A program made the translations under genes and the position numbers. The notes under the pieces were generated by a model. The model was given only the letters and a program-made list of their open reading frames with translations, had not been told where the DNA came from and ran no database searches. This document shows, in pieces, positions 1 through 64,000 of a stretch of DNA of 64,000 bases; position 1 is the first letter of the stretch, and the number at the start of each line of letters is the position of its first letter. Source of the stretch: Longimicrobiales bacterium (GTDB taxonomy: Bacteria; Gemmatimonadota; Gemmatimonadetes; Longimicrobiales; Gaopeijiaceae); contig OZ220732.1 of the NCBI GenBank assembly GCA_965116905.1, forward strand, positions 3,296,001-3,360,000. The letters run 5' to 3'.

Positions 1-571
1 GTCCGGCGGTCACCGGCCCGATTCCCGGAAGCTTCTGGAGTTCGATCGCCGTCGCGCGGTTCAGGTCGATGATCTCGACGCCGGACACGGGATCCGGCGT
101 CCCGTTCTCGGCCGAGCCAACCGCTTGAGGGGACGCTCCGAACCCGGCTTCACCGGCGGGCAGGCGGGACCCCGATGACGCCACCCGCAGATGGGGCCTG
201 AGCCGCTCCACCGACCTCGCCCCCAGTCCGGGAACGCGCGCCAGATCCTCCGGGCGGGCAAAGGGGCCATTCTGCTCTCGGTCCTGCACGATGCGCGCCG
301 CCTTGGACGCGCCCACTCCGGGCAGCCGGTCCAGTTCCTCCTCCGATGCCGTATTGGGGTCGATCGTTTCCCCCGCGGCCAGGGGCCGACTTCGACGCGC
401 TTGCGCTTCCACCGCGGAGTCGCCCGCCGCCAACAGGCTGTCCGCGATCGACGGGCGATCCGCGAGCGGCGGTTCCGCAGGTCCGGGCGCAAAGACCAGA
501 AACCTCACCAGGGCCGCTCCGGCAAGGAGCAGAGCGGCACGCAACATGCTCTTCTTCTCTCGGTCCGTCAC
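1..571 (-). CDS. comEA: ComEA-family helix-hairpin-helix DNA-binding protein (3' end runs off the window)
   Basis: Not in the ORF track because it is open-ended. GTG at 571 follows an AAGAAAGGGAGG RBS. My translation: MTDREKKSMLRAALLLAGAALVRFLVF (membrane anchor)...IDPNTASEEELDRLPGVGASKAARIVQDREQNGPFARPEDLARVPGLG, then a second HhH unit VDLNRATAIELQKLPGIGP. Confidence 0.85.
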   Translation of the reverse strand, partial: MTDREKKSMLRAALLLAGAALVRFLVFAPGPAEPPLADRPSIADSLLAAGDSAVEAQARRSRPLAAGETIDPNTASEEELDRLPGVGASKAARIVQDREQNGPFARPEDLARVPGLGARSVERLRPHLRVASSGSRLPAGEAGFGASPQAVGSAENGTPDPVSGVEIIDLNRATAIELQKLPGIGPVTAG

Positions 572-712
572 CGTTGCCTCCCTTTCTTGAGGTGCACCCC
601 GGGGCTTCTGCCCGGACCCATGGTCACCCCCTCTCAGGGGCGTTTCCATAGACGAATGGGACAATCGGCATCCGGCCCGGATGCTGTGTGGCGCGACGGC
701 GCGCTGTTTCCC

Positions 713-3700
713 TCAGGAGGGGCGGCGAAGAAGATCGGACGTAAGCAGGAACCGGCCGAAGACGTTGAGCTGAAACTGGGTCGATCCCGCACGCTGGCCG
801 ACGAAGGAGCGGCGGTCGAGGTATCGCAGCCTGACTCCAAGCTGGAAATCCCGTACCGTAGAGTCGAGTGCCAGTGAGACGTCCCGTTCCAGCTGATCGA
901 TGAACGCCACGCACGGACTGTCCGGATTCGATAGCCGGCATTCCACCTCGTCCCCGTATCGGACATTCAGGGTGACCCGCATCGGTGCACCCCTTTCCCT
1001 GAATGCCCGCACCGGGGACCGCAGCAGGGCGGTCACGAGCAGCGAATGCGCGTCCCCTTCCCGCTTCGTGTCGCCGGTCGGATCACGGCTGCTGCCCCGA
1101 TCCAGCCGGCCCTCATAGGCCAGCGTGATGCCGCGGGCGAGACCCAGCGTGAGCGACATGGGGATCTGGCGGTCTTCGCGGAAGCGGTCCTGCTGTGCCC
1201 CCTCGCCGAACCCGAGGCTGCGGGTCACCTTCCGGTATCCGGAGCCCAGCGAGAGACGCTCGACAACCCTGGTCAGGAAACGCGGAATCCCCACCTCGCC
1301 GATCGTCGCGCGGACATCGGGCCAGACCCGCCTCAGATCTTGCCGGTCGGAGCGCGTATCCAGCGCTTCATTGAGGGCCCGGTCGAACGAGAGCCGGACG
1401 GCCGTAGAACCCGGCAGCCTCATGCCACCCCGAATCGTGACGCGGTCGCGCTCGCTCAGCGTCGAGGCCGTGTCGGCGCCGATGGTCAGGAAGTCGTCCC
1501 GGCCGCCCCAACCCAATTCATAAATGGCATTGGGATTTACGGCCTCTCGATTAAAGCGTGACGTGAGACCGTGGGAATAGGCGAATGAAAGGGGATCGAA
1601 GGCTCGAGCCAATCGCCTGGCGGGCGTGTCCTGACCGGGTTCGTCCGCCACCATGCGGCCAGGATCGACGGACAGGCTTGCGATGAGGTTCCTCTGCCCG
1701 TCCACGTTCCGCAGCAGCACCAGCGCCGAGTCGCGACCGGTGCCACGATTCTCGATCAGATCGGCGTTGCGTTCGGAAAGATAGATCGTGGTCACCTGGA
1801 CGTTCGTCCGGGCCCAATCCGTGAGCCGTGGCTGATACACCAACCGGGTTCGCAGGTGACGGTTCACCTCCCATCCCAGGTCGACGCCGCCCACGTTTCG
1901 GCGTTCCGCGGCCAGGAGCGTCCTTCGCCGGTCGTCGGTTGTCAGGTCCTCCAGAGCCAGAAGGTCCCTTCCGCTCAGCAGGTCCGCCGATACGGCGAGC
2001 GATTCCACAGGACGGAACCCGATCGTTGCGGATGCGGTCACCCGCTCCCGCGGTGCGCGTGTGGCCACGGCGAGAGAGTCGTCGGGACTGCGAATGATCC
2101 TGTCGAAGCGCAACGTGCTGAGGTCGCGGTTGAGGAGCTCGCCGGTAAAGCCCAGGCTCTCGGGAGTCCACCGAAGTCGGGCACCCGCAATTCTGTCTTC
2201 GAGGAACGACGGGAGGATCGCGCGCAACGCAGCGCCAACCACCCCCGGGAAAAGCGGAAGTTCGCGGCGCGCCGGGGTTGCCGAGTAGCCGACAAAGGCG
2301 TCCACGCCGGACCCGTCGCTCTCCGTCGTAATGGTGCGCAGGGAGGTACGCACCATTCCGGCCCGCACATCGAGCCCGTCCAGCAGCACATCCCACGGAC
2401 CGCTCGCCTCCTCACTCCGGCGGCGCAGCGAAATGTCCATCCGCGAGCGGCTGAAGCCGGGTTGCCGGAGTCCCTCCAGCCGGTCGGCGCGGACATCGCT
2501 GCGTCCGAGGAAGATGGGCGCCTGTCCCTCCTGTTCATGCGTGAAGGAGAGCGGCGCCTCCAGGCCCCAGGACTCCGGTGTGAAGCGCCCCAGTTGCATC
2601 GTGGCCTGCACGTCGAGCGTACGGTCGTTCTGGAACGTCGGACCGGCCTGCAGTTGGCGAAAATACCCGCCCCTGCGGCGGAAGGAGGCACGGGACTGCA
2701 GAAACTCTCCGCCGCGAACCTCGGCGTCGACGGCCGACACGAGGCCCCCGTCCCGGATTCCATTCGCCAGCCGAAGCTCGTCGACCCATACCTCACCCGA
2801 GATCGGAGCACCGGACTGGTTCATGACCCCGAGGCTGATCTCGCGTACCGACGCGAGGTTGGGAGCGCGGCCCCGGTCCTGCAGCACCACCGCGTAGGTG
2901 GAGTCCGCCGACCACAGCTCCAGGGGCGGGTCCCCGGGCAATCTCGGTTCGAGAATAAGCCGCTCCTCGGCCTGCCGCCTCAGCGTGAGCCACTCGTCGA
3001 AGCCGATGACCACCTCGGGCAGCCAGTCCTCCTCCGCGACCGCGCCGGGTGAGCCGGCTGGATCGAGGCGTGTCCGGAACATGTAGAAGTTGCCGTCGTC
3101 GGTCCCGAACTTGACGAAGAAGTACACGGGAAGCTGCACCCCGAAATCGCCCCTGGGGGCAACCGCCCACAAACGGGCTTCCCGGTAGGACAGGAAATCC
3201 CGGGGTCGTTGCGGGAACCGGTTGTACACCTCCACACGGTCCCCGGGCAGCAGGTCGGAGAAACTCACGGCAAGCGAGCGTTCGTTGAATTCGACGCCCT
3301 GCCCTCCAAAGGCGATCGTCGGATCGTCCAGCTGCTCGATGACCCCGGGCGGGGACGTGTACGCATTCCCCGCCGTGAGCCTGGACACCGGACCCACCTC
3401 GACGCGTCCGTGGACCGATGCGGTGTCCCCGCCGATCCCGGTGAGAACGCCCGTGAGCGAACGCTTGATCCACGTCGATCCCACGATCCCCATGCGGGCC
3501 AGAACGAAGGAATCGCGGCGCTTGCCGGCAACGGTAAGGCGCAGGTGACGCACCGCGCGCAACTCCGCGTCGCTGATCGCCCCGCCGACGTCGATCCCGG
3601 CCGGATGACGCAGCGGGACCCGGTAGAGCCGGAATGCGGTGCCGGTTTCCTGCCGGTCCCGAACCAGAAACGGAGACGACCCGTCCAGGGAAACCACGAA

Positions 3701-6700
3701 GCGGCGATAGCGCTCCAGCGTGTCCAGGTTGCCGTCCTCGTCGAGGTCCTCCGTGTCGGGCCGCCCGTTGCCCCGCGTGCAGTTCGCGTTCGGATCACCC
3801 AGCCGATAGACCCGTCCTCGCTCGGCAAAGCAGTCCTCGACCCATACGCCCCTCCCGTCTGCGAGCCTGCCCCAGACCTCGCCGCGCCGGGGGTCGGCCT
3901 CCTGATCGAGAATCCCCTCGCCCCACGGGACGTGCACGATCGGCTTCACTCCGCTCACCGCGCCGACCGTGTCGACAAAGAAGGCATCCTCGCTCACGAT
4001 GCCGAGGTCGAGCACCAGATGGAGAAAGTCGCCGTCGCGGACGTAGAATTCGATGAAGTCGCTCTTGGTCAGGTCGGTGCCCGTGGGGCTCAGCACCGTG
4101 GTCATCGATGCCCATCCGCCGGGGCCCTCCTCGTCGCCGCTCCTGGGCTGGAATCGCACGAAAAGCCCCGGTTCGCGGATGGCGCTTCCGGTGATCCTGA
4201 TCTGTCGGTCGATGTCCGCGCTGGGGTTGAAGCCCTGAAAGACCCCCAGGCTGTCCCCGCCGGCGCCCTCGTCGATCCAGGTGTGCTGCCAGGTCAGCGA
4301 AGCCACCGTTTCGGGTGACATGATCGGCGGAAGCGCGTCTTCCGCGCCGTCTCGAAACGCCGGACGGCTGCCGCGACGCCACTCCTGGCTCTGAACCGAC
4401 AGCGGCCGGGCGTTCACACCGTCGTAGTCGTCCACGTACACGGCACCCTGCGTGTTCGGATTCGGCAGCGATGCCGCCGTCTCGCCGGACAGGTGCACCG
4501 ACGATTCCGATCCCGCATCGAGGCCGGGGATCGCATTCAGCACCCTGGTCAGGACCGGGGCGTCGAGATTGACGGTCGCGTTCACTCCCCCCAGCCCGAC
4601 CGCCCCCGCTTCCACGCCGAGCTGCGGACGTCGCACCAGTTCGTCCTCGCTCTGGTACAGGCCTACCAGGTTGACCGCTCCGTAGCCGCCAAGATCATAG
4701 CGCGCATTGACTCCGAAGACGGAAGTGGGCGCCACCTGGAAGAAGCTGCGCTGCTCCCAGGACACCTCCAGCACGCGACCCGGGTTGGCGGCCAGCAGCG
4801 CGTCCGGGTTGACCAGGGTCAGCTGTCCTATGTCGTAGTCGATCACGTAGTCCACGTCGCGCAGCAGGGGACGCTCCCCAAGCGTCACGCGCTCCGTGTC
4901 CTCGCGGATGCCGACGGCCCCCAGGGCAAACGACGACAGCAGTCCCTCACCGGTCACCTGGTAGGCCAGATTGAGCCTGAAGACCCCCCCGTTGTCACGC
5001 TCGAACGGGTCGGGATCGCGGTAGATGCGTTCGTTGCGGTTGGCCCCGAGAATCCGTGCGACCTCTACCGAATCGATCGCCAGGCTGCGCAGCGGGGGCG
5101 GATTCGCAAATGGTTCCAGCGTCGGAAACACGATGAAGGTGCCGGACACGGGCGGCTGGTCCTCGAAGGAGTCGAGCGCAGGCCGATAGATCTGGGACTG
5201 GTCGAGGCGGTCGGCAGGTGATTCCTCGTCGAGGCCGAAGAGGCGCAGGTACGTCAGGTCGTCACCGTTCGGACGGCGCGCGAATGTTCGCCCGGCGCTC
5301 TCCTCTCCGAGCGACAGCGTCAGCTCGACCGTGCCGGGATCCACATCGCCGGACGACGACACCCGGTAGACCTGGTGCATCTCGGTGCGCCATGTGGGCC
5401 TGTCGGGCTGGTGCTGGGCCGAAGAAGCCTTCAGGAGCCGCAGCCGGGGCCTTCCGCCGTCTCGGTAGATGCGCTCGGGACTATAGGTGCCGATCGTGTC
5501 TCCCGTCGCCGTGATGTAGGTGACCGCCAGTATCTCGCCCGGACTCAGCGGAGACCGCAGCGCCAGCCACAGCCCGCTGGGATGGACCACGTAGTCCTGG
5601 CCGGGCTGCAGGTACCGGAACCAGGCCGACTCGGCGACCGTGTCCGCCGCGAGCCCGGCTGCCGCGTCGGCCTGTATGTAGCCCTCCACCTGCTGGCGCG
5701 CGTACAGGTCGATTTCGGAGCGGTAGAGCTGGATGGCGTCATCCCCGGGGGCCACCTCGGGCGGAGCGTCCGCGGGTGTCAGCGCCAGCGCGTCCACGTG
5801 CGGGTATTCCGGGAGCTGCGCGGGGTCGAAGAGGAAGAAGAACTGCCCGTCCACGTAGTCGGCGTCGTCGATGATGAGCGTGTCGGTTCGGGAAAAGCCC
5901 CTGCCCGACCCCTCCAGCCGAAAACGCCTCGAGGTCACTTCCCCGCTCTGCTGTGCCCACACGGACTGAATGTCCACGGGGCCCGCCCTCAATGCGGCCT
6001 GAAAGCCGAAGTTGCCCGCGGGCACGCCTTCGCGCAGGAAACGCGAAGGGGGCAGATCCAGGCGCACATCGCCCACCTCGAACCGTTGCAGCACCTCCCC
6101 GGGAAGGCCCTGGTAGTGAATGTTGACCCGGTTCGCCCCCTGAAACTCACGGGTCTGATCGTAGTCGACGTCGACGAGGATGCGATTCGTGATCGTGCCG
6201 TCGGCGTTCGCGGCGAACTGGATGTCCGGGTTGAGCTTCGGCAGCGTTGGGAGCTCGCAGGTCACCTGCACCGTTTCGTCGCAGGGACGGAACTGTGTCC
6301 AGTCGCCGCCGAACTGGCCGGTCCCCCGCAGGAAGAAGCCAAGATCGGCGAACTCGTTCTGGAACCTCTCCGGATCGACGACCCGTCCGCCCAGCACCGC
6401 GCGGGGGCGCGGCGCCGGGATGTCCGCGTAACCGAACGTGCGCCCGAGCGTGCCCAGCCGCGCCAGCGGCTCTTCGTTCCAGTCGGGCCGCACCGGCGGG
6501 CTCAGCGACACGGGCTGGCCCGGCATGCGGCGGAGCAGCAGAGGGGGAGCGTTCAGGGCCAGCCCGAAGCGCGCAACGGGGACGCGCGCGAGACCGAGCC
6601 GCACCGCAGGTGGTGGCGGCGCGGGCGGCGACATCAGGGATTCAAGTGGTTGCCGCAACTGCGGGATGATCCAGAGAAGGGTGTCCGCGAGAGGGGGGCC

Positions 6701-6874
6701 GCGTTCCTGCTGGCCATCGATTCCCCCCGCCGACGCGAGCAGCAGCGCGATGGCCGCCGCAGATGCCCGACCGCCGCCTCCGCCTGGCCGGCCCGGGCCA
6801 CGGACCCGCCAGCGGATCCGGTCAGGTCCGGACTCGCGGCGCCGGAGACTCCCGCGGGATCGGTTACATTTCAT
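713..6874 (-). CDS. sprA: SprA/Sov-like very large outer-membrane beta-barrel protein (T9SS translocon homologue)
   Basis: 2053-aa ORF with an N-terminal hydrophobic segment. It has SprA-like segments (EVGDVRLDLP, DTEDLDEDGNL, FRLYRVPL, GEVWVDELRL) and a beta-strand-rich C-terminal half. The true start may be somewhat downstream of 6874. Confidence 0.75.
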   Translation of the reverse strand: MKCNRSRGSLRRRESGPDRIRWRVRGPGRPGGGGGRASAAAIALLLASAGGIDGQQERGPPLADTLLWIIPQLRQPLESLMSPPAPPPPAVRLGLARVPVARFGLALNAPPLLLRRMPGQPVSLSPPVRPDWNEEPLARLGTLGRTFGYADIPAPRPRAVLGGRVVDPERFQNEFADLGFFLRGTGQFGGDWTQFRPCDETVQVTCELPTLPKLNPDIQFAANADGTITNRILVDVDYDQTREFQGANRVNIHYQGLPGEVLQRFEVGDVRLDLPPSRFLREGVPAGNFGFQAALRAGPVDIQSVWAQQSGEVTSRRFRLEGSGRGFSRTDTLIIDDADYVDGQFFFLFDPAQLPEYPHVDALALTPADAPPEVAPGDDAIQLYRSEIDLYARQQVEGYIQADAAAGLAADTVAESAWFRYLQPGQDYVVHPSGLWLALRSPLSPGEILAVTYITATGDTIGTYSPERIYRDGGRPRLRLLKASSAQHQPDRPTWRTEMHQVYRVSSSGDVDPGTVELTLSLGEESAGRTFARRPNGDDLTYLRLFGLDEESPADRLDQSQIYRPALDSFEDQPPVSGTFIVFPTLEPFANPPPLRSLAIDSVEVARILGANRNERIYRDPDPFERDNGGVFRLNLAYQVTGEGLLSSFALGAVGIREDTERVTLGERPLLRDVDYVIDYDIGQLTLVNPDALLAANPGRVLEVSWEQRSFFQVAPTSVFGVNARYDLGGYGAVNLVGLYQSEDELVRRPQLGVEAGAVGLGGVNATVNLDAPVLTRVLNAIPGLDAGSESSVHLSGETAASLPNPNTQGAVYVDDYDGVNARPLSVQSQEWRRGSRPAFRDGAEDALPPIMSPETVASLTWQHTWIDEGAGGDSLGVFQGFNPSADIDRQIRITGSAIREPGLFVRFQPRSGDEEGPGGWASMTTVLSPTGTDLTKSDFIEFYVRDGDFLHLVLDLGIVSEDAFFVDTVGAVSGVKPIVHVPWGEGILDQEADPRRGEVWGRLADGRGVWVEDCFAERGRVYRLGDPNANCTRGNGRPDTEDLDEDGNLDTLERYRRFVVSLDGSSPFLVRDRQETGTAFRLYRVPLRHPAGIDVGGAISDAELRAVRHLRLTVAGKRRDSFVLARMGIVGSTWIKRSLTGVLTGIGGDTASVHGRVEVGPVSRLTAGNAYTSPPGVIEQLDDPTIAFGGQGVEFNERSLAVSFSDLLPGDRVEVYNRFPQRPRDFLSYREARLWAVAPRGDFGVQLPVYFFVKFGTDDGNFYMFRTRLDPAGSPGAVAEEDWLPEVVIGFDEWLTLRRQAEERLILEPRLPGDPPLELWSADSTYAVVLQDRGRAPNLASVREISLGVMNQSGAPISGEVWVDELRLANGIRDGGLVSAVDAEVRGGEFLQSRASFRRRGGYFRQLQAGPTFQNDRTLDVQATMQLGRFTPESWGLEAPLSFTHEQEGQAPIFLGRSDVRADRLEGLRQPGFSRSRMDISLRRRSEEASGPWDVLLDGLDVRAGMVRTSLRTITTESDGSGVDAFVGYSATPARRELPLFPGVVGAALRAILPSFLEDRIAGARLRWTPESLGFTGELLNRDLSTLRFDRIIRSPDDSLAVATRAPRERVTASATIGFRPVESLAVSADLLSGRDLLALEDLTTDDRRRTLLAAERRNVGGVDLGWEVNRHLRTRLVYQPRLTDWARTNVQVTTIYLSERNADLIENRGTGRDSALVLLRNVDGQRNLIASLSVDPGRMVADEPGQDTPARRLARAFDPLSFAYSHGLTSRFNREAVNPNAIYELGWGGRDDFLTIGADTASTLSERDRVTIRGGMRLPGSTAVRLSFDRALNEALDTRSDRQDLRRVWPDVRATIGEVGIPRFLTRVVERLSLGSGYRKVTRSLGFGEGAQQDRFREDRQIPMSLTLGLARGITLAYEGRLDRGSSRDPTGDTKREGDAHSLLVTALLRSPVRAFRERGAPMRVTLNVRYGDEVECRLSNPDSPCVAFIDQLERDVSLALDSTVRDFQLGVRLRYLDRRSFVGQRAGSTQFQLNVFGRFLLTSDLLRRPS

Positions 6875-6992
6875 GATTCAGGCCGTTGAGACCCGCGAAT
6901 CGCCGGCGAGCGGAACAACCAACCGGGGGTCGAGGGCAATCCAAGGGGCGCCCGTCGAAAAAAGTGGCTTCACAGTTCGATTCCAGCCGACC

Positions 6993-8420
6993 ATGACGAT
7001 TCTGACGCGCTACCTGATACGCTCACACCTGGTTCCGCTCCTGTTCACATTCAGTCTTGTGACCGGCCTGCTCTACCTGAACACGGTGACCCGGTTGCTG
7101 GAGGACCTGGTCGGAAAGGGGCTGCCGACCGAGATCATCCTCGAAGCCCTTATCCTATCGTTTCCCCATACCCTGGCGCTGAGCCTCCCCATCGCGGTCC
7201 TCCCGGCAGTCCTCTATACGTTCAGCGAACTCGCATCCGCGAGCGAGATCGTAGCGATGTCCGCCAGCGGCGTGCGGCCGCGCAAGCTCTTCATTCCGGT
7301 GCTTCTCCTCGGCACGCTTCTGACCGGCATCACGTACACCTTCAACGACTTCGTGCTGCCGGAGGCGAACCACCGGCTCAAGAACCTCCGCAACTCCATC
7401 CGCCAGAAGAGTCCCACCTTCCAACTCCGCGAGCGCGTGGTCAACCTCATCGAAGGAGAGAATGGGCTGGGCCCCTATTTTCTGAGGGTGGACGAGATCG
7501 ATCCCGTGTCGGCCGAACTCACCGAGGTCGTCATCTATGATATGAGTCAGCAGGGGACCCGGCGCACCACGTATGCGACACGCGGCAAGATGGATCTCAA
7601 CAACACGTACACCGACCTTCACCTTCGGCTCCACGATGGCCAGGTGTACGAGGTGGGCAACCGGGAGATCGGAGCCTTCCAGCGGACGGGGTTCGAGGAA
7701 CAGCTGTACGTCCTTCGTGGCGTGGGAGACGTGTTCCAGGACATGGGCGGCGACCAACGCACCGACCGTGAGATGTCCATCGCGCTTCTGCGCGACTCCG
7801 CCCAGGCCAAGCGCCTCGCTCTGGACTCGATCCGGCAGGACGCGCGCCGGCAAACGATACGGGCGGTGGAGCGGGCCCTTGGCACGGGTCAGATCGCGGA
7901 CTCTGCCCGGACCCACGGCGTCGGCCTCGCCAAGCCGCTGCCGGGGACCACGGGCGACGTGCTCCCCTCCGACGACGTCTCCCGCACGGTCGCGCTGACC
8001 GCGCGCACGCACACGGCCCGAACGACGGCCTTGCGAAAGCGCGCGAGCCAATACGGCGTCGAGATTCACAAGAAGCTCGTCATCGCCAGCGCGTGCATCA
8101 TCTTCGTCCTGATCGGCATGCCCGTCGGCATCCGCTTCCCCCGGGGCGGGATCAGCATGGTGATCGTCGTGTCCGCCGCGGTCATCGGCGTCTACCAGTA
8201 CGGCCTGACCACGGGCGAGGACTGGGCCGACCGGGACCTCGCCGCGCCGTTCTGGACCATGTGGGCCCCCAACCTCGTCTTCCTTGTGATCGGGATGCTC
8301 ATGGTGTCCCGCATGGGCAGATGGATCGCGTCCTCCCGCGACAGTGGCTGGCGCGACCTCTGGCTGGCCGCAAGGCGCTTGATCCGCAAGGTGTTCGGAC
8401 GTCGAAGAAGGCCGGCCTGA
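6993..8420 (+). CDS. lptF: LPS export ABC permease LptF (YjgP/YjgQ family)
   Basis: ATG at 6993 (MTILTRYLIRS). Three N-terminal TM helices, SEIVAMSASGV motif, periplasmic domain, EIHKK followed by C-terminal TM helices. Paired with a downstream paralogue. Confidence 0.9.
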   Translation: MTILTRYLIRSHLVPLLFTFSLVTGLLYLNTVTRLLEDLVGKGLPTEIILEALILSFPHTLALSLPIAVLPAVLYTFSELASASEIVAMSASGVRPRKLFIPVLLLGTLLTGITYTFNDFVLPEANHRLKNLRNSIRQKSPTFQLRERVVNLIEGENGLGPYFLRVDEIDPVSAELTEVVIYDMSQQGTRRTTYATRGKMDLNNTYTDLHLRLHDGQVYEVGNREIGAFQRTGFEEQLYVLRGVGDVFQDMGGDQRTDREMSIALLRDSAQAKRLALDSIRQDARRQTIRAVERALGTGQIADSARTHGVGLAKPLPGTTGDVLPSDDVSRTVALTARTHTARTTALRKRASQYGVEIHKKLVIASACIIFVLIGMPVGIRFPRGGISMVIVVSAAVIGVYQYGLTTGEDWADRDLAAPFWTMWAPNLVFLVIGMLMVSRMGRWIASSRDSGWRDLWLAARRLIRKVFGRRRRPA

Positions 8421-9481
8421 TGCGCATCCTGGACCGAATGGTGGCCGTCACGTTCATGTGGCTGTTTGCCGTGTTCGCCCTGAGCGTGCCCATCCTGTTC
8501 GTGCTCGGCGACCTGTCCGAGCAGCAGGGACGGTTCCTGGACCGCGGCCTCACCGTCGTCGACATCGCGCACGGCTACATGTACATGTACCCCCACTTCA
8601 TGCTCTGGTCGGCGCCGGTCGCGGCGCTCATCGCCGCGGTCTTCACGGTGCATTCCATGACGATCCACCGCGAGATCCAGGCGGCGAAGGCCGGGGGCAT
8701 TTCCTTTCACCGGCTGATCGCGCCGATCTGGCCGGTGGGCGCCGTCCTGACGGGCGCCGCCTTCTTCCTGGGCGCCATCGTCCCCGGATCCAACCGCAGG
8801 GCTGCCGAGATCTTCGGGGAGCGCGAACTGCGCAGGGAGTGGCGCCACGACTTCGTCTACCAGACCGAGTCCGACGAGACCCTGAGCGTCCAGCAACTGT
8901 TCGCCACGACGAATTCCATGGACGGGGTGCTCGTCGAGAGCCTCGACGCCGACGGCTCACTGCGGCACGTCTGGGCGGACCAGGCTTTCTTCGCCGAGGA
9001 CAGCTGGACCCTGCATCAGGGTTACCTGCGCCTGATCAATCCCGAGGGCCGGGAGACCTCGTACTCCTTCGACCGCTACCGGCCCCTGGGGCTCACCGTG
9101 TCGCCGGATGAGCTGCTCGACGACCCCCCCGAGGAGGAGGAGATGAGCTACCGGGAACTCGGGCGGAGGGCCGCGGCCGTTCACCGCTCAGGGGGAGATC
9201 CGAGCGAGCTTCTCGTCAAGAAGGAACAGAAGCTCGCGATACCCGCGGCCCTGCTGGTCATCATCGTCTTCGGCGCCCCCCTGGCGACCACCGTCGAGAA
9301 GGGAGGACCCGCGTTCGGCGTGGGCGTGTCGCTCGGCTCCACGCTCCTCTACATACTCCTGATGAGGCTCTTCGGGGCCATCGGGGCCACGGGCGGACTG
9401 TCCCCGGTGTGGGCGGCGTGGTCACCCAACATCCTGTTTCTGGCGGTGGGGATCATCCTGCTGTTTCGGGTGCGCACGTAG
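8420..9481 (+). CDS. lptG: LPS export ABC permease LptG (YjgP/YjgQ family)
   Basis: ATG overlaps the lptF stop (TGATG). MRILDRMV start, REIQAAKAGGISF motif, C-terminal AAWSPNILF. Confidence 0.9.
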   Translation: MRILDRMVAVTFMWLFAVFALSVPILFVLGDLSEQQGRFLDRGLTVVDIAHGYMYMYPHFMLWSAPVAALIAAVFTVHSMTIHREIQAAKAGGISFHRLIAPIWPVGAVLTGAAFFLGAIVPGSNRRAAEIFGERELRREWRHDFVYQTESDETLSVQQLFATTNSMDGVLVESLDADGSLRHVWADQAFFAEDSWTLHQGYLRLINPEGRETSYSFDRYRPLGLTVSPDELLDDPPEEEEMSYRELGRRAAAVHRSGGDPSELLVKKEQKLAIPAALLVIIVFGAPLATTVEKGGPAFGVGVSLGSTLLYILLMRLFGAIGATGGLSPVWAAWSPNILFLAVGIILLFRVRT

Positions 9482-9529
9482 CCCGCCGGCAACCGTACCC
9501 CACGCCGCGAGAGGCCCGTTCCCGGCGCC

Positions 9530-10453
9530 TCATCCGGACACGGCGGCCCGTCCGCAGTCTTCTTCGGCCAGGAAGGCCGCCGTAAGCTCCCCGGTGCAGA
9601 CTTCCCCGATCGGCCCGCGCAGGCGCACCGACCAGTCCGCCGCAAGCTCCACCTCCATGTCGCCGCCCTCCATCACGACGGTCAACCGTCCGCACGGCGC
9701 GAGACCGGATCTCACCACCGCGGCCACCGCCGCGCACGCCGACGTGCCGGACGCGGTTGTCGCCCCTACCCCCCGTTCCCAAATGCGGATCGCGATCCTT
9801 CCGCCAACCGGCAACTCGGCAAACTGCACGTTCGTACCGCGGGGAAACGCCGCGTGGGCTGAAATCAACGGCCCGTAGTGCTCCACTTCCTGGCGGCTCC
9901 AGCCGCTGCGGATCGCAACCGCGTGCGGATTGCCGACCGAGACCGGCACGACGTCGACGCAGCGCTCGCGCCCTCCGGGTGTGGACAGGCGCAATGAGAC
10001 GACGCCTCCGTCTCCGAGTCTTCCCGTGGCCAGGAAGGGGGGGCCGGCCGGGAACTCCACCGGACCCATGGCCGCGCTCGCGTCCCACAGGCCGTCCGCA
10101 CCGGGCCCCGACACCTCCAGCCACACCTCGTCACCGGCGACCACGACCGGAAACGGTCTGCCGCCGGTGTGCCCGGCACGCGCAAGGTACACCCCCGCGA
10201 TACGGAGTCCATTGCCGCTGCGCTCGAATTCCCGCCCGTCGGGGTTGAACATGCGCAGCCGTGCCGGCGCGCCCTCCGGCGCACACTCGACGACGACAAG
10301 GCCATCGGCCCCCGGACCGCGGTGCGGGTGACAGATTCGCCGGATCAACCGGGTCGTGAGCAGCGGCCCGGTCCCCCGTTCAAAGACCAGGTAGTCGTTG
10401 CCGTGGCCGTGTGCCTTGAAGAAGCGCGGCAGAACGCGGATGGCCTCATGCAA
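9530..10453 (-). CDS. dapF: Diaminopimelate epimerase-family protein with Ser at both catalytic positions
   Basis: Motifs FFKAHGHGNDY, GADG, NPDG-E-ERSGNG, VSVGNPHAV, TNVQF, WERGVGATTASGTSACA. TTG start at 10453 after GAGGAG is inferred. Confidence 0.8.
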   Translation of the reverse strand: MHEAIRVLPRFFKAHGHGNDYLVFERGTGPLLTTRLIRRICHPHRGPGADGLVVVECAPEGAPARLRMFNPDGREFERSGNGLRIAGVYLARAGHTGGRPFPVVVAGDEVWLEVSGPGADGLWDASAAMGPVEFPAGPPFLATGRLGDGGVVSLRLSTPGGRERCVDVVPVSVGNPHAVAIRSGWSRQEVEHYGPLISAHAAFPRGTNVQFAELPVGGRIAIRIWERGVGATTASGTSACAAVAAVVRSGLAPCGRLTVVMEGGDMEVELAADWSVRLRGPIGEVCTGELTAAFLAEEDCGRAAVSG

Positions 10454-10590
10454 CTTTTCGGAGTCTCCTCTCGTCAAGCACGGTGACCGCCGGTTCGGAG
10501 GCCGAAAGCACCCTCTCCGGCGGCCACAAAACCAAAAAAAAGACTGAGTGACTGGGCCCGGGAGGGGTCGGCACAGGGGAGGGGAATAAC

Positions 10591-13287
10591 ATGGGGCTGT
10601 GTGGCGCGGTGGAGAAGGGGAAGCGGGGAGGTTGGTGTGCAGTGGCGGTGGCGGTGGCGGCGACGGCGTCGGTGGCAGCACCGGCGGCCCTCCCGGGCCA
10701 AAGCATCGAGAGCGGTGGCACGGAATCGGCAACCGGAGGACGTGCGGCTCCTCCAGCGCTGGAGGCCCACCGCATCAGCGGCCCCGCGCCGGTGATCGAC
10801 GGATTGCTCGACGAGGCGGACTGGCGGGCGGCGATGGTGGCCCGGGATTTTGTGGTCTTCGAGCCCAACGAAGGCATGCCGCCCTCCGAGAATACCGAAG
10901 CCCGGGTGCTCTACGGCGAAGAGGCCATCTATGTCGGCATCCGCGCCTTCGACGCCTCGCCGGACTCCATCGTCACTCGTCTGGCACGAAGAGACGAGCG
11001 ACCCCACTCCGACTGGGTGGACGTGGTGATCGACAGTTACCACGACAAGCGCACCGCATTTCGTTTCGGGGTCAACCCGGCCGGCGTGAAGAACGATTCC
11101 TACATGTTCGACGACACCAACGAGGACGACTCCTGGGACGCGGTGTGGGACGTCGCCACGCGGACCGACGACCAGGGCTGGACGGCCGAGTTCCGCATAC
11201 CGTACTCGCAACTGCGGTTCGACGGCGCTACGCAGCAGACCTGGGGAATCAACTTCGCCCGCTTCATCGCAAGGCACCTGGAGCGCAGCCTCTGGGCCCC
11301 GATCTCGCGGGGCGATGGCGCACTCGTCTCACGGTTCGGCGATCTCGTGGGGCTGCACGACCTCTCGCCCCCGACCCGGCTCGAGGTCCTGCCCTATTCC
11401 CTCGTGCGGATGGAGAGCGCGCCCGGCAACGCCGCTGATCCGTTCCACGATCCTTCCGACTTCTCCTCGACCGTGGGGGCCGACGTCAAGTACGGCCTCA
11501 CCACCGACCTCACCCTGGACGTCACCATCAACCCCGACTTCGGACAGGTGGAAGCCGATCCGGCCCAGGTCAACCTGACCGCCTTCGAGACCTTCTTTCC
11601 GGAGCGCCGCCCGTTTTTCGTGGAGGGCGCCGGCATCTTCTCCTTCCGGTTCTCCGAGGGAGACGGAGACATGGCCAGCGAGGGCCTCTTCTACTCCCGG
11701 CGCATCGGCCGTTCACCGCAGGGACGCGTTCAGTCGTCCGGCTACTTCGACGCGCCCGACCGAACGCGCATCCTCGGCGCAATGAAATTGTCGGGCAAGA
11801 CCCGCTCCGGCTGGTCGCTCGGGGTGCTGCACGCGCTCACCGGACAGGAGGAGGCCCTCCTCGCCACCGGAGCAGGCGCGACAAGCGATCAGGTGGTCGA
11901 GCCACGCGCCCAGTACGGCATGGCCCGGGTAAGCAGGGACTTCCGTGAGGGGAAGAGCGCCGTGGGAATGATCTCGACCTGGACGCGGCGCGACCCCGCC
12001 GCAGCCGGCCCACTCAGTCTGCACAGCGCCGCATACACAGGGGGCGTCGACGCCCGCCACCGCTTCGGAGACGATCGGTTCATCGTTTCCGGCTACCTGC
12101 TCGGCTCGACGGTCCGGGGCTCGGCGGATGCGATCGCCCGCACCCAGCGCTCCCCGGCCCGCTACTTCCAGCGTCCCGACGCCACACACACCGAGTACGA
12201 CCCCACGCGCACCTCGCTGGGCGGCTGGGCGGGATCGGCCACCCTGGCCAAGATCTCCGGGGGGTACTGGCGTTTCGCGACCGGGGCGATGGCGCGCTCA
12301 CCCGGCTTCGACTCCAACGATCTCGGCTTCATGCGGGAGGGGGACTTCATCGCACCCTTCGTCTGGGTAGGCTACCAGCACTTCCGGCCAACCGACCACT
12401 TTCAGCGCTGGCACGTCAACTTCAACGCCTGGACGCCCTACAGCTTCGGCGGAGAGGCCTATTCCAGGGGCGCGAACGTCAACGCCAGCGCTACCCTCAA
12501 CAACTTCTGGGGCGGCTACTTCGGCGTCATGAGACAGTCCGAGGGGCTGTCGAATACGATGTTGCGCGGTGGCCCGATGCTGCTGCGGGACCCATCGTGG
12601 GGCGGCTGGTACGGGTTCTGGTCGGATTCCCGCAAGCCGCTGCAGGTCGAGGTCGGCAACAACTGGCAACTCCGCCGGGAGAGCGGATCCTGGAGCTACG
12701 GAGCCGATGCGAACCTGCGCTGGCGGCCGTCGCCGCGCGCGACCCTCAGCGCGGGTCCCTTTGTCAACTGGAGACAAGAGGACCTGCAGTGGGTCGGACG
12801 TTTCGGGGCGGAGGTCCCCAACTACGTCTTTGCCGAGCTGTCGCAGACGACCGTCGGCATCACCGCCCGGGCGGACTGGACCTTCTCGCCCAACCTGTCG
12901 TTGCAGGTCTACGCGCAACCCTTCGTGTCGGCCGCCGACTACGGATCGTTCAAGCGCATCACGGACTCGCGCGCGACGGCCTACGCGGACCGGTTCGCCA
13001 ACCTGGGGACCGCGGACGGGGGCGATGGAACCCTCCAGGCCGACATCGACGGCGACGGCGCCGCCGACACCTTCCGCAACCCGGACTTCAACTTCAAGCA
13101 GTTCCGCTCGAACGTGGTGCTGCGCTGGGAATACCAGCCCGGGTCCGCGCTCTTCCTGGTGTGGTCGCAGGGGCGAGACCACTACGCCCAGACCGGCGAC
13201 TTCTCCTTCCGCAACGACCTCGACACCCTTCTCCACCAGCCTGGCCAGGACGTGCTCATGCTCAAGCTGAGCTACTGGCTCGGATAG
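10591..13287 (+). CDS. Secreted CBM9-like/DOMON + DUF5916 outer-membrane protein
   Basis: Signal-like N-terminus. Motifs PVIDGLLDEADW, WTAEFRIPYSQLRF, INPDFGQVEAD, FFPERRPFFVEG, FYSRRIG, and a C-terminal KLSYWLG beta-signal. Confidence 0.8.
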   Translation: MGLCGAVEKGKRGGWCAVAVAVAATASVAAPAALPGQSIESGGTESATGGRAAPPALEAHRISGPAPVIDGLLDEADWRAAMVARDFVVFEPNEGMPPSENTEARVLYGEEAIYVGIRAFDASPDSIVTRLARRDERPHSDWVDVVIDSYHDKRTAFRFGVNPAGVKNDSYMFDDTNEDDSWDAVWDVATRTDDQGWTAEFRIPYSQLRFDGATQQTWGINFARFIARHLERSLWAPISRGDGALVSRFGDLVGLHDLSPPTRLEVLPYSLVRMESAPGNAADPFHDPSDFSSTVGADVKYGLTTDLTLDVTINPDFGQVEADPAQVNLTAFETFFPERRPFFVEGAGIFSFRFSEGDGDMASEGLFYSRRIGRSPQGRVQSSGYFDAPDRTRILGAMKLSGKTRSGWSLGVLHALTGQEEALLATGAGATSDQVVEPRAQYGMARVSRDFREGKSAVGMISTWTRRDPAAAGPLSLHSAAYTGGVDARHRFGDDRFIVSGYLLGSTVRGSADAIARTQRSPARYFQRPDATHTEYDPTRTSLGGWAGSATLAKISGGYWRFATGAMARSPGFDSNDLGFMREGDFIAPFVWVGYQHFRPTDHFQRWHVNFNAWTPYSFGGEAYSRGANVNASATLNNFWGGYFGVMRQSEGLSNTMLRGGPMLLRDPSWGGWYGFWSDSRKPLQVEVGNNWQLRRESGSWSYGADANLRWRPSPRATLSAGPFVNWRQEDLQWVGRFGAEVPNYVFAELSQTTVGITARADWTFSPNLSLQVYAQPFVSAADYGSFKRITDSRATAYADRFANLGTADGGDGTLQADIDGDGAADTFRNPDFNFKQFRSNVVLRWEYQPGSALFLVWSQGRDHYAQTGDFSFRNDLDTLLHQPGQDVLMLKLSYWLG

Positions 13288-13423
13288 ACTGACGGGGACA
13301 CCGCCGCGCCGCTCCGGCGGCCGGCGGACAGGAGGCCGGTGTGGGCGCGTGTGGGCGCCCGCCCGGCCTCCGCCCGTCTCCGGGGCGGCCGTTGTGCCGG
13401 ACCGCCCCGCACGGCATACTTCG

Positions 13424-14905
13424 GTGCAATCGACCGGCCTGCCCACATCGACCGCGAGGACCACCACGCCCCCCCTGCCCCGCTTCGTCGCGGTCGTCAA
13501 GGACGACTGCGAGACCTGCCACCTCGTCGCACCCCTCCTCGCACAGATCGCGGCGGCAGGCCATCCGCTCGACGTGTATTGGCAAGACGACGGGGCCTTT
13601 CTGCCGACCTCTCTCGCCACGGTGGACGACCGCCATCTGGAGCATTCGTTCCGCATGGACATCGTGACGGTCCCCACCCTGATCCGGCTGGAAGACGGAG
13701 CGGAGACGAGACGGACCGAGGGATGGGACGCGGCCGACTGGCGCACCCTGACCGGCCTGGAAGGGCTCGGCGAGGCACTTCCGGCCCGTCGCCCCGGCTG
13801 CGGCTCACGCTCGGTCGAACCGGGCGTCGCGGAAGCACTTAGGGCGCGTTACGGCGAGACCGGGATCCTGGCACGCGAGGTCGTTCTCGGCGACATGATG
13901 GACCCCGTCGAGGCGTGCTTCGATCGCGGCTGGACCGACGGCCTCCCCGTCGTGCCCCCGACCCCCGAGCGAATCCTGCGCATGCTCGCCGGCACGAGGC
14001 GCGATCCGCACGAGATCGTCGGCCGCGTTCCGCCGGACATGGTCCCGTGCACGGTGGAGAAGGTTGCGATCAACGCGGTCATGGCGGGATGCAGACCCGA
14101 GTACCTCCCCGTAGTGCTGGCCGCGCTCGAGGCCGCGCTGGACCCCGCGTTCACCCTGCACGGTGTGACCTGCAGCACCTGCTTCTCCAGTCCCGTCGTC
14201 ATCGTCAACGGCCCGATCGCGAAGCGCCTGGGCATGAACTCGGGCATGAACGCGCTCGGCCAGGGCAACCGCGCCAACGCGACGATCGGACGCGCGCTCA
14301 ACCTCGTGGTCCGAAACGTCGGCGGCGGGCGGCCCGGCGAAATCGATCGCGCCACCCTGGGTACGCCCGGCAAGTACACGTTCTGCTTCGCCGAGGACGA
14401 GTCGGACGACGGCTGGACGCCTCTCGCGGTGGCACGGGGGGTTCCTCCCGGGTCGAGTGCCGTCACCGTCTTCGCCGGGGACGGTGTCCAGGGCGTCTGG
14501 GACCAGAAGGCGCGCACACCCGCCGAGCTGACGCATTCCCTCGCCATGGCGCTCACCGCAGTGGGGCATCCGAAGCTGTGCGAGTGGGTGCAGGCGGTTC
14601 TCGTTCTCTCGCCCGAGCACTACGCCATCTACCGCGGGGCCGGCTGGGACCGTGACCGGATCACCACCGGCCTCCAGGAGGCCCTGTCGCGCCCCGGCGC
14701 CGAGGTCGCGGCCGGGGTGGGTGGCGTCGCGGAGGGCATGCCGCCCTCACGCCGAGGCGAACAGGTACCCAAGTTTCATCCGAACGGCCTCCTGTTGGTC
14801 CGCGCAGGCGGACCGGCAGGGTTGATGTCCGCCATCCTGTCGGGCTGGCCGGGAGGACGCGACTACGAGGAATCCCACCCCATCACACGAGGAATCGTCG
14901 AATGA
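13424..14905 (+). CDS. Thioredoxin-like (CxxC) domain fused to the GWTDGLPVVPPT domain found with UGSC selenoproteins
   Basis: VVKDDCETC and IVTVPTLI (Trx-like cis-Pro loop), RPGCGS, GWTDGLPVVPPT, EKVAINAVMAGC, GVTCSTC, GNRANATIGRA. Start is uncertain (13349, 13424 or further downstream). Confidence 0.75.
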   Translation: MQSTGLPTSTARTTTPPLPRFVAVVKDDCETCHLVAPLLAQIAAAGHPLDVYWQDDGAFLPTSLATVDDRHLEHSFRMDIVTVPTLIRLEDGAETRRTEGWDAADWRTLTGLEGLGEALPARRPGCGSRSVEPGVAEALRARYGETGILAREVVLGDMMDPVEACFDRGWTDGLPVVPPTPERILRMLAGTRRDPHEIVGRVPPDMVPCTVEKVAINAVMAGCRPEYLPVVLAALEAALDPAFTLHGVTCSTCFSSPVVIVNGPIAKRLGMNSGMNALGQGNRANATIGRALNLVVRNVGGGRPGEIDRATLGTPGKYTFCFAEDESDDGWTPLAVARGVPPGSSAVTVFAGDGVQGVWDQKARTPAELTHSLAMALTAVGHPKLCEWVQAVLVLSPEHYAIYRGAGWDRDRITTGLQEALSRPGAEVAAGVGGVAEGMPPSRRGEQVPKFHPNGLLLVRAGGPAGLMSAILSGWPGGRDYEESHPITRGIVE

Positions 14906-15462
14906 ACAACCCCGAAATCCGGCTGCACGATCCCACGTCCGAATCCGCTCCGGCCGTCCGTCCCCGCCACCCTCCCCTTCCATCGCTGGCGGACAGAACG
15001 GTGGCGCTGTTCGACATCGGCAAGACACGCTCGGACGAGTTCCTGGATTACCTCGAAGCCCGGTTCCGGGCGCTGGACATCGCCACCGGGCGCTTCGCCA
15101 AGCCGACCAACGCCAAGCCCGCGTCCACGGAGACTCTGGACGCGATCGCGGCGGGCGCGGATGCGGTCGTCGTGGCGCTCGCCGACTGAGGCTCCTGCGT
15201 ATCATGCGGTCTGCATGACATCAGGATGCTCGACGATCGGGGCGTTCCCGGTCTCCTCGTAGCCACGACGGCCTTCGAGGACGCGGCCGCGCATCAGGCG
15301 CGCTCGCTCGGCTTCGATCCCGCCGTCGCCTGGGTGCCGCACCCCGTACAGAACCGGAGTCCCGACGAGCTGGAGGCCCTGGCCGCCATGGCGATGAAGT
15401 CCGTCCTGCGACACCTGACTTCGGACGGCGGGGACGACCTCGACCCGGGCACGACCCCCTGA
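14902..15462 (+). CDS. UGSC-family selenoprotein, 186 aa, TGA at 15187-15189 read as selenocysteine (codon 96)
   Basis: Track ORFs 14902-15189 and 15226-15462 are in the same frame with no other stop. Read-through gives VVALAD-U-GSCVSCGLHDIRMLDDRGVP. A SECIS-like hairpin follows, and the start overlaps the upstream stop (ATGA). Confidence 0.88.
15190..15226 (+). promoter_or_regulatory. Bacterial SECIS-like mRNA hairpin
   Basis: Lower stem TCCTG(15193-97)/CAGGA(15222-26). Upper stem TCATGC(15202-07)/GCATGA(15213-18). Loop GGTCT starts 18 nt after the UGA and resembles the E. coli fdhF SECIS apex (GCAGGTCTGC). Confidence 0.8.
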
Positions 15463-15498
15463 CCCCGACCCCGGTGACCCCTGCGCCTCCCGTCGCCG

Positions 15499-17262
15499 CT
15501 ACACGGGCGTCGTGGCGATCAGCAGCACCACGAGCACGACAAGCGTGAGCGGGGTGCCCAGCCGTGCGTAGTCCCCGAAATGATACCCTCCCGGGCCGTA
15601 GACCATCAGGTTGGTCTGGTACGCCACCGGCGTCATGAAGGACGCCGACGCGGAAAGCGCGACGGCCACCGCCGCCGCCCGCGCGTCGATCCCGAAGTCC
15701 GCGGCCGTCGAGAGCGCGATGGGCAGAACGAGCGCGGCGGCCGCGTTGTTGGTGATGAAGGAACTGAGCACCACGGTGCTGATCACGATGCCCGCCATGG
15801 CGCCCTGGGGCCCGAAGCGCCCGAGGACATCATTGACGAGCTGGGCGGCAGACTGGCCCAGGCCGGAGCTGTCGACCGCGGCGGCAAGCCCGAACGCGGC
15901 GCCGATCACGATGATGACCTCGAAATCGATCGAATCCTTGGCTTCATTCGTGGTCAGGATGCCGGAGCCGATAAGGACGAGCGCGCCGATCAGGGACAGG
16001 TGCAGGATGGGAAGCACGCCCAGGCCGGCGCCGAGCACGATGACCGCGGCAACACCCGCCACGACGGCCGCCTTTCCCGTGGGCTCCGGGGCCGTGTCCC
16101 CAAGGCGGGGCACAAGCAGAAAGTCGGTGCGGTGGCGCCAGCGCTCGCCGAAGCCCCGGTCCGAGATGAGCAGCAGCGTATCGCCGGCGCGGAGAGGCTC
16201 GCGCGCGAGGTGACCCTTGATCGGCTCCCCCGCCCGGTGGATCGCCACTACGGTGCCCTGATAGCGCGCCAGAAACTGGATGTCCACGAGCGAGCGGCCC
16301 ACGAGCCGGGACTCAGGCGCGATGACCGCCTCGAAGTACGCGTGCCGCGGGCTGCCCACCTCGTGGGGCAGGTGCGGCTCCTGGGCCGACGCTATGCCCG
16401 ACACGTCGTGCAGCTCGAGCACCGTGTCCATCCCTCCGACCAGCGTGACGTAATCGCCGCCCTTGAGCACCGTACGCCCCGAAACCTGCGCCGCCCCTTC
16501 ACCGTCGCGCTCGAAATACACGATCACCGCACCCTCGGGGAACCGCGTCCGGGCCTCGCTGACCGCCAGCCCATCGACGGGCCCGCCGGGCTCGACCACC
16601 ATGCGGACCGAGAAGCTCCGGCCCTCTGAACGCGCCTCCTGGCGCGGCGGCAGCCGGTCCGGCAGAAGCTTCGGCGAGAGCACGACGGTGATCACGAGGC
16701 CCAACAGGGCCATCGGCAGGGCGAGCCGGGTCAACTCGAACATCGAGAAGGGATCATGTCCCTCCGCCTGGAGCAGACCCGAGACCACGATGTTCGTGGA
16801 TGTGCCGATCAGCGTGGTCATGCCCCCCAGAATGGCGGCGAACGAAAGCGGCATGAGGTAGCGGGACGCCGAGTCTCCGCGCCGGTCGGCCCACTCCGCC
16901 ACCTGCGGCGCCAGCATGGCGATGATCGGGGTATTGTTCAGGAACGCGGACGAGGCGGCCACGGGAACCGTAATCCGCGCGAGCGCGGTGCGCAGACCGC
17001 GGGCCTTCCCCAGGGTCGCGCGCACGAGGGGCTGCAGCGCCCCGCTCTTTTCCACCCCCCGCGCCAGGATGTAGAGCGCGGCAACGGTGATGGGCGCCGG
17101 ATTCGAGAACCCCTGGAACGCCTGCCCCGGACTCACGACATCCGCCACCATGAGCACCACGACCGCGGCCCCGAAGGTGACGGCCGGTGATACCAGTTCG
17201 CGAGCGAGCACCACGACGGCCACCGAGACGACCGCCAGCGTCAGCCACGCGTCGGCGCTCAT
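15499..17262 (-). CDS. SLC13/CitMHS-type permease with TrkA-C domains (di/tricarboxylate or sulfate transporter)
   Basis: GFSNPAPITVAAL, SAFLNNTP, LIGTSTN, two central TrkA-C-like domains, ITNNAAAAL, TPVAYQTNLMVYGPGGY. Confidence 0.88.
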   Translation of the reverse strand: MSADAWLTLAVVSVAVVVLARELVSPAVTFGAAVVVLMVADVVSPGQAFQGFSNPAPITVAALYILARGVEKSGALQPLVRATLGKARGLRTALARITVPVAASSAFLNNTPIIAMLAPQVAEWADRRGDSASRYLMPLSFAAILGGMTTLIGTSTNIVVSGLLQAEGHDPFSMFELTRLALPMALLGLVITVVLSPKLLPDRLPPRQEARSEGRSFSVRMVVEPGGPVDGLAVSEARTRFPEGAVIVYFERDGEGAAQVSGRTVLKGGDYVTLVGGMDTVLELHDVSGIASAQEPHLPHEVGSPRHAYFEAVIAPESRLVGRSLVDIQFLARYQGTVVAIHRAGEPIKGHLAREPLRAGDTLLLISDRGFGERWRHRTDFLLVPRLGDTAPEPTGKAAVVAGVAAVIVLGAGLGVLPILHLSLIGALVLIGSGILTTNEAKDSIDFEVIIVIGAAFGLAAAVDSSGLGQSAAQLVNDVLGRFGPQGAMAGIVISTVVLSSFITNNAAAALVLPIALSTAADFGIDARAAAVAVALSASASFMTPVAYQTNLMVYGPGGYHFGDYARLGTPLTLVVLVVLLIATTPV

Positions 17263-17277
17263 GGACTCGTGTGCGGA

Positions 17278-17895
17278 TCAGCCGCGATCGTACGCCAGGA
17301 CGAGTGGCTCGCTCGGACCGCTGGCCACGATGGTGCGGGTCATGATCATCCGGTCACCGATGACTTCCAGCTGCTCGCGGACCCGGCCTCCACCCACTAC
17401 CTGGTGATCGAGTCTCAGGATCGGGCCCTCCCACGACACGCTGGTCCGAATCCGGTGTTCACCCTCGCGCATCTCGAAATCGGTGCCGTCCATCGGTACG
17501 GTGATGGTCGTGCCGGGCACCGGCGTGTACCCCAATTCGACCGCGCTGGCGCGGAGCAACAGCGTTTCCGGCCGCCTGCGCAGCACTTCGATGGTCGCAC
17601 GCATATCCGAGACCGACATGCGCCGCGACTCGACCATGCGGCGGTAGCGCCGCATCGCACGGCTCTCGTTGCGGGCGATGTCGGCCACCGGCGCTTCGTC
17701 GGCCACGCCCTCGAGCTGATTGGGGATCTGGGCCGAACTGCTGGACTCGTCCAGCTCCCAGCGCCCCGAGTAGGCGGCAAACAGCTCCTCGGCCTGCGCT
17801 CCGCTGACCGGCGGACCCCCGCCTCCGGAAGCGCACCCCCACGTGCCCGCGGAGAGCACGGCGATCGCAAGAATACTGCGGGTTCGGAGATTCAT
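17278..17895 (-). CDS. Hypothetical lipoprotein
   Basis: Signal peptide with lipobox TWG-C. YSGRWELDESSS N-terminal strand suggests a lipocalin-like barrel. Confidence 0.65.
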   Translation of the reverse strand: MNLRTRSILAIAVLSAGTWGCASGGGGPPVSGAQAEELFAAYSGRWELDESSSSAQIPNQLEGVADEAPVADIARNESRAMRRYRRMVESRRMSVSDMRATIEVLRRRPETLLLRASAVELGYTPVPGTTITVPMDGTDFEMREGEHRIRTSVSWEGPILRLDHQVVGGGRVREQLEVIGDRMIMTRTIVASGPSEPLVLAYDRG

Positions 17896-17976
17896 CGCGG
17901 AATCCTCGTGCCTGATCGGGTCGTTGCGCCGGGGCCCGATTGCGCGCAGCGCCCGGGCACCGCCATCCGTGCCGCA

Positions 17977-18004
17977 AGTATAGCGGCGGCTACTCCCGAT
18001 GCAA
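17977..18004 (-). promoter_or_regulatory. Candidate sigma70 promoter of the lipoprotein gene
   Basis: Minus strand TTGCAT-16 nt-TATACT. The -10 sits inside a GCCGC...GCGGC inverted repeat. Confidence 0.4.
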
Positions 18005-18057
18005 GACTCCGGACCGGGTGCGGCCCGGCCGGGCCCGGCGGGATCGGGTCCCGCGCG

Positions 18058-18393
18058 CTATCCGAGGAAGAGGCCGAGCACGAGGTTCGCAAGCGCGAGC
18101 GTTACCGACCCGACGAGTGCCGAGCGGAAGTTCCTGACCTCCATCCCCCGGATCACGGAACCCGTCACCATGAGCGCGACGGCGTTGATCACCAGCAGAG
18201 CGGGAATCATGAGGATGCCGAGCGACGGCATGAACCCGCGCGCAATCCAGACCAGCACGAAGTTGACCAGCCCAAGCACCAGTGTTCCGAACAGCGCCGC
18301 CTTGGCGTCGCGCACGCTGATTCCCTCGACCATCCTGCCCACCAGGAAAAGAGCGGCGGCGTTGGCCAGCATATGGATTACGAATCCCAGCAT
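18058..18393 (-). CDS. YvlD/DUF360 (phage holin 4_2-family) membrane protein
   Basis: 111 aa, four hydrophobic helices, ALFGTLVLGLVN and LLVINAVAL patterns. Confidence 0.75.
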   Translation of the reverse strand: MLGFVIHMLANAAALFLVGRMVEGISVRDAKAALFGTLVLGLVNFVLVWIARGFMPSLGILMIPALLVINAVALMVTGSVIRGMEVRNFRSALVGSVTLALANLVLGLFLG

Positions 18394-18481
18394 GTTGTCC
18401 CTCCGTGTGGTCCTGCCCGTCCTGTCCCGTGCTCCTGCACCTCATCTCCATGTGCCCCTACGTGCCGCGGCGCCGGAAGGT

Positions 18482-21400
18482 TCACCGATCCCGCGGTTCG
18501 CCTCCCTGCCCGGGTTCCGGGCTTCGCTCCAGAAGCGCCGGCGCTTCGTGAACCCGGCCTCCAAGGATCACGGCCCGGAGGTCCCGCAACGCCCGGATAT
18601 CGTGCGTGGGATCCTCGCCGATCACGATCAGGTCGGCAATGGCGCCGGGAGCGACAACCCCCAGGCGGCCCTCCTGGCCCAGGGCCTCGCCCGACGCCGA
18701 GGTCGTCGCCCTCAGCACGTCGACGCTCCGCATCTCCCCGTAGCGCACCAGCGCCTCCATCTCCGCGAGGAGGCTGATCCCCGGTGGGTTGATGGGTGCG
18801 TCCGTCCCCATGATGACCCGGCCGCCGGCCTCGACCACCCGGCGAGGCAGCGAGGCCATGTCCCGCACCGGGCGCCGCGCCGCATCCAGATCCGCCGGCC
18901 GCCGCGCCAGCTCCGGGGCCTGCGGGAAGAAGGTCTCGACCCGCGGGTCGTCGAACAGCGAAGGGTCCTCCGCGACAAGAAGGCCGTAGGCACCGTAGAT
19001 CCCGACCGTGGGCGCCATCGTCATGCCGGAGGCCGCGAGGAGCGCGACCACGTCGCCGTAGCTGCGCGACAGCTCCGAGATCTTCGTCGAATAGCCGCGC
19101 CGGCTCGTGCCCCGGACATGTTCGACGCCGTCCGCGCCGAACGCCACCGCGGGATACAACCCATGGGAGGTAACCGGGACCCCGAGCGTGTGAGCCTCCT
19201 CGATGGCCCGCCTCTGGACGGGATCGGACAGCCGCACGTACGTCTTGACAAGGTCGTAGCCGAGTGCGGCGACGCGGGCCATCTCGAGTTCCAGCTGCGC
19301 CGGGGCACCCAACGCGGGAGCGCCGGGATAGTAGATCCGGCTGCCGTCGATCGTTCCCCCGGTACCGAACCACCTCGGGGCGTTTCGCCTGCCCGACTCT
19401 CCCGCCTCCTTCGCCTCGGCCATCTCCCACGGATCGCACGCCGGGCAGCGCACCGAGGTCACGCCGTAGGACAGCCAGAGACGCCCAATCTGCTCGCCGG
19501 ACGCGAGACCGCCATGCGCGTGCATCTCCATCAGGCCCGGCATTACGACCTCGTCGCCGGCGTCGACCACCCGGGCCGCATTGCGTGCGGGATCGCGGTC
19601 CGCAACCTCGACAATGCGCCCGCCCTCGATGAGAATGTCCACGTCGCGGCGCAGCGTTTCCGATCGTCCGTCCCACATCGCCCCCGCACGGATCAGCAGG
19701 GACTGCGGCGGCGCGGGCCGCGACCACGTCAGGGGGAGCGGAATGTCCTCGACGCTCCCGTCGAGGAGGTCGACGCGCCGGAGACCGTCCGCACCCAGGT
19801 AGACGATGGAACGCGAGTCACCCGTCCAGGTCGGATCGTCGGTCGCTTCGTTGGTGAGACGTCGCGGGCTCGAGGTCGCCGGGTCGCCGTTCACCTCCGT
19901 GGGGACCGCCCACAGCACCCCGCCGGCAACGTAGGCCAGCCACCTGCCGTCGGGTGACCGGATCGGACCGTCGGTCCCGCGTGTGCCGATCGAGGTATGC
20001 GCGGGAAGGTCCAGGAAGCGCTCGTGCTCCTGCGAGAGCGGGGCTGTGTGGGCCCCGTGAACGTGCCCGTTCCACGCCGGAGCCTGCCACGGCCGGAAAG
20101 CCGCCGTGAGTCCGCCGTCCGCGGCCTGCACGGGCTCGATCGGTATCACGACGGCGCGGTTCACACCCTCCCGGAACCTGTCGGCATAGGGTTGGTGAAC
20201 CGACGTGACGATGGATCGTCCGTCCGGGGACCACGACGGCCGGCCCGCGCCGCGCAGACCCGATCTGAGCGTGCGCACCGACCCCGTGGCCAGCTCCGCC
20301 ACGCTGATCCCGACCTGGTAGCCGGAACCCACGAACGCGAGCCGGTTTCCGTCGGGCGCCCATGCCGCCATGGTCGCGCCCGCTCCCTCGGTGACCCGGA
20401 CGGTGCTGCCGTCGGCCATGCGCCGGATGTACAGGTCGGTTCGCCCGTCGCGGTCCGACGAGAAGGCCAGCCGCGAGCCGTCCGGAGACCATGCCGGATC
20501 GATCTCGATCCAGGGGTCGTCGGTCAGCTGCTCCGTGCCGCCGCCGATGCTGTGCACCCACAGGTCGCCGCGCGCCGAGAAGGCGATGCGGCTGCCGTCG
20601 GGCGACACGGCCGGCGACACGATGCCGCGCACCGGGAAGGTCCCCGGTGTGTCGAGATCGCGCAGGCGCCGCTCATATGGCGTGCGGTCCAGCGTCACGG
20701 TGCCCGTGAAGGGAATGTCCGCGAGGCCGCTGCCGTCGTAGCCGCGGCGGCGGACGAGGCCGTCGGCGGTGTAGACGAAGCCGCGCGTGGTGGCCGAGAC
20801 GCGGAACGGGAACACATCTTCGTCGGCGCCCGTGAGGACCCGCGGCGCGGTCCCGCCGCCCCCATCGTCCCCACCATCCGCGGCGACCACGCGCAGCACC
20901 GACCGTCCCGCGCCGATCTCGTTGTAGATCACCATCGCGCCGCGGGCGTCCCATCCCGGCGCGTTGACCTGCCCGCCATCGGTGCCGGCCACGCGGCGCG
21001 CCGGGCCCCCGCCGCCACCCCACCCCTCCACCACCCAGATCCCGGCCGCGTCTCCGCTCCCCGACGCCGCAAACACCAGGCGGCGGCCGTCCGGTGAGAA
21101 AGTCGGCCCATACTCGCTTCCCGGCGCATCGGTCACCCGGGTCACGGCTCCGTCGTCCACCGCGAGCACCCAGATGTCGTAGCTGCCCATCCGGTCCGAA
21201 CTGAACGCGATCCTGTCGCCGTCCGGGGACCAGTGCGGCTCGCGGTGGTCGTATGGACCGCGCGTGTGCTGGCGCAGCCCGGAACCGTCCGGGGCGACGC
21301 TCCACACGTGGTAGTTGCCGTCCCAGTACGCCTGGAACGCGATGCGCGCCCCGTCCGGCGACCACGACGGCTGGCGGGCGTCACCCACCGGGTCGGTGAT

Positions 21401-21679
21401 CGGCTCGGCACGGCCGCCCGCTGCCGGCATCACCCAGATCCGCCCCAGCAGATCGAAGGCGAGCACGGTGCCGTCGGGCGACAGCGCGGCCGCGATGTTC
21501 GTGCCCTCGGTCACCGTCACCTCGATGACCGACCGGGGCGGCTCCTGTGCGTGCAGGCCCCCGGCGGCACCGGCGCGGGCCTGCGCCGGGGCTCCGGGCG
21601 CCAGCGCCGCTGCGGTGGCCATGGCCGCCACCGGCGCCATGGCCGCCACCGCCGCCATCGCTACCTCCCCTCGATCCAC
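18482..21679 (-). CDS. Secreted TolB-like (PD40 repeat) beta-propeller + amidohydrolase
   Basis: Many PSWSPDG/AFSSDR repeats. C-terminal amidohydrolase with MPGLMEMHAH, VKTY, TSH, VEH, MGTDAP and ADLIVI. Confidence 0.88.
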   Translation of the reverse strand: MDRGEVAMAAVAAMAPVAAMATAAALAPGAPAQARAGAAGGLHAQEPPRSVIEVTVTEGTNIAAALSPDGTVLAFDLLGRIWVMPAAGGRAEPITDPVGDARQPSWSPDGARIAFQAYWDGNYHVWSVAPDGSGLRQHTRGPYDHREPHWSPDGDRIAFSSDRMGSYDIWVLAVDDGAVTRVTDAPGSEYGPTFSPDGRRLVFAASGSGDAAGIWVVEGWGGGGGPARRVAGTDGGQVNAPGWDARGAMVIYNEIGAGRSVLRVVAADGGDDGGGGTAPRVLTGADEDVFPFRVSATTRGFVYTADGLVRRRGYDGSGLADIPFTGTVTLDRTPYERRLRDLDTPGTFPVRGIVSPAVSPDGSRIAFSARGDLWVHSIGGGTEQLTDDPWIEIDPAWSPDGSRLAFSSDRDGRTDLYIRRMADGSTVRVTEGAGATMAAWAPDGNRLAFVGSGYQVGISVAELATGSVRTLRSGLRGAGRPSWSPDGRSIVTSVHQPYADRFREGVNRAVVIPIEPVQAADGGLTAAFRPWQAPAWNGHVHGAHTAPLSQEHERFLDLPAHTSIGTRGTDGPIRSPDGRWLAYVAGGVLWAVPTEVNGDPATSSPRRLTNEATDDPTWTGDSRSIVYLGADGLRRVDLLDGSVEDIPLPLTWSRPAPPQSLLIRAGAMWDGRSETLRRDVDILIEGGRIVEVADRDPARNAARVVDAGDEVVMPGLMEMHAHGGLASGEQIGRLWLSYGVTSVRCPACDPWEMAEAKEAGESGRRNAPRWFGTGGTIDGSRIYYPGAPALGAPAQLELEMARVAALGYDLVKTYVRLSDPVQRRAIEEAHTLGVPVTSHGLYPAVAFGADGVEHVRGTSRRGYSTKISELSRSYGDVVALLAASGMTMAPTVGIYGAYGLLVAEDPSLFDDPRVETFFPQAPELARRPADLDAARRPVRDMASLPRRVVEAGGRVIMGTDAPINPPGISLLAEMEALVRYGEMRSVDVLRATTSASGEALGQEGRLGVVAPGAIADLIVIGEDPTHDIRALRDLRAVILGGRVHEAPALLERSPEPGQGGEPRDR

Positions 21680-22380
21680 GCCACCAGCGCGTCCTGCGGC
21701 ACGATCAGGACATGTCCCTGGGCCGGCAGCACCTCGTGCGTAACCTCCGCGCCCGCCGCCTCAAGGAGCTCGGCCGTCGCCGTCGACCGGTCGACCCAGC
21801 TCCCGTCCTCCTCGCCCACCATCATCCAAACGGGAAGGCCGGCGAACGGCGCCAGCGAGGCACCGCCCTCGTAGCGCCCCGGCATGGCGATGATCCCGCC
21901 CACCCGGTCGGGCACCGCGAGCGCCGCGTGAAAGACCCCCACGCCGCCCGCCGAGGCGCCGGTCATCACGATGTCGTTCGCAGCTCCCACGAAGTTCGCG
22001 TCGATCCATTCCAGAACGGCGGCCATCACGTACTCGCCGCCGTCCGACATGCCCGGACCGTACACCTCCACGCCCACGACCGCGTACCCCGCCGCCGGCG
22101 CCGCGACGTCCCAGTAGGAGTCGATCAGGCTGAGCAACAGGTCCGAGTCGCCCCTGCCCCACGGGAACGCCAGCACCACGCCCCTCGCCGCCACCGAAGG
22201 GCGGATGACCGCGATGTTGACCGGCTCGCCCAGGGCCGTCGTGAGCGGAACCCACTCCAGCGTCACGGGCGCCTGGGGCCGGACCGGATTGTCGGCACCG
22301 CACGCAAGCAGGAGCATCGCAAACGACACCGCAACGCGGGCGGCGAGGGCCCCGCCCACTCCATTCGCCCATGCGGCCAT
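21661..22380 (-). CDS. Alpha/beta-hydrolase lipoprotein (esterase-like)
   Basis: Lipobox LLA-C, nucleophile elbow TGASAGG, VGEED and QGH as candidate triad residues. ATG at 22380 lies 5 nt after the upstream stop. Confidence 0.7.
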   Translation of the reverse strand: MAAWANGVGGALAARVAVSFAMLLLACGADNPVRPQAPVTLEWVPLTTALGEPVNIAVIRPSVAARGVVLAFPWGRGDSDLLLSLIDSYWDVAAPAAGYAVVGVEVYGPGMSDGGEYVMAAVLEWIDANFVGAANDIVMTGASAGGVGVFHAALAVPDRVGGIIAMPGRYEGGASLAPFAGLPVWMMVGEEDGSWVDRSTATAELLEAAGAEVTHEVLPAQGHVLIVPQDALVAWIEGR

Positions 22381-22385
22381 TGCGC

Positions 22386-24788
22386 TTACGGAATCAGGTT
22401 CCGCCTGCCCGTATTCCTGACGATGAAGAGGCCGTCGCCCGTGCTGGTCATGACCACCACGCCGCTCTCGAAGTAGGGATAGTTGCTCCACGAGGCGCCG
22501 CCGTACGGCGAGTTGTCGAAGTACGCGATCTCGACCGGCTCGGTGCGGTTGGTAATGTCCAGAATCCTCAGGCCCGCGCCGTAGTTCGACTGGTACATCA
22601 GATTGTCGCGGATGTAGAGATTGTGGTCGGTGTCCGGCGTCTCGGCGATGTACTCGGCCGCCAGGATGGGCTCATCGAGGTCCTCGACATCCCAGATGAG
22701 CGTGCGGGTACCCTCGACCAGCCCCTGCGGCTCGTCACCCTCGTCGTTCATGTAGAAGAAGCGGTGATCCTCGGTCAGCCATCCCTGGTGCGCGTAGGCG
22801 ACCGCGGGATAGTCCGCCATGGAAACCATGACGGGATTGTCCTTGTCCGTGACGTCGCTGATGCTGAGCGCCGTCTCGTTGGAGCCCAGGCAGATCTCGC
22901 GGCCCCGGTAGTCCTCGTCCGGGCCGTCGTAGACCACGCACTGCGCGTCGTGAGAGTAGCCCGTGCCGCGCCGCCCCGTCTGGCCGTCGAAGAAGCACCC
23001 CGCGAAGGTGGGCACCGAGGGCTCGCTCAGGTCCAGCATGTGCAGGCCGCCGCCGCAGGTCTCGCCGCCCCCGCTGCTCCCGACCACATAGGCGAATCCG
23101 GTCGCTTCGTTGAGCACGATGTTGTGGGCGCTGGCGATGCCGTCGTACAGGAAGTCGGGCTCGAAGGTCACCGGCTCGCCGCGCACCTCGCGCAGGCGCC
23201 GCAGGTCGAACACCTGGACGCCGTGCTGGCCGGCGCCGTCCGCCACGATGTAGGTGTGGTCGTTGTGGACCTTCATGTCACGCCACACGCTGCTGAACGA
23301 GCCGGGCGTCTTGGGCAGATCCCCCAGCATGATCGGGTTGTATGGGTCGGTGAGGTCGACGAAGGCCGTCCCGTCCGTGCGTCCGACGATCGCGATCTCG
23401 CGGCCCGTCTCCGGGTCGGTCCAGCCCCAGAGGTCGTTGAGCCGGGCCCCGCGACCGCCGGCCATCTCCTTGATCGGCAGGAACGAAATGATGTTGACGT
23501 TGTCGCATTCGTAGCCCGCGGCGTCTCCCTCCATGCAGGGGATCTCGTCTTCCAGTCCGACGATGGCCGGGAGCCCCCGGTGGTCGCCGATCACCAGCTC
23601 TCCGCCAGCCCACATCCCGCCGGCCCCGCGCGCCATGATGACCGCTCCGCCGGCTCGGCTGTCGATGCCGCCGGCACCGACCACCGCGACATCGCCGGCG
23701 ACGGCCACCGAGCTGCCGAACGAGGCGTTCTCGGTCAGGTCGTCCCTCGCGGATCGGGTCACGCCTCCCCAGCCGGACGCGCCGTCGCGGTCGAAGCGGT
23801 ATACCGCGCCCATCCGGTTGTTCGCGCCGGGGGCGCCGACCCACAGCTGGTCGCCGTCGAAGCCGAGGGCGGATCCGAACTGGTCCCGTCCCGAGCTGTA
23901 GAACGGCCGCAGCACTCCGCCCGGCACCCATGCACCCGTTTCGCCGTCGAGGCCGAACGTGACCACGGCCCCCGCGCCGCCCGCGGCGCCGGGTGCGCCG
24001 ACCAGGCCGACCGATCCCCGCACCGCCAGCGCGGCTCCGAAGCCATTTCGTTCCCCGAGATCCGCGGCGGGATCGAGTCTGCCCAGGGCTCCGGCCATCC
24101 CGGACATCCCGTCCACGGTAAATCCGTAGACTTCGGTCGGCGCGTCGCGGCTCGCCGCGGTGGTCACAAGGGCGGCCCCGTCAGCGAGCGCCAACCCCGT
24201 CCCGAAGCCCTGTCCGGCCCCTTCCATGGGCAGCACTTCGGTCGAAAGCACCCAGTCTGCACCGCTCCCGGTGAACACGTGAACCGCACCGGCGCCCTCG
24301 TTCGCCCCGGCGGCCGCGACGAGGATCAGGCCCCCGTCGATGGCGACCGCCGACCCGAAACGGGCGTCGTCGCCGAGTCCGTCCGGCGACAGCCGCGCGA
24401 CCTCCGACCACTCGCCCGCCCCGTCCCGCCGGTAGATCATCGCGGCGCCGCGCCCACCGTCCCATCCGGGGGCGCCGATGACGGCCATGGAGCCGTCCGC
24501 ATCCAGCGAGCGGCCGAACCCGTCGGGCGGCGCATCGATGGCCGAGACGGTCAGCCTGCCCGCTTCGGCCCAGGCGCTGCCCGAGCGGGCGTACACATAC
24601 ACGATGCCGGGCAGCGTCTGGTTGCCGGGCTCTCCGACGAGCACCTGGCCGTCCGCGACGGCGGCGACGCCCCCGAACTGCTGCGCGGCAGCGGGTGGGG
24701 CGGCCACGAGGGCATACGCAAGAGACGAGACGACCGCAAGGCAAAGCGCCGCTGCGGTGGGGAATCGGTGGCGGCAGGGGGAGGTCAT
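22386..24788 (-). CDS. FG-GAP repeat + choice-of-anchor B domain secreted protein
   Basis: Signal peptide and repeated FG.S/A.A...VGAPG motifs. C-terminal domain has NDLWGWTD, SVWRDMK, SAHNI, YSHDAQC, YAHQGW, DHNLY, WSNYPYFESG. Confidence 0.85.
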   Translation of the reverse strand: MTSPCRHRFPTAAALCLAVVSSLAYALVAAPPAAAQQFGGVAAVADGQVLVGEPGNQTLPGIVYVYARSGSAWAEAGRLTVSAIDAPPDGFGRSLDADGSMAVIGAPGWDGGRGAAMIYRRDGAGEWSEVARLSPDGLGDDARFGSAVAIDGGLILVAAAGANEGAGAVHVFTGSGADWVLSTEVLPMEGAGQGFGTGLALADGAALVTTAASRDAPTEVYGFTVDGMSGMAGALGRLDPAADLGERNGFGAALAVRGSVGLVGAPGAAGGAGAVVTFGLDGETGAWVPGGVLRPFYSSGRDQFGSALGFDGDQLWVGAPGANNRMGAVYRFDRDGASGWGGVTRSARDDLTENASFGSSVAVAGDVAVVGAGGIDSRAGGAVIMARGAGGMWAGGELVIGDHRGLPAIVGLEDEIPCMEGDAAGYECDNVNIISFLPIKEMAGGRGARLNDLWGWTDPETGREIAIVGRTDGTAFVDLTDPYNPIMLGDLPKTPGSFSSVWRDMKVHNDHTYIVADGAGQHGVQVFDLRRLREVRGEPVTFEPDFLYDGIASAHNIVLNEATGFAYVVGSSGGGETCGGGLHMLDLSEPSVPTFAGCFFDGQTGRRGTGYSHDAQCVVYDGPDEDYRGREICLGSNETALSISDVTDKDNPVMVSMADYPAVAYAHQGWLTEDHRFFYMNDEGDEPQGLVEGTRTLIWDVEDLDEPILAAEYIAETPDTDHNLYIRDNLMYQSNYGAGLRILDITNRTEPVEIAYFDNSPYGGASWSNYPYFESGVVVMTSTGDGLFIVRNTGRRNLIP

Positions 24789-24985
24789 GACGTTGTGAAT
24801 CCTTTCACATGCTCGCGTGGGCGACATGCCCGCCCGGAGCGAGCGCCAACTTGAAAACTCGCTGCCAGACAGTATGGCGCAGATTTCAGCCTGCGAACAG
24901 GCCTGCGAAGGACCCCGCCGCGGCAGGCGTCGAGGCGTCCTCCCGAAAAGAGGTCCGCCGCCGCAGGCGTGGCGCGTCCCGCCCG

Positions 24986-26185
24986 CTAGCCGAGCACCCG
25001 TCCCAGATCCTCCCGCAGGTCCTCCGGGTCCTCCAGCCCCACCGACATGCGGAAGATCCCGTCGCCGGCGTAGGCCTGGTAGCTCTCCAGCTGCGCTCCT
25101 TCGAGCCGGAACGAGGTCTCCATCAGCGACGGCGTGTCCATCCAGAAGACGAGGCTGCGGTGATGCCCGAGCGAGACCGCGTAGTGGATCACCTCGAGCT
25201 CGCGGGCCATGCGCTCCGCCACGGTCGCGCCGCCGTCCACCTGAAAGGTCAGCATGCCGGAGAAGTTGTCCATCTGGCGGCGGGCAAGCTCGTGCTGGGG
25301 GTGCGACTGCAGGCCGGGGTAGATCACCCGTGTCACCCGGGGATGATCCTCGAGAAACCTCGCCACGGCCAGCGCGTTCTCTTCGTGAGCGCGCATTCGG
25401 ATCGGAAGGGTGGCCGCACCGCGCAGGATCAGCCAGGCGTTGAACGGCGACAGGACGCCCCCGTAGTGGATCCCGGCCTCGAGCCGCAGCGCCGCGACGT
25501 CCTTTCTGGATCCCAGCACCGCACCGCCCACCGCGTCACCATGTCCACCGATGTACTTGGTGAGGGAGTGCATGACGTAGTCGGCGCCCAGCTCGAGGGG
25601 GCGCGTGGCGACGGGCGTGGCGAACGTGGAATCGACGGCAATGCGGACGCCCGGATGCGAAGCCGCGACTTGCGCCACGGCAGCCAGGTCGGTGAGCCGC
25701 ACGATCGGGTTGGCCGGGGTCTCGAGCCAGATCAGCCGCGTTTCCGGCCGCAGCGCCTCCGCAACATTACGGGAATCGGAGGCATCGACGAACGAGACGC
25801 CGATCCCCATCCGCGGCAGGGTGTCGCGCCCCAGCTCCGCCACCCCCGCATAGTTGGTGTCGGACATGATGACGTGGTCGCCGTTTCCAAGCAGCGAGAG
25901 CAGCACCCCCGTCGCCGCGGCCATCCCGGACCCGAAACAGAGGCAGGCCTCGGCACCCTCCAGCGCGCACAGCTTCGCCTCGAGCTGCGCCACGGTCGGA
26001 TTCGACCAGCGCGTGTACAGAAAGCCGGACTCCTCGTCGAGGTCGTGCGCCGAGAAGCCGGCCGCGTCCCGGGTCACGAAGGTCGAGGACATGACCAGGT
26101 TGGGCGCCGACGCTCCGGTGGCGGGATCGGGGGACTCGCCGGCGTGGACGGCCGCGGTGCGGAGGCGGGTGGTGGGCGGCTTCAC
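24986..26185 (-). CDS. PLP-dependent trans-sulfuration enzyme (cystathionine gamma-synthase/lyase or methionine gamma-lyase family)
   Basis: YTRWSNPT, FGSGMAA, WLETPANP, VDSTFATP, HSLTKYIGGHGD (PLP lysine), SVGLED. GTG start overlaps the toxin stop. Confidence 0.9.
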   Translation of the reverse strand: MKPPTTRLRTAAVHAGESPDPATGASAPNLVMSSTFVTRDAAGFSAHDLDEESGFLYTRWSNPTVAQLEAKLCALEGAEACLCFGSGMAAATGVLLSLLGNGDHVIMSDTNYAGVAELGRDTLPRMGIGVSFVDASDSRNVAEALRPETRLIWLETPANPIVRLTDLAAVAQVAASHPGVRIAVDSTFATPVATRPLELGADYVMHSLTKYIGGHGDAVGGAVLGSRKDVAALRLEAGIHYGGVLSPFNAWLILRGAATLPIRMRAHEENALAVARFLEDHPRVTRVIYPGLQSHPQHELARRQMDNFSGMLTFQVDGGATVAERMARELEVIHYAVSLGHHRSLVFWMDTPSLMETSFRLEGAQLESYQAYAGDGIFRMSVGLEDPEDLREDLGRVLG

Positions 26186-26643
26186 TCTCCGCCGCTCCAC
26201 CGGTGGCGCCCGGAGCCGGCACCGGACGCACCACGTCTTGAGTCCGCAGCTCGGGGAACGCGGATCAGGTCGACATCGTACGCCGCGAGGATCCGATCGG
26301 CCGTGACCAGGGTCAGTCTCTCCAGCCGCGCCTGCGCCACCAGCATGCGATCGAACGGATCGCGGTGGTGAGGAGGCAGGGCGGAAGCCTCCAGCGCGTG
26401 GGCGTGCGACATGGACAGCTCCCGCGTGCCACTCCTCCGCATCCCTTCCCGCACATGGTTCCCGGGTGATTCAGGGAGCTCGATACGGCCGGCGGCGTGC
26501 TTGACTGCGAGCTCCCACGCACTCGCCGCGGAGAGGAAGAGGTCGACCGAACGATCGGCAAGGGTATCCAGCAACTCCGCCGGAAAACGCTCTGGAGTTG
26601 TCTGGAGCCAGAGCCAGCAGCGTGTGTCGAGGAGGTAGCTCAC
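26182..26643 (-). CDS. vapC: VapC/PIN-domain toxin
   Basis: YLLDT, SAASAWELAVK, HRDPFDRMLVAQA, VTAD: the acidic PIN residues are intact. Confidence 0.9.
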   Translation of the reverse strand: MSYLLDTRCWLWLQTTPERFPAELLDTLADRSVDLFLSAASAWELAVKHAAGRIELPESPGNHVREGMRRSGTRELSMSHAHALEASALPPHHRDPFDRMLVAQARLERLTLVTADRILAAYDVDLIRVPRAADSRRGASGAGSGRHRWSGGE

Positions 26644-26873
26644 TCGCCACCCTCATAGGCCCGCTGCTGTTCCTCATCAAGTGGCGCGTCGAAGTCTTCC
26701 GGCACCTCGTAGCGTCCCCGGTCCTGGCCGAATACGCGGCGGCTCCCGAAGACCGGGGACAGCCGCGCGACAGGCAGTCCGGAACGCGTGATCACCACAT
26801 CCTCGCCGGCTTCCGCCCTGCGAAGCAGACGGGAAAGGTGGGTCTTGGCCCGGTGAACGCTGTAGTGGCTCAT
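26640..26873 (-). CDS. Phd/YefM-family antitoxin
   Basis: SVHRAKTHLSRLLRRAEAGEDVVITRSGLPVARL, acidic tail VPEDFDAPL, GTGA overlap with the PIN gene. Confidence 0.9.
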   Translation of the reverse strand: MSHYSVHRAKTHLSRLLRRAEAGEDVVITRSGLPVARLSPVFGSRRVFGQDRGRYEVPEDFDAPLDEEQQRAYEGGE

Positions 26874-26880
26874 GCCCAGG

Positions 26881-26910
26881 AAGGTAGACTAACCCCATGA
26901 CTAAGGTCAA
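26881..26910 (-). promoter_or_regulatory. TA promoter with candidate operator; probably a leaderless transcript
   Basis: Minus strand TTGACC-18 nt-TACCTT, 7 nt before the ATG, no SD. Palindrome TGAC-TAAG-GTCA (26898-26909) and two TTAGTC direct repeats overlap the spacer. Confidence 0.55.
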
Positions 26911-26936
26911 TTGCAGATGGGCGGGAGCCACTATGG

Positions 26937-27056
26937 GACCGGCGCACACGGGCGACCGGCGCACACGGGCGACCGGCGCACACGGGCGACCGGCGCACAC
27001 GGGCGACCGGCGCACACCGGCGACCGACGCGCACCATCGGACCGGCGCACACCCGG
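26937..27056. repeat. 17-bp tandem repeat (GACCGGCGCACACGGGC)
   Basis: Four perfect copies (26937-27004), one with a single mismatch, and two degenerate copies. Confidence 0.95.
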
Positions 27057-27124
27057 TTGCCCGGGGGCGACCCGGTGGAGTACCGTTCGGCGGCCCCCGT
27101 GCACCACTTCCCCCACGAGCTGAC

Positions 27125-29515
27125 ATGAGAAACCGCCTCCCCGTTCTCTCGGCACTCGCCGTCACTTCGGCGTTCCTGCTCCCGCCCGCCCCCCTCCCCG
27201 CCCAGCAGTCCCCCGTCACGGTCACGGCGGAAGACTACGCGCGTGCCGAGTCCTTGCTCGCGGGCGGGACCGCCGGCCTCGTCTTCGGCGCGTCCGTGCA
27301 GCCCAACTGGCTGGCCGGCGACCGTTTCTGGTACCGCAACACCACAGCCGGCGGCACCGAGTTCATCCTCGCCGATCCCGCCGCGGGCACCCGGGCCCAC
27401 GCTTTCGACCATGACCGCCTGGCCGCGGCCATCGGCGCCGTGACCGGCGGCGAGATCGCGCCCCTGGACCTCCCCTTCCGCACCTTCGAGCTGAGCCCGT
27501 CCGGCGACGTCCTCACGGCACGGGTGGGCGGAGGCCCCACCGACGCGGGCGGGCGTTCGCCCCGGGCAGACGACACGCACCTCCGCTGCGACCTGGCCAC
27601 CTACCAGTGCGAGGCCACCGAACCCGCACCGGACCGCGACCCCAACGCCATTCCGTCCCCCGACGGCACCAGGGCCGCCTTCATCCGCGACCACAACCTC
27701 TGGCTGCGCGACCTGGGCACGGGCGCCGAGACCGCGCTCACCACCGACGGGACCCTGGACTTCGGCTATGCGACCAACAACGCGGGGTGGGTCAGGCGCG
27801 ACTCTCCGGTGCTGCTCTGGTCCCCGGGATCGGACATGATCGCCACCTTCCAGCACGACGCACGCGGCGTGGGCATGATGCACATGGCAACCACGAACGT
27901 GGGTCACCCCGAGCTGGAGTCCTGGAAGTATCCGCTCCCGGGCGACAGCCTGATCTTCCGCATCAGCCGGGTCGTGATCCACGTGGGCGAACCGGCGGCC
28001 GGCCGGCCCCACCGCGTGGTCCGCCTGGCATTGCCGCCCGACCCGCACCGCTCTTCGACCACCGACCACGTGGCGGGCCGGGGCGGCGTCTTCCTCGACG
28101 TGGAATGGAGCGCCGACGGGTCGCAGCTCGCCTTCCTGTCGAACTCCCGCGACCACAAGCATGCGCAGCTTCGCGTCGCGGACCCCCACACCGGAGAGGT
28201 TCGCGACGTACTCGACGAGACCGAGGAGACCTTCTTCGAATCGGGCTCTGGCGGGGCGAACTGGCGCGTGCTCAAGGCGTCGAACGAGGTCATCTGGTTT
28301 TCGAAGCGGCACAACTGGGGACACCTCTACCGCTACAGCCTCGACACCGGCGCACTGCTCGGCCGGATCACCACCGGAGACTGGAACGTGCGCCAGTTGC
28401 TGCGCGTTGACGAGGACGCGCGGACGCTGTACTTCACCGGGACGGGGCGCGAGCCCGGCGACCCCTACTTCCAGTACCTGTACAGGATCGGGATGGACGG
28501 CGCCGGCCTGACGCTGCTCACGCCCGACAGCGCGAACCACACCGTGACGCTGTCGCCGTCCGGCGCGTACTTCGTCGACAGTTACTCGACCCCGGTCACT
28601 CCCCCGGTGACGGTCGTCCGGGACGTGGACGGACACGTCGTGGCCGAGCTGGAGCGCGCGGACATCTCCGCCCTCCTCTCTTCCGGCTGGCAACCGCCGG
28701 AACCGTTCACCGTCAAGGCGCGGGACGGCGAGACGGATCTGCACGGCCTCATGTACAGGCCCACCCATTTCGATCCGTCGCGGTCATACCCGATCGTCAA
28801 CTACCTGTACCCGGGTCCGCAGTCGGGGAGCGTGGGCTCGCGGTCGTTCCGGGCGTCGCGGGGCGACAAGCAGGCACTGGCCGAGCTGGGGTTCATCGTG
28901 GTCGAGGTCGACGCCATGGGGACGCCCGGCCGCTCGAAGGCGTTCCACGACGCGTACTACGGCAACATGGGCGACAACGGACTGCCGGATCAGGTCGGGA
29001 TGGTGCGGCAGCTCGCGGAGCGGCACCCCTGGATGGACCTCGACCGCGTCGGAATCTGGGGACACTCGGGCGGCGGCTTCGCGAGTACGGCCGGGATTCT
29101 GCGATACCCGGACTTCTACAAGGTCGCGGTCTCGCAGGCGGGCAATCACGACAACCGCAACTACGAGGACGACTGGGGCGAGAAGTGGCAGGGGCTGCTG
29201 GAAACCCAACCTGACGGGACCACCAACTACGACAACCAGGCCAACCAGCTCGTGGCGGAGAACCTGAAGGGCAAGCTGCTGCTGGCCCACGGAACCATGG
29301 ACACCAACGTGCCGCTATACAATACGTTGCTGGTAGTGGACGCGCTGATCGCGGCGGACAAGGACTTCGACCTCATCATGCTGCCGAACCGGGGCCACGG
29401 CTTCAGCAGCGAACCCTACATGATGAGACGGCGGTGGGACTACTTCGTACGGCACCTGCTGGGCGTCGAGCCGCCCGAGTACACGATCGGGGCGGGGGGA
29501 AGGCCGGTGAGCTGA
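27125..29515 (+). CDS. S9B dipeptidyl-peptidase IV-family secreted peptidase
   Basis: ATG at 27125 with signal peptide, DPPIV_N-like propeller, GIWGHSGGG nucleophile, HGTMDTNV and RGHGF completing the triad. Confidence 0.92.
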   Translation: MRNRLPVLSALAVTSAFLLPPAPLPAQQSPVTVTAEDYARAESLLAGGTAGLVFGASVQPNWLAGDRFWYRNTTAGGTEFILADPAAGTRAHAFDHDRLAAAIGAVTGGEIAPLDLPFRTFELSPSGDVLTARVGGGPTDAGGRSPRADDTHLRCDLATYQCEATEPAPDRDPNAIPSPDGTRAAFIRDHNLWLRDLGTGAETALTTDGTLDFGYATNNAGWVRRDSPVLLWSPGSDMIATFQHDARGVGMMHMATTNVGHPELESWKYPLPGDSLIFRISRVVIHVGEPAAGRPHRVVRLALPPDPHRSSTTDHVAGRGGVFLDVEWSADGSQLAFLSNSRDHKHAQLRVADPHTGEVRDVLDETEETFFESGSGGANWRVLKASNEVIWFSKRHNWGHLYRYSLDTGALLGRITTGDWNVRQLLRVDEDARTLYFTGTGREPGDPYFQYLYRIGMDGAGLTLLTPDSANHTVTLSPSGAYFVDSYSTPVTPPVTVVRDVDGHVVAELERADISALLSSGWQPPEPFTVKARDGETDLHGLMYRPTHFDPSRSYPIVNYLYPGPQSGSVGSRSFRASRGDKQALAELGFIVVEVDAMGTPGRSKAFHDAYYGNMGDNGLPDQVGMVRQLAERHPWMDLDRVGIWGHSGGGFASTAGILRYPDFYKVAVSQAGNHDNRNYEDDWGEKWQGLLETQPDGTTNYDNQANQLVAENLKGKLLLAHGTMDTNVPLYNTLLVVDALIAADKDFDLIMLPNRGHGFSSEPYMMRRRWDYFVRHLLGVEPPEYTIGAGGRPVS

Positions 29516-29605
29516 GGGGCGCGCGTCACCCTTGCCCCCGTTGCGCACCGGACGAGCGGCTACAGGTCGGACGCCTGCACCCCGCACGCGACGGACGTGC
29601 GCCGC

Positions 29606-31609
29606 TCAGCAGGTCAGGCAGCGATGGCTGTTCGCCGACCCGAGCTTCTCCAGCAGCGCCACGGTGGCGGGCCGCGGTGAGACCCGCTGGACCGGGCCGT
29701 TGGCCAGATCCGCCACGGTTTGCCCCCGTCGGCTGATCGCGCGGATGTCGGCCCCCTGTTCCACCAGGTAGATGATCAGGGGGTGGTCGCCGCGCGCGGC
29801 CGCGTGGTGCAGCGCGTTGTAGCCGTTGTGGTCGCGGGCGTTGATGTCGACGCCGAGCTCCTCCACCAGGTACCGCACGGCCGGGAGCCAGCCGTCGGGT
29901 GCGTGGCGGTGGGCGTTGCCGGCGAAGCCCTCGCCGTAGCCGACGCCCGAGGCCGCGTGGATGGGCCACACCCCGGGACCCCCCGCGGGGACCGGCGGCA
30001 GTCCGGACGCGTCGGGCTCCAGCGCGCGCAGGGAGTCGGCGACCTCCGAGGCGCGGATCAGGCTCTGCCGCACCTCGTCGTCCAGGCCGGCGAGCAGGTC
30101 GTCGGGGAACTCGCCCTGCTGCTCTTCACGCAGGTCGTTGCGGACCGACTTGAGCAGGGTCACGCGGGCGGAGTCGTCCAGTTCGCTGTAGGTGGAGTCC
30201 GACGCCAGCTGCGTCCGGTTCTGCTGCCGCAGGAACTCGTCGGTCGAGAGGCGGCGGCGCCGGGGCGGTGCTACGGTCGGGATGGCTGGGTCGGCCCCGT
30301 GTCCGACGAGCAGGCGCATCGCGGCGACGTCGGTGGCGTAGGCGGCGCGCCAGAACGCGGTGGCTCCCTGGGTGTCGACCAGACCGCAGTTGCGGTTGCC
30401 GCACCCGCTGTACTCCATGTACCAGGGGTGAAGCGTCAGACGGACGTCGGGGTCCGCGCCGGCCGCGAGCAGCGCCTCCATGACGTCCATGTAGGTCGCC
30501 GTCTGCAACCCCATTTCCTGCGGCTGCGGATACCGTGTGCGGGGCTGCCAGCGTGCGTTGACCGCCGCCCAGAGCGGGGTGGCGCCGTTCAGCGCCGACG
30601 CGATGTTGGGGTCGGCACCCCGCTCGATCAGGGTGAGCGCCAGGTCGAACTGGCCGTTGATCGTGGCCATCAGGAGGGGACTGGTCCCGTCGCTGGCCGA
30701 GACACGGTCGATGTCGGCGCCGCCATCAAGAAGCGCGACCGCGGACTCGGCGTACCCCTGCCGCACCGCGTGCAACAGGGCGGTCAGGCCGCCCTTGGCC
30801 TCGATGCGCCGGGGCCGGAAGTCGTCCTCCTCCTCTTCCTCTTCGTCTTCGGGGAGCCCCTCCTCGTACACCGTGCGCGACGCCCGAACCGCCGTCTGGA
30901 ACTCGGTGGGGGTCGGGGCCCGCGACCGGCCCGCCGTCAGCGCCTCGACCGCCTCGGTGCGGCGCCGGCCCGCGATCCGGTCGAGTTCGGAGAGCACCCG
31001 AAGATCCTCCACCCTGCTGGCGATGTCGGGATCGGCGCCTGCCGCGAGGAGCGCGCGGACGGCGTCGGCGCGGTTCATGGAGGCCGCGAACATGAGCGGG
31101 GTCTGGCCCCACACGTCCTCGCGCGCGTCGGGGTCGCCGCCGCCGTCGAGCAGCGCGGTGACCAGCGGCGCGGAGCCCGCCGTGGCGGCCAGGTGGAGGG
31201 GCGTGGTGCCCGAGCCGGGCGCCGGTGCAGCCGCGTCCGCCCCGGCGTCGAGGAGCATCCGCGCGACGGCGTCGCTGCCCGTGCGCGCCGCGATGTGGAG
31301 CGGCGTGTAGCCGCCGATCCGCGTGACGGGTTCGACCGCCGCCCCCGCGTAGAGGAGCATCTCCGCTAGTTCGGCGCTGCCGTGCTCGGCGGCCCAGTGC
31401 AGGGCCGTCATGCCGTCGCCCTGCGCCGCATTGACATCGGCGCCGCCCGCGAGCAGGCCCCGCACCGCCGCGATGTCGCCCTCCATCGCCGCGTCGGCGA
31501 CGGGGGAGTCGGCGACCGGGGAGGTGGCCGCGACGAGAGCGACGGTCAGCGCCGCGCAGCCGAGGAAGACCCCGGTCAGGCGCGCTTGCCGTGTTGCCAT
31601 GGCGGTCAT
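29606..31609 (-). CDS. Secreted ankyrin-repeat protein
   Basis: Signal-like N-terminus. Repeats GMTALHWAA, GYTPLHIAA, GTTPLHLAA, GQTPLMFAA, GLTALLHAV, GYNALHHAA. C-terminal HRCLTC. ATGA overlap with the upstream gene. Confidence 0.9.
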   Translation of the reverse strand: MTAMATRQARLTGVFLGCAALTVALVAATSPVADSPVADAAMEGDIAAVRGLLAGGADVNAAQGDGMTALHWAAEHGSAELAEMLLYAGAAVEPVTRIGGYTPLHIAARTGSDAVARMLLDAGADAAAPAPGSGTTPLHLAATAGSAPLVTALLDGGGDPDAREDVWGQTPLMFAASMNRADAVRALLAAGADPDIASRVEDLRVLSELDRIAGRRRTEAVEALTAGRSRAPTPTEFQTAVRASRTVYEEGLPEDEEEEEEDDFRPRRIEAKGGLTALLHAVRQGYAESAVALLDGGADIDRVSASDGTSPLLMATINGQFDLALTLIERGADPNIASALNGATPLWAAVNARWQPRTRYPQPQEMGLQTATYMDVMEALLAAGADPDVRLTLHPWYMEYSGCGNRNCGLVDTQGATAFWRAAYATDVAAMRLLVGHGADPAIPTVAPPRRRRLSTDEFLRQQNRTQLASDSTYSELDDSARVTLLKSVRNDLREEQQGEFPDDLLAGLDDEVRQSLIRASEVADSLRALEPDASGLPPVPAGGPGVWPIHAASGVGYGEGFAGNAHRHAPDGWLPAVRYLVEELGVDINARDHNGYNALHHAAARGDHPLIIYLVEQGADIRAISRRGQTVADLANGPVQRVSPRPATVALLEKLGSANSHRCLTC

Positions 31610-33018
31610 CCCTGCGTCGCCGCCGAGGACCCCGAGACGAGGGAGAATTCGCCCGTGCTGTCGCCGAAGCTCTCCATCTCCATCCCCAGACCATTGAGAG
31701 CCCACAGCATGGCGTTGGCCATGGGCGTGGCGTCGGGGGCCTCGAGGTGCAGGTTGCCTTCCAGGAGCCCGTCGGCGCCGCCCAGCAGGATGAGCGGGCA
31801 GCGGCGGTGGTTGTGCAGGTTGGCGTCGGCCATCGGCGAGCCCCACATGATCATGGTCTTGTCCAGAAGGCTGGCGTCACCCTCCATGCTGTTCTGCAGC
31901 TTGTCGAGGAAGTACGGCAGTTGCCCCACGCGGTACTGGCAGATCCTGTTGAACTCGAGGATCGCTTCCTCGCGCGCACCGTGGTGCGACGCGGGATGGA
32001 AGGGCCGGTCGGAGCCGCTCTCGGGGAAGACTCGGTTGTCGGCGTCGCGGCCGGTCTTGAAGGAGATGATCCGCGTCATGTTGGTCTCGAAGGCCAGCAC
32101 CTGCAGATCGAACATGAGGCGCATGTGCTCGGTGAACGAGTCCGGAACGCCCGCGGGCGCCTCCGGCAGTTCGCGCTCCTCCCCGCTCGTGTTGCGGGAC
32201 TCGACGGCGGCGATCCGGCGCTCGATCTCGCGGACGTTGTTCAGGTAGCGGTCCATGCGCAGGCGGTCGGTGGCCCCCAGCTCACGCTTCAGCGCGGCGA
32301 TTTCGCCGGCCATCCAGTCGAGGATGCTCTTGCGCGACGCCCGCCGCGCGGCCCGCTCCTCGGGCGTGCCCCCCGCCCCGAAGAGCATGTCGAAGGCGAC
32401 GCGCGGATCGCGGATCATGGGCAGCGGCTCGTTCGGCGACGCCCAGCTGATCGTGTCGGTGTAGGCGCAGGAGTAGTTGTACGTGCATCCGCCGGCCTGG
32501 TCGAGATTCTCGATGCAGAACTGCATGGACGGCAGCGGCGTGTCCTGGCCGAAGCGCTGCGCGTACATCTGGTCGAGCGAGGTGCCTACCCAGATGTCCG
32601 AGCCCTGCGTCTGCTTCGGGTGGGCCTGCGTGAGGAAGACCGCGCTGGAGCGGAAGTGGTCGCCGCCGATCTCGGGCGTGGTGAAGGCCTCCGCCTGGCG
32701 GCAGTCCGTGTTGCTGACGATGGTGAGGCGGTCCTGGTAGGGCCGCAGCGAAGTCAGCGCGCTTTCCGGCAGGATCTCGAAGTCCTTGCCCTTGGTGGCG
32801 GGCGCGTAGAGGTGCTGGGTCGCACCCCACTCGTTGCAGCCGGCCAGGCCGTGCACCTCCTCGATGCACACGAGACGGGTCGGGCCCGCGTCGGGACGGG
32901 TGTGGGCGCGCAGGCGCCCGGCGGGGATCATGGCGTCGAGCAGCGGCAGCGCGGCCGTGGCCCCGAGGCCCCGCAGGAACGTGCGGCGCGGAATGTGGTT
33001 GCCGGTGATGAAGTGCAT
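31606..33018 (-). CDS. DUF1552 (HXXSHH) family protein with Tat-like signal
   Basis: IPRRTFLRG twin-arginine motif, SLDQ.YAQ, YSCAYTDTISW, FHPASHH, GDSTG near the C-terminus. Start is ATG 33018 or TTG 33027. Confidence 0.85.
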   Translation of the reverse strand: MHFITGNHIPRRTFLRGLGATAALPLLDAMIPAGRLRAHTRPDAGPTRLVCIEEVHGLAGCNEWGATQHLYAPATKGKDFEILPESALTSLRPYQDRLTIVSNTDCRQAEAFTTPEIGGDHFRSSAVFLTQAHPKQTQGSDIWVGTSLDQMYAQRFGQDTPLPSMQFCIENLDQAGGCTYNYSCAYTDTISWASPNEPLPMIRDPRVAFDMLFGAGGTPEERAARRASRKSILDWMAGEIAALKRELGATDRLRMDRYLNNVREIERRIAAVESRNTSGEERELPEAPAGVPDSFTEHMRLMFDLQVLAFETNMTRIISFKTGRDADNRVFPESGSDRPFHPASHHGAREEAILEFNRICQYRVGQLPYFLDKLQNSMEGDASLLDKTMIMWGSPMADANLHNHRRCPLILLGGADGLLEGNLHLEAPDATPMANAMLWALNGLGMEMESFGDSTGEFSLVSGSSAATQG

Positions 33019-33023
33019 CGTCG

Positions 33024-35537
33024 TCAATTCTCCTTGGCCGTGTCACGGGACGGGTCCGTCCCGTTTGCGGGTTGCTCCTCGGCCGTGGCCAGAGGGGCCC
33101 GTTTCATCCTGAATGCATCGCTCTTCACCACGCCGAGCACGAGCGAAGAGATGCTGTAGTCGTCGTCTGCGGCCCGGCGCACGATCTGCCGGATCGCGGG
33201 CTGGTCGTAGTATTCCACGCGCCGTCCCAGCGCGTACGCCATCAGGTTTTCGCTGAAGGTGCGCACCAGCGGGAGCGGGCGCTTGAGCAGGGCGGCGGAG
33301 AGCTCGGCGGGGGTCTGCACCGGCGTCCCGTCGTAGAAGTCGCCGCGCGTGTCGAGCGGCATCCCGTATTCCAGCGACCGCCACTTGCCCGTCACGTCGA
33401 AGTTGTCGAGGGCGAGGCCGATCGGGTCCATGAAGCGGTGGCACGACGCGCACTGCGGGTTTTCGCGGTGGATCTCCATGCGCTCGCGCGTGGTCAGCAT
33501 GCGGCCGTCGCGCGAGGCCTCCGTCTCCTCCAGATCCGGGATACCGGGCGGAGGGGGCGGCGGGGGCGTTCCCAGCAACACCTCCATCACCCACTTCCCG
33601 CGCAGCACGGGAGAGGTGCGGTTGGCCAGCGACGTGAGGACCAGCACGCTCCCGTGGCCCAGCAGGCCGACGCGCCGGTTGTCGGGGTAGGCGACCTTGC
33701 GGAGATGAGCGCCGGGAACGGGCGGGAAGCCGTAGTGGGTGGCCAGTCGCTCGTTGACGAAGGTGTAGTCGGCGCGGAACAGATCGAGGATGCTCCTGTC
33801 CTCTTCGACCAGGTGGTTGAAGAACGTCTCCGTCTCCAGCCGCATCGCGTCGGCCAGCATTTCGTCGAAGTTCGGGAAGAAGTTGGGGTCCGGATGGACC
33901 TTGTACAGGTCCTGCAGCCTCAGCCACTGGCTGGCGAACCGGGCCCCGAGCGCGCGGGCGCGCGGATGCTCGAGCATGCGCAACGCCTGGCGTTCGAGTT
34001 CGTCGGCATCGTGCAGACCTTCGCCGGCCGCCGCGGCGAGCAGCGTCGCGTCCGGCGGAGCGCCCCACAGGAAGAACGAGAGCCGCGAAGCGAGGTCCAC
34101 GCTCGAGATGGGGTAAATCTCGCCGGGCTCCACCCCTTCCGGCTCGCGCTCGGTGCGGAAGACGAAGCGCGGGCTCGCCAGCAGCGCCTCCAGCGCCATG
34201 CGCACCCCCGTCTCGAAGCCGTCCAGCGCGGCCCCGTTCTCGTAGAAAGCCATGAGCCCGTCGATGTCCGCGGCGGTCGCCGGACGGCGATAGGCGCGGC
34301 TCGCCAGCGTCTCGACGATCCTGCGGGCGCACGGCACCTCTTCCGCAGCCGAGGTCGGACGACAGACGAAGATGCGCTGGCGCGTCGGATTGTCGGAGAT
34401 CCCGGTCACCTCGTACGGGCCGCCGACGATCAACTCGCGCACATGGGGAAGCGTGGTGATCCCTCCCCCACCGGATCCGCCGCCCGCCATCGACCAGTCG
34501 TGGGGCCGGATCAGGTCCTCGTAGGGGCCGTCGAACCCGCGAATGAACGCGGCCGACACCTTGCGCTGGCCCGCGCGCACGAAGATCCGCCCCGTGCTGA
34601 TCGGCGCAGCACCCCGTCCGTCGGCACCCGCCCCGGTGCGCGCGTGATGCAGCAGGGCCACGCTTTCGCCGTCGATCGAGATGTCGATGTCCTCGAAGCG
34701 CGAGTTGGCGCCGGAGGAGAAGCCGAGCTCGAAGACGTACTCGCCGTCGGCGGGGAAGACGTGCTCGACGACGACGCCGCCCCGGGTCCCGTACGGGGTC
34801 CCCTCCACGCGGTCCCAGGGGTGCTGGGACGTGTACTCCGAGACCTTGTAGGAGCGGTCCACCGCCGGAGCCGTCCGGTCGCCGACCGCCCAGCGGCTGA
34901 TCTCGGCGGCTGCGTTCAGGTACGACTCGACGAGGGTCGGCGACATGGCCTGCACGTCGGCGATGTTGTCGAAGTTGGCGCTCATCTGGTCGAGCGGGAG
35001 CCAGTCGCCGGCATCTACCGTGAGGCCGAGCAGGTCGTGGACCGCGCGCTCGTACTCGGCGCGGTTGAGCCGCTGGAAGGTGCGTTCCCCGGGGTCGGGA
35101 CGCTCGGCCGCCGCGCCGTCGAGGACCTCTTCGAGCCGCTCCACCAGAGCGGCAAGCGTGTCGCCCGCGGGTCTGTGCGTGCCCGGCGGCGGCATCATCC
35201 CCGCGCGCAGCTTCCGCACCATGCGCTCGCCGATGTCGGCCTGGCGATCCGCTTCTTCGACCACGAACCCCTCCAGCGACAGGTTGCCGGTCAGGCGACG
35301 CTGGTTGTGGCAGCGGGCACAGACGCGCTGGACCACTTCGGTGTGATCCGGCTCGCCGACTTCGCTTTGCGGCTCCGCGAGGGCCGGCTCCGAGAGCGCC
35401 GGCTCCGGTGCGCCCGGGACGAGCGGACCGGCCGGCCATGCGCCGGGGCCGGAACCCTCGCTCCTGGCGGCACCGTCCGGTCCGACCGCGACAAGGAGGG
35501 CGCCCAGCACCAGGAAGGGGACTCCGAGTGATTTCAT
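33024..35537 (-). CDS. Cytochrome c + DUF1587/1595/1592/1588/1585 multidomain protein
   Basis: Signal peptide, CARCH and CASCH haem motifs, GMMPP, RLNRAEY, LASRLSFFLW, RTSPVLRGKWV, MDPIGLALDNFD. ATG 35537 after GGAG. Confidence 0.88.
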   Translation of the reverse strand: MKSLGVPFLVLGALLVAVGPDGAARSEGSGPGAWPAGPLVPGAPEPALSEPALAEPQSEVGEPDHTEVVQRVCARCHNQRRLTGNLSLEGFVVEEADRQADIGERMVRKLRAGMMPPPGTHRPAGDTLAALVERLEEVLDGAAAERPDPGERTFQRLNRAEYERAVHDLLGLTVDAGDWLPLDQMSANFDNIADVQAMSPTLVESYLNAAAEISRWAVGDRTAPAVDRSYKVSEYTSQHPWDRVEGTPYGTRGGVVVEHVFPADGEYVFELGFSSGANSRFEDIDISIDGESVALLHHARTGAGADGRGAAPISTGRIFVRAGQRKVSAAFIRGFDGPYEDLIRPHDWSMAGGGSGGGGITTLPHVRELIVGGPYEVTGISDNPTRQRIFVCRPTSAAEEVPCARRIVETLASRAYRRPATAADIDGLMAFYENGAALDGFETGVRMALEALLASPRFVFRTEREPEGVEPGEIYPISSVDLASRLSFFLWGAPPDATLLAAAAGEGLHDADELERQALRMLEHPRARALGARFASQWLRLQDLYKVHPDPNFFPNFDEMLADAMRLETETFFNHLVEEDRSILDLFRADYTFVNERLATHYGFPPVPGAHLRKVAYPDNRRVGLLGHGSVLVLTSLANRTSPVLRGKWVMEVLLGTPPPPPPPGIPDLEETEASRDGRMLTTRERMEIHRENPQCASCHRFMDPIGLALDNFDVTGKWRSLEYGMPLDTRGDFYDGTPVQTPAELSAALLKRPLPLVRTFSENLMAYALGRRVEYYDQPAIRQIVRRAADDDYSISSLVLGVVKSDAFRMKRAPLATAEEQPANGTDPSRDTAKEN

Positions 35538-35758
35538 CGTTGGGGCTCCACAGCTCCTTCCAGACGCTCCCCGCGCGCGAATGCTACAGCGTCCGCACGG
35601 GCGCACCACCTTCACACTAGCGAAGGCGCGCGGACCTCGGCAAGGCATGGACGCCGAGACGTGTACCCTCCTGTGTACAGAGGATTCGCAGTGCCGCGTG
35701 AGCGTTGACGAGGATGGCGGCGCGGACTAGTCTGGCCGTCCTTGCAGGCAAACCGGAC

Positions 35759-38700
35759 ATGCAGGCAGACTTGAACGAACGGACACGCAGAGCGGCCGCG
35801 ATCGCCCGGGAGCACTTCGGAATCGAAGGCGAGGCGCGCGCGCTTCCCGGCGAATTCGACCTGAACTTCCGCCTGTCGGCCTCCGGCACCGACCGGGCCG
35901 TGCCCCCTGGTGCCTCCCGGAACGAGGCCGCTCCCGCGCCTTGTCACGAATTCGTCCTCAAGCTGAGCCCCACGTCCCGGCATACGGTCTTCGACCTGGT
36001 GACGAAGTCCTTGCAGCATATCGACGGCGCGCCGTTGCGTGCCGTGATCCCCCGGGTCGTGCTGCCCGCGGCACCGGTACGGCAGAGCCCGGTCGTGACG
36101 ATTGGCGACTTCGAGGGGACGCCGCACCTCGCCTGCGCGCTGACCTACGTGGCCGGCCGGCCGTTCGCGGATGTGCGGCCGCGCTCGCTGGAGACGCTGG
36201 AGGAACTCGGCGCCTTCCTGGCCGAACTGGATCTGGCACTGTCCGGATTCGACCACCCGGAGCTCTCCCGCGACTTCGAATGGAGGATGGAATCGGCCGC
36301 CCCGACGATCGGGGCGTACCTGCCCCTCCTGGGGGACCGGCGCGACCGGGTGGAGGGCACCCTGGACCGCGCGACGAGGGTGCTGGACCCGCTGCTCGAC
36401 GCGCTCCCGCGCTGCGTGATCCACAACGACGCCAACGACTACAACGTCATGGTGTCGCCCTCGCTGGACGGGACGCGTCTGTCGGGACTGATCGACTTCG
36501 GCGACGTGGCGCACGGATGGCGGGCGGCCGAGGTGGCCGTCGCCGCAGCCTACGCGATGATGGAGCTGCACGATCCGGTGGCCGCGGCGTGTGCGGTCGC
36601 GCGCGGCTACTCCGGCGTCACTCCGCTCGAGGCATCGGAGTGCCGCGCGATCATCCCGATGGTGGCGCTTCGCCTGTGTCTCTCGGTGAGTGTCCAGGCC
36701 AGGCAGATGCGGGAACAGCCCGGCAACGAATACCTGGCCGTCAGCCAGAAGCCGGCCTGGAGGCTTCTCGCACAGCTCGCGGAGGCCGACTGGCGGGTGG
36801 CCGAGTGCAGGATACGGGACGCGTGCGGGCTGGTCCCGAACCCGCGCCTCGACCCCGTGCTGGCCCACATGGACGGTGCGCGCCCCCGCGCGCCGGTCAT
36901 GGCTCCCGAAGTGCTGGAGCGCCCCCGTTTGATCGACCTGTCGGTCGAGAGCCTGGACCTCCCCCACCTGGACGCGCTCGCCACCGCGGGCGTCCTGGAC
37001 GCCTGGGTCGAGAACACAATCGCGGCGGACGGCGGCACCGTGGGCGTGGGCCGCTACGGAGAAGCGAGAATCCTCTACGACGACCCGGCCTTCGCGGTCC
37101 GGGGAGATCACGGTCCGGAGTCGCGCACGATCCACCTCGGCCTCGACCTCTTCGCCCCGCCGGGCACCCCCGTGCGGGCGCCCCTCGCCGGAACCGTGGC
37201 GTCCGTCGCCGACAACGCCCGGCCCCGGGACTACGGCCCCACCGTGATCCTGCGGCACGAAACCGGCGAGGGGCTCGGCTTCCATACCCTGTACGGCCAC
37301 CTCGACCGGGCCACCCTGGAACACCTCACGCCTGGCGCGACGATCGCGGCGGGCGACGTGCTCGGCTGGCTGGGCGACGCATCCGTCAACGGTGGCTGGC
37401 CACCGCATCTGCACTTCCAGGTCATCGCCCTGGACCCCCTCTACGACGATGGCGCGTCGGCGCCCTCGCCCGGTGAGTTCCCGGGCGTCGCGCTGCAACG
37501 CCACCGCGCGGTCTGGGAGTGCATCCTGCCGGACCCCACGCGGCTCGCGGGCCTGCCCTCCACGGCCGCACCACCCCCCGTACCCGACCCCGTCTTCCGC
37601 TTTGCCGATCTAACCGCGAAGCGCAAGACGAAACTCGGTTCGTCCCTCAGTCTGTCTTACGCCCGGCCCGTCCACATCGTGCGCGGCTACGGCGCGTGGC
37701 TCTACGACGACACCGGCAGGCGCTACCTGGACACGGTCAACAACGTGCCCCACGTAGGCCACGGCAACCGCCGGGTCGCGGAAGCGATCGCCCGGCACTC
37801 CAGGGTGCTCAACACCAACACCCGCTACCTGCACACCCAGATCGTCGCGCTCGCGGAAGAACTGCTGGCGCACTTCCCGCCGCCGCTCGAGGTGGTCTTC
37901 CTCGTCTGCTCGGGGAGCGAGGCCAACGAACTTGCGCTCAGGATGGCGCGGTGCCACACCGGCAACGACGGCGTGGTCTGCCTGGAGGGCGGCTACCACG
38001 GCAACACCGGCGCCCTGGTCGAGATCAGCCACTACAAGTTCGCCGGCCCGGGCGGCGCCGGACGCGGAGACCGGGTGGCCGTCGCCTCCATGCCCGATAC
38101 CTACCGCGGGCGGTACCGGAGCCCCGGCAGCCCGGACGCCGCGGCTCTCTACGCCGACGATGTCGCCGAGGCCGCTTCCCGCCTGGCGCGAAGTCCGGGC
38201 GGCCCCGGCGTCGCGGCGTTTGTCGCCGAGCCGATTCTGAGCTGCGGCGGCCAGATCGAGCCCCCTCCAGGCTACCTCGCGGCGGCCTTCGATCACGTGC
38301 GGCGCGCGGGCGGGGTCTGCGTCGCGGACGAGGTGCAGGTCGGCTTCGGCCGCGTGGGAGACGCGTTCTGGGGCTTCGAGCTGCAGGGCGTGGTGCCCGA
38401 CATCGTGACGCTGGGCAAGCCCATGGGCAACGGCCATCCCGTGGCCGCCGTGGTTACCACGCGCGAGATCGCCGATTCATTCGCCAACGGCATGGAGTAT
38501 TTCAGCACCTTCGGCGGCAACCCGGTTTCGTGCGCGGCGGCGCGGGCCGTCCTCGCCGAGATCCGGTCACGGGGGCTCCAGGACCGCGCGCGCCAGGTCG
38601 GCGGCTCCCTGCTCGACGGCCTTGGGGAGCTGGCCCGGCGCTACCCGATCGTGGGCGACGTGCGCGGCCGCGGCCTCTTTCTGGGCATGGAGTTCGTCCG

Positions 38701-38905
38701 CGACCCGGCAACGCGCGAGCCCTACCCGGAGGCCTGCACCTACATCGCGAACCGTGCGCGCGACCTCGGGGTTTTCCTCAGCGTGGACGGTCCGGACCAC
38801 AACGTGCTCAAGTTCAAGCCCCCGCTCGTCTTCGGCGAGACGGAAGCCGCGCTTCTGATCGCGACGTTGGAGACCGTGCTGGCCGAGACGGCGCTCACGG
38901 TCTGA
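35759..38905 (+). CDS. APH-like kinase + M23 peptidase domain + class III aminotransferase/phospho-lyase fusion (hydroxylysine kinase/phospho-lyase type)
   Basis: Kinase: [15 protein letters not shown]23: IHLGLD, YGHL, PHLHFQ. Class III PLP domain: [29 protein letters not shown]. Confidence 0.88.
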
Positions 38906-38920
38906 CCCGGCCCAGCCGAC

Positions 38921-39553
38921 TCAGGGTTGAAGGCGGCTGCGGTGCCACACCCCTTGGTCGCCGCGACTGTAGGCAAAGCGGTCGTGCAGCCGCGCCCGGC
39001 CCTCCTGCCAGAACTCGATCCGGTCGGGAACGATCCGGAGACCGGACCAGTGCGGGGGTCTCGGGATGTCCCGGCCGGCGTAGCGGTCCTCCAGCTCCGC
39101 GACGCGGGCTTCCAGCGCGGCGCGGCTCTCCAGTTCACGGCTCTGGTCCGAGGCCCACGCACCGATTCGGCTGCCGCGCGGACGGCTGCCGAAGTATGCG
39201 TCCGCTTCTTGCGGCGACACGGGCACGACGGGACCCCGCACCCGCACCTGGCGCCCGAGCGGCTGCCAGTAGAAGGTCATGCCCGCGCGGGGATGGGCGG
39301 CCAGCGACCGTCCCTTGTCGGATTGGAGATTGGTGTAGAAAACGAATCCGCGCTCATCGAAGCCCTTGAGCAGCACCATGCGCCCCTCCGGAGTGTCGTC
39401 GGGACCCAGGGTGGAGAGACAGGCCGCCTCGGCAAACACGATTGCGGGATCGGCCTCGGCCTCGGCGAACCAGCGCCCGAACTGCTCGATCGGATCAGCC
39501 GCCAGGTCGCCGTGCGCCAGTGAGCCGCCGTACGGGCCGGAGCCGTTCGCCAT
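38921..39553 (-). CDS. pdxH: Pyridoxine/pyridoxamine 5'-phosphate oxidase
   Basis: RMVLLKG, FYTNLQSDKG, RQVRVRG, EFWQEGRARLHDR. Confidence 0.95.
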   Translation of the reverse strand: MANGSGPYGGSLAHGDLAADPIEQFGRWFAEAEADPAIVFAEAACLSTLGPDDTPEGRMVLLKGFDERGFVFYTNLQSDKGRSLAAHPRAGMTFYWQPLGRQVRVRGPVVPVSPQEADAYFGSRPRGSRIGAWASDQSRELESRAALEARVAELEDRYAGRDIPRPPHWSGLRIVPDRIEFWQEGRARLHDRFAYSRGDQGVWHRSRLQP

Positions 39554-39556
39554 GGC

Positions 39557-40945
39557 CTACCGGTAGCCCGGCGCCCCGCGTCCGAGCTGAAAGGCGAGCG
39601 ATTCGCCGAGTCCCTCGAAGTCGAAGCGATAGCCGCTCCGCGTGGCGGCCTGCGGAATCACGCGGGCACCCTCCAGCAGCAGGGTCCTGCCCATCTCGCC
39701 GAACATGCCGCGTACCGCCAGCGACGGCACCGGAAGCAGCGTGGGGCGGCGGAGCGTGCGGCCGAGAATGGTGGTGAACGTGGCGTTGGGGACGGGGTGG
39801 GGCGCAACGCCGTTGACCGGCCCGCGCAACGTGGACGTAATGATGGCGTGGAAGACCAGCCCGACGAGGTCGTCGTGGTCGATCCAGCTGACGTATTGCC
39901 GTCCGCTGCCCAGACGCCCGCCGATCCCGACCTTGAAGGGCAGCAGCATGGTGCCGAGAGCGCCACCCGCGGGGCTCAGCACGAGCCCGGTCCGGAGCAG
40001 CACCACACGGATCCCGGACCGTTCCGCGAGGCGCGCCTCCTTCTCCCACTCCCTGCACAGATCCACCAGGAACCCCTTGCCGGGCTTGCTGGCCTCGACG
40101 AGCCGCTCGCTGCCCCGGTTTCCATAGATACCGATCGCGGAAGACGACACCAGGACGCCCGGCGGCTTGCGCAGGCTGTTGAGCGCGCCGGCAAGCACGC
40201 GCGTGCCGACTACGCGGCTCTGCCAGATCGCCTTCTTCTTCGCGGGAGTCCATCGGCCCTTCGACAGGTTCTCGCCCGCAAGATGCACCACCGCATCGAC
40301 GCCCTCGAGGCGGCTTCCCTCGATCCGTCCCTCCATCGGGTCCCAGTAGATCTCCCCCCGGTCGCGGCGCGGCTTGCGACGAACGATGGGCAGGACTTCG
40401 TGGCCCCCCGTGGTGAGGAAGTTGCACAGCGCGCTGCCCACGAACCCGCCCGCCCCCGTCACGGCCACCCTCAGCGAAGGCCCTTCATGGGCGGCGTGCC
40501 GCCTGAGGTCCTGGACGAGACGCTGATTGCGAAAGCGCAGGAGACGCTTCAACTCGCCCTCGATGGTGGCGCCCGCCAGAGCCGCCGTGGCCGGACCGAG
40601 CGGAGAATCGTAGTTGATGCGGTCGCGAAGCACCGTCGCGCCACTCCCAGCCGGCTCGAACTCGTGGCGATGCACCCAGGACCCCATCGGGCCCGACTCC
40701 TGCTCGTCCTGGAAGAGCCTGCCCTCTTCGTACGCAGTGTGCCTGGCCTTGAAGTCCACCTTGACCGGGCCCCGCCGAACTCTCACGTGCACGAGGCCGC
40801 CGTTGTGGATTCCGCCTTCGCGGGCCACCACGCGCGCGTCCTCCCACGGCGGCATCAGGCGCTCGAGCGCGCCGGGCCGCATGTGCCAGTCCCAAACGTC
40901 TTCGACCGGAAACGGCAACTCCACTTCGTGCACTAGCTTCGGCAT
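39557..40945 (-). CDS. SRPBCC domain + TIGR01777 (YfcH/YfhF-like) NAD-dependent epimerase
   Basis: N-terminal WHMRPGALERLMPPW. Then VTGAGGFVG, SSSAIGIYG, RTGLVL, GSGRQYVSWID. Confidence 0.88.
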   Translation of the reverse strand: MPKLVHEVELPFPVEDVWDWHMRPGALERLMPPWEDARVVAREGGIHNGGLVHVRVRRGPVKVDFKARHTAYEEGRLFQDEQESGPMGSWVHRHEFEPAGSGATVLRDRINYDSPLGPATAALAGATIEGELKRLLRFRNQRLVQDLRRHAAHEGPSLRVAVTGAGGFVGSALCNFLTTGGHEVLPIVRRKPRRDRGEIYWDPMEGRIEGSRLEGVDAVVHLAGENLSKGRWTPAKKKAIWQSRVVGTRVLAGALNSLRKPPGVLVSSSAIGIYGNRGSERLVEASKPGKGFLVDLCREWEKEARLAERSGIRVVLLRTGLVLSPAGGALGTMLLPFKVGIGGRLGSGRQYVSWIDHDDLVGLVFHAIITSTLRGPVNGVAPHPVPNATFTTILGRTLRRPTLLPVPSLAVRGMFGEMGRTLLLEGARVIPQAATRSGYRFDFEGLGESLAFQLGRGAPGYR

Positions 40946-40954
40946 GCGGTATCC

Positions 40955-41677
40955 TCAGCCTCCGTCCGGCCGCGGGTTGACGTCCTGTATGGCCTGGATG
41001 TCCTGTGTGGCATTGATGTCCTGTATGGCCGCGCGGATCGCGTCGACGCCCGCGCCGGGGCCTCCGGGGTGCCTGAAAACCGCCGAGCCGGCCACCAGCA
41101 CCGTCGCCCCGGCTTCGACGAGTGCGGGCGCCGTCGTGGCGCTCACCCCGCCGTCCACCTGGATATCCACCTCGCCGGGGCGCCGCTCCTCGATCATGCG
41201 CCGCGCCCGGGCGACCTTGTCGAGCGACTGCGGGATGAAGGCCTGTCCCCCGAACCCGGGGTTGACCGTCATGATGACGAGCAGGTCGAGGTCGTCGAGC
41301 ACTTCCTCGACCGCGGCGAGCGGCGTAGCCGGGTTCAGCGCGACCCCGGCCTTGACACCCAGGCTCCGGATCAGCCCGAGCGTGCGATGCAGGTGGACCG
41401 CGGCCTCGGCGTGCACAGTGATCACGTCGGCGCCCGCGTCGGCGAAGTCGGCGACGTACCGGTCCGGGTCCTGGATCATGAGGTGCACGTCCAGGGTGCG
41501 CGCGGTCACCCCGCGGACGGCGTCGGCGATGAGGGGCCCGATCGTGATGTTCGGCACGAAATGCCCATCCATCACGTCGACGTGAATCCACTCCGCACCG
41601 GCTTCGTCGACCGCGCGGACCTCGCTCCCCAGTTCGGCGAAGCGGCAGGCCAGAATGGATGGCGCGATCCGTATCAC
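40955..41677 (-). CDS. rpe: Ribulose-phosphate 3-epimerase
   Basis: [46 protein letters not shown] overlaps the rpiA stop. Confidence 0.96.
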
Positions 41678-42399
41678 CGCGACTCGTCTCCGGTCAGGCG
41701 GTAGGCGCCCACCTTCCCCGCCACGACAACCTCGTCGGCCATCCCCAGAAACAGTCCCGACTCGACCACCCCCGCCCGCCGCCCGAGGCGATCGTCCAGC
41801 GCACTCGGGTCGGGGATGCCATCCGCGAAGTGGCAATCGATCACCAGGTTGCCGTTGTCGGTCACGTACCTGCTTCCGTCCTCGCTCCGGCGGACGACGG
41901 GTTCGGCTCCCATGCCCTCCAACCACGGCAAATGGCTCGCGAACTCGAACGGGACAACCTCGACCGGCACGGGGGCGCGTTCCCCGAGCCGTTGGACCAG
42001 CTTCGTGTCGTCCACGATCGCCAGCATTCGTCGGGACGCCTGCGCCACCATCTTCTCCCTGAGCAGCGCTCCCCCCAGCCCCTTCACCAGGTTCAGCCGC
42101 GGATCCACTTCGTCGGCACCGTCGACCGTGAGGTCGAGTGCCCCAAGCTCGCCGAGCGTGCCCAGCGGGATCCCCAGCTCGAGCGCCGCCTTCTCGGTGC
42201 GCACGGAGGTCGGGACCCCGATCACCTCGGAAAGCTCACCGCGCGCGATCCGGTTGCCCAGATGGATGAGGAAGTGTGCGACGGTCGAGCCGGTGCCAAG
42301 CCCCACCCGCATGCCCGACTCGACGCTGCCGGCCGCGTCACGCCCCGCCAGGCCCTTGAGCTCGTGTATGGTGGGCGGGTCGACGGTTGATGGAGTCAA
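41674..42399 (-). CDS. rpiA: Ribose-5-phosphate isomerase A
   Basis: [42 protein letters not shown] start at 42399 is inferred. Confidence 0.95.
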
Positions 42400-42455
42400 G
42401 GCCTCACCGGGTGACGGGTTGCGGGGGTTGGCGAGACCCAAATCTATGCCATGCC

Positions 42456-42554
42456 GCCGGGCGGTTCCAGTTGGGCCGGCCGACCACTTCCGGCTGGGCG
42501 GGCCGGGCGGTTCCGGTCGGGCGGGCCGGGCGGTGCCGATCGGGCCGGGCCGGG
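42456..42554. repeat. Degenerate 23-bp tandem repeat in the rpiA/aroF divergent region
   Basis: About four copies of GCCGGGCGGTTCCGGTCGGGCGG. Confidence 0.8.
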
Positions 42555-42556
42555 AG

Positions 42557-42565
42557 TGCTATACT
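42557..42565 (+). promoter_or_regulatory. Extended -10 promoter candidate for aroF
   Basis: TGcTATACT about 55 nt upstream of the GTG start. Confidence 0.5.
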
Positions 42566-42618
42566 TCATTTGTTTCCCCCAGCACGCCACTTGAATCGCA
42601 ACCCCGGGAACCTTCAAC

Positions 42619-43635
42619 GTGATCATCGTCGCCAGGAAGGACATCACCGCGGATCAGATCGACCACATCCGCGAGCGTATCGAAGCCGTCGGGCTTCGCA
42701 CTCACATATCGATCGGCGAGAGCCGCACGATCATCGGCTGCATCGGCGACGAGGCGCGGCTGGCCAGCATGCCGCTGCTGTCGATTCCCGGGGTGCAGTC
42801 GGTGCACCCGGTCATGCGTCCCTACAAGCTGGCGGCCCGTGGCTTTTCCGCCGATCAGGCCACCAGGGTGCGAATCGGCGACAACAGCTTCGGAGGACCG
42901 AAGTGCCTGGTCGCGGCGGGGCCCTGCTCGGTCGAGGGGCGTCCGATGATGGTGGAGACGGGGAATGCCGTCGCCGGCTCGGGTGCCTCGCTGCTGCGCG
43001 GAGGCGCGTTCAAGCCCCGTACTTCGCCGTATTCCTTTGACGGACTCAAGGAGGAAGGCCTGCGCATCCTTGCGGAGGTCAGGTCCGAGACCGGGCTCCC
43101 CGTCGTTACGGAAGTGCTCGATCCGCGAGAGGCGGAACTGGTGGCCGGCTACGCCGACATGCTGCAGATCGGGGCGCGGAACATGCAGAACTTCTCCCTT
43201 CTCCGCGAGGTGGGACAGCTGCAGCGCCCCGTGTTGCTGAAGCGCGGCATGTCGGCGACGCTGAAGGACCTGCTGCTGGCGGCGGAGTACGTCATGAGCC
43301 GCGGCAACATGCAGGTCGTGCTGTGTGAGCGCGGCATCCGCACATTCGGGGCCGAGACGCGGAATACCTTCGACCTGGCCGCCATTCCGTGGTTGAAGAT
43401 GGAGACGCACCTCCCCGTCATCGCCGACCCGTCGCACGCCGGGGGACGCCGTGACCTGGTGGCTCCCCTGAGCTACGCGGCGCTTGCAGCCGGGGCCGAT
43501 GGACTCATCGTCGAGGTGCACCCCGATCCGGAAGCAGCCATGTCCGACGGGGACCAGTCACTGACCTTCGACGAGTTTGCGGACCTGATGGACGGTCTGA
43601 CGGTCTTCGCGGAGGCGGCGGGTAGGTCCTTGTAG
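42619..43635 (+). CDS. aroF: DAHP synthase, class I-beta with N-terminal regulatory domain
   Basis: [54 protein letters not shown]. Confidence 0.95.
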
Positions 43636-43693
43636 GGAAGGTCCCTGTGGCGCAGGGTCCCTCTAGCGCCCGATCCCTCTAGCGCCCGGTCCC
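43625..43693. repeat. Degenerate 16-bp tandem repeat between convergent aroF and argH
   Basis: GGTCCCTCTAGCGCCC / GATCCCTCTAGCGCCC plus more degenerate copies, one spanning the aroF stop. Confidence 0.75.
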
Positions 43694-43703
43694 GGAGGCC
43701 TGG

Positions 43704-45092
43704 TCAGGCCCGCGCCAGAGCCTCGGCCAGCGCCTCCAGCTGGGCCTGCATCGCGGCCTCGGAGGTGCCTCCGCGCACGGTCCGCGATTCCACCGAGGCG
43801 ACCGGATCGAAGACCGCGAATACGTCCTCCTCGAACGCGGGGTGAACCGCGGTCATCTCCTCCAGGGTGAGGTCGCCCAGTCCCCTGCCCGCGCCCTCCG
43901 CCACGCGTACCAGTTCGCCCACCACGTGATGTGCCTCCCGGAAGGGCACCTCGCGCCGCACGAGGTAGTCGGCAAGGTCCGTGGCATGGAGTTCGGCACG
44001 GAGCGCCCCGCCCATCCGGCGCGGGTTCAGCGTCATGCCGGCCACCGCACCCCTCACGGCCGGCAGGACGACGGCCAGCGTATCCACCGAGTCGAAGACG
44101 GCCTCCTTGTCCTCCTGCAGGTCCCGGTTGTATCCGGTCGGCAGGCCCTTCAGCACGGTCAGCGTGGCCATCAGGTTGCCGACGAGGCGACCCGACTTGC
44201 CCCGCGTCAGCTCGGCCACGTCCGGATTCCGCTTTTGCGGCATCAGCGACGACCCCGTCGTGAAGCCGTCTCCCAGCCGCACATACCCGAACTCGCTGCT
44301 GGAGAACAGGACGAGGTCTTCGGCCAGCTGGGACAGGTGCACGCCGGTCATGGCCCCTCCGAAGAGCAGCCGGGCGGCCCAGTCGCGGTCCGACACGCTG
44401 TCCATGGAGTTTTCCGAGACCCGGCTGAAGCCGAGATCGGCCGCCAGGGCACCGCGATCGACATCGAAGGGGCAACCGGCGATGGCGCCCGAGCCCAGCG
44501 GAAGGACATCGCACTCCCTGCGCACGGCACCCAGGTGCTCCATGTCGCGGACCAGGGGCCACGCCCTGGACAACAGCCAGTGTCCCGCGGGAACCGGCTG
44601 GGCCTGCTGCATGTGGGTGTAGCCCGGCATCACGATGTCCGAGTTGTCCCGCGCCCGGTCCGCGATCGTGACAATCAGCGAGGACAGGTGCCCGCGCAGC
44701 AGGTCGATCGCCTCCTTGCCCCACAGCCTGAAGTCGGTGGCGACCTGGTCGTTTCGGGATCGGCCCGTGTGCAGCTTGCCGCCAACCGACCCGATCCTCT
44801 CGGTCAACAGGCGCTCAACGACCGTGTGGATGTCCTCGTCGGCAAAGCGCGACGGCCCGCCGGCCGCCTTCAGCTCCTCCGCGACCTCCACGAGACCACG
44901 ATCGATCTCGGCAGCCTCGGCGGAAGAGAGCAGTCCCGCACGTTCAAGTCCGCGCGCCCACGCCCGGCTTCCCCGGACATCTTGACGCCAGAGGCGCCAA
45001 TCCGTGTCGAGTGAGCGGTTGAGGGCCTCCATGTCGGGCGCCAGCCCGTCGTCGAAACGCCCTCCCCAGAGCGCGTGGCCCGAGCCCTCCAC
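43704..45092 (-). CDS. argH: Argininosuccinate lyase
   Basis: LWGGRF, HTGRSRNDQ, MPGYTHMQQAQP, GSSLMPQKRNPD, YNRDLQEDK. Confidence 0.96.
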   Translation of the reverse strand: MEGSGHALWGGRFDDGLAPDMEALNRSLDTDWRLWRQDVRGSRAWARGLERAGLLSSAEAAEIDRGLVEVAEELKAAGGPSRFADEDIHTVVERLLTERIGSVGGKLHTGRSRNDQVATDFRLWGKEAIDLLRGHLSSLIVTIADRARDNSDIVMPGYTHMQQAQPVPAGHWLLSRAWPLVRDMEHLGAVRRECDVLPLGSGAIAGCPFDVDRGALAADLGFSRVSENSMDSVSDRDWAARLLFGGAMTGVHLSQLAEDLVLFSSSEFGYVRLGDGFTTGSSLMPQKRNPDVAELTRGKSGRLVGNLMATLTVLKGLPTGYNRDLQEDKEAVFDSVDTLAVVLPAVRGAVAGMTLNPRRMGGALRAELHATDLADYLVRREVPFREAHHVVGELVRVAEGAGRGLGDLTLEEMTAVHPAFEEDVFAVFDPVASVESRTVRGGTSEAAMQAQLEALAEALARA

Positions 45093-45116
45093 GGTGACAG
45101 GTGGCCAGGTGGCCGG

Positions 45117-46418
45117 TCAGCCGTCCCTGGTGTGGACCAGGCCGGCGGCTTTCGGCGGCCTGCCATTCCGTCCGGCCGATTCCGGTGCGACCGATTCCGG
45201 TGCCGTGTCCACGGCGCCGTCCGCGACCGCGATCCTCTGGGCGGCAACGGCGCGCTGAGGCAGGCTGAAGAGCTTCAGGAAGCCCGAGGAGTCGCTGTGG
45301 GCATAGCCCTCGCTGGCGCCGAAGGACGCGAGATCGAGGTCGTAGAGGGACGCGGGCGCACTGCGCGACAGCACAGTCGCCTGTCCCTTGAACAGGCGCA
45401 GCCGGACCGTCCCCGTCACGTTGGCCATCAGCGAATCGACCATCGCGTTGAGGGCTTCGCGCTCGGGGGTCCACCACCGTCCCTCGTAGACCAGGTCGGC
45501 GTAGCGCGGGGCAAGCTGGTCCTTGAGTCCCAGGCACTGCCGCGAGAGCACCAGCTGCTCGAGTTCCTGGATTGCGGTGAGAAGGATCGTGCCGCCCGGC
45601 GTCTCGTACACGCCGCGCGACTTGATTCCGACCACGCGATCCTCGATCACGTCCGCTCGTCCCACACCGTGCTCCGCCCCGGCCGCGTTGAGTGCCTCCA
45701 GCAGGGCCAGCGGCGACAGCGCCTCCCCGTCGACCGTCACCGGGATGCCCTTCTCGAAGCCGACCTCCACCTCGAGCGCGACGTCGGGCGCCAGGGAGGG
45801 ATCACGCGTCCACAGGAAGACATCGTCGCCGGGAGCGTTCGCGGGATCCTCCAGCGGCCCGCCCTCGTGGCTTATGTGCCACAGGTTCTCGTCGCGCGAG
45901 TAGAGCTTCTCCTCGTCGATGCCCTCGAGCGAGATCCCCCTCTTTTCCGCATAGGAGAAGGCGTCTTCGCGCGAGCCGATGTCCCACTCCCGCCAGGGAG
46001 CGATCACCTGCAGGTCGGGCGCCAGGGCGGCGAAGGACAGCTCGAAGCGCAACTGGTCGTTGCCCTTGCCGGTGCATCCGTGCGCCAGGGAGTGAGCCCC
46101 CGTCTTGCGAGCGATCTCGACCATGCGACGCGAGATCAGCGGGCGTGCCATGGCGGTGCCGAGCAGGTACTTCCGGCTGTACACCGCGCCTGCCCGCAGG
46201 ACCGGGAACACGTATTCGGAGACGAACTCCTCGCGAAGGTCCTCGCCGAAAAAGGCCGAGGCCCCGGTCGCAAAGGCCTTTCCGGCCAGCATTCCGACGC
46301 CGCCCCGCTGCCCCACGTCCGCGGCCATGCATATGACGTCGGCCCCGTAGTTCTCGCGCAGCCACGGCACGATGACCGAAGTGTCGAGGCCTCCCGAGTA
46401 TCCCAGCACCACTTTCAT
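45117..46418 (-). CDS. argG: Argininosuccinate synthase
   Basis: YSGGLDTS, HGCTGKGNDQ.RFE, YSRDENLWH, KSRGVYETPG. Confidence 0.96.
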   Translation of the reverse strand: MKVVLGYSGGLDTSVIVPWLRENYGADVICMAADVGQRGGVGMLAGKAFATGASAFFGEDLREEFVSEYVFPVLRAGAVYSRKYLLGTAMARPLISRRMVEIARKTGAHSLAHGCTGKGNDQLRFELSFAALAPDLQVIAPWREWDIGSREDAFSYAEKRGISLEGIDEEKLYSRDENLWHISHEGGPLEDPANAPGDDVFLWTRDPSLAPDVALEVEVGFEKGIPVTVDGEALSPLALLEALNAAGAEHGVGRADVIEDRVVGIKSRGVYETPGGTILLTAIQELEQLVLSRQCLGLKDQLAPRYADLVYEGRWWTPEREALNAMVDSLMANVTGTVRLRLFKGQATVLSRSAPASLYDLDLASFGASEGYAHSDSSGFLKLFSLPQRAVAAQRIAVADGAVDTAPESVAPESAGRNGRPPKAAGLVHTRDG

Positions 46419-46536
46419 GATTCGCTTCCCCCGGCGGTTGGGGGGCCGGAGCCACAGGGGGCGTACGTCTCCCGCCAAGGCCGTACGACATCCATCACCC
46501 TGTGCTCCGGACCCACCCGCGGTTCCCGCCGTGTGT

Positions 46537-46575
46537 GAAGAAAAAAAATACAGCTATTATGAATGAATATGCATT
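46537..46575. promoter_or_regulatory. ARG box (ArgR operator) upstream of argGH
   Basis: TATGAATGAATATGCATT (46558-46575) fits WNTGNATWWWWATNCANW with one mismatch. A second half-site, ATACA, lies exactly 21 bp away. AT-rich island next to argR. Confidence 0.8.
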
Positions 46576-46628
46576 TCGTCGTTGGAAGTCAACAGGTTGG
46601 AGGCGTCGGGAGTCCGGCTCGCGTCCGC

Positions 46629-47090
46629 TTACCGGGCGTCCGCCAGCTGGCTGAGAATCTCCACGACGCTCCGGGCGGACGCGTCGTCACGCAGAATGAT
46701 CAGCACCGTGTCGTCCCCGGCGATGGTCCCCGCGAGCCCCTCGAACTCCTCCCAATCGATTCCGGACGCGACCGTCTGCGCCCCGCCGCTCAGGGTTCGC
46801 ACGACGATGAAGTTGCCCACCGCCTCCGCGGACACGAAGAGCGCCGGGAGAATCGAGTCGAGGGGCGGTACGTGGTCCCACTCCTCGGGCACCGTGTAGT
46901 GGGGCTTGCCGTCCGCCGCCTGAACCTTGACCAGGCGCAGGTCCCGGATGTCGCGCGAAAGCGTGGCCTGGGCCACCCGGAACCCCTGCGCGGCCAGGAG
47001 CTTGCGCAACGCCTCCTGATGAGGCACACGCGTGTGTCGGATGATCTCGAGCAGCCTGGCCTGCCGCTCGCGCTTCCCTCCGGACGTCAC
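46629..47090 (-). CDS. argR: Arginine repressor
   Basis: RQARLLEII, QATLSRDIRDL, GTIAGDDTVLII. Confidence 0.95.
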   Translation of the reverse strand: MTSGGKRERQARLLEIIRHTRVPHQEALRKLLAAQGFRVAQATLSRDIRDLRLVKVQAADGKPHYTVPEEWDHVPPLDSILPALFVSAEAVGNFIVVRTLSGGAQTVASGIDWEEFEGLAGTIAGDDTVLIILRDDASARSVVEILSQLADAR

Positions 47091-47130
47091 GGCGGCGTCC
47101 GGCCGTCACGGTCCATGGCCCGCCCGGCGA

Positions 47131-49875
47131 TCAGAAGTCGTACCTGACCCGCGCCAGCAGCATTCTGCCGATCTCGGGGGCGCCCACAAACTCCTGGTGC
47201 AGATTGTTCAGCAGGTTGTTGGCCGTCAGCGAAACGTGCGTGCCGGGCTGGAACGGAAGCCTGTACCCGACCGACGCGTCCAGGACGCTGTACCCCTCCA
47301 CATTCCCGATGTACACGCCCGAGTTCATCGGAAACGCGGTGGACATCCGCATCCGCCCGCCGAAGGTGAATCCCGAGGTCTGGTCGTCGAAGACGAACCC
47401 GACGGACCCCTTGTGGCTCGGGGCGTTCAGCGCGATGTCGTCCGACGTGGTGCAGTTGCCGTCCTCATTGAAGTCGAAGCACTCATCGCTCTGGAACGAG
47501 TAGCCGGCGTTGATCCTCAGGCGGTCGGAGGCCAGGATCTGGGCGGAAAGGTCCGTTCCCCAGAAGTCGACCTCGCCGAAGTTGCGGTACGTCACCAGCA
47601 GATCGGACGAATCCACCTGGTCCGGCACGATGGTGCCGAGCGGGAGCTGAGCCACCCCCTCGACGATCGGTCTGAGCTGCTCCAAAGTCACGATGCCGGC
47701 CTGGATCAGCGGCGCCAGCCGGTGAACGACGAAGGCGGTGGTGCTCTCGGGGTCGAAGAAGACGTTCGGGGTCACGACCCGGAGCGGGCCGACGAAGTTC
47801 TCCACCCGGCTGAAATACACGTCGGCGGCCAGTAGCACGCGGTCGTTGATCAGGCCCTTGTACCCGACCTCGTAGGTGTTGTTGATCGTCGACGTGAGGT
47901 CGGCGATGGTCTCCACGGGCGAGGAGTCGAGCGGGAACGCGTCCGCCGGATCGATGGCGGCCTGGTTCAGCCGGCGGAGCACCGTGCCGATCATGGGATC
48001 ACCCGGCAGCGCGCCCGGACTCTGCAGAAGATTCTTCAGAAGGTCGGCGAAGGGCACGAAACTGGCGGGGAGGATCGCCGGCAGCATGTCGAGGAGCCCG
48101 GGCCACAGCGCCGCTGCGTTCGCGGGAAGGGGCTGGCCCGGCGCGAAGGGCGAGCGCATGCAGTAGGACATGAGCCCGCCGGGGCACTGGGCGCTGAAGG
48201 TGAAGCCGCCGGAGGGCACGCCCAGGGCGCGGATGTTGTAGGTGATGGGCAGCGGGGAAAGCGGAATCTGCGCGGCGATGATGTCCAGGAAGAGATTGGT
48301 TGTGGTCGGCGTCGCGAACGCCCGGTTGTAGGTGAAGCGGAAGTTCTGCTCGTCCGTGGGCCGGAACACGAGTGCGGCGCGCGGCGAGATGTTGACGTCC
48401 GTGAGCCGGTTGTGGTCGTCCAGGCGGATGGCCGCGACCAGGTCGATCCGGTCGCCGAGCGACGTCTCCGAGTGCAGGTAGGTCCCGACTTCGGAGATCA
48501 TGTCGTCGTTCTCGTTGCGCCCGAAGATCGTGCCGCCGGTGCGCGGGTCGGTCCGCTGCCAGTCGACGCCGTAGGTGAAGCTCTGCCAGGACCCGATGTC
48601 GAAGCCGTACTGGAACTGCGCCGCCATGGTGCGCGACTGGTCCACGACCGCGGCGCCGGTGCGGAGGCCGTAGGTGCCCTCCTGGACCGGCGCGTTGGGA
48701 TCGCCCCCGGAATCGGTCATGTTGAGGAAGGCCTGGGCGAAGAGCCGGCCCTTCGACAGGCGCGCCTGCGCGAAGTTGTACGCCCAGTTCTTCACCTGGA
48801 AGGCCCCGATGCCGGTCATGTCCACGCCACTGGCCAGGACGCTGGTCCCGCCGTTGACGATGAAGGACCCGTCGCCGGCGAATCGGAAGTCGAGACGGGC
48901 GTCGGCCGAGTAGCGCTCGGAGTCGTAGCTCCGGGTGCAGATGCTGCATCCCGCCATGCGCGCCTGCGCCTCGCCGGGATCGTCGTATTCCCAGTCGTTC
49001 CCGCGCTGGTACTGGCCGGAGATCTTCAACCCGAAGTTCTCGGAGGGGGAGTGGGACGAGCGAAACTGGCCGTGGAACAACGAGCGCTCGCCGCCGGCCA
49101 GCGAGATCGTCGTCCCCTGCCGGTCGATCGGCGAGGACGTGATGATATGCATCACCCCGTTCGAGGCATTGGGTCCGTAGAGCGCGGCCCCGGGACCCAG
49201 CGAGACTTCGATCCGGTCGATGTCCAGGTCGGTCGTGGGAAACATCTGGTACGCGTTGAATCTCAGCGACGGAACACGCGCGTACCGGTTGTCGATGATC
49301 GTCAGCAGCGATCCGGAGAAGACGTTGTTGAAGCCGCGCGCCACCACGGTTCCCTGGGCGATGCCCGTCTGGACCGCGTCCACCCCCGGAAGCGTCTTGA
49401 CATGCTCGGCCACCGTGACCGCCGCGACCCTCGCCACGTCGGCCTCGGAGACCGTCGCGATCGAGGCGGGCGCGTCGAGCGCTTTCTCCTGGCGGCGCGA
49501 GGCCGTAACGACCACGGGGTTCAGCAACAGCGCCTGGGAGCGGATCGGGATGTCCACGTTCGCGGTTGCCCCGGCCGCCACCTGGACACCGTCCATCCGC
49601 GTGGTCTCGTAGCCGATCACGGTCACCACGACGGAGTGCGTACCCGCCGCGACCGTGAGGCTGAACCGGCCTTCCGCATTGCTGGCGACCGGTCCGGCCG
49701 CACCCAGCGCCTCCACCGCCGCGTCCGCGATGGGTGCACCCGTTTCGATGTCCGTCACCTGGCCGGTGATTGTACCCTGTTGAGCCTCGGCGCCCGCAGG
49801 AAAGAGCATCGGAGCAGTGACCAAGACAGCAGATGCGACAAAAACGAGACCTTCAAACCGTGATCGGATTCTCAT
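47131..49875 (-). CDS. TonB-dependent receptor with N-terminal carboxypeptidase-regulatory-like domain
   Basis: Signal peptide, GTITGQVTD, VVVTASR, RIEVSLGPGAALYG plug motif, NNLLN, C-terminal VRYDF. ATG at 49875 after GAGGA. Confidence 0.92.
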   Translation of the reverse strand: MRIRSRFEGLVFVASAVLVTAPMLFPAGAEAQQGTITGQVTDIETGAPIADAAVEALGAAGPVASNAEGRFSLTVAAGTHSVVVTVIGYETTRMDGVQVAAGATANVDIPIRSQALLLNPVVVTASRRQEKALDAPASIATVSEADVARVAAVTVAEHVKTLPGVDAVQTGIAQGTVVARGFNNVFSGSLLTIIDNRYARVPSLRFNAYQMFPTTDLDIDRIEVSLGPGAALYGPNASNGVMHIITSSPIDRQGTTISLAGGERSLFHGQFRSSHSPSENFGLKISGQYQRGNDWEYDDPGEAQARMAGCSICTRSYDSERYSADARLDFRFAGDGSFIVNGGTSVLASGVDMTGIGAFQVKNWAYNFAQARLSKGRLFAQAFLNMTDSGGDPNAPVQEGTYGLRTGAAVVDQSRTMAAQFQYGFDIGSWQSFTYGVDWQRTDPRTGGTIFGRNENDDMISEVGTYLHSETSLGDRIDLVAAIRLDDHNRLTDVNISPRAALVFRPTDEQNFRFTYNRAFATPTTTNLFLDIIAAQIPLSPLPITYNIRALGVPSGGFTFSAQCPGGLMSYCMRSPFAPGQPLPANAAALWPGLLDMLPAILPASFVPFADLLKNLLQSPGALPGDPMIGTVLRRLNQAAIDPADAFPLDSSPVETIADLTSTINNTYEVGYKGLINDRVLLAADVYFSRVENFVGPLRVVTPNVFFDPESTTAFVVHRLAPLIQAGIVTLEQLRPIVEGVAQLPLGTIVPDQVDSSDLLVTYRNFGEVDFWGTDLSAQILASDRLRINAGYSFQSDECFDFNEDGNCTTSDDIALNAPSHKGSVGFVFDDQTSGFTFGGRMRMSTAFPMNSGVYIGNVEGYSVLDASVGYRLPFQPGTHVSLTANNLLNNLHQEFVGAPEIGRMLLARVRYDF

Positions 49876-49979
49876 GGGGATCAATCCTCGTGTTCGGGGT
49901 CGCTTGCGGCGGATCCGCCACCCGGCATTCGGTCGCCCCGGCCCAAATGGGTGCCTTGGCCCGAGGCGCTGTCTGGCCC

Positions 49980-50008
49980 AAACTACGAACTTGCGGAGGC
50001 AAAGACAA
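49980..50008 (-). promoter_or_regulatory. Candidate sigma70 promoter of the TonB-dependent receptor
   Basis: Minus strand TTGTCT-17 nt-TAGTTT. Confidence 0.35.
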
Positions 50009-50041
50009 ACGCCGGTGGCGTACGAGCCCGGGAGACAGCGC

Positions 50042-51037
50042 ATGAAGGTCTGGCTTGACGAGAAGGACTTCGAAAACGCCAGACAGCGTGTGGCGCCGGT
50101 GCTTCACCGCACGCCGCTTTTGTCGTTTCGCACGCTGGGCGACAGGATCGGCGCTCCCGTGTGGCTGAAGTGCGAAAGCCTGCAGAGGACGGGGTCGTTC
50201 AAGGTTCGTGGCGCGCTCAACTCCATCGCCTGTCTCGGCGACGGGGAGCGGGGGCGCGGGGTGGTGACGATTTCGGCCGGGAATCATGCGCAGGCCGTGG
50301 CGTGGGCGGCCGCACGAACCGCCACCCGCGCGGTCGTGGTGATGCCGGAGCAGGCGTCGCCCACCAAGGTGGCGGCAACCCGGGGCTACGGTGCCGAGGT
50401 CGTGCTGCACGGGACGGCGGCCGACGCCTTTCGCGAGGCGCGGCGTCTGGCCGAGCAGGACGGGCTGACATTCCTGCACCCCTTCGACTCGGCGGCGGTG
50501 ATCTCCGGGCACGGCTCGACCGGTCTCGAGATCGACGAGGATCTGCCCGGCCGCAAGACCATCGTGGTGCCGGTGGGCGGCGGGGGGCAGATCGCGGGGA
50601 TCGCCGGGGCGCTGGCCGCCGCGGGCCGGGTGGCGCGGCATGGGGCGGCGGTGGGCATCGTGGGTGTGGAACCCGAGGGAGCTCCATCGATGCGCCGGAG
50701 TCTCGATCAGGGGGGCGCCGCGCGTCTGGACGGCACGGACACGATCGCGGACGGACTGGCGCCTCCCATGGCCGGACAGCTGAACTATCGGTACGTCGCC
50801 GAATTCGCCGAGGACGTGGTGCTGGTCTCCGATGCCGAGATTCTCGCCGCCATGCGCCTGCTGCTGACCCGGGCCAAGCTGGTGGTCGAACCCTCCGGAG
50901 CGGCGGCGGTGGCCGCGCTGATGTACGGGCGCGTGCCGTTCGAGCCCGGTCGGCCCGTCGTCGCACTGGTCACGGGCGGCAACCTGGACGACGACCTGCT
51001 CGTGCGGGCCCTGCGCGAGGGGGCGGCGTGGCCCTGA
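50042..51037 (+). CDS. Threonine dehydratase/serine racemase-family PLP enzyme without regulatory domain
   Basis: KCESLQRTGSFKVRGA, SAGNHAQ, VPVGGGG, TIADG, EPSGA, TGGN. Confidence 0.9.
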   Translation: MKVWLDEKDFENARQRVAPVLHRTPLLSFRTLGDRIGAPVWLKCESLQRTGSFKVRGALNSIACLGDGERGRGVVTISAGNHAQAVAWAAARTATRAVVVMPEQASPTKVAATRGYGAEVVLHGTAADAFREARRLAEQDGLTFLHPFDSAAVISGHGSTGLEIDEDLPGRKTIVVPVGGGGQIAGIAGALAAAGRVARHGAAVGIVGVEPEGAPSMRRSLDQGGAARLDGTDTIADGLAPPMAGQLNYRYVAEFAEDVVLVSDAEILAAMRLLLTRAKLVVEPSGAAAVAALMYGRVPFEPGRPVVALVTGGNLDDDLLVRALREGAAWP

Positions 51038-51756
51038 TTCGCATAGACCGCGCGGTCAAGCGGTACGGCGACGTGCTGGCGCTGAACGACGTGACCCTCC
51101 GAGTGGACCGGGGCGCCTGCCTGGCCCTGGTCGGCGAGAGCGGCTCCGGGAAGACGACGCTCCTGCGGACCATCAATCGCCTGACCGAGCTGGACAGCGG
51201 CCGCGTCACCGTTCGCGGCCGAACCGTCGACGCCGTGGATCCGGTGCGCCTGAGGCGTTCGATCGGGTACGTGCAGCAGGACGGCGGACTGATTCCGCAC
51301 TGGACGTGCCTGGACAACGCGGGACTGGTCCCCGCGCTTCTCGGCCACAACGACCCGTCCGAGCGCGGGCGCGATGCACTGCGCGCCGTCGGGCTGGATC
51401 CGGCCGTCTTTGGTGGCCGATATCCCCGCGAGCTGTCGGGTGGTCAGCGGCAGCGCGTCGCCATCGCGCGGGCGATGGCGGCCGATCCCGACATACTGCT
51501 CATGGACGAGCCGTTCGGGGCACTCGACGCGATTACCCGCAACGAGGCGCAGGAGTCGTTCGCCGCGCTGCGCGAGTCCGCCGGTGTCACCGCGGTCTTC
51601 GTTACGCACGATCTGCGGGAGGCGCTGCGCGTGGCGACACGGGTGGCCGTGATGCGCGCGGGCGAGGTCGTCATGGAGTCGGCGGCCGGCGAGGTCGTAC
51701 AGGACGCGACGGGCTACGCGGCCGAACTTCTCGAGAAATCCGGAGTCGCGCAGTGA
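51028..51756 (+). CDS. Osmoprotectant (QAT-family) ABC transporter ATP-binding protein
   Basis: GESGSGKT, RRSIGYVQQ, LSGGQRQR, MDEPFGALD, VTHD. Confidence 0.92.
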   Translation: MALIRIDRAVKRYGDVLALNDVTLRVDRGACLALVGESGSGKTTLLRTINRLTELDSGRVTVRGRTVDAVDPVRLRRSIGYVQQDGGLIPHWTCLDNAGLVPALLGHNDPSERGRDALRAVGLDPAVFGGRYPRELSGGQRQRVAIARAMAADPDILLMDEPFGALDAITRNEAQESFAALRESAGVTAVFVTHDLREALRVATRVAVMRAGEVVMESAAGEVVQDATGYAAELLEKSGVAQ

Positions 51757-53438
51757 CCGGGCGTCGGGGGCGGGCGGGCCTGGTGCTGCCGTTTTTCGCG
51801 CTGTGGGCGCTTTTGGCCGCGGGGGCCCGTGCGGACGCGCAGACGGCATCGGTCTCGGGGGACCACGCGGGCACGCAGACGGCACCGGCCGCGGGGAGCC
51901 AGGCGGGCGCGCAGACGGCACCGATCGTCGTCGCGTCCAAACCGTTCGCCGAGAGCTACCTGCTCGCCGAGGCGTTCGCGCAGGTGCTCGAGTCGCACGG
52001 GCATGCGGTCGACCGGCGACCGGGATTCGCGTCTACCGAACTGGTGTTCCAGGCCCTGTTGCGCGGCGACGTGGACGTCTACCCCGAATACACGGGCACC
52101 GGGCTCGCGGCGATCCTCGGAGAAACCGCGGCCGGAAGCCCGGCAGAGGTGTTCCGCAGGGTCAGCGACGCGTTCCTGGAGCGCTGGGGTGTGCGCTGGC
52201 TGCCCCCGCTGGGCTTCGAGAACACATACGCGATCGCCATGCGCAGGGCGGCGGCGGACTCCCTGAGTCTGCGTACGTTGACCGGGCTGGCAGACGCTGC
52301 GCCGGGGCTCGCCGGCGGCTTCTCGCCGGACTTCATGGGCCGCGCCGACGGACTCGACGGACTCACCGCCGCGTACGGGATCGAATTCCGGGAAACGCGC
52401 AGCCTCCTGCAGGCGGTCAAGTACCAGGCGCTCGCCGAGGGCGCGGTCGACGTGATCGATGCGTACTCGACGGACGGCGCGATCTCGCGCTACGACCTCA
52501 CCGTGTTGGCCGACGATCGCCGCTTCTTCCCCCCGTACGACGCGGCCCCGCTCGTGGGCCGTGCCTTCTACGACGAGCGCCCGGAGGCGGTCCTCGCGCT
52601 GGCACGCATGGCCGGGCGGGTCGATGTCGAGGCCGTGCGGCGCGCGAACGAGCGCATCGAGGTCGAGGGCGTGCCGGTCGACGAGGCGGCGGCCCTGCTC
52701 CTGGTGGACATCGGGCTGGCGGAGGGGGTTCGGGAGGAGGTTGGGGATGAGGTTGGGGATGCCGGGAGCCGGCCGGTGCGCGACGCCGACCGGGGCGTCC
52801 TGCTCGCCCTGCCCGCGTACATGTGGAACGAGCGCACGGAGCTTGCAAGACAGATCGGCCGCCACCTCCTGCTGGTTCTGGCTTCGCTGGGCGCGGCGAT
52901 CCTGGCCGCACTGCCCGCCGGAGTCGCACTGGAACGGCGGCGTTCGATCGCGGAGGGCGTCATTCGCGCCGCGGGTCTGCTCCAGACCATCCCCGGGATC
53001 GCCCTCCTCGCCTTCATGATCCCCGTGTTCGGGATCGGCGCGGCGCCGGCGGTCGTGGCGCTCTTCCTCTATTCGCTCCTGCCGATCCTTCGCAACACCT
53101 ACACGGGCATCGTCGAAGCCGCGCCCGACGCGGTCTCGGCGGGCCGGGCGCTGGGAATGACCGAGGTGCAACTCCTTACCCGCATCCGAATGCCCCTGGC
53201 GGCGCCGGTGATCATGGCCGGCGTCCGCACGGCGGCCGTCATCAACGTCGGGACCGCGACGCTGGCCGCCTTCATCGGCGCGGGCGGGCTCGGCGACCCC
53301 ATCGTGGCCGGGCTCGCGCTCTCCGACCCGGTGATGATTCTGTCCGGCGCCGTGCCGGCGGCGATCCTCGCCATGTTCGTGGACTGGGGTCTTGCCCGTG
53401 CGGAGTCCGTGGTGGCGCCGCCCGGCATCAGGTCCTAG
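51753..53438 (+). CDS. Fused substrate-binding + permease subunit of a glycine betaine/choline/ergothioneine-type ABC transporter
   Basis: Binding domain: VASKPFAESY, YPEYTGT, ENTYA, FFPPYDAAP. Permease: QTIPGIALL, ALGMT, AAFIGAGGLG. GTGA coupling to the ATPase. Confidence 0.9.
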   Translation: MTGRRGRAGLVLPFFALWALLAAGARADAQTASVSGDHAGTQTAPAAGSQAGAQTAPIVVASKPFAESYLLAEAFAQVLESHGHAVDRRPGFASTELVFQALLRGDVDVYPEYTGTGLAAILGETAAGSPAEVFRRVSDAFLERWGVRWLPPLGFENTYAIAMRRAAADSLSLRTLTGLADAAPGLAGGFSPDFMGRADGLDGLTAAYGIEFRETRSLLQAVKYQALAEGAVDVIDAYSTDGAISRYDLTVLADDRRFFPPYDAAPLVGRAFYDERPEAVLALARMAGRVDVEAVRRANERIEVEGVPVDEAAALLLVDIGLAEGVREEVGDEVGDAGSRPVRDADRGVLLALPAYMWNERTELARQIGRHLLLVLASLGAAILAALPAGVALERRRSIAEGVIRAAGLLQTIPGIALLAFMIPVFGIGAAPAVVALFLYSLLPILRNTYTGIVEAAPDAVSAGRALGMTEVQLLTRIRMPLAAPVIMAGVRTAAVINVGTATLAAFIGAGGLGDPIVAGLALSDPVMILSGAVPAAILAMFVDWGLARAESVVAPPGIRS

Positions 53439-53465
53439 CTTGACCGCCAGCTCCAACCAGCGGAG

Positions 53466-54569
53466 GTGACCAACGTGAGCGTCCTGCGCCGCTATTTGCT
53501 CCCCGGCTTCATGTTCCAGTCGGTCGTGATCGCCGGCGGATACGGCACCGGCCGCGAGTTGGCCGAGTTCTTCCTTTCGCACGGTCCGCTGGGCGGCATT
53601 CTCGCCATGGCGCTGTCCACCGCCGTCTGGAGCGCGGTGTGCGTCGTGAGCTACGAGTTCGCGCGCGTGTTCCGCGCCTTCGACTACCGAAGCTTCTTCC
53701 AGCGGCTGCTGGGTCCATACTGGATCGCGTTCGAGATCCTCTATCTCGCGCTCATGATGATCGTGCTCGCGGTGATCGCCGCGGCCGCCGGATCAATCAT
53801 GGAGGAGACTTTCGGCCTGCCCTACCTTGCCGGCGCGATCGGCATCCTGACGCTCGTCGGCTTCCTGGTCTTCGGCGGGAACCGCGTCATCGAGCGGGCC
53901 TTCGCCGGATGGTCGGGCGTGCTGTATCTGGTCTACTTCATCTTCTTCATCCTTTGCATGCGCAACTTCGGCCCCGCCATCCACGCGTCCTTCGCCGCCG
54001 GGGTTGCGGAGCCCAGCTGGATCCGGGGCGGCCTCGAGTACGCGGGGTACAACCTGGCCGTCCTCCCCGCCGTCCTCATCACGATTCGCCACCACCGGAG
54101 CCGCAGGGACACCCTGATCGCCGGGTTGCTCACCGGACCGATCGCGATGATCCCCGCCCTGCTCTTCTTCGTGGCGATCGCCGGCGAGTACCCGGAAATC
54201 GTGGTGGCAACCGTTCCGGTGAACTACATGCTGGAGATGCTCGGCTCGCGCGGCTTCCAGATCGCCTTCCAGGTGATGCTGTTCGGGACGCTGGTCGAGA
54301 CCGGCGCCGGGATGATCCATGCCGTCAACGAACGGATCGCTCAGACGTACGAAGAGAGGGACCGGGAGCTCTCGCCGCGAACGCGTGTCATCGCCGCGCT
54401 GGTGATGCTGGGCCTGGGGGCGTTGATCGCCCAACTGGGCCTCGAAACGCTGATTGCCCAGGGCTACGGCTGGATTACCTACGGCTACCTCGCGGTATTC
54501 GTCGCCCCCGTGCTGACCTGGGGCGTGGTCCTCATCCGCCGCCGGCGCGCAGCCGCCGAAAGCGCCTGA
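53466..54569 (+). CDS. YkvI-like polytopic membrane protein
   Basis: VIAGGYGTGRELAEFF motif and about ten hydrophobic helices. Confidence 0.8.
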   Translation: MTNVSVLRRYLLPGFMFQSVVIAGGYGTGRELAEFFLSHGPLGGILAMALSTAVWSAVCVVSYEFARVFRAFDYRSFFQRLLGPYWIAFEILYLALMMIVLAVIAAAAGSIMEETFGLPYLAGAIGILTLVGFLVFGGNRVIERAFAGWSGVLYLVYFIFFILCMRNFGPAIHASFAAGVAEPSWIRGGLEYAGYNLAVLPAVLITIRHHRSRRDTLIAGLLTGPIAMIPALLFFVAIAGEYPEIVVATVPVNYMLEMLGSRGFQIAFQVMLFGTLVETGAGMIHAVNERIAQTYEERDRELSPRTRVIAALVMLGLGALIAQLGLETLIAQGYGWITYGYLAVFVAPVLTWGVVLIRRRRAAAESA

Positions 54570-55743
54570 TCGCGGCGATTCCCGCGGCGGGCCCGAAGGC
54601 GAGGAAGGCGAAGGCCCAGGCCCAGCCCGTGATTCCGGCCACCACGGGCACAGCCTGGATTGTGGCCGCGGCAAGCAGGAATCCGAGGCAGGTCTGGAGC
54701 GTCAGGGCGGTCCCCGCCGCGCCGCGAGGGGCGACCTCGGTGACCAGCGCGCTGAACTGCGCCGAGTCGGCCACCACGAAGAAGCCCCACGCGAGCGTGG
54801 CGGCGGCGACCAGTATGAACGCCTTCCCGAACAGGAACCCGATCGCGAGGCAGCACACGCCGCTCGCGGCCATGCACTGGATCACAAGCCGTTCCCGGCC
54901 CATCCGGTCCGCCGCCCAGCCACCCAGTACACACCCCAGGCCACCGGCGGCCAGGGCCCCGAAGCTGGCGAGCTCCACCCACTCGTGCCCCGCGCCAGCG
55001 GCCTCGCTCGATGCCGCAAGGAACACCGGAACCCACGCCCACATCGCGTACAGCTCCCACATGTGCCCCAGATAGCCGCCCGTGGCAAGCCGCGTCTCGC
55101 GGTGGCGCAGCACGGTGCGAACGAGGCCCCATGAAAAGGGACGGCGGGAGAAGGGGAACGGACCGTCGCGATAGAACAGCGCCACCAGGACCGCCCCCAG
55201 CAGGGCACCGATCGAGGCCCCGAGCACCACCTGTTCCGGACCCGCCGCCGGTAGCGCCTTGAGCAGGTACGGCGTGGCCTTGCCGACGGTCAGCGCACCC
55301 ACGATGGTGCCGATCGCGAGCCCCCGCGCCGAGCGAAACCACGTGGCCGCCATCTTCATCGCGGGCGGATACACGCCCGCCAGGAGGAAACCGGTGGCGA
55401 AGCGCAGCCCGGCCGCCTGGCCGAATCCGCCGGCGAGAACCACTGCCCCGTTGGCAAGAGCGGCGAGAATGGCGGCGGCGGCGAAGTAGAGCCGCGACGG
55501 CACGATGTCGGCAAGGTTGAGCACGGCGGCCACCGCCGTCCCCGCGACGAACCCCAGGTTGACGCTGGTGGCCAGCCACCCGATCTGGCCCGGCGAGAGG
55601 CTCCACCGGGCACCCAGGTCCTCCGATACGGCGGTGGCGGTGAACCACAGCGACATCCCCAGAAGCTCGGCCACACCGACCAGAACGAGCATTCCCCAAC
55701 GGCGCGGGTCCGAATCCCCGGCGTCGTACTTCCGAGTGCTCAA
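54532..55743 (-). CDS. MFS transporter
   Basis: About 12 TM helices, GVYPPAMKMAATWF, GHMWELYAMW, GWAADRMGRER, ADSAQFS. Tail-to-tail overlap with the YkvI-like gene. Confidence 0.88.
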   Translation of the reverse strand: MSTRKYDAGDSDPRRWGMLVLVGVAELLGMSLWFTATAVSEDLGARWSLSPGQIGWLATSVNLGFVAGTAVAAVLNLADIVPSRLYFAAAAILAALANGAVVLAGGFGQAAGLRFATGFLLAGVYPPAMKMAATWFRSARGLAIGTIVGALTVGKATPYLLKALPAAGPEQVVLGASIGALLGAVLVALFYRDGPFPFSRRPFSWGLVRTVLRHRETRLATGGYLGHMWELYAMWAWVPVFLAASSEAAGAGHEWVELASFGALAAGGLGCVLGGWAADRMGRERLVIQCMAASGVCCLAIGFLFGKAFILVAAATLAWGFFVVADSAQFSALVTEVAPRGAAGTALTLQTCLGFLLAAATIQAVPVVAGITGWAWAFAFLAFGPAAGIAAIRRFRRLRAGGG

Positions 55744-55797
55744 TCGGGTCTGCGGTCCCGTGTCGCGGCCGGTGGCCTCCGCAGCCGGCCGGCGAAC

Positions 55798-57288
55798 TCA
55801 GGGGGACGCGTCAACCAGCCCGAATCCATCCTGCAGCATGGACAGGCCAGCCGGGTTCAAGACCACGTAGGCTGTGTCTCCCGGTACCAGGCCGCACTCG
55901 AGCAGCGCCTCCCGGAGGCGGCCCATTTCGGGGCCGTTGGGATCGTAGGATCGCCAGATCACGGAGGCCGCATCCACGCCGGCCGGGTGCACAAAGGGAA
56001 TCTTGGCGGACTCGTCGAGACCCACGCCCAGATGCTGGGCAACCGCTCCGGAGATCTTCTGGCTGTTGCCCTTGAGATGATGCCCGCCGATCGTGAAATG
56101 AAGAACCGGCCGCCCCTCGCGGGTCCAAACGACGTCCCGTGCCTCGGACAGGCTCTGCACGGGCGTTTTCGGCCGTTCGACGACGCGGACCGTGTCCCCT
56201 ACGACCTGGAACTTCCTCGTGCCGATGTAGTTCCTGACCGTAGCGGGAAGTACGTCGAAGCGCGCCGGAATCTCGTCGACCAGCGACGCCACGCTGGCTT
56301 CGCCGCCGCCATCGTTGATCCGCTTCATGATCGCCTCGACGACGCCCTCGTAGGGCTCTTCCGCCCACTCGGCAAGCCCCCAGCGATCCTTGGTGAACCG
56401 CACGAAAAGCGGATCCGACGACAACAGGCTGGAGAGAGAGGAGCTGTCCGCCAGCCCGCCAACCTCCGCGATCGTCTCCCTCCGGCATGGCCGGTCCAGC
56501 TGCCGCAGCGCCACGTAGACGCGTGCCCTTCGCGTGTCGCGGACCACGAGACTGGGGCCGATGCGGACCAGGCGCGCGTTGCGGACCAGCGCTTCCCACT
56601 CGCGGGATTCGCCGTCGCCGACGACCGACCGCAGGCGCTCCTCGTCGACGACCCCCGCTTCGTTGGCAAAGCCGGGCGCGAGCATGCGCGCGTCCGCGAT
56701 CGATTCCCTGAAGCGCTCGTCCCCCACGACACCGTCCAGGCGTTCGTATCCGCCCGCCGACATTACGGCGACCTCCGCGGCCGTCCTCAAATCGGAAGGC
56801 GCATCGCCCACGAGCAAGTCGAGAATCCTGTCGAACTTCTCCGGTTTGGCGGCCGACCCCACGGCGCGCCGCAGCCACCCCACCGCCCTCGCGATGGAAT
56901 CGGACACCTGCAGGTCCACCGCGTACCGCAAACGGACCTCCAATTGCCGGGCCCGCTCGCGGCTGACCCCGAACTCGTCGCCCAGCGCGGCCAGCTTCAC
57001 CGGATCCCGGGCGTACGTCCTCCTGAGCGCGATCCGCCGACGCCTCTCGTCGAGACTCTGCAGGGCGTTCGCAAACTCTTGCCCTATCTGTATTTCGGAG
57101 CGCAGCGCCGACGCGGATCCGGTGAAGTCGATCTCGCCGGCCACGGTCTCGAGACCGCTCTGCTCCAGGAGCGAGTTCCAGTCAATGCCGGTCAGGTCGG
57201 CTACGGTATCGGCGCCGTGAAAGAGGACCGCGCACGCCAGAAGTCGGTCCACGGCATCATGGTAGTCGGCGTAGTCGGGCTGGGTCAT
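55798..57288 (-). CDS. Sigma70 region-4-like HTH + HARE-HTH (RNAP delta-like) domain protein
   Basis: LDERRRRIALRR...KLAALGDEFGVSRERARQLE (sigma4 HTH) and LSSDPLFVRFTKDRWGLAEW (delta-subunit/HARE-HTH-like). No sigma region 2 is recognisable. Confidence 0.7.
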   Translation of the reverse strand: MTQPDYADYHDAVDRLLACAVLFHGADTVADLTGIDWNSLLEQSGLETVAGEIDFTGSASALRSEIQIGQEFANALQSLDERRRRIALRRTYARDPVKLAALGDEFGVSRERARQLEVRLRYAVDLQVSDSIARAVGWLRRAVGSAAKPEKFDRILDLLVGDAPSDLRTAAEVAVMSAGGYERLDGVVGDERFRESIADARMLAPGFANEAGVVDEERLRSVVGDGESREWEALVRNARLVRIGPSLVVRDTRRARVYVALRQLDRPCRRETIAEVGGLADSSSLSSLLSSDPLFVRFTKDRWGLAEWAEEPYEGVVEAIMKRINDGGGEASVASLVDEIPARFDVLPATVRNYIGTRKFQVVGDTVRVVERPKTPVQSLSEARDVVWTREGRPVLHFTIGGHHLKGNSQKISGAVAQHLGVGLDESAKIPFVHPAGVDAASVIWRSYDPNGPEMGRLREALLECGLVPGDTAYVVLNPAGLSMLQDGFGLVDASP

Positions 57289-57329
57289 CAGGTGTTTCTC
57301 ACAGGGGTCAAGCAAACGAGGCCATCATA

Positions 57330-57373
57330 ATGAGGGGAACTCATAGTATACTGCGAAAACACCTTTTCGTCAA
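57330..57373 (-). promoter_or_regulatory. Near-consensus sigma70 promoter with two inverted repeats
   Basis: Minus strand TTGACG(57368-73)-17 nt-TATACT(57345-50). CGAAAA-CACC-TTTTCG (57354-69) lies in the spacer and ATGAG-GGGAA-CTCAT (57330-44) over the expected start site. Confidence 0.75.
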
Positions 57374-57414
57374 CTGGCGTGCTCCCGGGTGGCGTGCTTA
57401 TCCTGTCCTCCACC

Positions 57415-58575
57415 ATGAGCCGGCGCACAGCTGTTCGTACCCACACGTTCACCGAGTCCGTCATCCGCGACATGACGCGGGTCGCGCGCCGGTTCAACGC
57501 GGTCAATCTGGCCCAGGGCTTCCCCGACTTCCCTGCTCCGCAACTGCTGAAGGACGCGGCGTGCAGGGCGATCCAGGACGACGTCAACCAATACGCCATC
57601 ACCTGGGGCACACCTGCGTTGCGTGCGGCCCTCGCGCGCAAGTACCGGGAATGGTACGGGATCGAGGTGGACCGCGACCGTGAGGTGACCGTCACCTGCG
57701 GGGCCACCGAGGCAATGGCCGCCGTGATGCTGGCGACGATCGACCCGGGAGACGAAGTCGTCGTCCTCGAGCCGTTCTACGAGAACTACGGACCGGACGC
57801 GGTCCTGTGCCAGGCGACGCCGGTGTTCGTGCCGCTGTCGTTGCCGGGGTTTCGGCTGGACCCGGATCGTCTCGAGCGGGCGGTGGGTCCGCGTACCCGC
57901 GCGATCGTGATCAACACGCCCAACAATCCCTCCGGCCGCGTCTTCGACGACGGCGAAATGGAGGCGGTTGCGAAGCTCTGCATCGAGAACGACCTCCTGG
58001 CGATCACGGACGAGATCTACGAGCACATCGTCTACGAGGGCGCGCACATTCCACTGGCCGGACTGCCCGGAATGCGCGAACGGACGATCATCATCTCCGG
58101 CCTGTCCAAGACCTTCAGCGTGACCGGATGGAGAGTCGGCACGATCGTTGCACCCGCCCACCTGACCGACGCGATCCGCAAGGTCCACGACTTCCTCACG
58201 GTCGGAGCGCCGGCTCCGCTCCAGGAGGCGTGCGCGGCGGGCATCGAGGCATTGGGAAGCGACTACTACGAGGGCATCGCTCGGGACTACCTGAGGCGCC
58301 GTGACGTGCTCTACACAGGGCTTCGCGAGTCGGGCTTCGCCTGCCGGCCGCCCCAGGGCGCGTACTACATCATGGCCGGCTATTCGGAGCTCAGCGCCCT
58401 CGACGACACCGCCTTCAGCACCTGGCTCGCCCGTGAATGCGGCGTCGCGCCCGTTCCCGGGTCATCCTTCTACAACCGGCACGAGGACGGGAACGGGCTG
58501 GTGCGCTTCGCCTTCTGCAAGAAGGTGGAAACCCTGGAGCGCGCGGTCGCGCGGCTCCGCCGCTTCTTCGCCTGA
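57415..58575 (+). CDS. Class I/II PLP aminotransferase (YbdL/kynurenine-methionine aminotransferase-like)
   Basis: NLAQGFPDF, NTPNNPSG, TDEIYEH, SKTFSVTGWRVG, RFAFCK. Confidence 0.92.
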   Translation: MSRRTAVRTHTFTESVIRDMTRVARRFNAVNLAQGFPDFPAPQLLKDAACRAIQDDVNQYAITWGTPALRAALARKYREWYGIEVDRDREVTVTCGATEAMAAVMLATIDPGDEVVVLEPFYENYGPDAVLCQATPVFVPLSLPGFRLDPDRLERAVGPRTRAIVINTPNNPSGRVFDDGEMEAVAKLCIENDLLAITDEIYEHIVYEGAHIPLAGLPGMRERTIIISGLSKTFSVTGWRVGTIVAPAHLTDAIRKVHDFLTVGAPAPLQEACAAGIEALGSDYYEGIARDYLRRRDVLYTGLRESGFACRPPQGAYYIMAGYSELSALDDTAFSTWLARECGVAPVPGSSFYNRHEDGNGLVRFAFCKKVETLERAVARLRRFFA

Positions 58576-58759
58576 GCCGGTCGCGGACCCGGCCCGTTTC
58601 GGGGGCCGTGAAACATCTTCGCGCGACAGGCGTATCTGACCACCGTGCGGCGAAAGGATTCCGGCGCGGTGCCGGGATCGGAGTCCGCCGCCGGGGCGCG
58701 GACAGCGTGAACGGCCAGCGCCCGAACCCAACATCCGCTTCAGGAGACGGAGAATCGAT

Positions 58760-59299
58760 ATGCAGATCAACACAGGATGGACCCGTGCCGCGATGGCGGC
58801 AGTACTGGTGGCCGGCAGCGCCGCTGCGGCTTCCGCGCAGACCACCGCCAACGTCCCCGTGGGCGAGATCGAAACCCTCGAGATGAAGGCTCAGGAGCAC
58901 ATGCAGAAGCTGGGCGACTGGGGCCGCGCGGCCACACTGTTCCGCCGGGCGGCCGAGCTTCGCCCGTCGAGCGACCCGGTGGGGGTGGACGACCTCCTTC
59001 AGGCGGCTCGCCTTGCCTACTACCACGGCGACAAGGGTGATGCCGTGCGTGACTTCGAGGCGGCAGGCCGGCGCGCGCTCGCGCTCGGCGACGTGATCGC
59101 GGCCGCGAACGCGTTCGTGGACGCCGCATGGGTCGCCGACGAGAACGGTCGTGGCGCGAAGGCGCTGGACCTGGTCGACCGGGCCCGGCTGCTCGCCAAT
59201 TCGCCCCTCATGCCGGACGAGATCCGGGACAACCTTCGGAACCGCTGGATCGAGTCGACGGTTTCCGCGGTCTCCACCACTTCCGGCGCGACCCAGTAG
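58760..59299 (+). CDS. Secreted alpha-helical (TPR-like) hypothetical protein
   Basis: AGGAG RBS, signal peptide ending ASA-Q, Ala-rich helical repeats. Confidence 0.65.
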   Translation: MQINTGWTRAAMAAVLVAGSAAAASAQTTANVPVGEIETLEMKAQEHMQKLGDWGRAATLFRRAAELRPSSDPVGVDDLLQAARLAYYHGDKGDAVRDFEAAGRRALALGDVIAAANAFVDAAWVADENGRGAKALDLVDRARLLANSPLMPDEIRDNLRNRWIESTVSAVSTTSGATQ

Positions 59300-59369
59300 C
59301 GCGACGCGGCAACGCGACTGAGCGCGACTGAAACGCACCGCCGGATGGCGCGGCGGGCGTTTGCATGCC

Positions 59370-59409
59370 GGACGGGGCGCCTCCGCCGAGGAGGCGCCCC
59401 GTCCTTTTT
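59370..59409 (+). terminator. Rho-independent terminator
   Basis: Perfect 15-bp stem GGACGGGGCGCCTCC / GGAGGCGCCCCGTCC, 5-nt loop, then TTTTT. A second hairpin precedes it at about 59331-59362. Confidence 0.9.
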
Positions 59410-62040
59410 CTAGTCTTCCGCCGCCCGGAGTACCTGCAGCGGTGTGGCACGGCCGCCTCCCCGCCCGCTGGCCGCGCCCGTGAGCACCGTCAGGCCCACC
59501 ACCGCCACCCATATGAGTGCGGTGGCACCCAGGGCGGGCCGGTAGTCCAGTCCGAAGAGGCGGACGGTCAGCAGCCAGCTGGCCGCGATGGACAGGACGC
59601 TGCCGGCAAGCCCCGCCAGGGCTCCGAGCGCGACGTATTCGCTCAGGAGGATCCGGCGTACCTGGTTGAACCTGGCCCCCAGCGTCCGAAGGAGGGCGCC
59701 CTCTCGCCGACGCTGTGCACGCGTCGACGCGATCGATCCCGTCATCACGATCAGCCCGGCGGCCGTACAGATCCCGGCCAGAATCCGAACGGCGGCGACC
59801 ACGCGCGAAAGAACGGCCTCGACCGTCTCCCTGATCGTCACCACGTCCAGAACCGCCACGTTGGGATGGTCCCGGACCAGCGCTTCCTGGAACCGGGCCC
59901 GATCGTCGCCGTCCGGCACGCTGGCGAGCATGATGCTGGTACGCGGCAGGTCCTCCAGCACGCCCGGCTCGAAGACCACGAAGAAGTTGGTGTCCAGGCG
60001 TGCCCAGTCCACGCTGCGCACATTGCCCACGACGGTCCGGATCTCCCTGCCGGCCACCGTCCACGTGATCTCGTCACCTACACCCACGCGCAGGTCGTCG
60101 GCCAGTTCCTCCTCGACCGACACACGGCCCGTTTGCGGCGATCCCGACTGCCGCGGTCTCCCGTCCTGCGTCCCCGCTTCCTGTGACCTCCCGTCCTGCG
60201 ACCCCGCTTCCTGCGACTTCGCTTCCTGCGGCACCGCTTCCCCACCATCCCACCACTCCCCCGCGACCACGGCCTCGCTCTCCTTCAACTCGGCGCGATA
60301 GGTGTTCCTGTACTCGCGCCGCAACGTCCAACGTTCGGGACGGCGTTCGTCGAGGCTGTCGGCCAGGATATCGGTTACGGGACGGCCGTTCAGCGCGGCC
60401 AGGCGGGCCGTCACCATCGGCGCCACCTCCGGCGCGCCCTCCGAGTACCGGCTCAGCAGGGCCTCGACCGGCGCCTCCTGGTCCGGCTGGATGTCGAAGA
60501 GGATCATGTTGGCCGCGTTGGCGCCGCGCTCGAAAGAAAGTTCCCTTGCGAGGTTGCGTTGCAGCTGGGCGATCACGCCCACCACGAGCACGCCGAAACC
60601 GAGAGCCAGCGTCACGGCGACCGTCTGGTTGCCGGGGCGATGGAGGTTGGCCACTCCCTGCCGTACCGTGTAGCCGAATCGACGCGGGAAGAACCTGCGG
60701 GTGCCGCGGGCGAGACCCAGCGCGACGAACCAGAGCAGCCCGGTGATCACCGCCAGGCCACCCGCGAACGACACGCCGGCCCCGGGCGACGGAGCCTCGA
60801 AAAGCGTGAGCGCCAGGACGGTCGCGGCAAGTAATGCCACGGCCGCAATCCGCTCGCGGTCCCGGCGCCGCGTACCCTCGGCCACCACCCGCAGGGTTTG
60901 CAGGGGTGAGACGTGCCGCACTTCCAGCAGCGGCAGGAGCGCGAAGATGAAGGCGATCCACGTCCCCAGCGCGAGCCCGAAAGCGACCGACCCGGCGGAG
61001 ATCGACAACTCGACCTCGACGGGCAGGACATCCCGGATGAGGAGGGGGAGGAAGCGCTGCACGGCGAGCCCGGCCACCACCCCGAAAACGGCGCCCACGA
61101 ATCCCATCCCGACCGATTGCAGAAGGTAGGTGGCAAACACCTGCCGGCGTGTTGCCCCCACGCAGCGCAGCACCGCGATGGATGTGAAGTTGGCGCGCAC
61201 GAACACGTTGACCGCACTGCCCACGCCGATACCTCCCAGCAGCAGCGCAGCCAGGCCGACCAGGCCCAGGTAGTCGGCGAAGAAGTCGGTGGACCGCGTC
61301 AGGGAGCGGGCGTGTTCCTCCGGCGTGCGAAACGACACCCGGGCGGCGCGCAGCACCTCTTCGTGCGCCTCCTCGATCTCGTCCGGATCCGCGCCCGCCG
61401 GAAGCCGGAGGTAGACGTTGTGCCTCGAAAGGCTCCCCGTTCCGAGAAGTCCGGTAGCCGGGAGCCGATCGTGCGCGACGAAGACGCGCGGTCCCGTGGC
61501 GGTCTGGAACCCCACGTCGGTGGGCAGGCCGGCTACGGTCCCCGCGACCACGAAGTCGGCACGCCCCAGGCGCAGGACATCGCCCGCTGCGATGCTCATC
61601 TGGGCCATCAGGGCGGGATCGACGAGCACGGCGCCCCGTGCCAGCCCTCCCCACAGGCCCGGCGGATCGGTGGTGACCTGTCCGTAGTAGGGGAAGCCGG
61701 GTTCCACGCCCCGCAATTGAACGAGCCGGGTGCGACCGCTCTCCTCGGCCAGCGCCATCGACAGGAGACCGGTCACCCGCGCCGCCTCGGCGCCCCCCGC
61801 CACCAGTGAGTCGACGATGCCCGTCACCGAATCGGGCAGCGGCCGGTTGGCCCCGATCCGGACATCCGCCCCCAGCAGGGTCCGGTTTTCCGCCTCGATC
61901 GAACGGACGACGTCGTCGCGGAAGGAGTGCAGCGCGACCAGGGCGGCGACGCCCACCGTGATCGACGTCATGTAGACCCCGAGGCGGCGTAGCGTGGCCC
62001 GCCACTGCCGCCGCGCCATGCGGAGGGGGAACGCGTCCAT
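59410..62040 (-). CDS. ybbP: YbbP-like (FtsX/MacB-type) ABC permease
   Basis: Two FtsX-like halves, LLGGADVR-like LLGADVR, IAVLRCVGA, LFDIQPDQ, VRSVDW...NFFVVF, LLRTLGA. Confidence 0.85.
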   Translation of the reverse strand: MDAFPLRMARRQWRATLRRLGVYMTSITVGVAALVALHSFRDDVVRSIEAENRTLLGADVRIGANRPLPDSVTGIVDSLVAGGAEAARVTGLLSMALAEESGRTRLVQLRGVEPGFPYYGQVTTDPPGLWGGLARGAVLVDPALMAQMSIAAGDVLRLGRADFVVAGTVAGLPTDVGFQTATGPRVFVAHDRLPATGLLGTGSLSRHNVYLRLPAGADPDEIEEAHEEVLRAARVSFRTPEEHARSLTRSTDFFADYLGLVGLAALLLGGIGVGSAVNVFVRANFTSIAVLRCVGATRRQVFATYLLQSVGMGFVGAVFGVVAGLAVQRFLPLLIRDVLPVEVELSISAGSVAFGLALGTWIAFIFALLPLLEVRHVSPLQTLRVVAEGTRRRDRERIAAVALLAATVLALTLFEAPSPGAGVSFAGGLAVITGLLWFVALGLARGTRRFFPRRFGYTVRQGVANLHRPGNQTVAVTLALGFGVLVVGVIAQLQRNLARELSFERGANAANMILFDIQPDQEAPVEALLSRYSEGAPEVAPMVTARLAALNGRPVTDILADSLDERRPERWTLRREYRNTYRAELKESEAVVAGEWWDGGEAVPQEAKSQEAGSQDGRSQEAGTQDGRPRQSGSPQTGRVSVEEELADDLRVGVGDEITWTVAGREIRTVVGNVRSVDWARLDTNFFVVFEPGVLEDLPRTSIMLASVPDGDDRARFQEALVRDHPNVAVLDVVTIRETVEAVLSRVVAAVRILAGICTAAGLIVMTGSIASTRAQRRREGALLRTLGARFNQVRRILLSEYVALGALAGLAGSVLSIAASWLLTVRLFGLDYRPALGATALIWVAVVGLTVLTGAASGRGGGRATPLQVLRAAED

Positions 62041-62041
62041 C

Positions 62042-62749
62042 CTACCCGACGGCCATGCGCTGCTTCTCCACGACACGGCCTCCCTCCAGGCGCAGGATCC
62101 GGTCGGCACGGCCCGCGAGTTCCCCGTCATGCGTGACCAGCACCAGGGTCGTTCCCGTGTCGCGGTTGAGCTGTTCGAGCAGCGCCGCAACCTTCGCGCC
62201 GGTCTCGCGGTCGAGATTCCCCGTGGGCTCGTCGGCGAAGAGGATCCGGGGACGATTCGCGAATGCGCGCGCGAGCGAGACCCGCTGGCGTTCCCCTCCC
62301 GAGAGCTGCACCGGGTAGTGATGGGCCCGGTCGCCGAGCCCGACGCGATCGAGAAGCGCAGCAGCACGGACCCTGGCATGGCGCGCGGAGTGGCGGGACC
62401 CGGCCGCCGCGGCGCCCGCCAGTTCCAGGGGCACCAGCACGTTCTCGAGCGCGGTCAGGGTGGGAAGCAGGTGGAAGGTCTGGAAAACGAAGCCGATGCG
62501 GTTGACCCGGAATCGCGCTCGCTCATCTTCAGTGAGGGCGTCGAGATCCTGCCCGTCGACGATGACCCGTCCGGCCGTCGGTCGGTCGAGCCCAGCAAGG
62601 AGACCCAGAAGGGTGGTTTTCCCGCTCCCAGACGGCCCAGCCACCGCCACGAATTCGCCGGCGGGAATCTCGAGTTCGACGCCCTTGAGCACCTCCAGCG
62701 GACGGCCGCCGCTCCTGAATGTCCGGGTGAGCCCGTGGGCTTCGATCAT
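62042..62749 (-). CDS. ybbA: YbbA-like ABC ATP-binding protein
   Basis: GPSGSGKT, GFVFQTFHLL, LSGGERQR, FADEPTGNLD, VTHD. Confidence 0.9.
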   Translation of the reverse strand: MIEAHGLTRTFRSGGRPLEVLKGVELEIPAGEFVAVAGPSGSGKTTLLGLLAGLDRPTAGRVIVDGQDLDALTEDERARFRVNRIGFVFQTFHLLPTLTALENVLVPLELAGAAAAGSRHSARHARVRAAALLDRVGLGDRAHHYPVQLSGGERQRVSLARAFANRPRILFADEPTGNLDRETGAKVAALLEQLNRDTGTTLVLVTHDGELAGRADRILRLEGGRVVEKQRMAVG

Positions 62750-63479
62750 CTTCCGCGCGATCCTTGTCCTTTCACCGGCCGCCTGGACGGCAACACTCGC
62801 GGCCTGCAGCGAAGGCTCAGACCGTCCCGGCACCCCGCCGGCAGCCGTCGCAACGCCCTCTGAAGCTGGCGAACGCGATTCGACGGGTACACCCCGCATC
62901 GTTTTCGTCGGGACGAGCCTGACCGCCGGCTACGGGCTGGACGATCCCGGACTGGCGTTTCCGGCCCTGCTCGGACGCCGCATCGCCGACGCCGGACACG
63001 GGTACCGGGTGGTCAACGCGGGCGTCAGCGGCGACACCTCGGCCGGTGGACGCGCGCGCCTGGCAAGCCTGCGCGAGCAGCACGGTTCCCGGCTGGCCGT
63101 GCTTTTCCTGGAGCTCGGTGCGAACGACGGTCTGCGCGGACAGAGTCCCGAGGCCCTCTTCGAGAACCTCGACTGGATGATCCGGGAGACACGGCTCCAC
63201 CATCCGGGGGTCGGCATCGTCGTGGCGGGGATGCAGGCCCCCACCAACCTGGGGATTGATTATACCGAGGCCTTCCGGGCGGTGTACCCGCGCATCGCCG
63301 AGGAGAACGAGGTTCTGCTGATTCCGTTCCTTCTCGAGGGCGTGGCCACGGTCCCGTCTCTCAACCAGCCGGACGGTATCCACCCCAATGCCGCGGGGCA
63401 CGAGGCCGTGGCCGGCCACGTCTGGTCCTTTCTCGGCAGCTACCTCGCCGACCGCTGCGCGTTGGACGGAGCCTGCTGA
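62727..63479 (+). CDS. tesA: TesA-like SGNH arylesterase, predicted lipoprotein
   Basis: Lipobox LAA-C, FVGTSLTAGYG, NAGVSGDTS, ELGANDGLRG, DGIHPN. Divergent from ybbA; GTG start is inferred. Confidence 0.85.
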   Translation: MSPWASIIFRAILVLSPAAWTATLAACSEGSDRPGTPPAAVATPSEAGERDSTGTPRIVFVGTSLTAGYGLDDPGLAFPALLGRRIADAGHGYRVVNAGVSGDTSAGGRARLASLREQHGSRLAVLFLELGANDGLRGQSPEALFENLDWMIRETRLHHPGVGIVVAGMQAPTNLGIDYTEAFRAVYPRIAEENEVLLIPFLLEGVATVPSLNQPDGIHPNAAGHEAVAGHVWSFLGSYLADRCALDGAC

Positions 63480-64000
63480 ATGCTGCGCACCGTGGCGCGT
63501 CCGGGCGTGATCGTGGCGGGCATCCTCGCCCTGCTGGCCGCCGCATTCCTGATCGTGGGCATCCTCCTGTCGGGGATCGTCGAGGTCCGGCGGACGGTGG
63601 AGATCGAAGCAGCTCCCGAGACGGTGTTCCCCTTCGTCAACGACCTGGAGGCGTGGACGGAGTGGACGCCGTGGGGCGAGGTGGACTCACGGCTCGAAGG
63701 CCCGCGCGGGGGCGCTGGCGCGCGCCGCGTTTGGGACGACCCCTCGCTGGGGTCCGGATCGCTGACGCTGCTGGACACGCGGCCGCCGGCAAGGGTGGAC
63801 TACCTCGTTGAAATCGAGGATGGGGCCATACGCTTCGAGGGAACGATCGCCATCGAGGCCGGGGGACCGGGATCGCTGGTCACTTGGACCGAGCGGGCCG
63901 ATCTCGGCTGGAATCCCATCCTGGGGTGGACGGCCCTGACGCTGGACGAGTCCCAGGGCCGGCAGTTGAGCGAGAGCCTCGAAATGCTGAAGCGGCTCGT
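63480..64000 (+). CDS. Membrane-anchored SRPBCC-family protein (3' end runs off the window)
   Basis: Not in the track. ATG at 63480: MLRTVARPGVIVAGILALLAAAFLIVGILL...VRRTVEIEAAPETVFPFVNDLEAWTEWTPW. Confidence 0.8.
   Translation, partial: MLRTVARPGVIVAGILALLAAAFLIVGILLSGIVEVRRTVEIEAAPETVFPFVNDLEAWTEWTPWGEVDSRLEGPRGGAGARRVWDDPSLGSGSLTLLDTRPPARVDYLVEIEDGAIRFEGTIAIEAGGPGSLVTWTERADLGWNPILGWTALTLDESQGRQLSESLEMLKRL

Follow-up and report, generated by a model that had tools for sequence, protein, structure and literature searches.

Two genes overlap on the forward strand in the window, which is the whole 64,000-nucleotide stretch of a Longimicrobiales genome that was analysed. The downstream gene, read through an in-frame UGA, encodes a predicted selenoprotein of the UGSC family with the motif D-U96-G-S-C99-V-S-C102-G-L-H-D. 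The upstream gene encodes the protein referred to below as the partner, and all features are collected in Table 1. The selenoprotein reading of the original prediction stands; the prediction did not recognise the UGSC family and missed the coupled upstream partner. The GAGGA sequence together with the ATGA overlap suggests that translation of the partner and UGSC genes may be coupled. No promoter-like or terminator-like site was found in 13200-15600.

A transporter, a small membrane protein and DapF recur beside the UGSC gene in roughly half the loci of a species collection (53 loci), in a clustering that merged some families. The recurrence of these flanking genes is apparently local synteny, and given this synteny and the merged clusters no substrate was deduced from the neighbours.

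Table 1. Features of the locus and its surroundings (positions in the window)
Feature	Position	Strand	Remarks
CBM9-like/DUF5916 protein	10591-13287	+	flanking gene
Partner gene	13424..14905	+	about 493 aa; thioredoxin domain and 'Unknown_1'; longest ORF from GTG 13349
Thioredoxin domain of partner	13466..13759	+	C29-E-T-C32 at 13508-13519
'Unknown_1' core of partner	13871..14902	+	GWTDGLPVVPPT, NAVMAGCxPEY and RANATIGRA motifs; no Pfam/NCBIfam family
GAGGA (14889-14893) and ATGA overlap with the end of the partner gene	14889..14905	+	Shine-Dalgarno-like, from sequence
UGSC-family selenoprotein gene (predicted)	14902..15462	+	186 aa including Sec96; read-through frame and family match
Predicted selenocysteine codon, in-frame UGA	15187..15189	+	codon 96; TGA kept across relatives, Cys in three fusions
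Lower helix extending the SECIS core	15193..15226	+	predicted -13.5 kcal/mol; partly conserved
SECIS core (predicted)	15202..15218	+	stem UCAUGC / loop GGUCU (15208-15212) / GCAUGA
SLC13-type anion transporter with TrkA-C domains	15499-17262	-	flanking gene
Fusion protein of 1065 aa with TolB-like beta-propeller repeats plus an amidohydrolase domain	18482-21679	-	

The in-frame UGA and its homologues

The UGSC gene runs in one frame from the ATG at 14902 to the TGA at 15460-15462, and the TGA at 15187-15189 is the only one inside it; the codons quoted in the original prediction were located at 15181-15228 and keep the frame open to 15462, as claimed. Read with table 11, the same DNA falls into two ORFs, 14902-15189 (95 aa) and 15226-15462 (78 aa), whose products match one half each of a single family model. 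The gene is present in a single copy in the genome. It had been expected that standard pipelines would call such a gene truncated, and among the database proteins of relatives 7 of the 9 matches to the UGSC protein do end just before the Sec position.

Two features would suit a true stop: more long ORFs end in TGA here than in any other stop (786 of 1349), and the downstream half could start from an ATG of its own at 15226. Against that reading, the methionine encoded by this ATG (M109) is not conserved, and a start there would lose the invariant stretch G97-D106, which includes H105 and D106. H147 is also invariant. The assembled contigs of three of the four sequencing runs (X2, X3 and X4; X5 was without coverage) cross the TGA, and none of the differences listed falls at 15187-15218. 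Since the contigs X2, X3 and X4 agree, the TGA is no assembly error, and their independence speaks against a lesion. X3, an RNA-library contig spanning the gene, was rejected as evidence of transcription, as DNA can be present in such a library. Where the sequencing runs containing the stretch carry a label, it is sponge metagenome, and the nearest records with a name belong to Gemmatimonadota, most of them being Longimicrobiales MAGs. A short repeated stretch (15442-15468) at the gene's 3' end, outside the conserved domain, varies between strains; in X3 it has 19 bases duplicated and in X4 44 bases deleted.

The UGSC gene is carried by 17 of 24 same-genus genomes and by none of the 16 genomes of two other families (40 relatives altogether). 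The TGA is found at the motif in 17/17 same-genus copies and at the site in 52 of the 53 loci of the species collection, the remaining locus ending before it, and among the 301 phylum genomes, 37 of which match PF24696, all 36 matches over the cut-off have one internal TGA (the 37th is weak and partial); these three sets overlap and are kin, so that their counts are not independent. Records from Gemmatimonadota and betaproteobacteria share this TGA at one catalytic column, which argues against a true stop. No Cys form was seen in the phylum genomes, the genus relatives or the 53 loci. The search for homologues with Cys aligned to the TGA, proposed along with the original prediction, revealed Cys at the Sec column in three distant UGSC-partner fusions, P0271, P0253 and P0264 (among the 150 partner homologues listed, at the protein level), beside the TGA of the loci counted above; this also opposes a stop. 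Two of the three Cys fusions are devoid of the second Cys (CGAS, CGTS), in view of which a resolving-Cys step would not be universal.

One protein with Leu at the Sec column, P0005, was discarded as probably erroneous, with its frameshift-like tail and 602-base contig. Four loci labelled Gammaproteobacteria (L039, L041, L042 and L044) carry a UGSC gene nested among those of Gemmatimonadota on the tree, a placement that reflects either transfer among symbionts or misbinning.

The SECIS hairpin and the selenocysteine machinery

The RNA that follows the UGA is predicted to fold in two tiers, with an upper stem of 6 bp and a GGUCU loop starting 18 nt after the UGA. The bSECIS consensus given in Fig. 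2 of PMC13188914 consists of a loop of 3-9 nt, a stem of 4-16 bp, a G in the first two loop positions and a distance of 16-37 nt from the UGA, and the hairpin has this geometry (loop 5 nt, stem 6 bp, spacing 18 nt). The bSECIS energy criterion (-7.5 kcal/mol or lower) is reached by the fold of 15193-15226 at -13.5, and the conserved core alone gives -6.4. The folding energy is unremarkable alone (z from -0.5 to -1.9 in four windows), and a comparable rule that asks for a stem of at least 6 bp is satisfied by 212 of the 1138 long ORFs ending in an ordinary TGA stop (717 of 1138 at 4 bp), which would be compatible with a true stop. On account of these z values and chance rates, folding energy was rejected as proof of a SECIS, and the hairpin by itself is weak evidence for one.

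The alignment used to follow the stem comprised 38 sequences, that of the window and 37 of 52 loci, with near-duplicates omitted. All six pairs of the upper stem hold in 38/38 sequences (100% of cells), compared with 0-49% in slid controls. Pairing in the lower tier is kept in 6/38 (9-38), 19/38 (2-45) and 25/38 (14-34), so the two-tier hairpin is not supported as a conserved whole; of the structure described originally, the fold, the GGTCT apex and the spacing were found, and the lower tier had been overstated. The pair 15204/15216 joins two silent third codon positions; among the 67 distinct sequences (of 82), 37 have A-U there, 30 have G-C and none is mismatched. On a tree built without the SECIS, 5 switches between A-U and G-C are needed and at least 3 are forced by strong branches. 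This covariation is an unusually clean signal of the predicted SECIS, and such a covarying stem would not be expected of a true stop.

The loop codon GGT is fixed in 47/47 and makes up 10% of Gly codons genome-wide. The codons GTA and TCA had been pointed out as unusual for this genome, and they do account for only 4.0% of Val and 3.5% of Ser codons in the 1349 long ORFs, which were picked for high GC3, so that A-ending codons may be undercounted. As to the constraint of RNA structure proposed for both codons, TCA is accounted for by the SECIS stem in which it lies, and the final A of the codon before it is kept in 52 of 67 sequences; the other 15 have G, by which the stem is lengthened.

The genome, a single contig of 4.2 Mb that is 97% complete, had been expected to contain selA, selB, selC and selD, the set by which a bacterial selenoprotein can be tested, and the suggested search for selABD and tRNA-Sec found all four. 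selA (497.6 bits), selB (308.2 bits) and selD (373.3 bits, with its own in-frame TGA) score over their cut-offs, and a tRNA with the anticodon UCA is present. selA was also found in 24/24 same-genus genomes, in 8/8 genomes of one other family and in 0/8 of a third. A motif scan gave four other candidate selenoprotein genes, at positions 3903242 (-), 3674310 (+), 3369960 (-) and 641802 (+) of G000:C1. From their motifs we take these to include a peroxiredoxin-like protein (GHWUPFC) and two AhpD-like proteins (DCFYU); one of the four is SelD, identified by profile score and not by motif. The motif scan is incomplete because the UGSC gene itself was missed by it. Elsewhere on the same contig, 17 tRNA genes are arrayed within 2 kb (G000:C1:1296478-1298432).

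The UGSC protein is very likely a selenoprotein because the UGA, a conserved covarying hairpin and the full Sec machinery occur together, and the proposal of a hidden selenoprotein joining two ORFs is supported by this machinery and by the homologues aligned across the TGA. The UGA at 15187-15189 is almost certainly recoded as Sec. SelB with Sec-tRNA(Sec) would recognise the stem capped by GGUCU, and Sec96 would be inserted by the established SelA/B/C/D pathway.

The upstream partner

When the partner alignment was compared with solved structures, only thioredoxins appeared in the best 60 of 87 matches (best E 4e-4). The partner model (pLDDT 95.8) matches thioredoxin with Z 10.1 and rmsd 2.5 over 88 aligned residues, and the two cysteines of this domain are conserved in 59/62 (C29) and 54/62 (C32) sequences. 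The core of 340 aa gave no Pfam match at E up to 1 and belongs to no NCBIfam family; its conserved residues are D172, C223 (119/123), N285, R290, C321 (111/122) and H399. The only structural match of the core, a weak one, is to class I Fe-S fumarate hydratase; the structure searches used the whole partner, and in one of them the thioredoxin domain filled the list. The partner family comprises 6023 clusters at E up to 0.001 and has no family name.

Fusions of UGSC with Unknown_1 are published in Fig. S1A of PMC2398784. The motif printed in that figure for Unknown_1, A[VI]N[GA]VMAGC[RK]PEY...NG, matches, in a comparison by eye, the partner's AINAVMAGCRPEYLPV...IVNGP. In contrast to the published fusions, Unknown_1 is encoded here by a separate coupled upstream gene and is fused to thioredoxin and not to UGSC.

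The partner lies upstream of the UGSC gene in 51 of the 53 loci, the two others being without upstream DNA, and in 29/29 further loci. Natural UGSC-partner fusions were found in both domain orders by the partner search; with the UGSC protein as query no longer fused forms were seen among 7993 candidates, which is weak evidence. The UGSC protein and the partner very probably form a functional pair, and their binding to each other would be part of it. In one locus (L068:2751-5001) about 2.2 kb separates the partner from the UGSC gene in place of the usual overlap. Partner matches lie in three frames in L029 (the same place as L010 and L088) and in two pieces in L049, owing to frameshifts or assembly errors.

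Three partners, P0144, P0176 and P0210, carry AhpC-TSA/Redoxin domains in place of the simple thioredoxin; the redox module has therefore been attached more than once. Six proteins of about 710-740 aa (P0164, P0187, P0188, P0189, P0199 and P0208) have two or three stretches matching the partner and probably contain Unknown_1 in tandem copies, a hint that this domain may work as a dimer.

Family membership, fold and possible chemistry

The read-through protein matches Pfam UGSC (PF24696) with 114.6 bits (cut-off 25) over profile positions 2-171 of 172, and it has the U/C-G-S-C motif of that family, in which UGA or Cys comes first. With C scored for U, it remains below the cut-off of NCBIfam NF041046 (110.9 vs 125 bits; E 5e-32, profile 3-147 of 147), as do the three Cys fusions (99.9-112 bits). 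Because 114.6 exceeds 25 and 110.9 falls short of 125, the predicted protein is filed under PF24696 and not under the NF041046 equivalog. The family and its link to Unknown_1 have been in print since 2007-2008, in the available text of PMC1976440, which lists UGSC-containing proteins and names Hyphomonas neptunium as a carrier, and of PMC2398784, which counts UGSC among the major marine selenoproteins, with 255 sequences in the GOS survey; the same association is found here. UGSC is catalogued without a function in the available parts of PMC9312934 and PMC13188914, and our literature searches on UGSC found no functional study. A literature search found no report of UGSC in sponge Gemmatimonadota; the main text of the BSepDB paper names neither UGSC nor Gemmatimonadota, and its supplements or database may hold the clade.

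The gene is very likely one more member of the catalogued UGSC family, with which it shares the full-length domain match, the U-G-S-C motif, the UGA with a downstream SECIS and the Unknown_1 link. It differs from the known family in being separate from the gene of a partner that carries an N-terminal thioredoxin, in its third Cys (UGSCxSC) and in missing the NF041046 cut-off.

The UGSC model (pLDDT 89.1) is an alpha/beta sandwich in which U96 begins the helix after the third strand. The matches listed for it are flavodoxin-like, TIR, PurE and receiver folds at Z 9.1-11.5, with no clear winner; the top one is a parallel alpha/beta flavodoxin-like structure (Z 11.5, rmsd 2.9, 125 aligned). No thioredoxin is among the matches listed in either fold search with the model, and unlisted families may include it. 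The UGSC alignment gave 0 matches to solved structures at E up to 1, and a search of the ESM Atlas gave only unnamed clusters, plus one that is 16% UGSC. The flavodoxin-like model looks like a poor fit to the Trx-like fold under which UGSC is grouped in the available text of two reviews (PMC2398784, PMC13188914), though that fold may still apply.

A weak match of NCBIfam TIGR01917 over residues 77-158 of the UGSC protein (E 0.0011; 18 bits vs a cut-off of 602) was the reason for a comparison with the GrdB/PrdB family. The UGSC profile matched a GrdB/PrdB profile, built from 18 family sequences from the phylum (18 of 25 loci retrieved), with a probability of 92% over 88 columns, Sec and the resolving Cys being in register. 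Block shuffles (30) reached at most 19%. A thioredoxin profile used as a control reached 91% over 66 columns, in an alignment that was out of register and contained a gap of 24 columns; GrdB is therefore not distinguished by the profile score on its own. The UGSC protein has no PF07355 match at E up to 1, and no PF07355 match was found in this genome. Both systems have a Sec that follows a beta-strand in a UxxC motif and a larger partner subunit. Unlike GrdB/PrdB, UGSC is without the long N-terminal GRDB region and its Unknown_1 partner matches no Pfam family. In the Pfam and NCBIfam searches the partner shows no sign of being a pyruvoyl-type GrdE/PrdA subunit. Many GrdB/PrdB-family genes of Gemmatimonadota (L107-L128) have a PF07355 match that stops at a TGA, beyond which the sequence continues with a conserved UxxC (19/19 of those listed), and are predicted to be further hidden selenoproteins.

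In proline reductase, according to the available text of PMC11229817, the Sec subunit PrdB attacks a substrate bound by the partner subunit. By analogy with GrdB/PrdB, the Sec96 selenolate at the start of the helix would attack a substrate held by Unknown_1, C99 or C102 would resolve the adduct, and the CxxC thioredoxin domain of the partner, fed by NADPH and the thioredoxin reductase (TrxB) encoded in the genome, would re-reduce it. For such a GrdB/PrdB-like mechanism the case is evenly balanced. The full statement, that UGA recoding yields the selenol-bearing subunit of a two-part reductase whose other part is the thioredoxin-fused upstream partner, is slightly favoured.

The same selenoprotein pair could instead serve generic thiol redox, that is peroxide, disulfide or sulfoxide reduction, or sulfur/selenium transfer. 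This would agree with the UxxC motif, for which the literature assumes redox, with the thioredoxin on the partner and the Redoxin/AhpC-TSA domains on P0144, P0176 and P0210, with the other redox selenoprotein candidates of the genome and with the Trx-like placement in the reviews. The flavodoxin-like best matches of the UGSC model are at odds with it, and the conserved partner with its polar invariant residues D172, N285, R290 and H399 suggests a specific substrate; we consider generic thiol redox rather unlikely.

A still less probable role for U96, C99 and C102, perhaps with C223 and C321 of the partner, would be that of metal, metalloid or Fe-S ligands in a metallo-enzyme (e.g. a hydro-lyase) or in metal(loid) handling. 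The chalcogens at i, i+3 and i+6 together with the invariant H105, D106 and H147 would fit such a site, but C99 and C102 are not kept in the distant Cys fusions. Foldseek finds the partner model weakly similar to the fumarate hydratase (E 5e-4 to 2e-3, probability 0.66-0.84), but with an rmsd of 11-15 A and a query TM of about 0.2, and the rank 2 match of the UGSC model, a chain from the activation complex of methyl-coenzyme M reductase (Z 11.3, rmsd 3.2, 132 aligned, 7% identity), is tied with many unrelated alpha/beta folds. A true stop or a lesion at the TGA (split gene, pseudogene or sequencing error) is hardly credible in view of the column, covariation and contig data above.

A two-part reductase remains the preferred reading of the pair. 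More tentatively, and with some doubt, UGSC and Unknown_1 might represent a widespread, unrecognised and pyruvoyl-independent cousin of glycine and proline reductase, with a flavodoxin-like Sec subunit for reductive cleavage, a substrate-binding subunit without a clear solved relative and a built-in thioredoxin, in a sponge symbiont. The locus adds little beyond other UGSC members; it does call for a correction of gene calls, as the database proteins of relatives are cut at the UGA and the clade scores below the NCBIfam cut-off. If the tentative kinship with glycine and proline reductase is true, the fold of the UGSC catalytic subunit would not be Trx as assumed in print. The compact two-gene unit with its own thioredoxin is a convenient system for substrate discovery.
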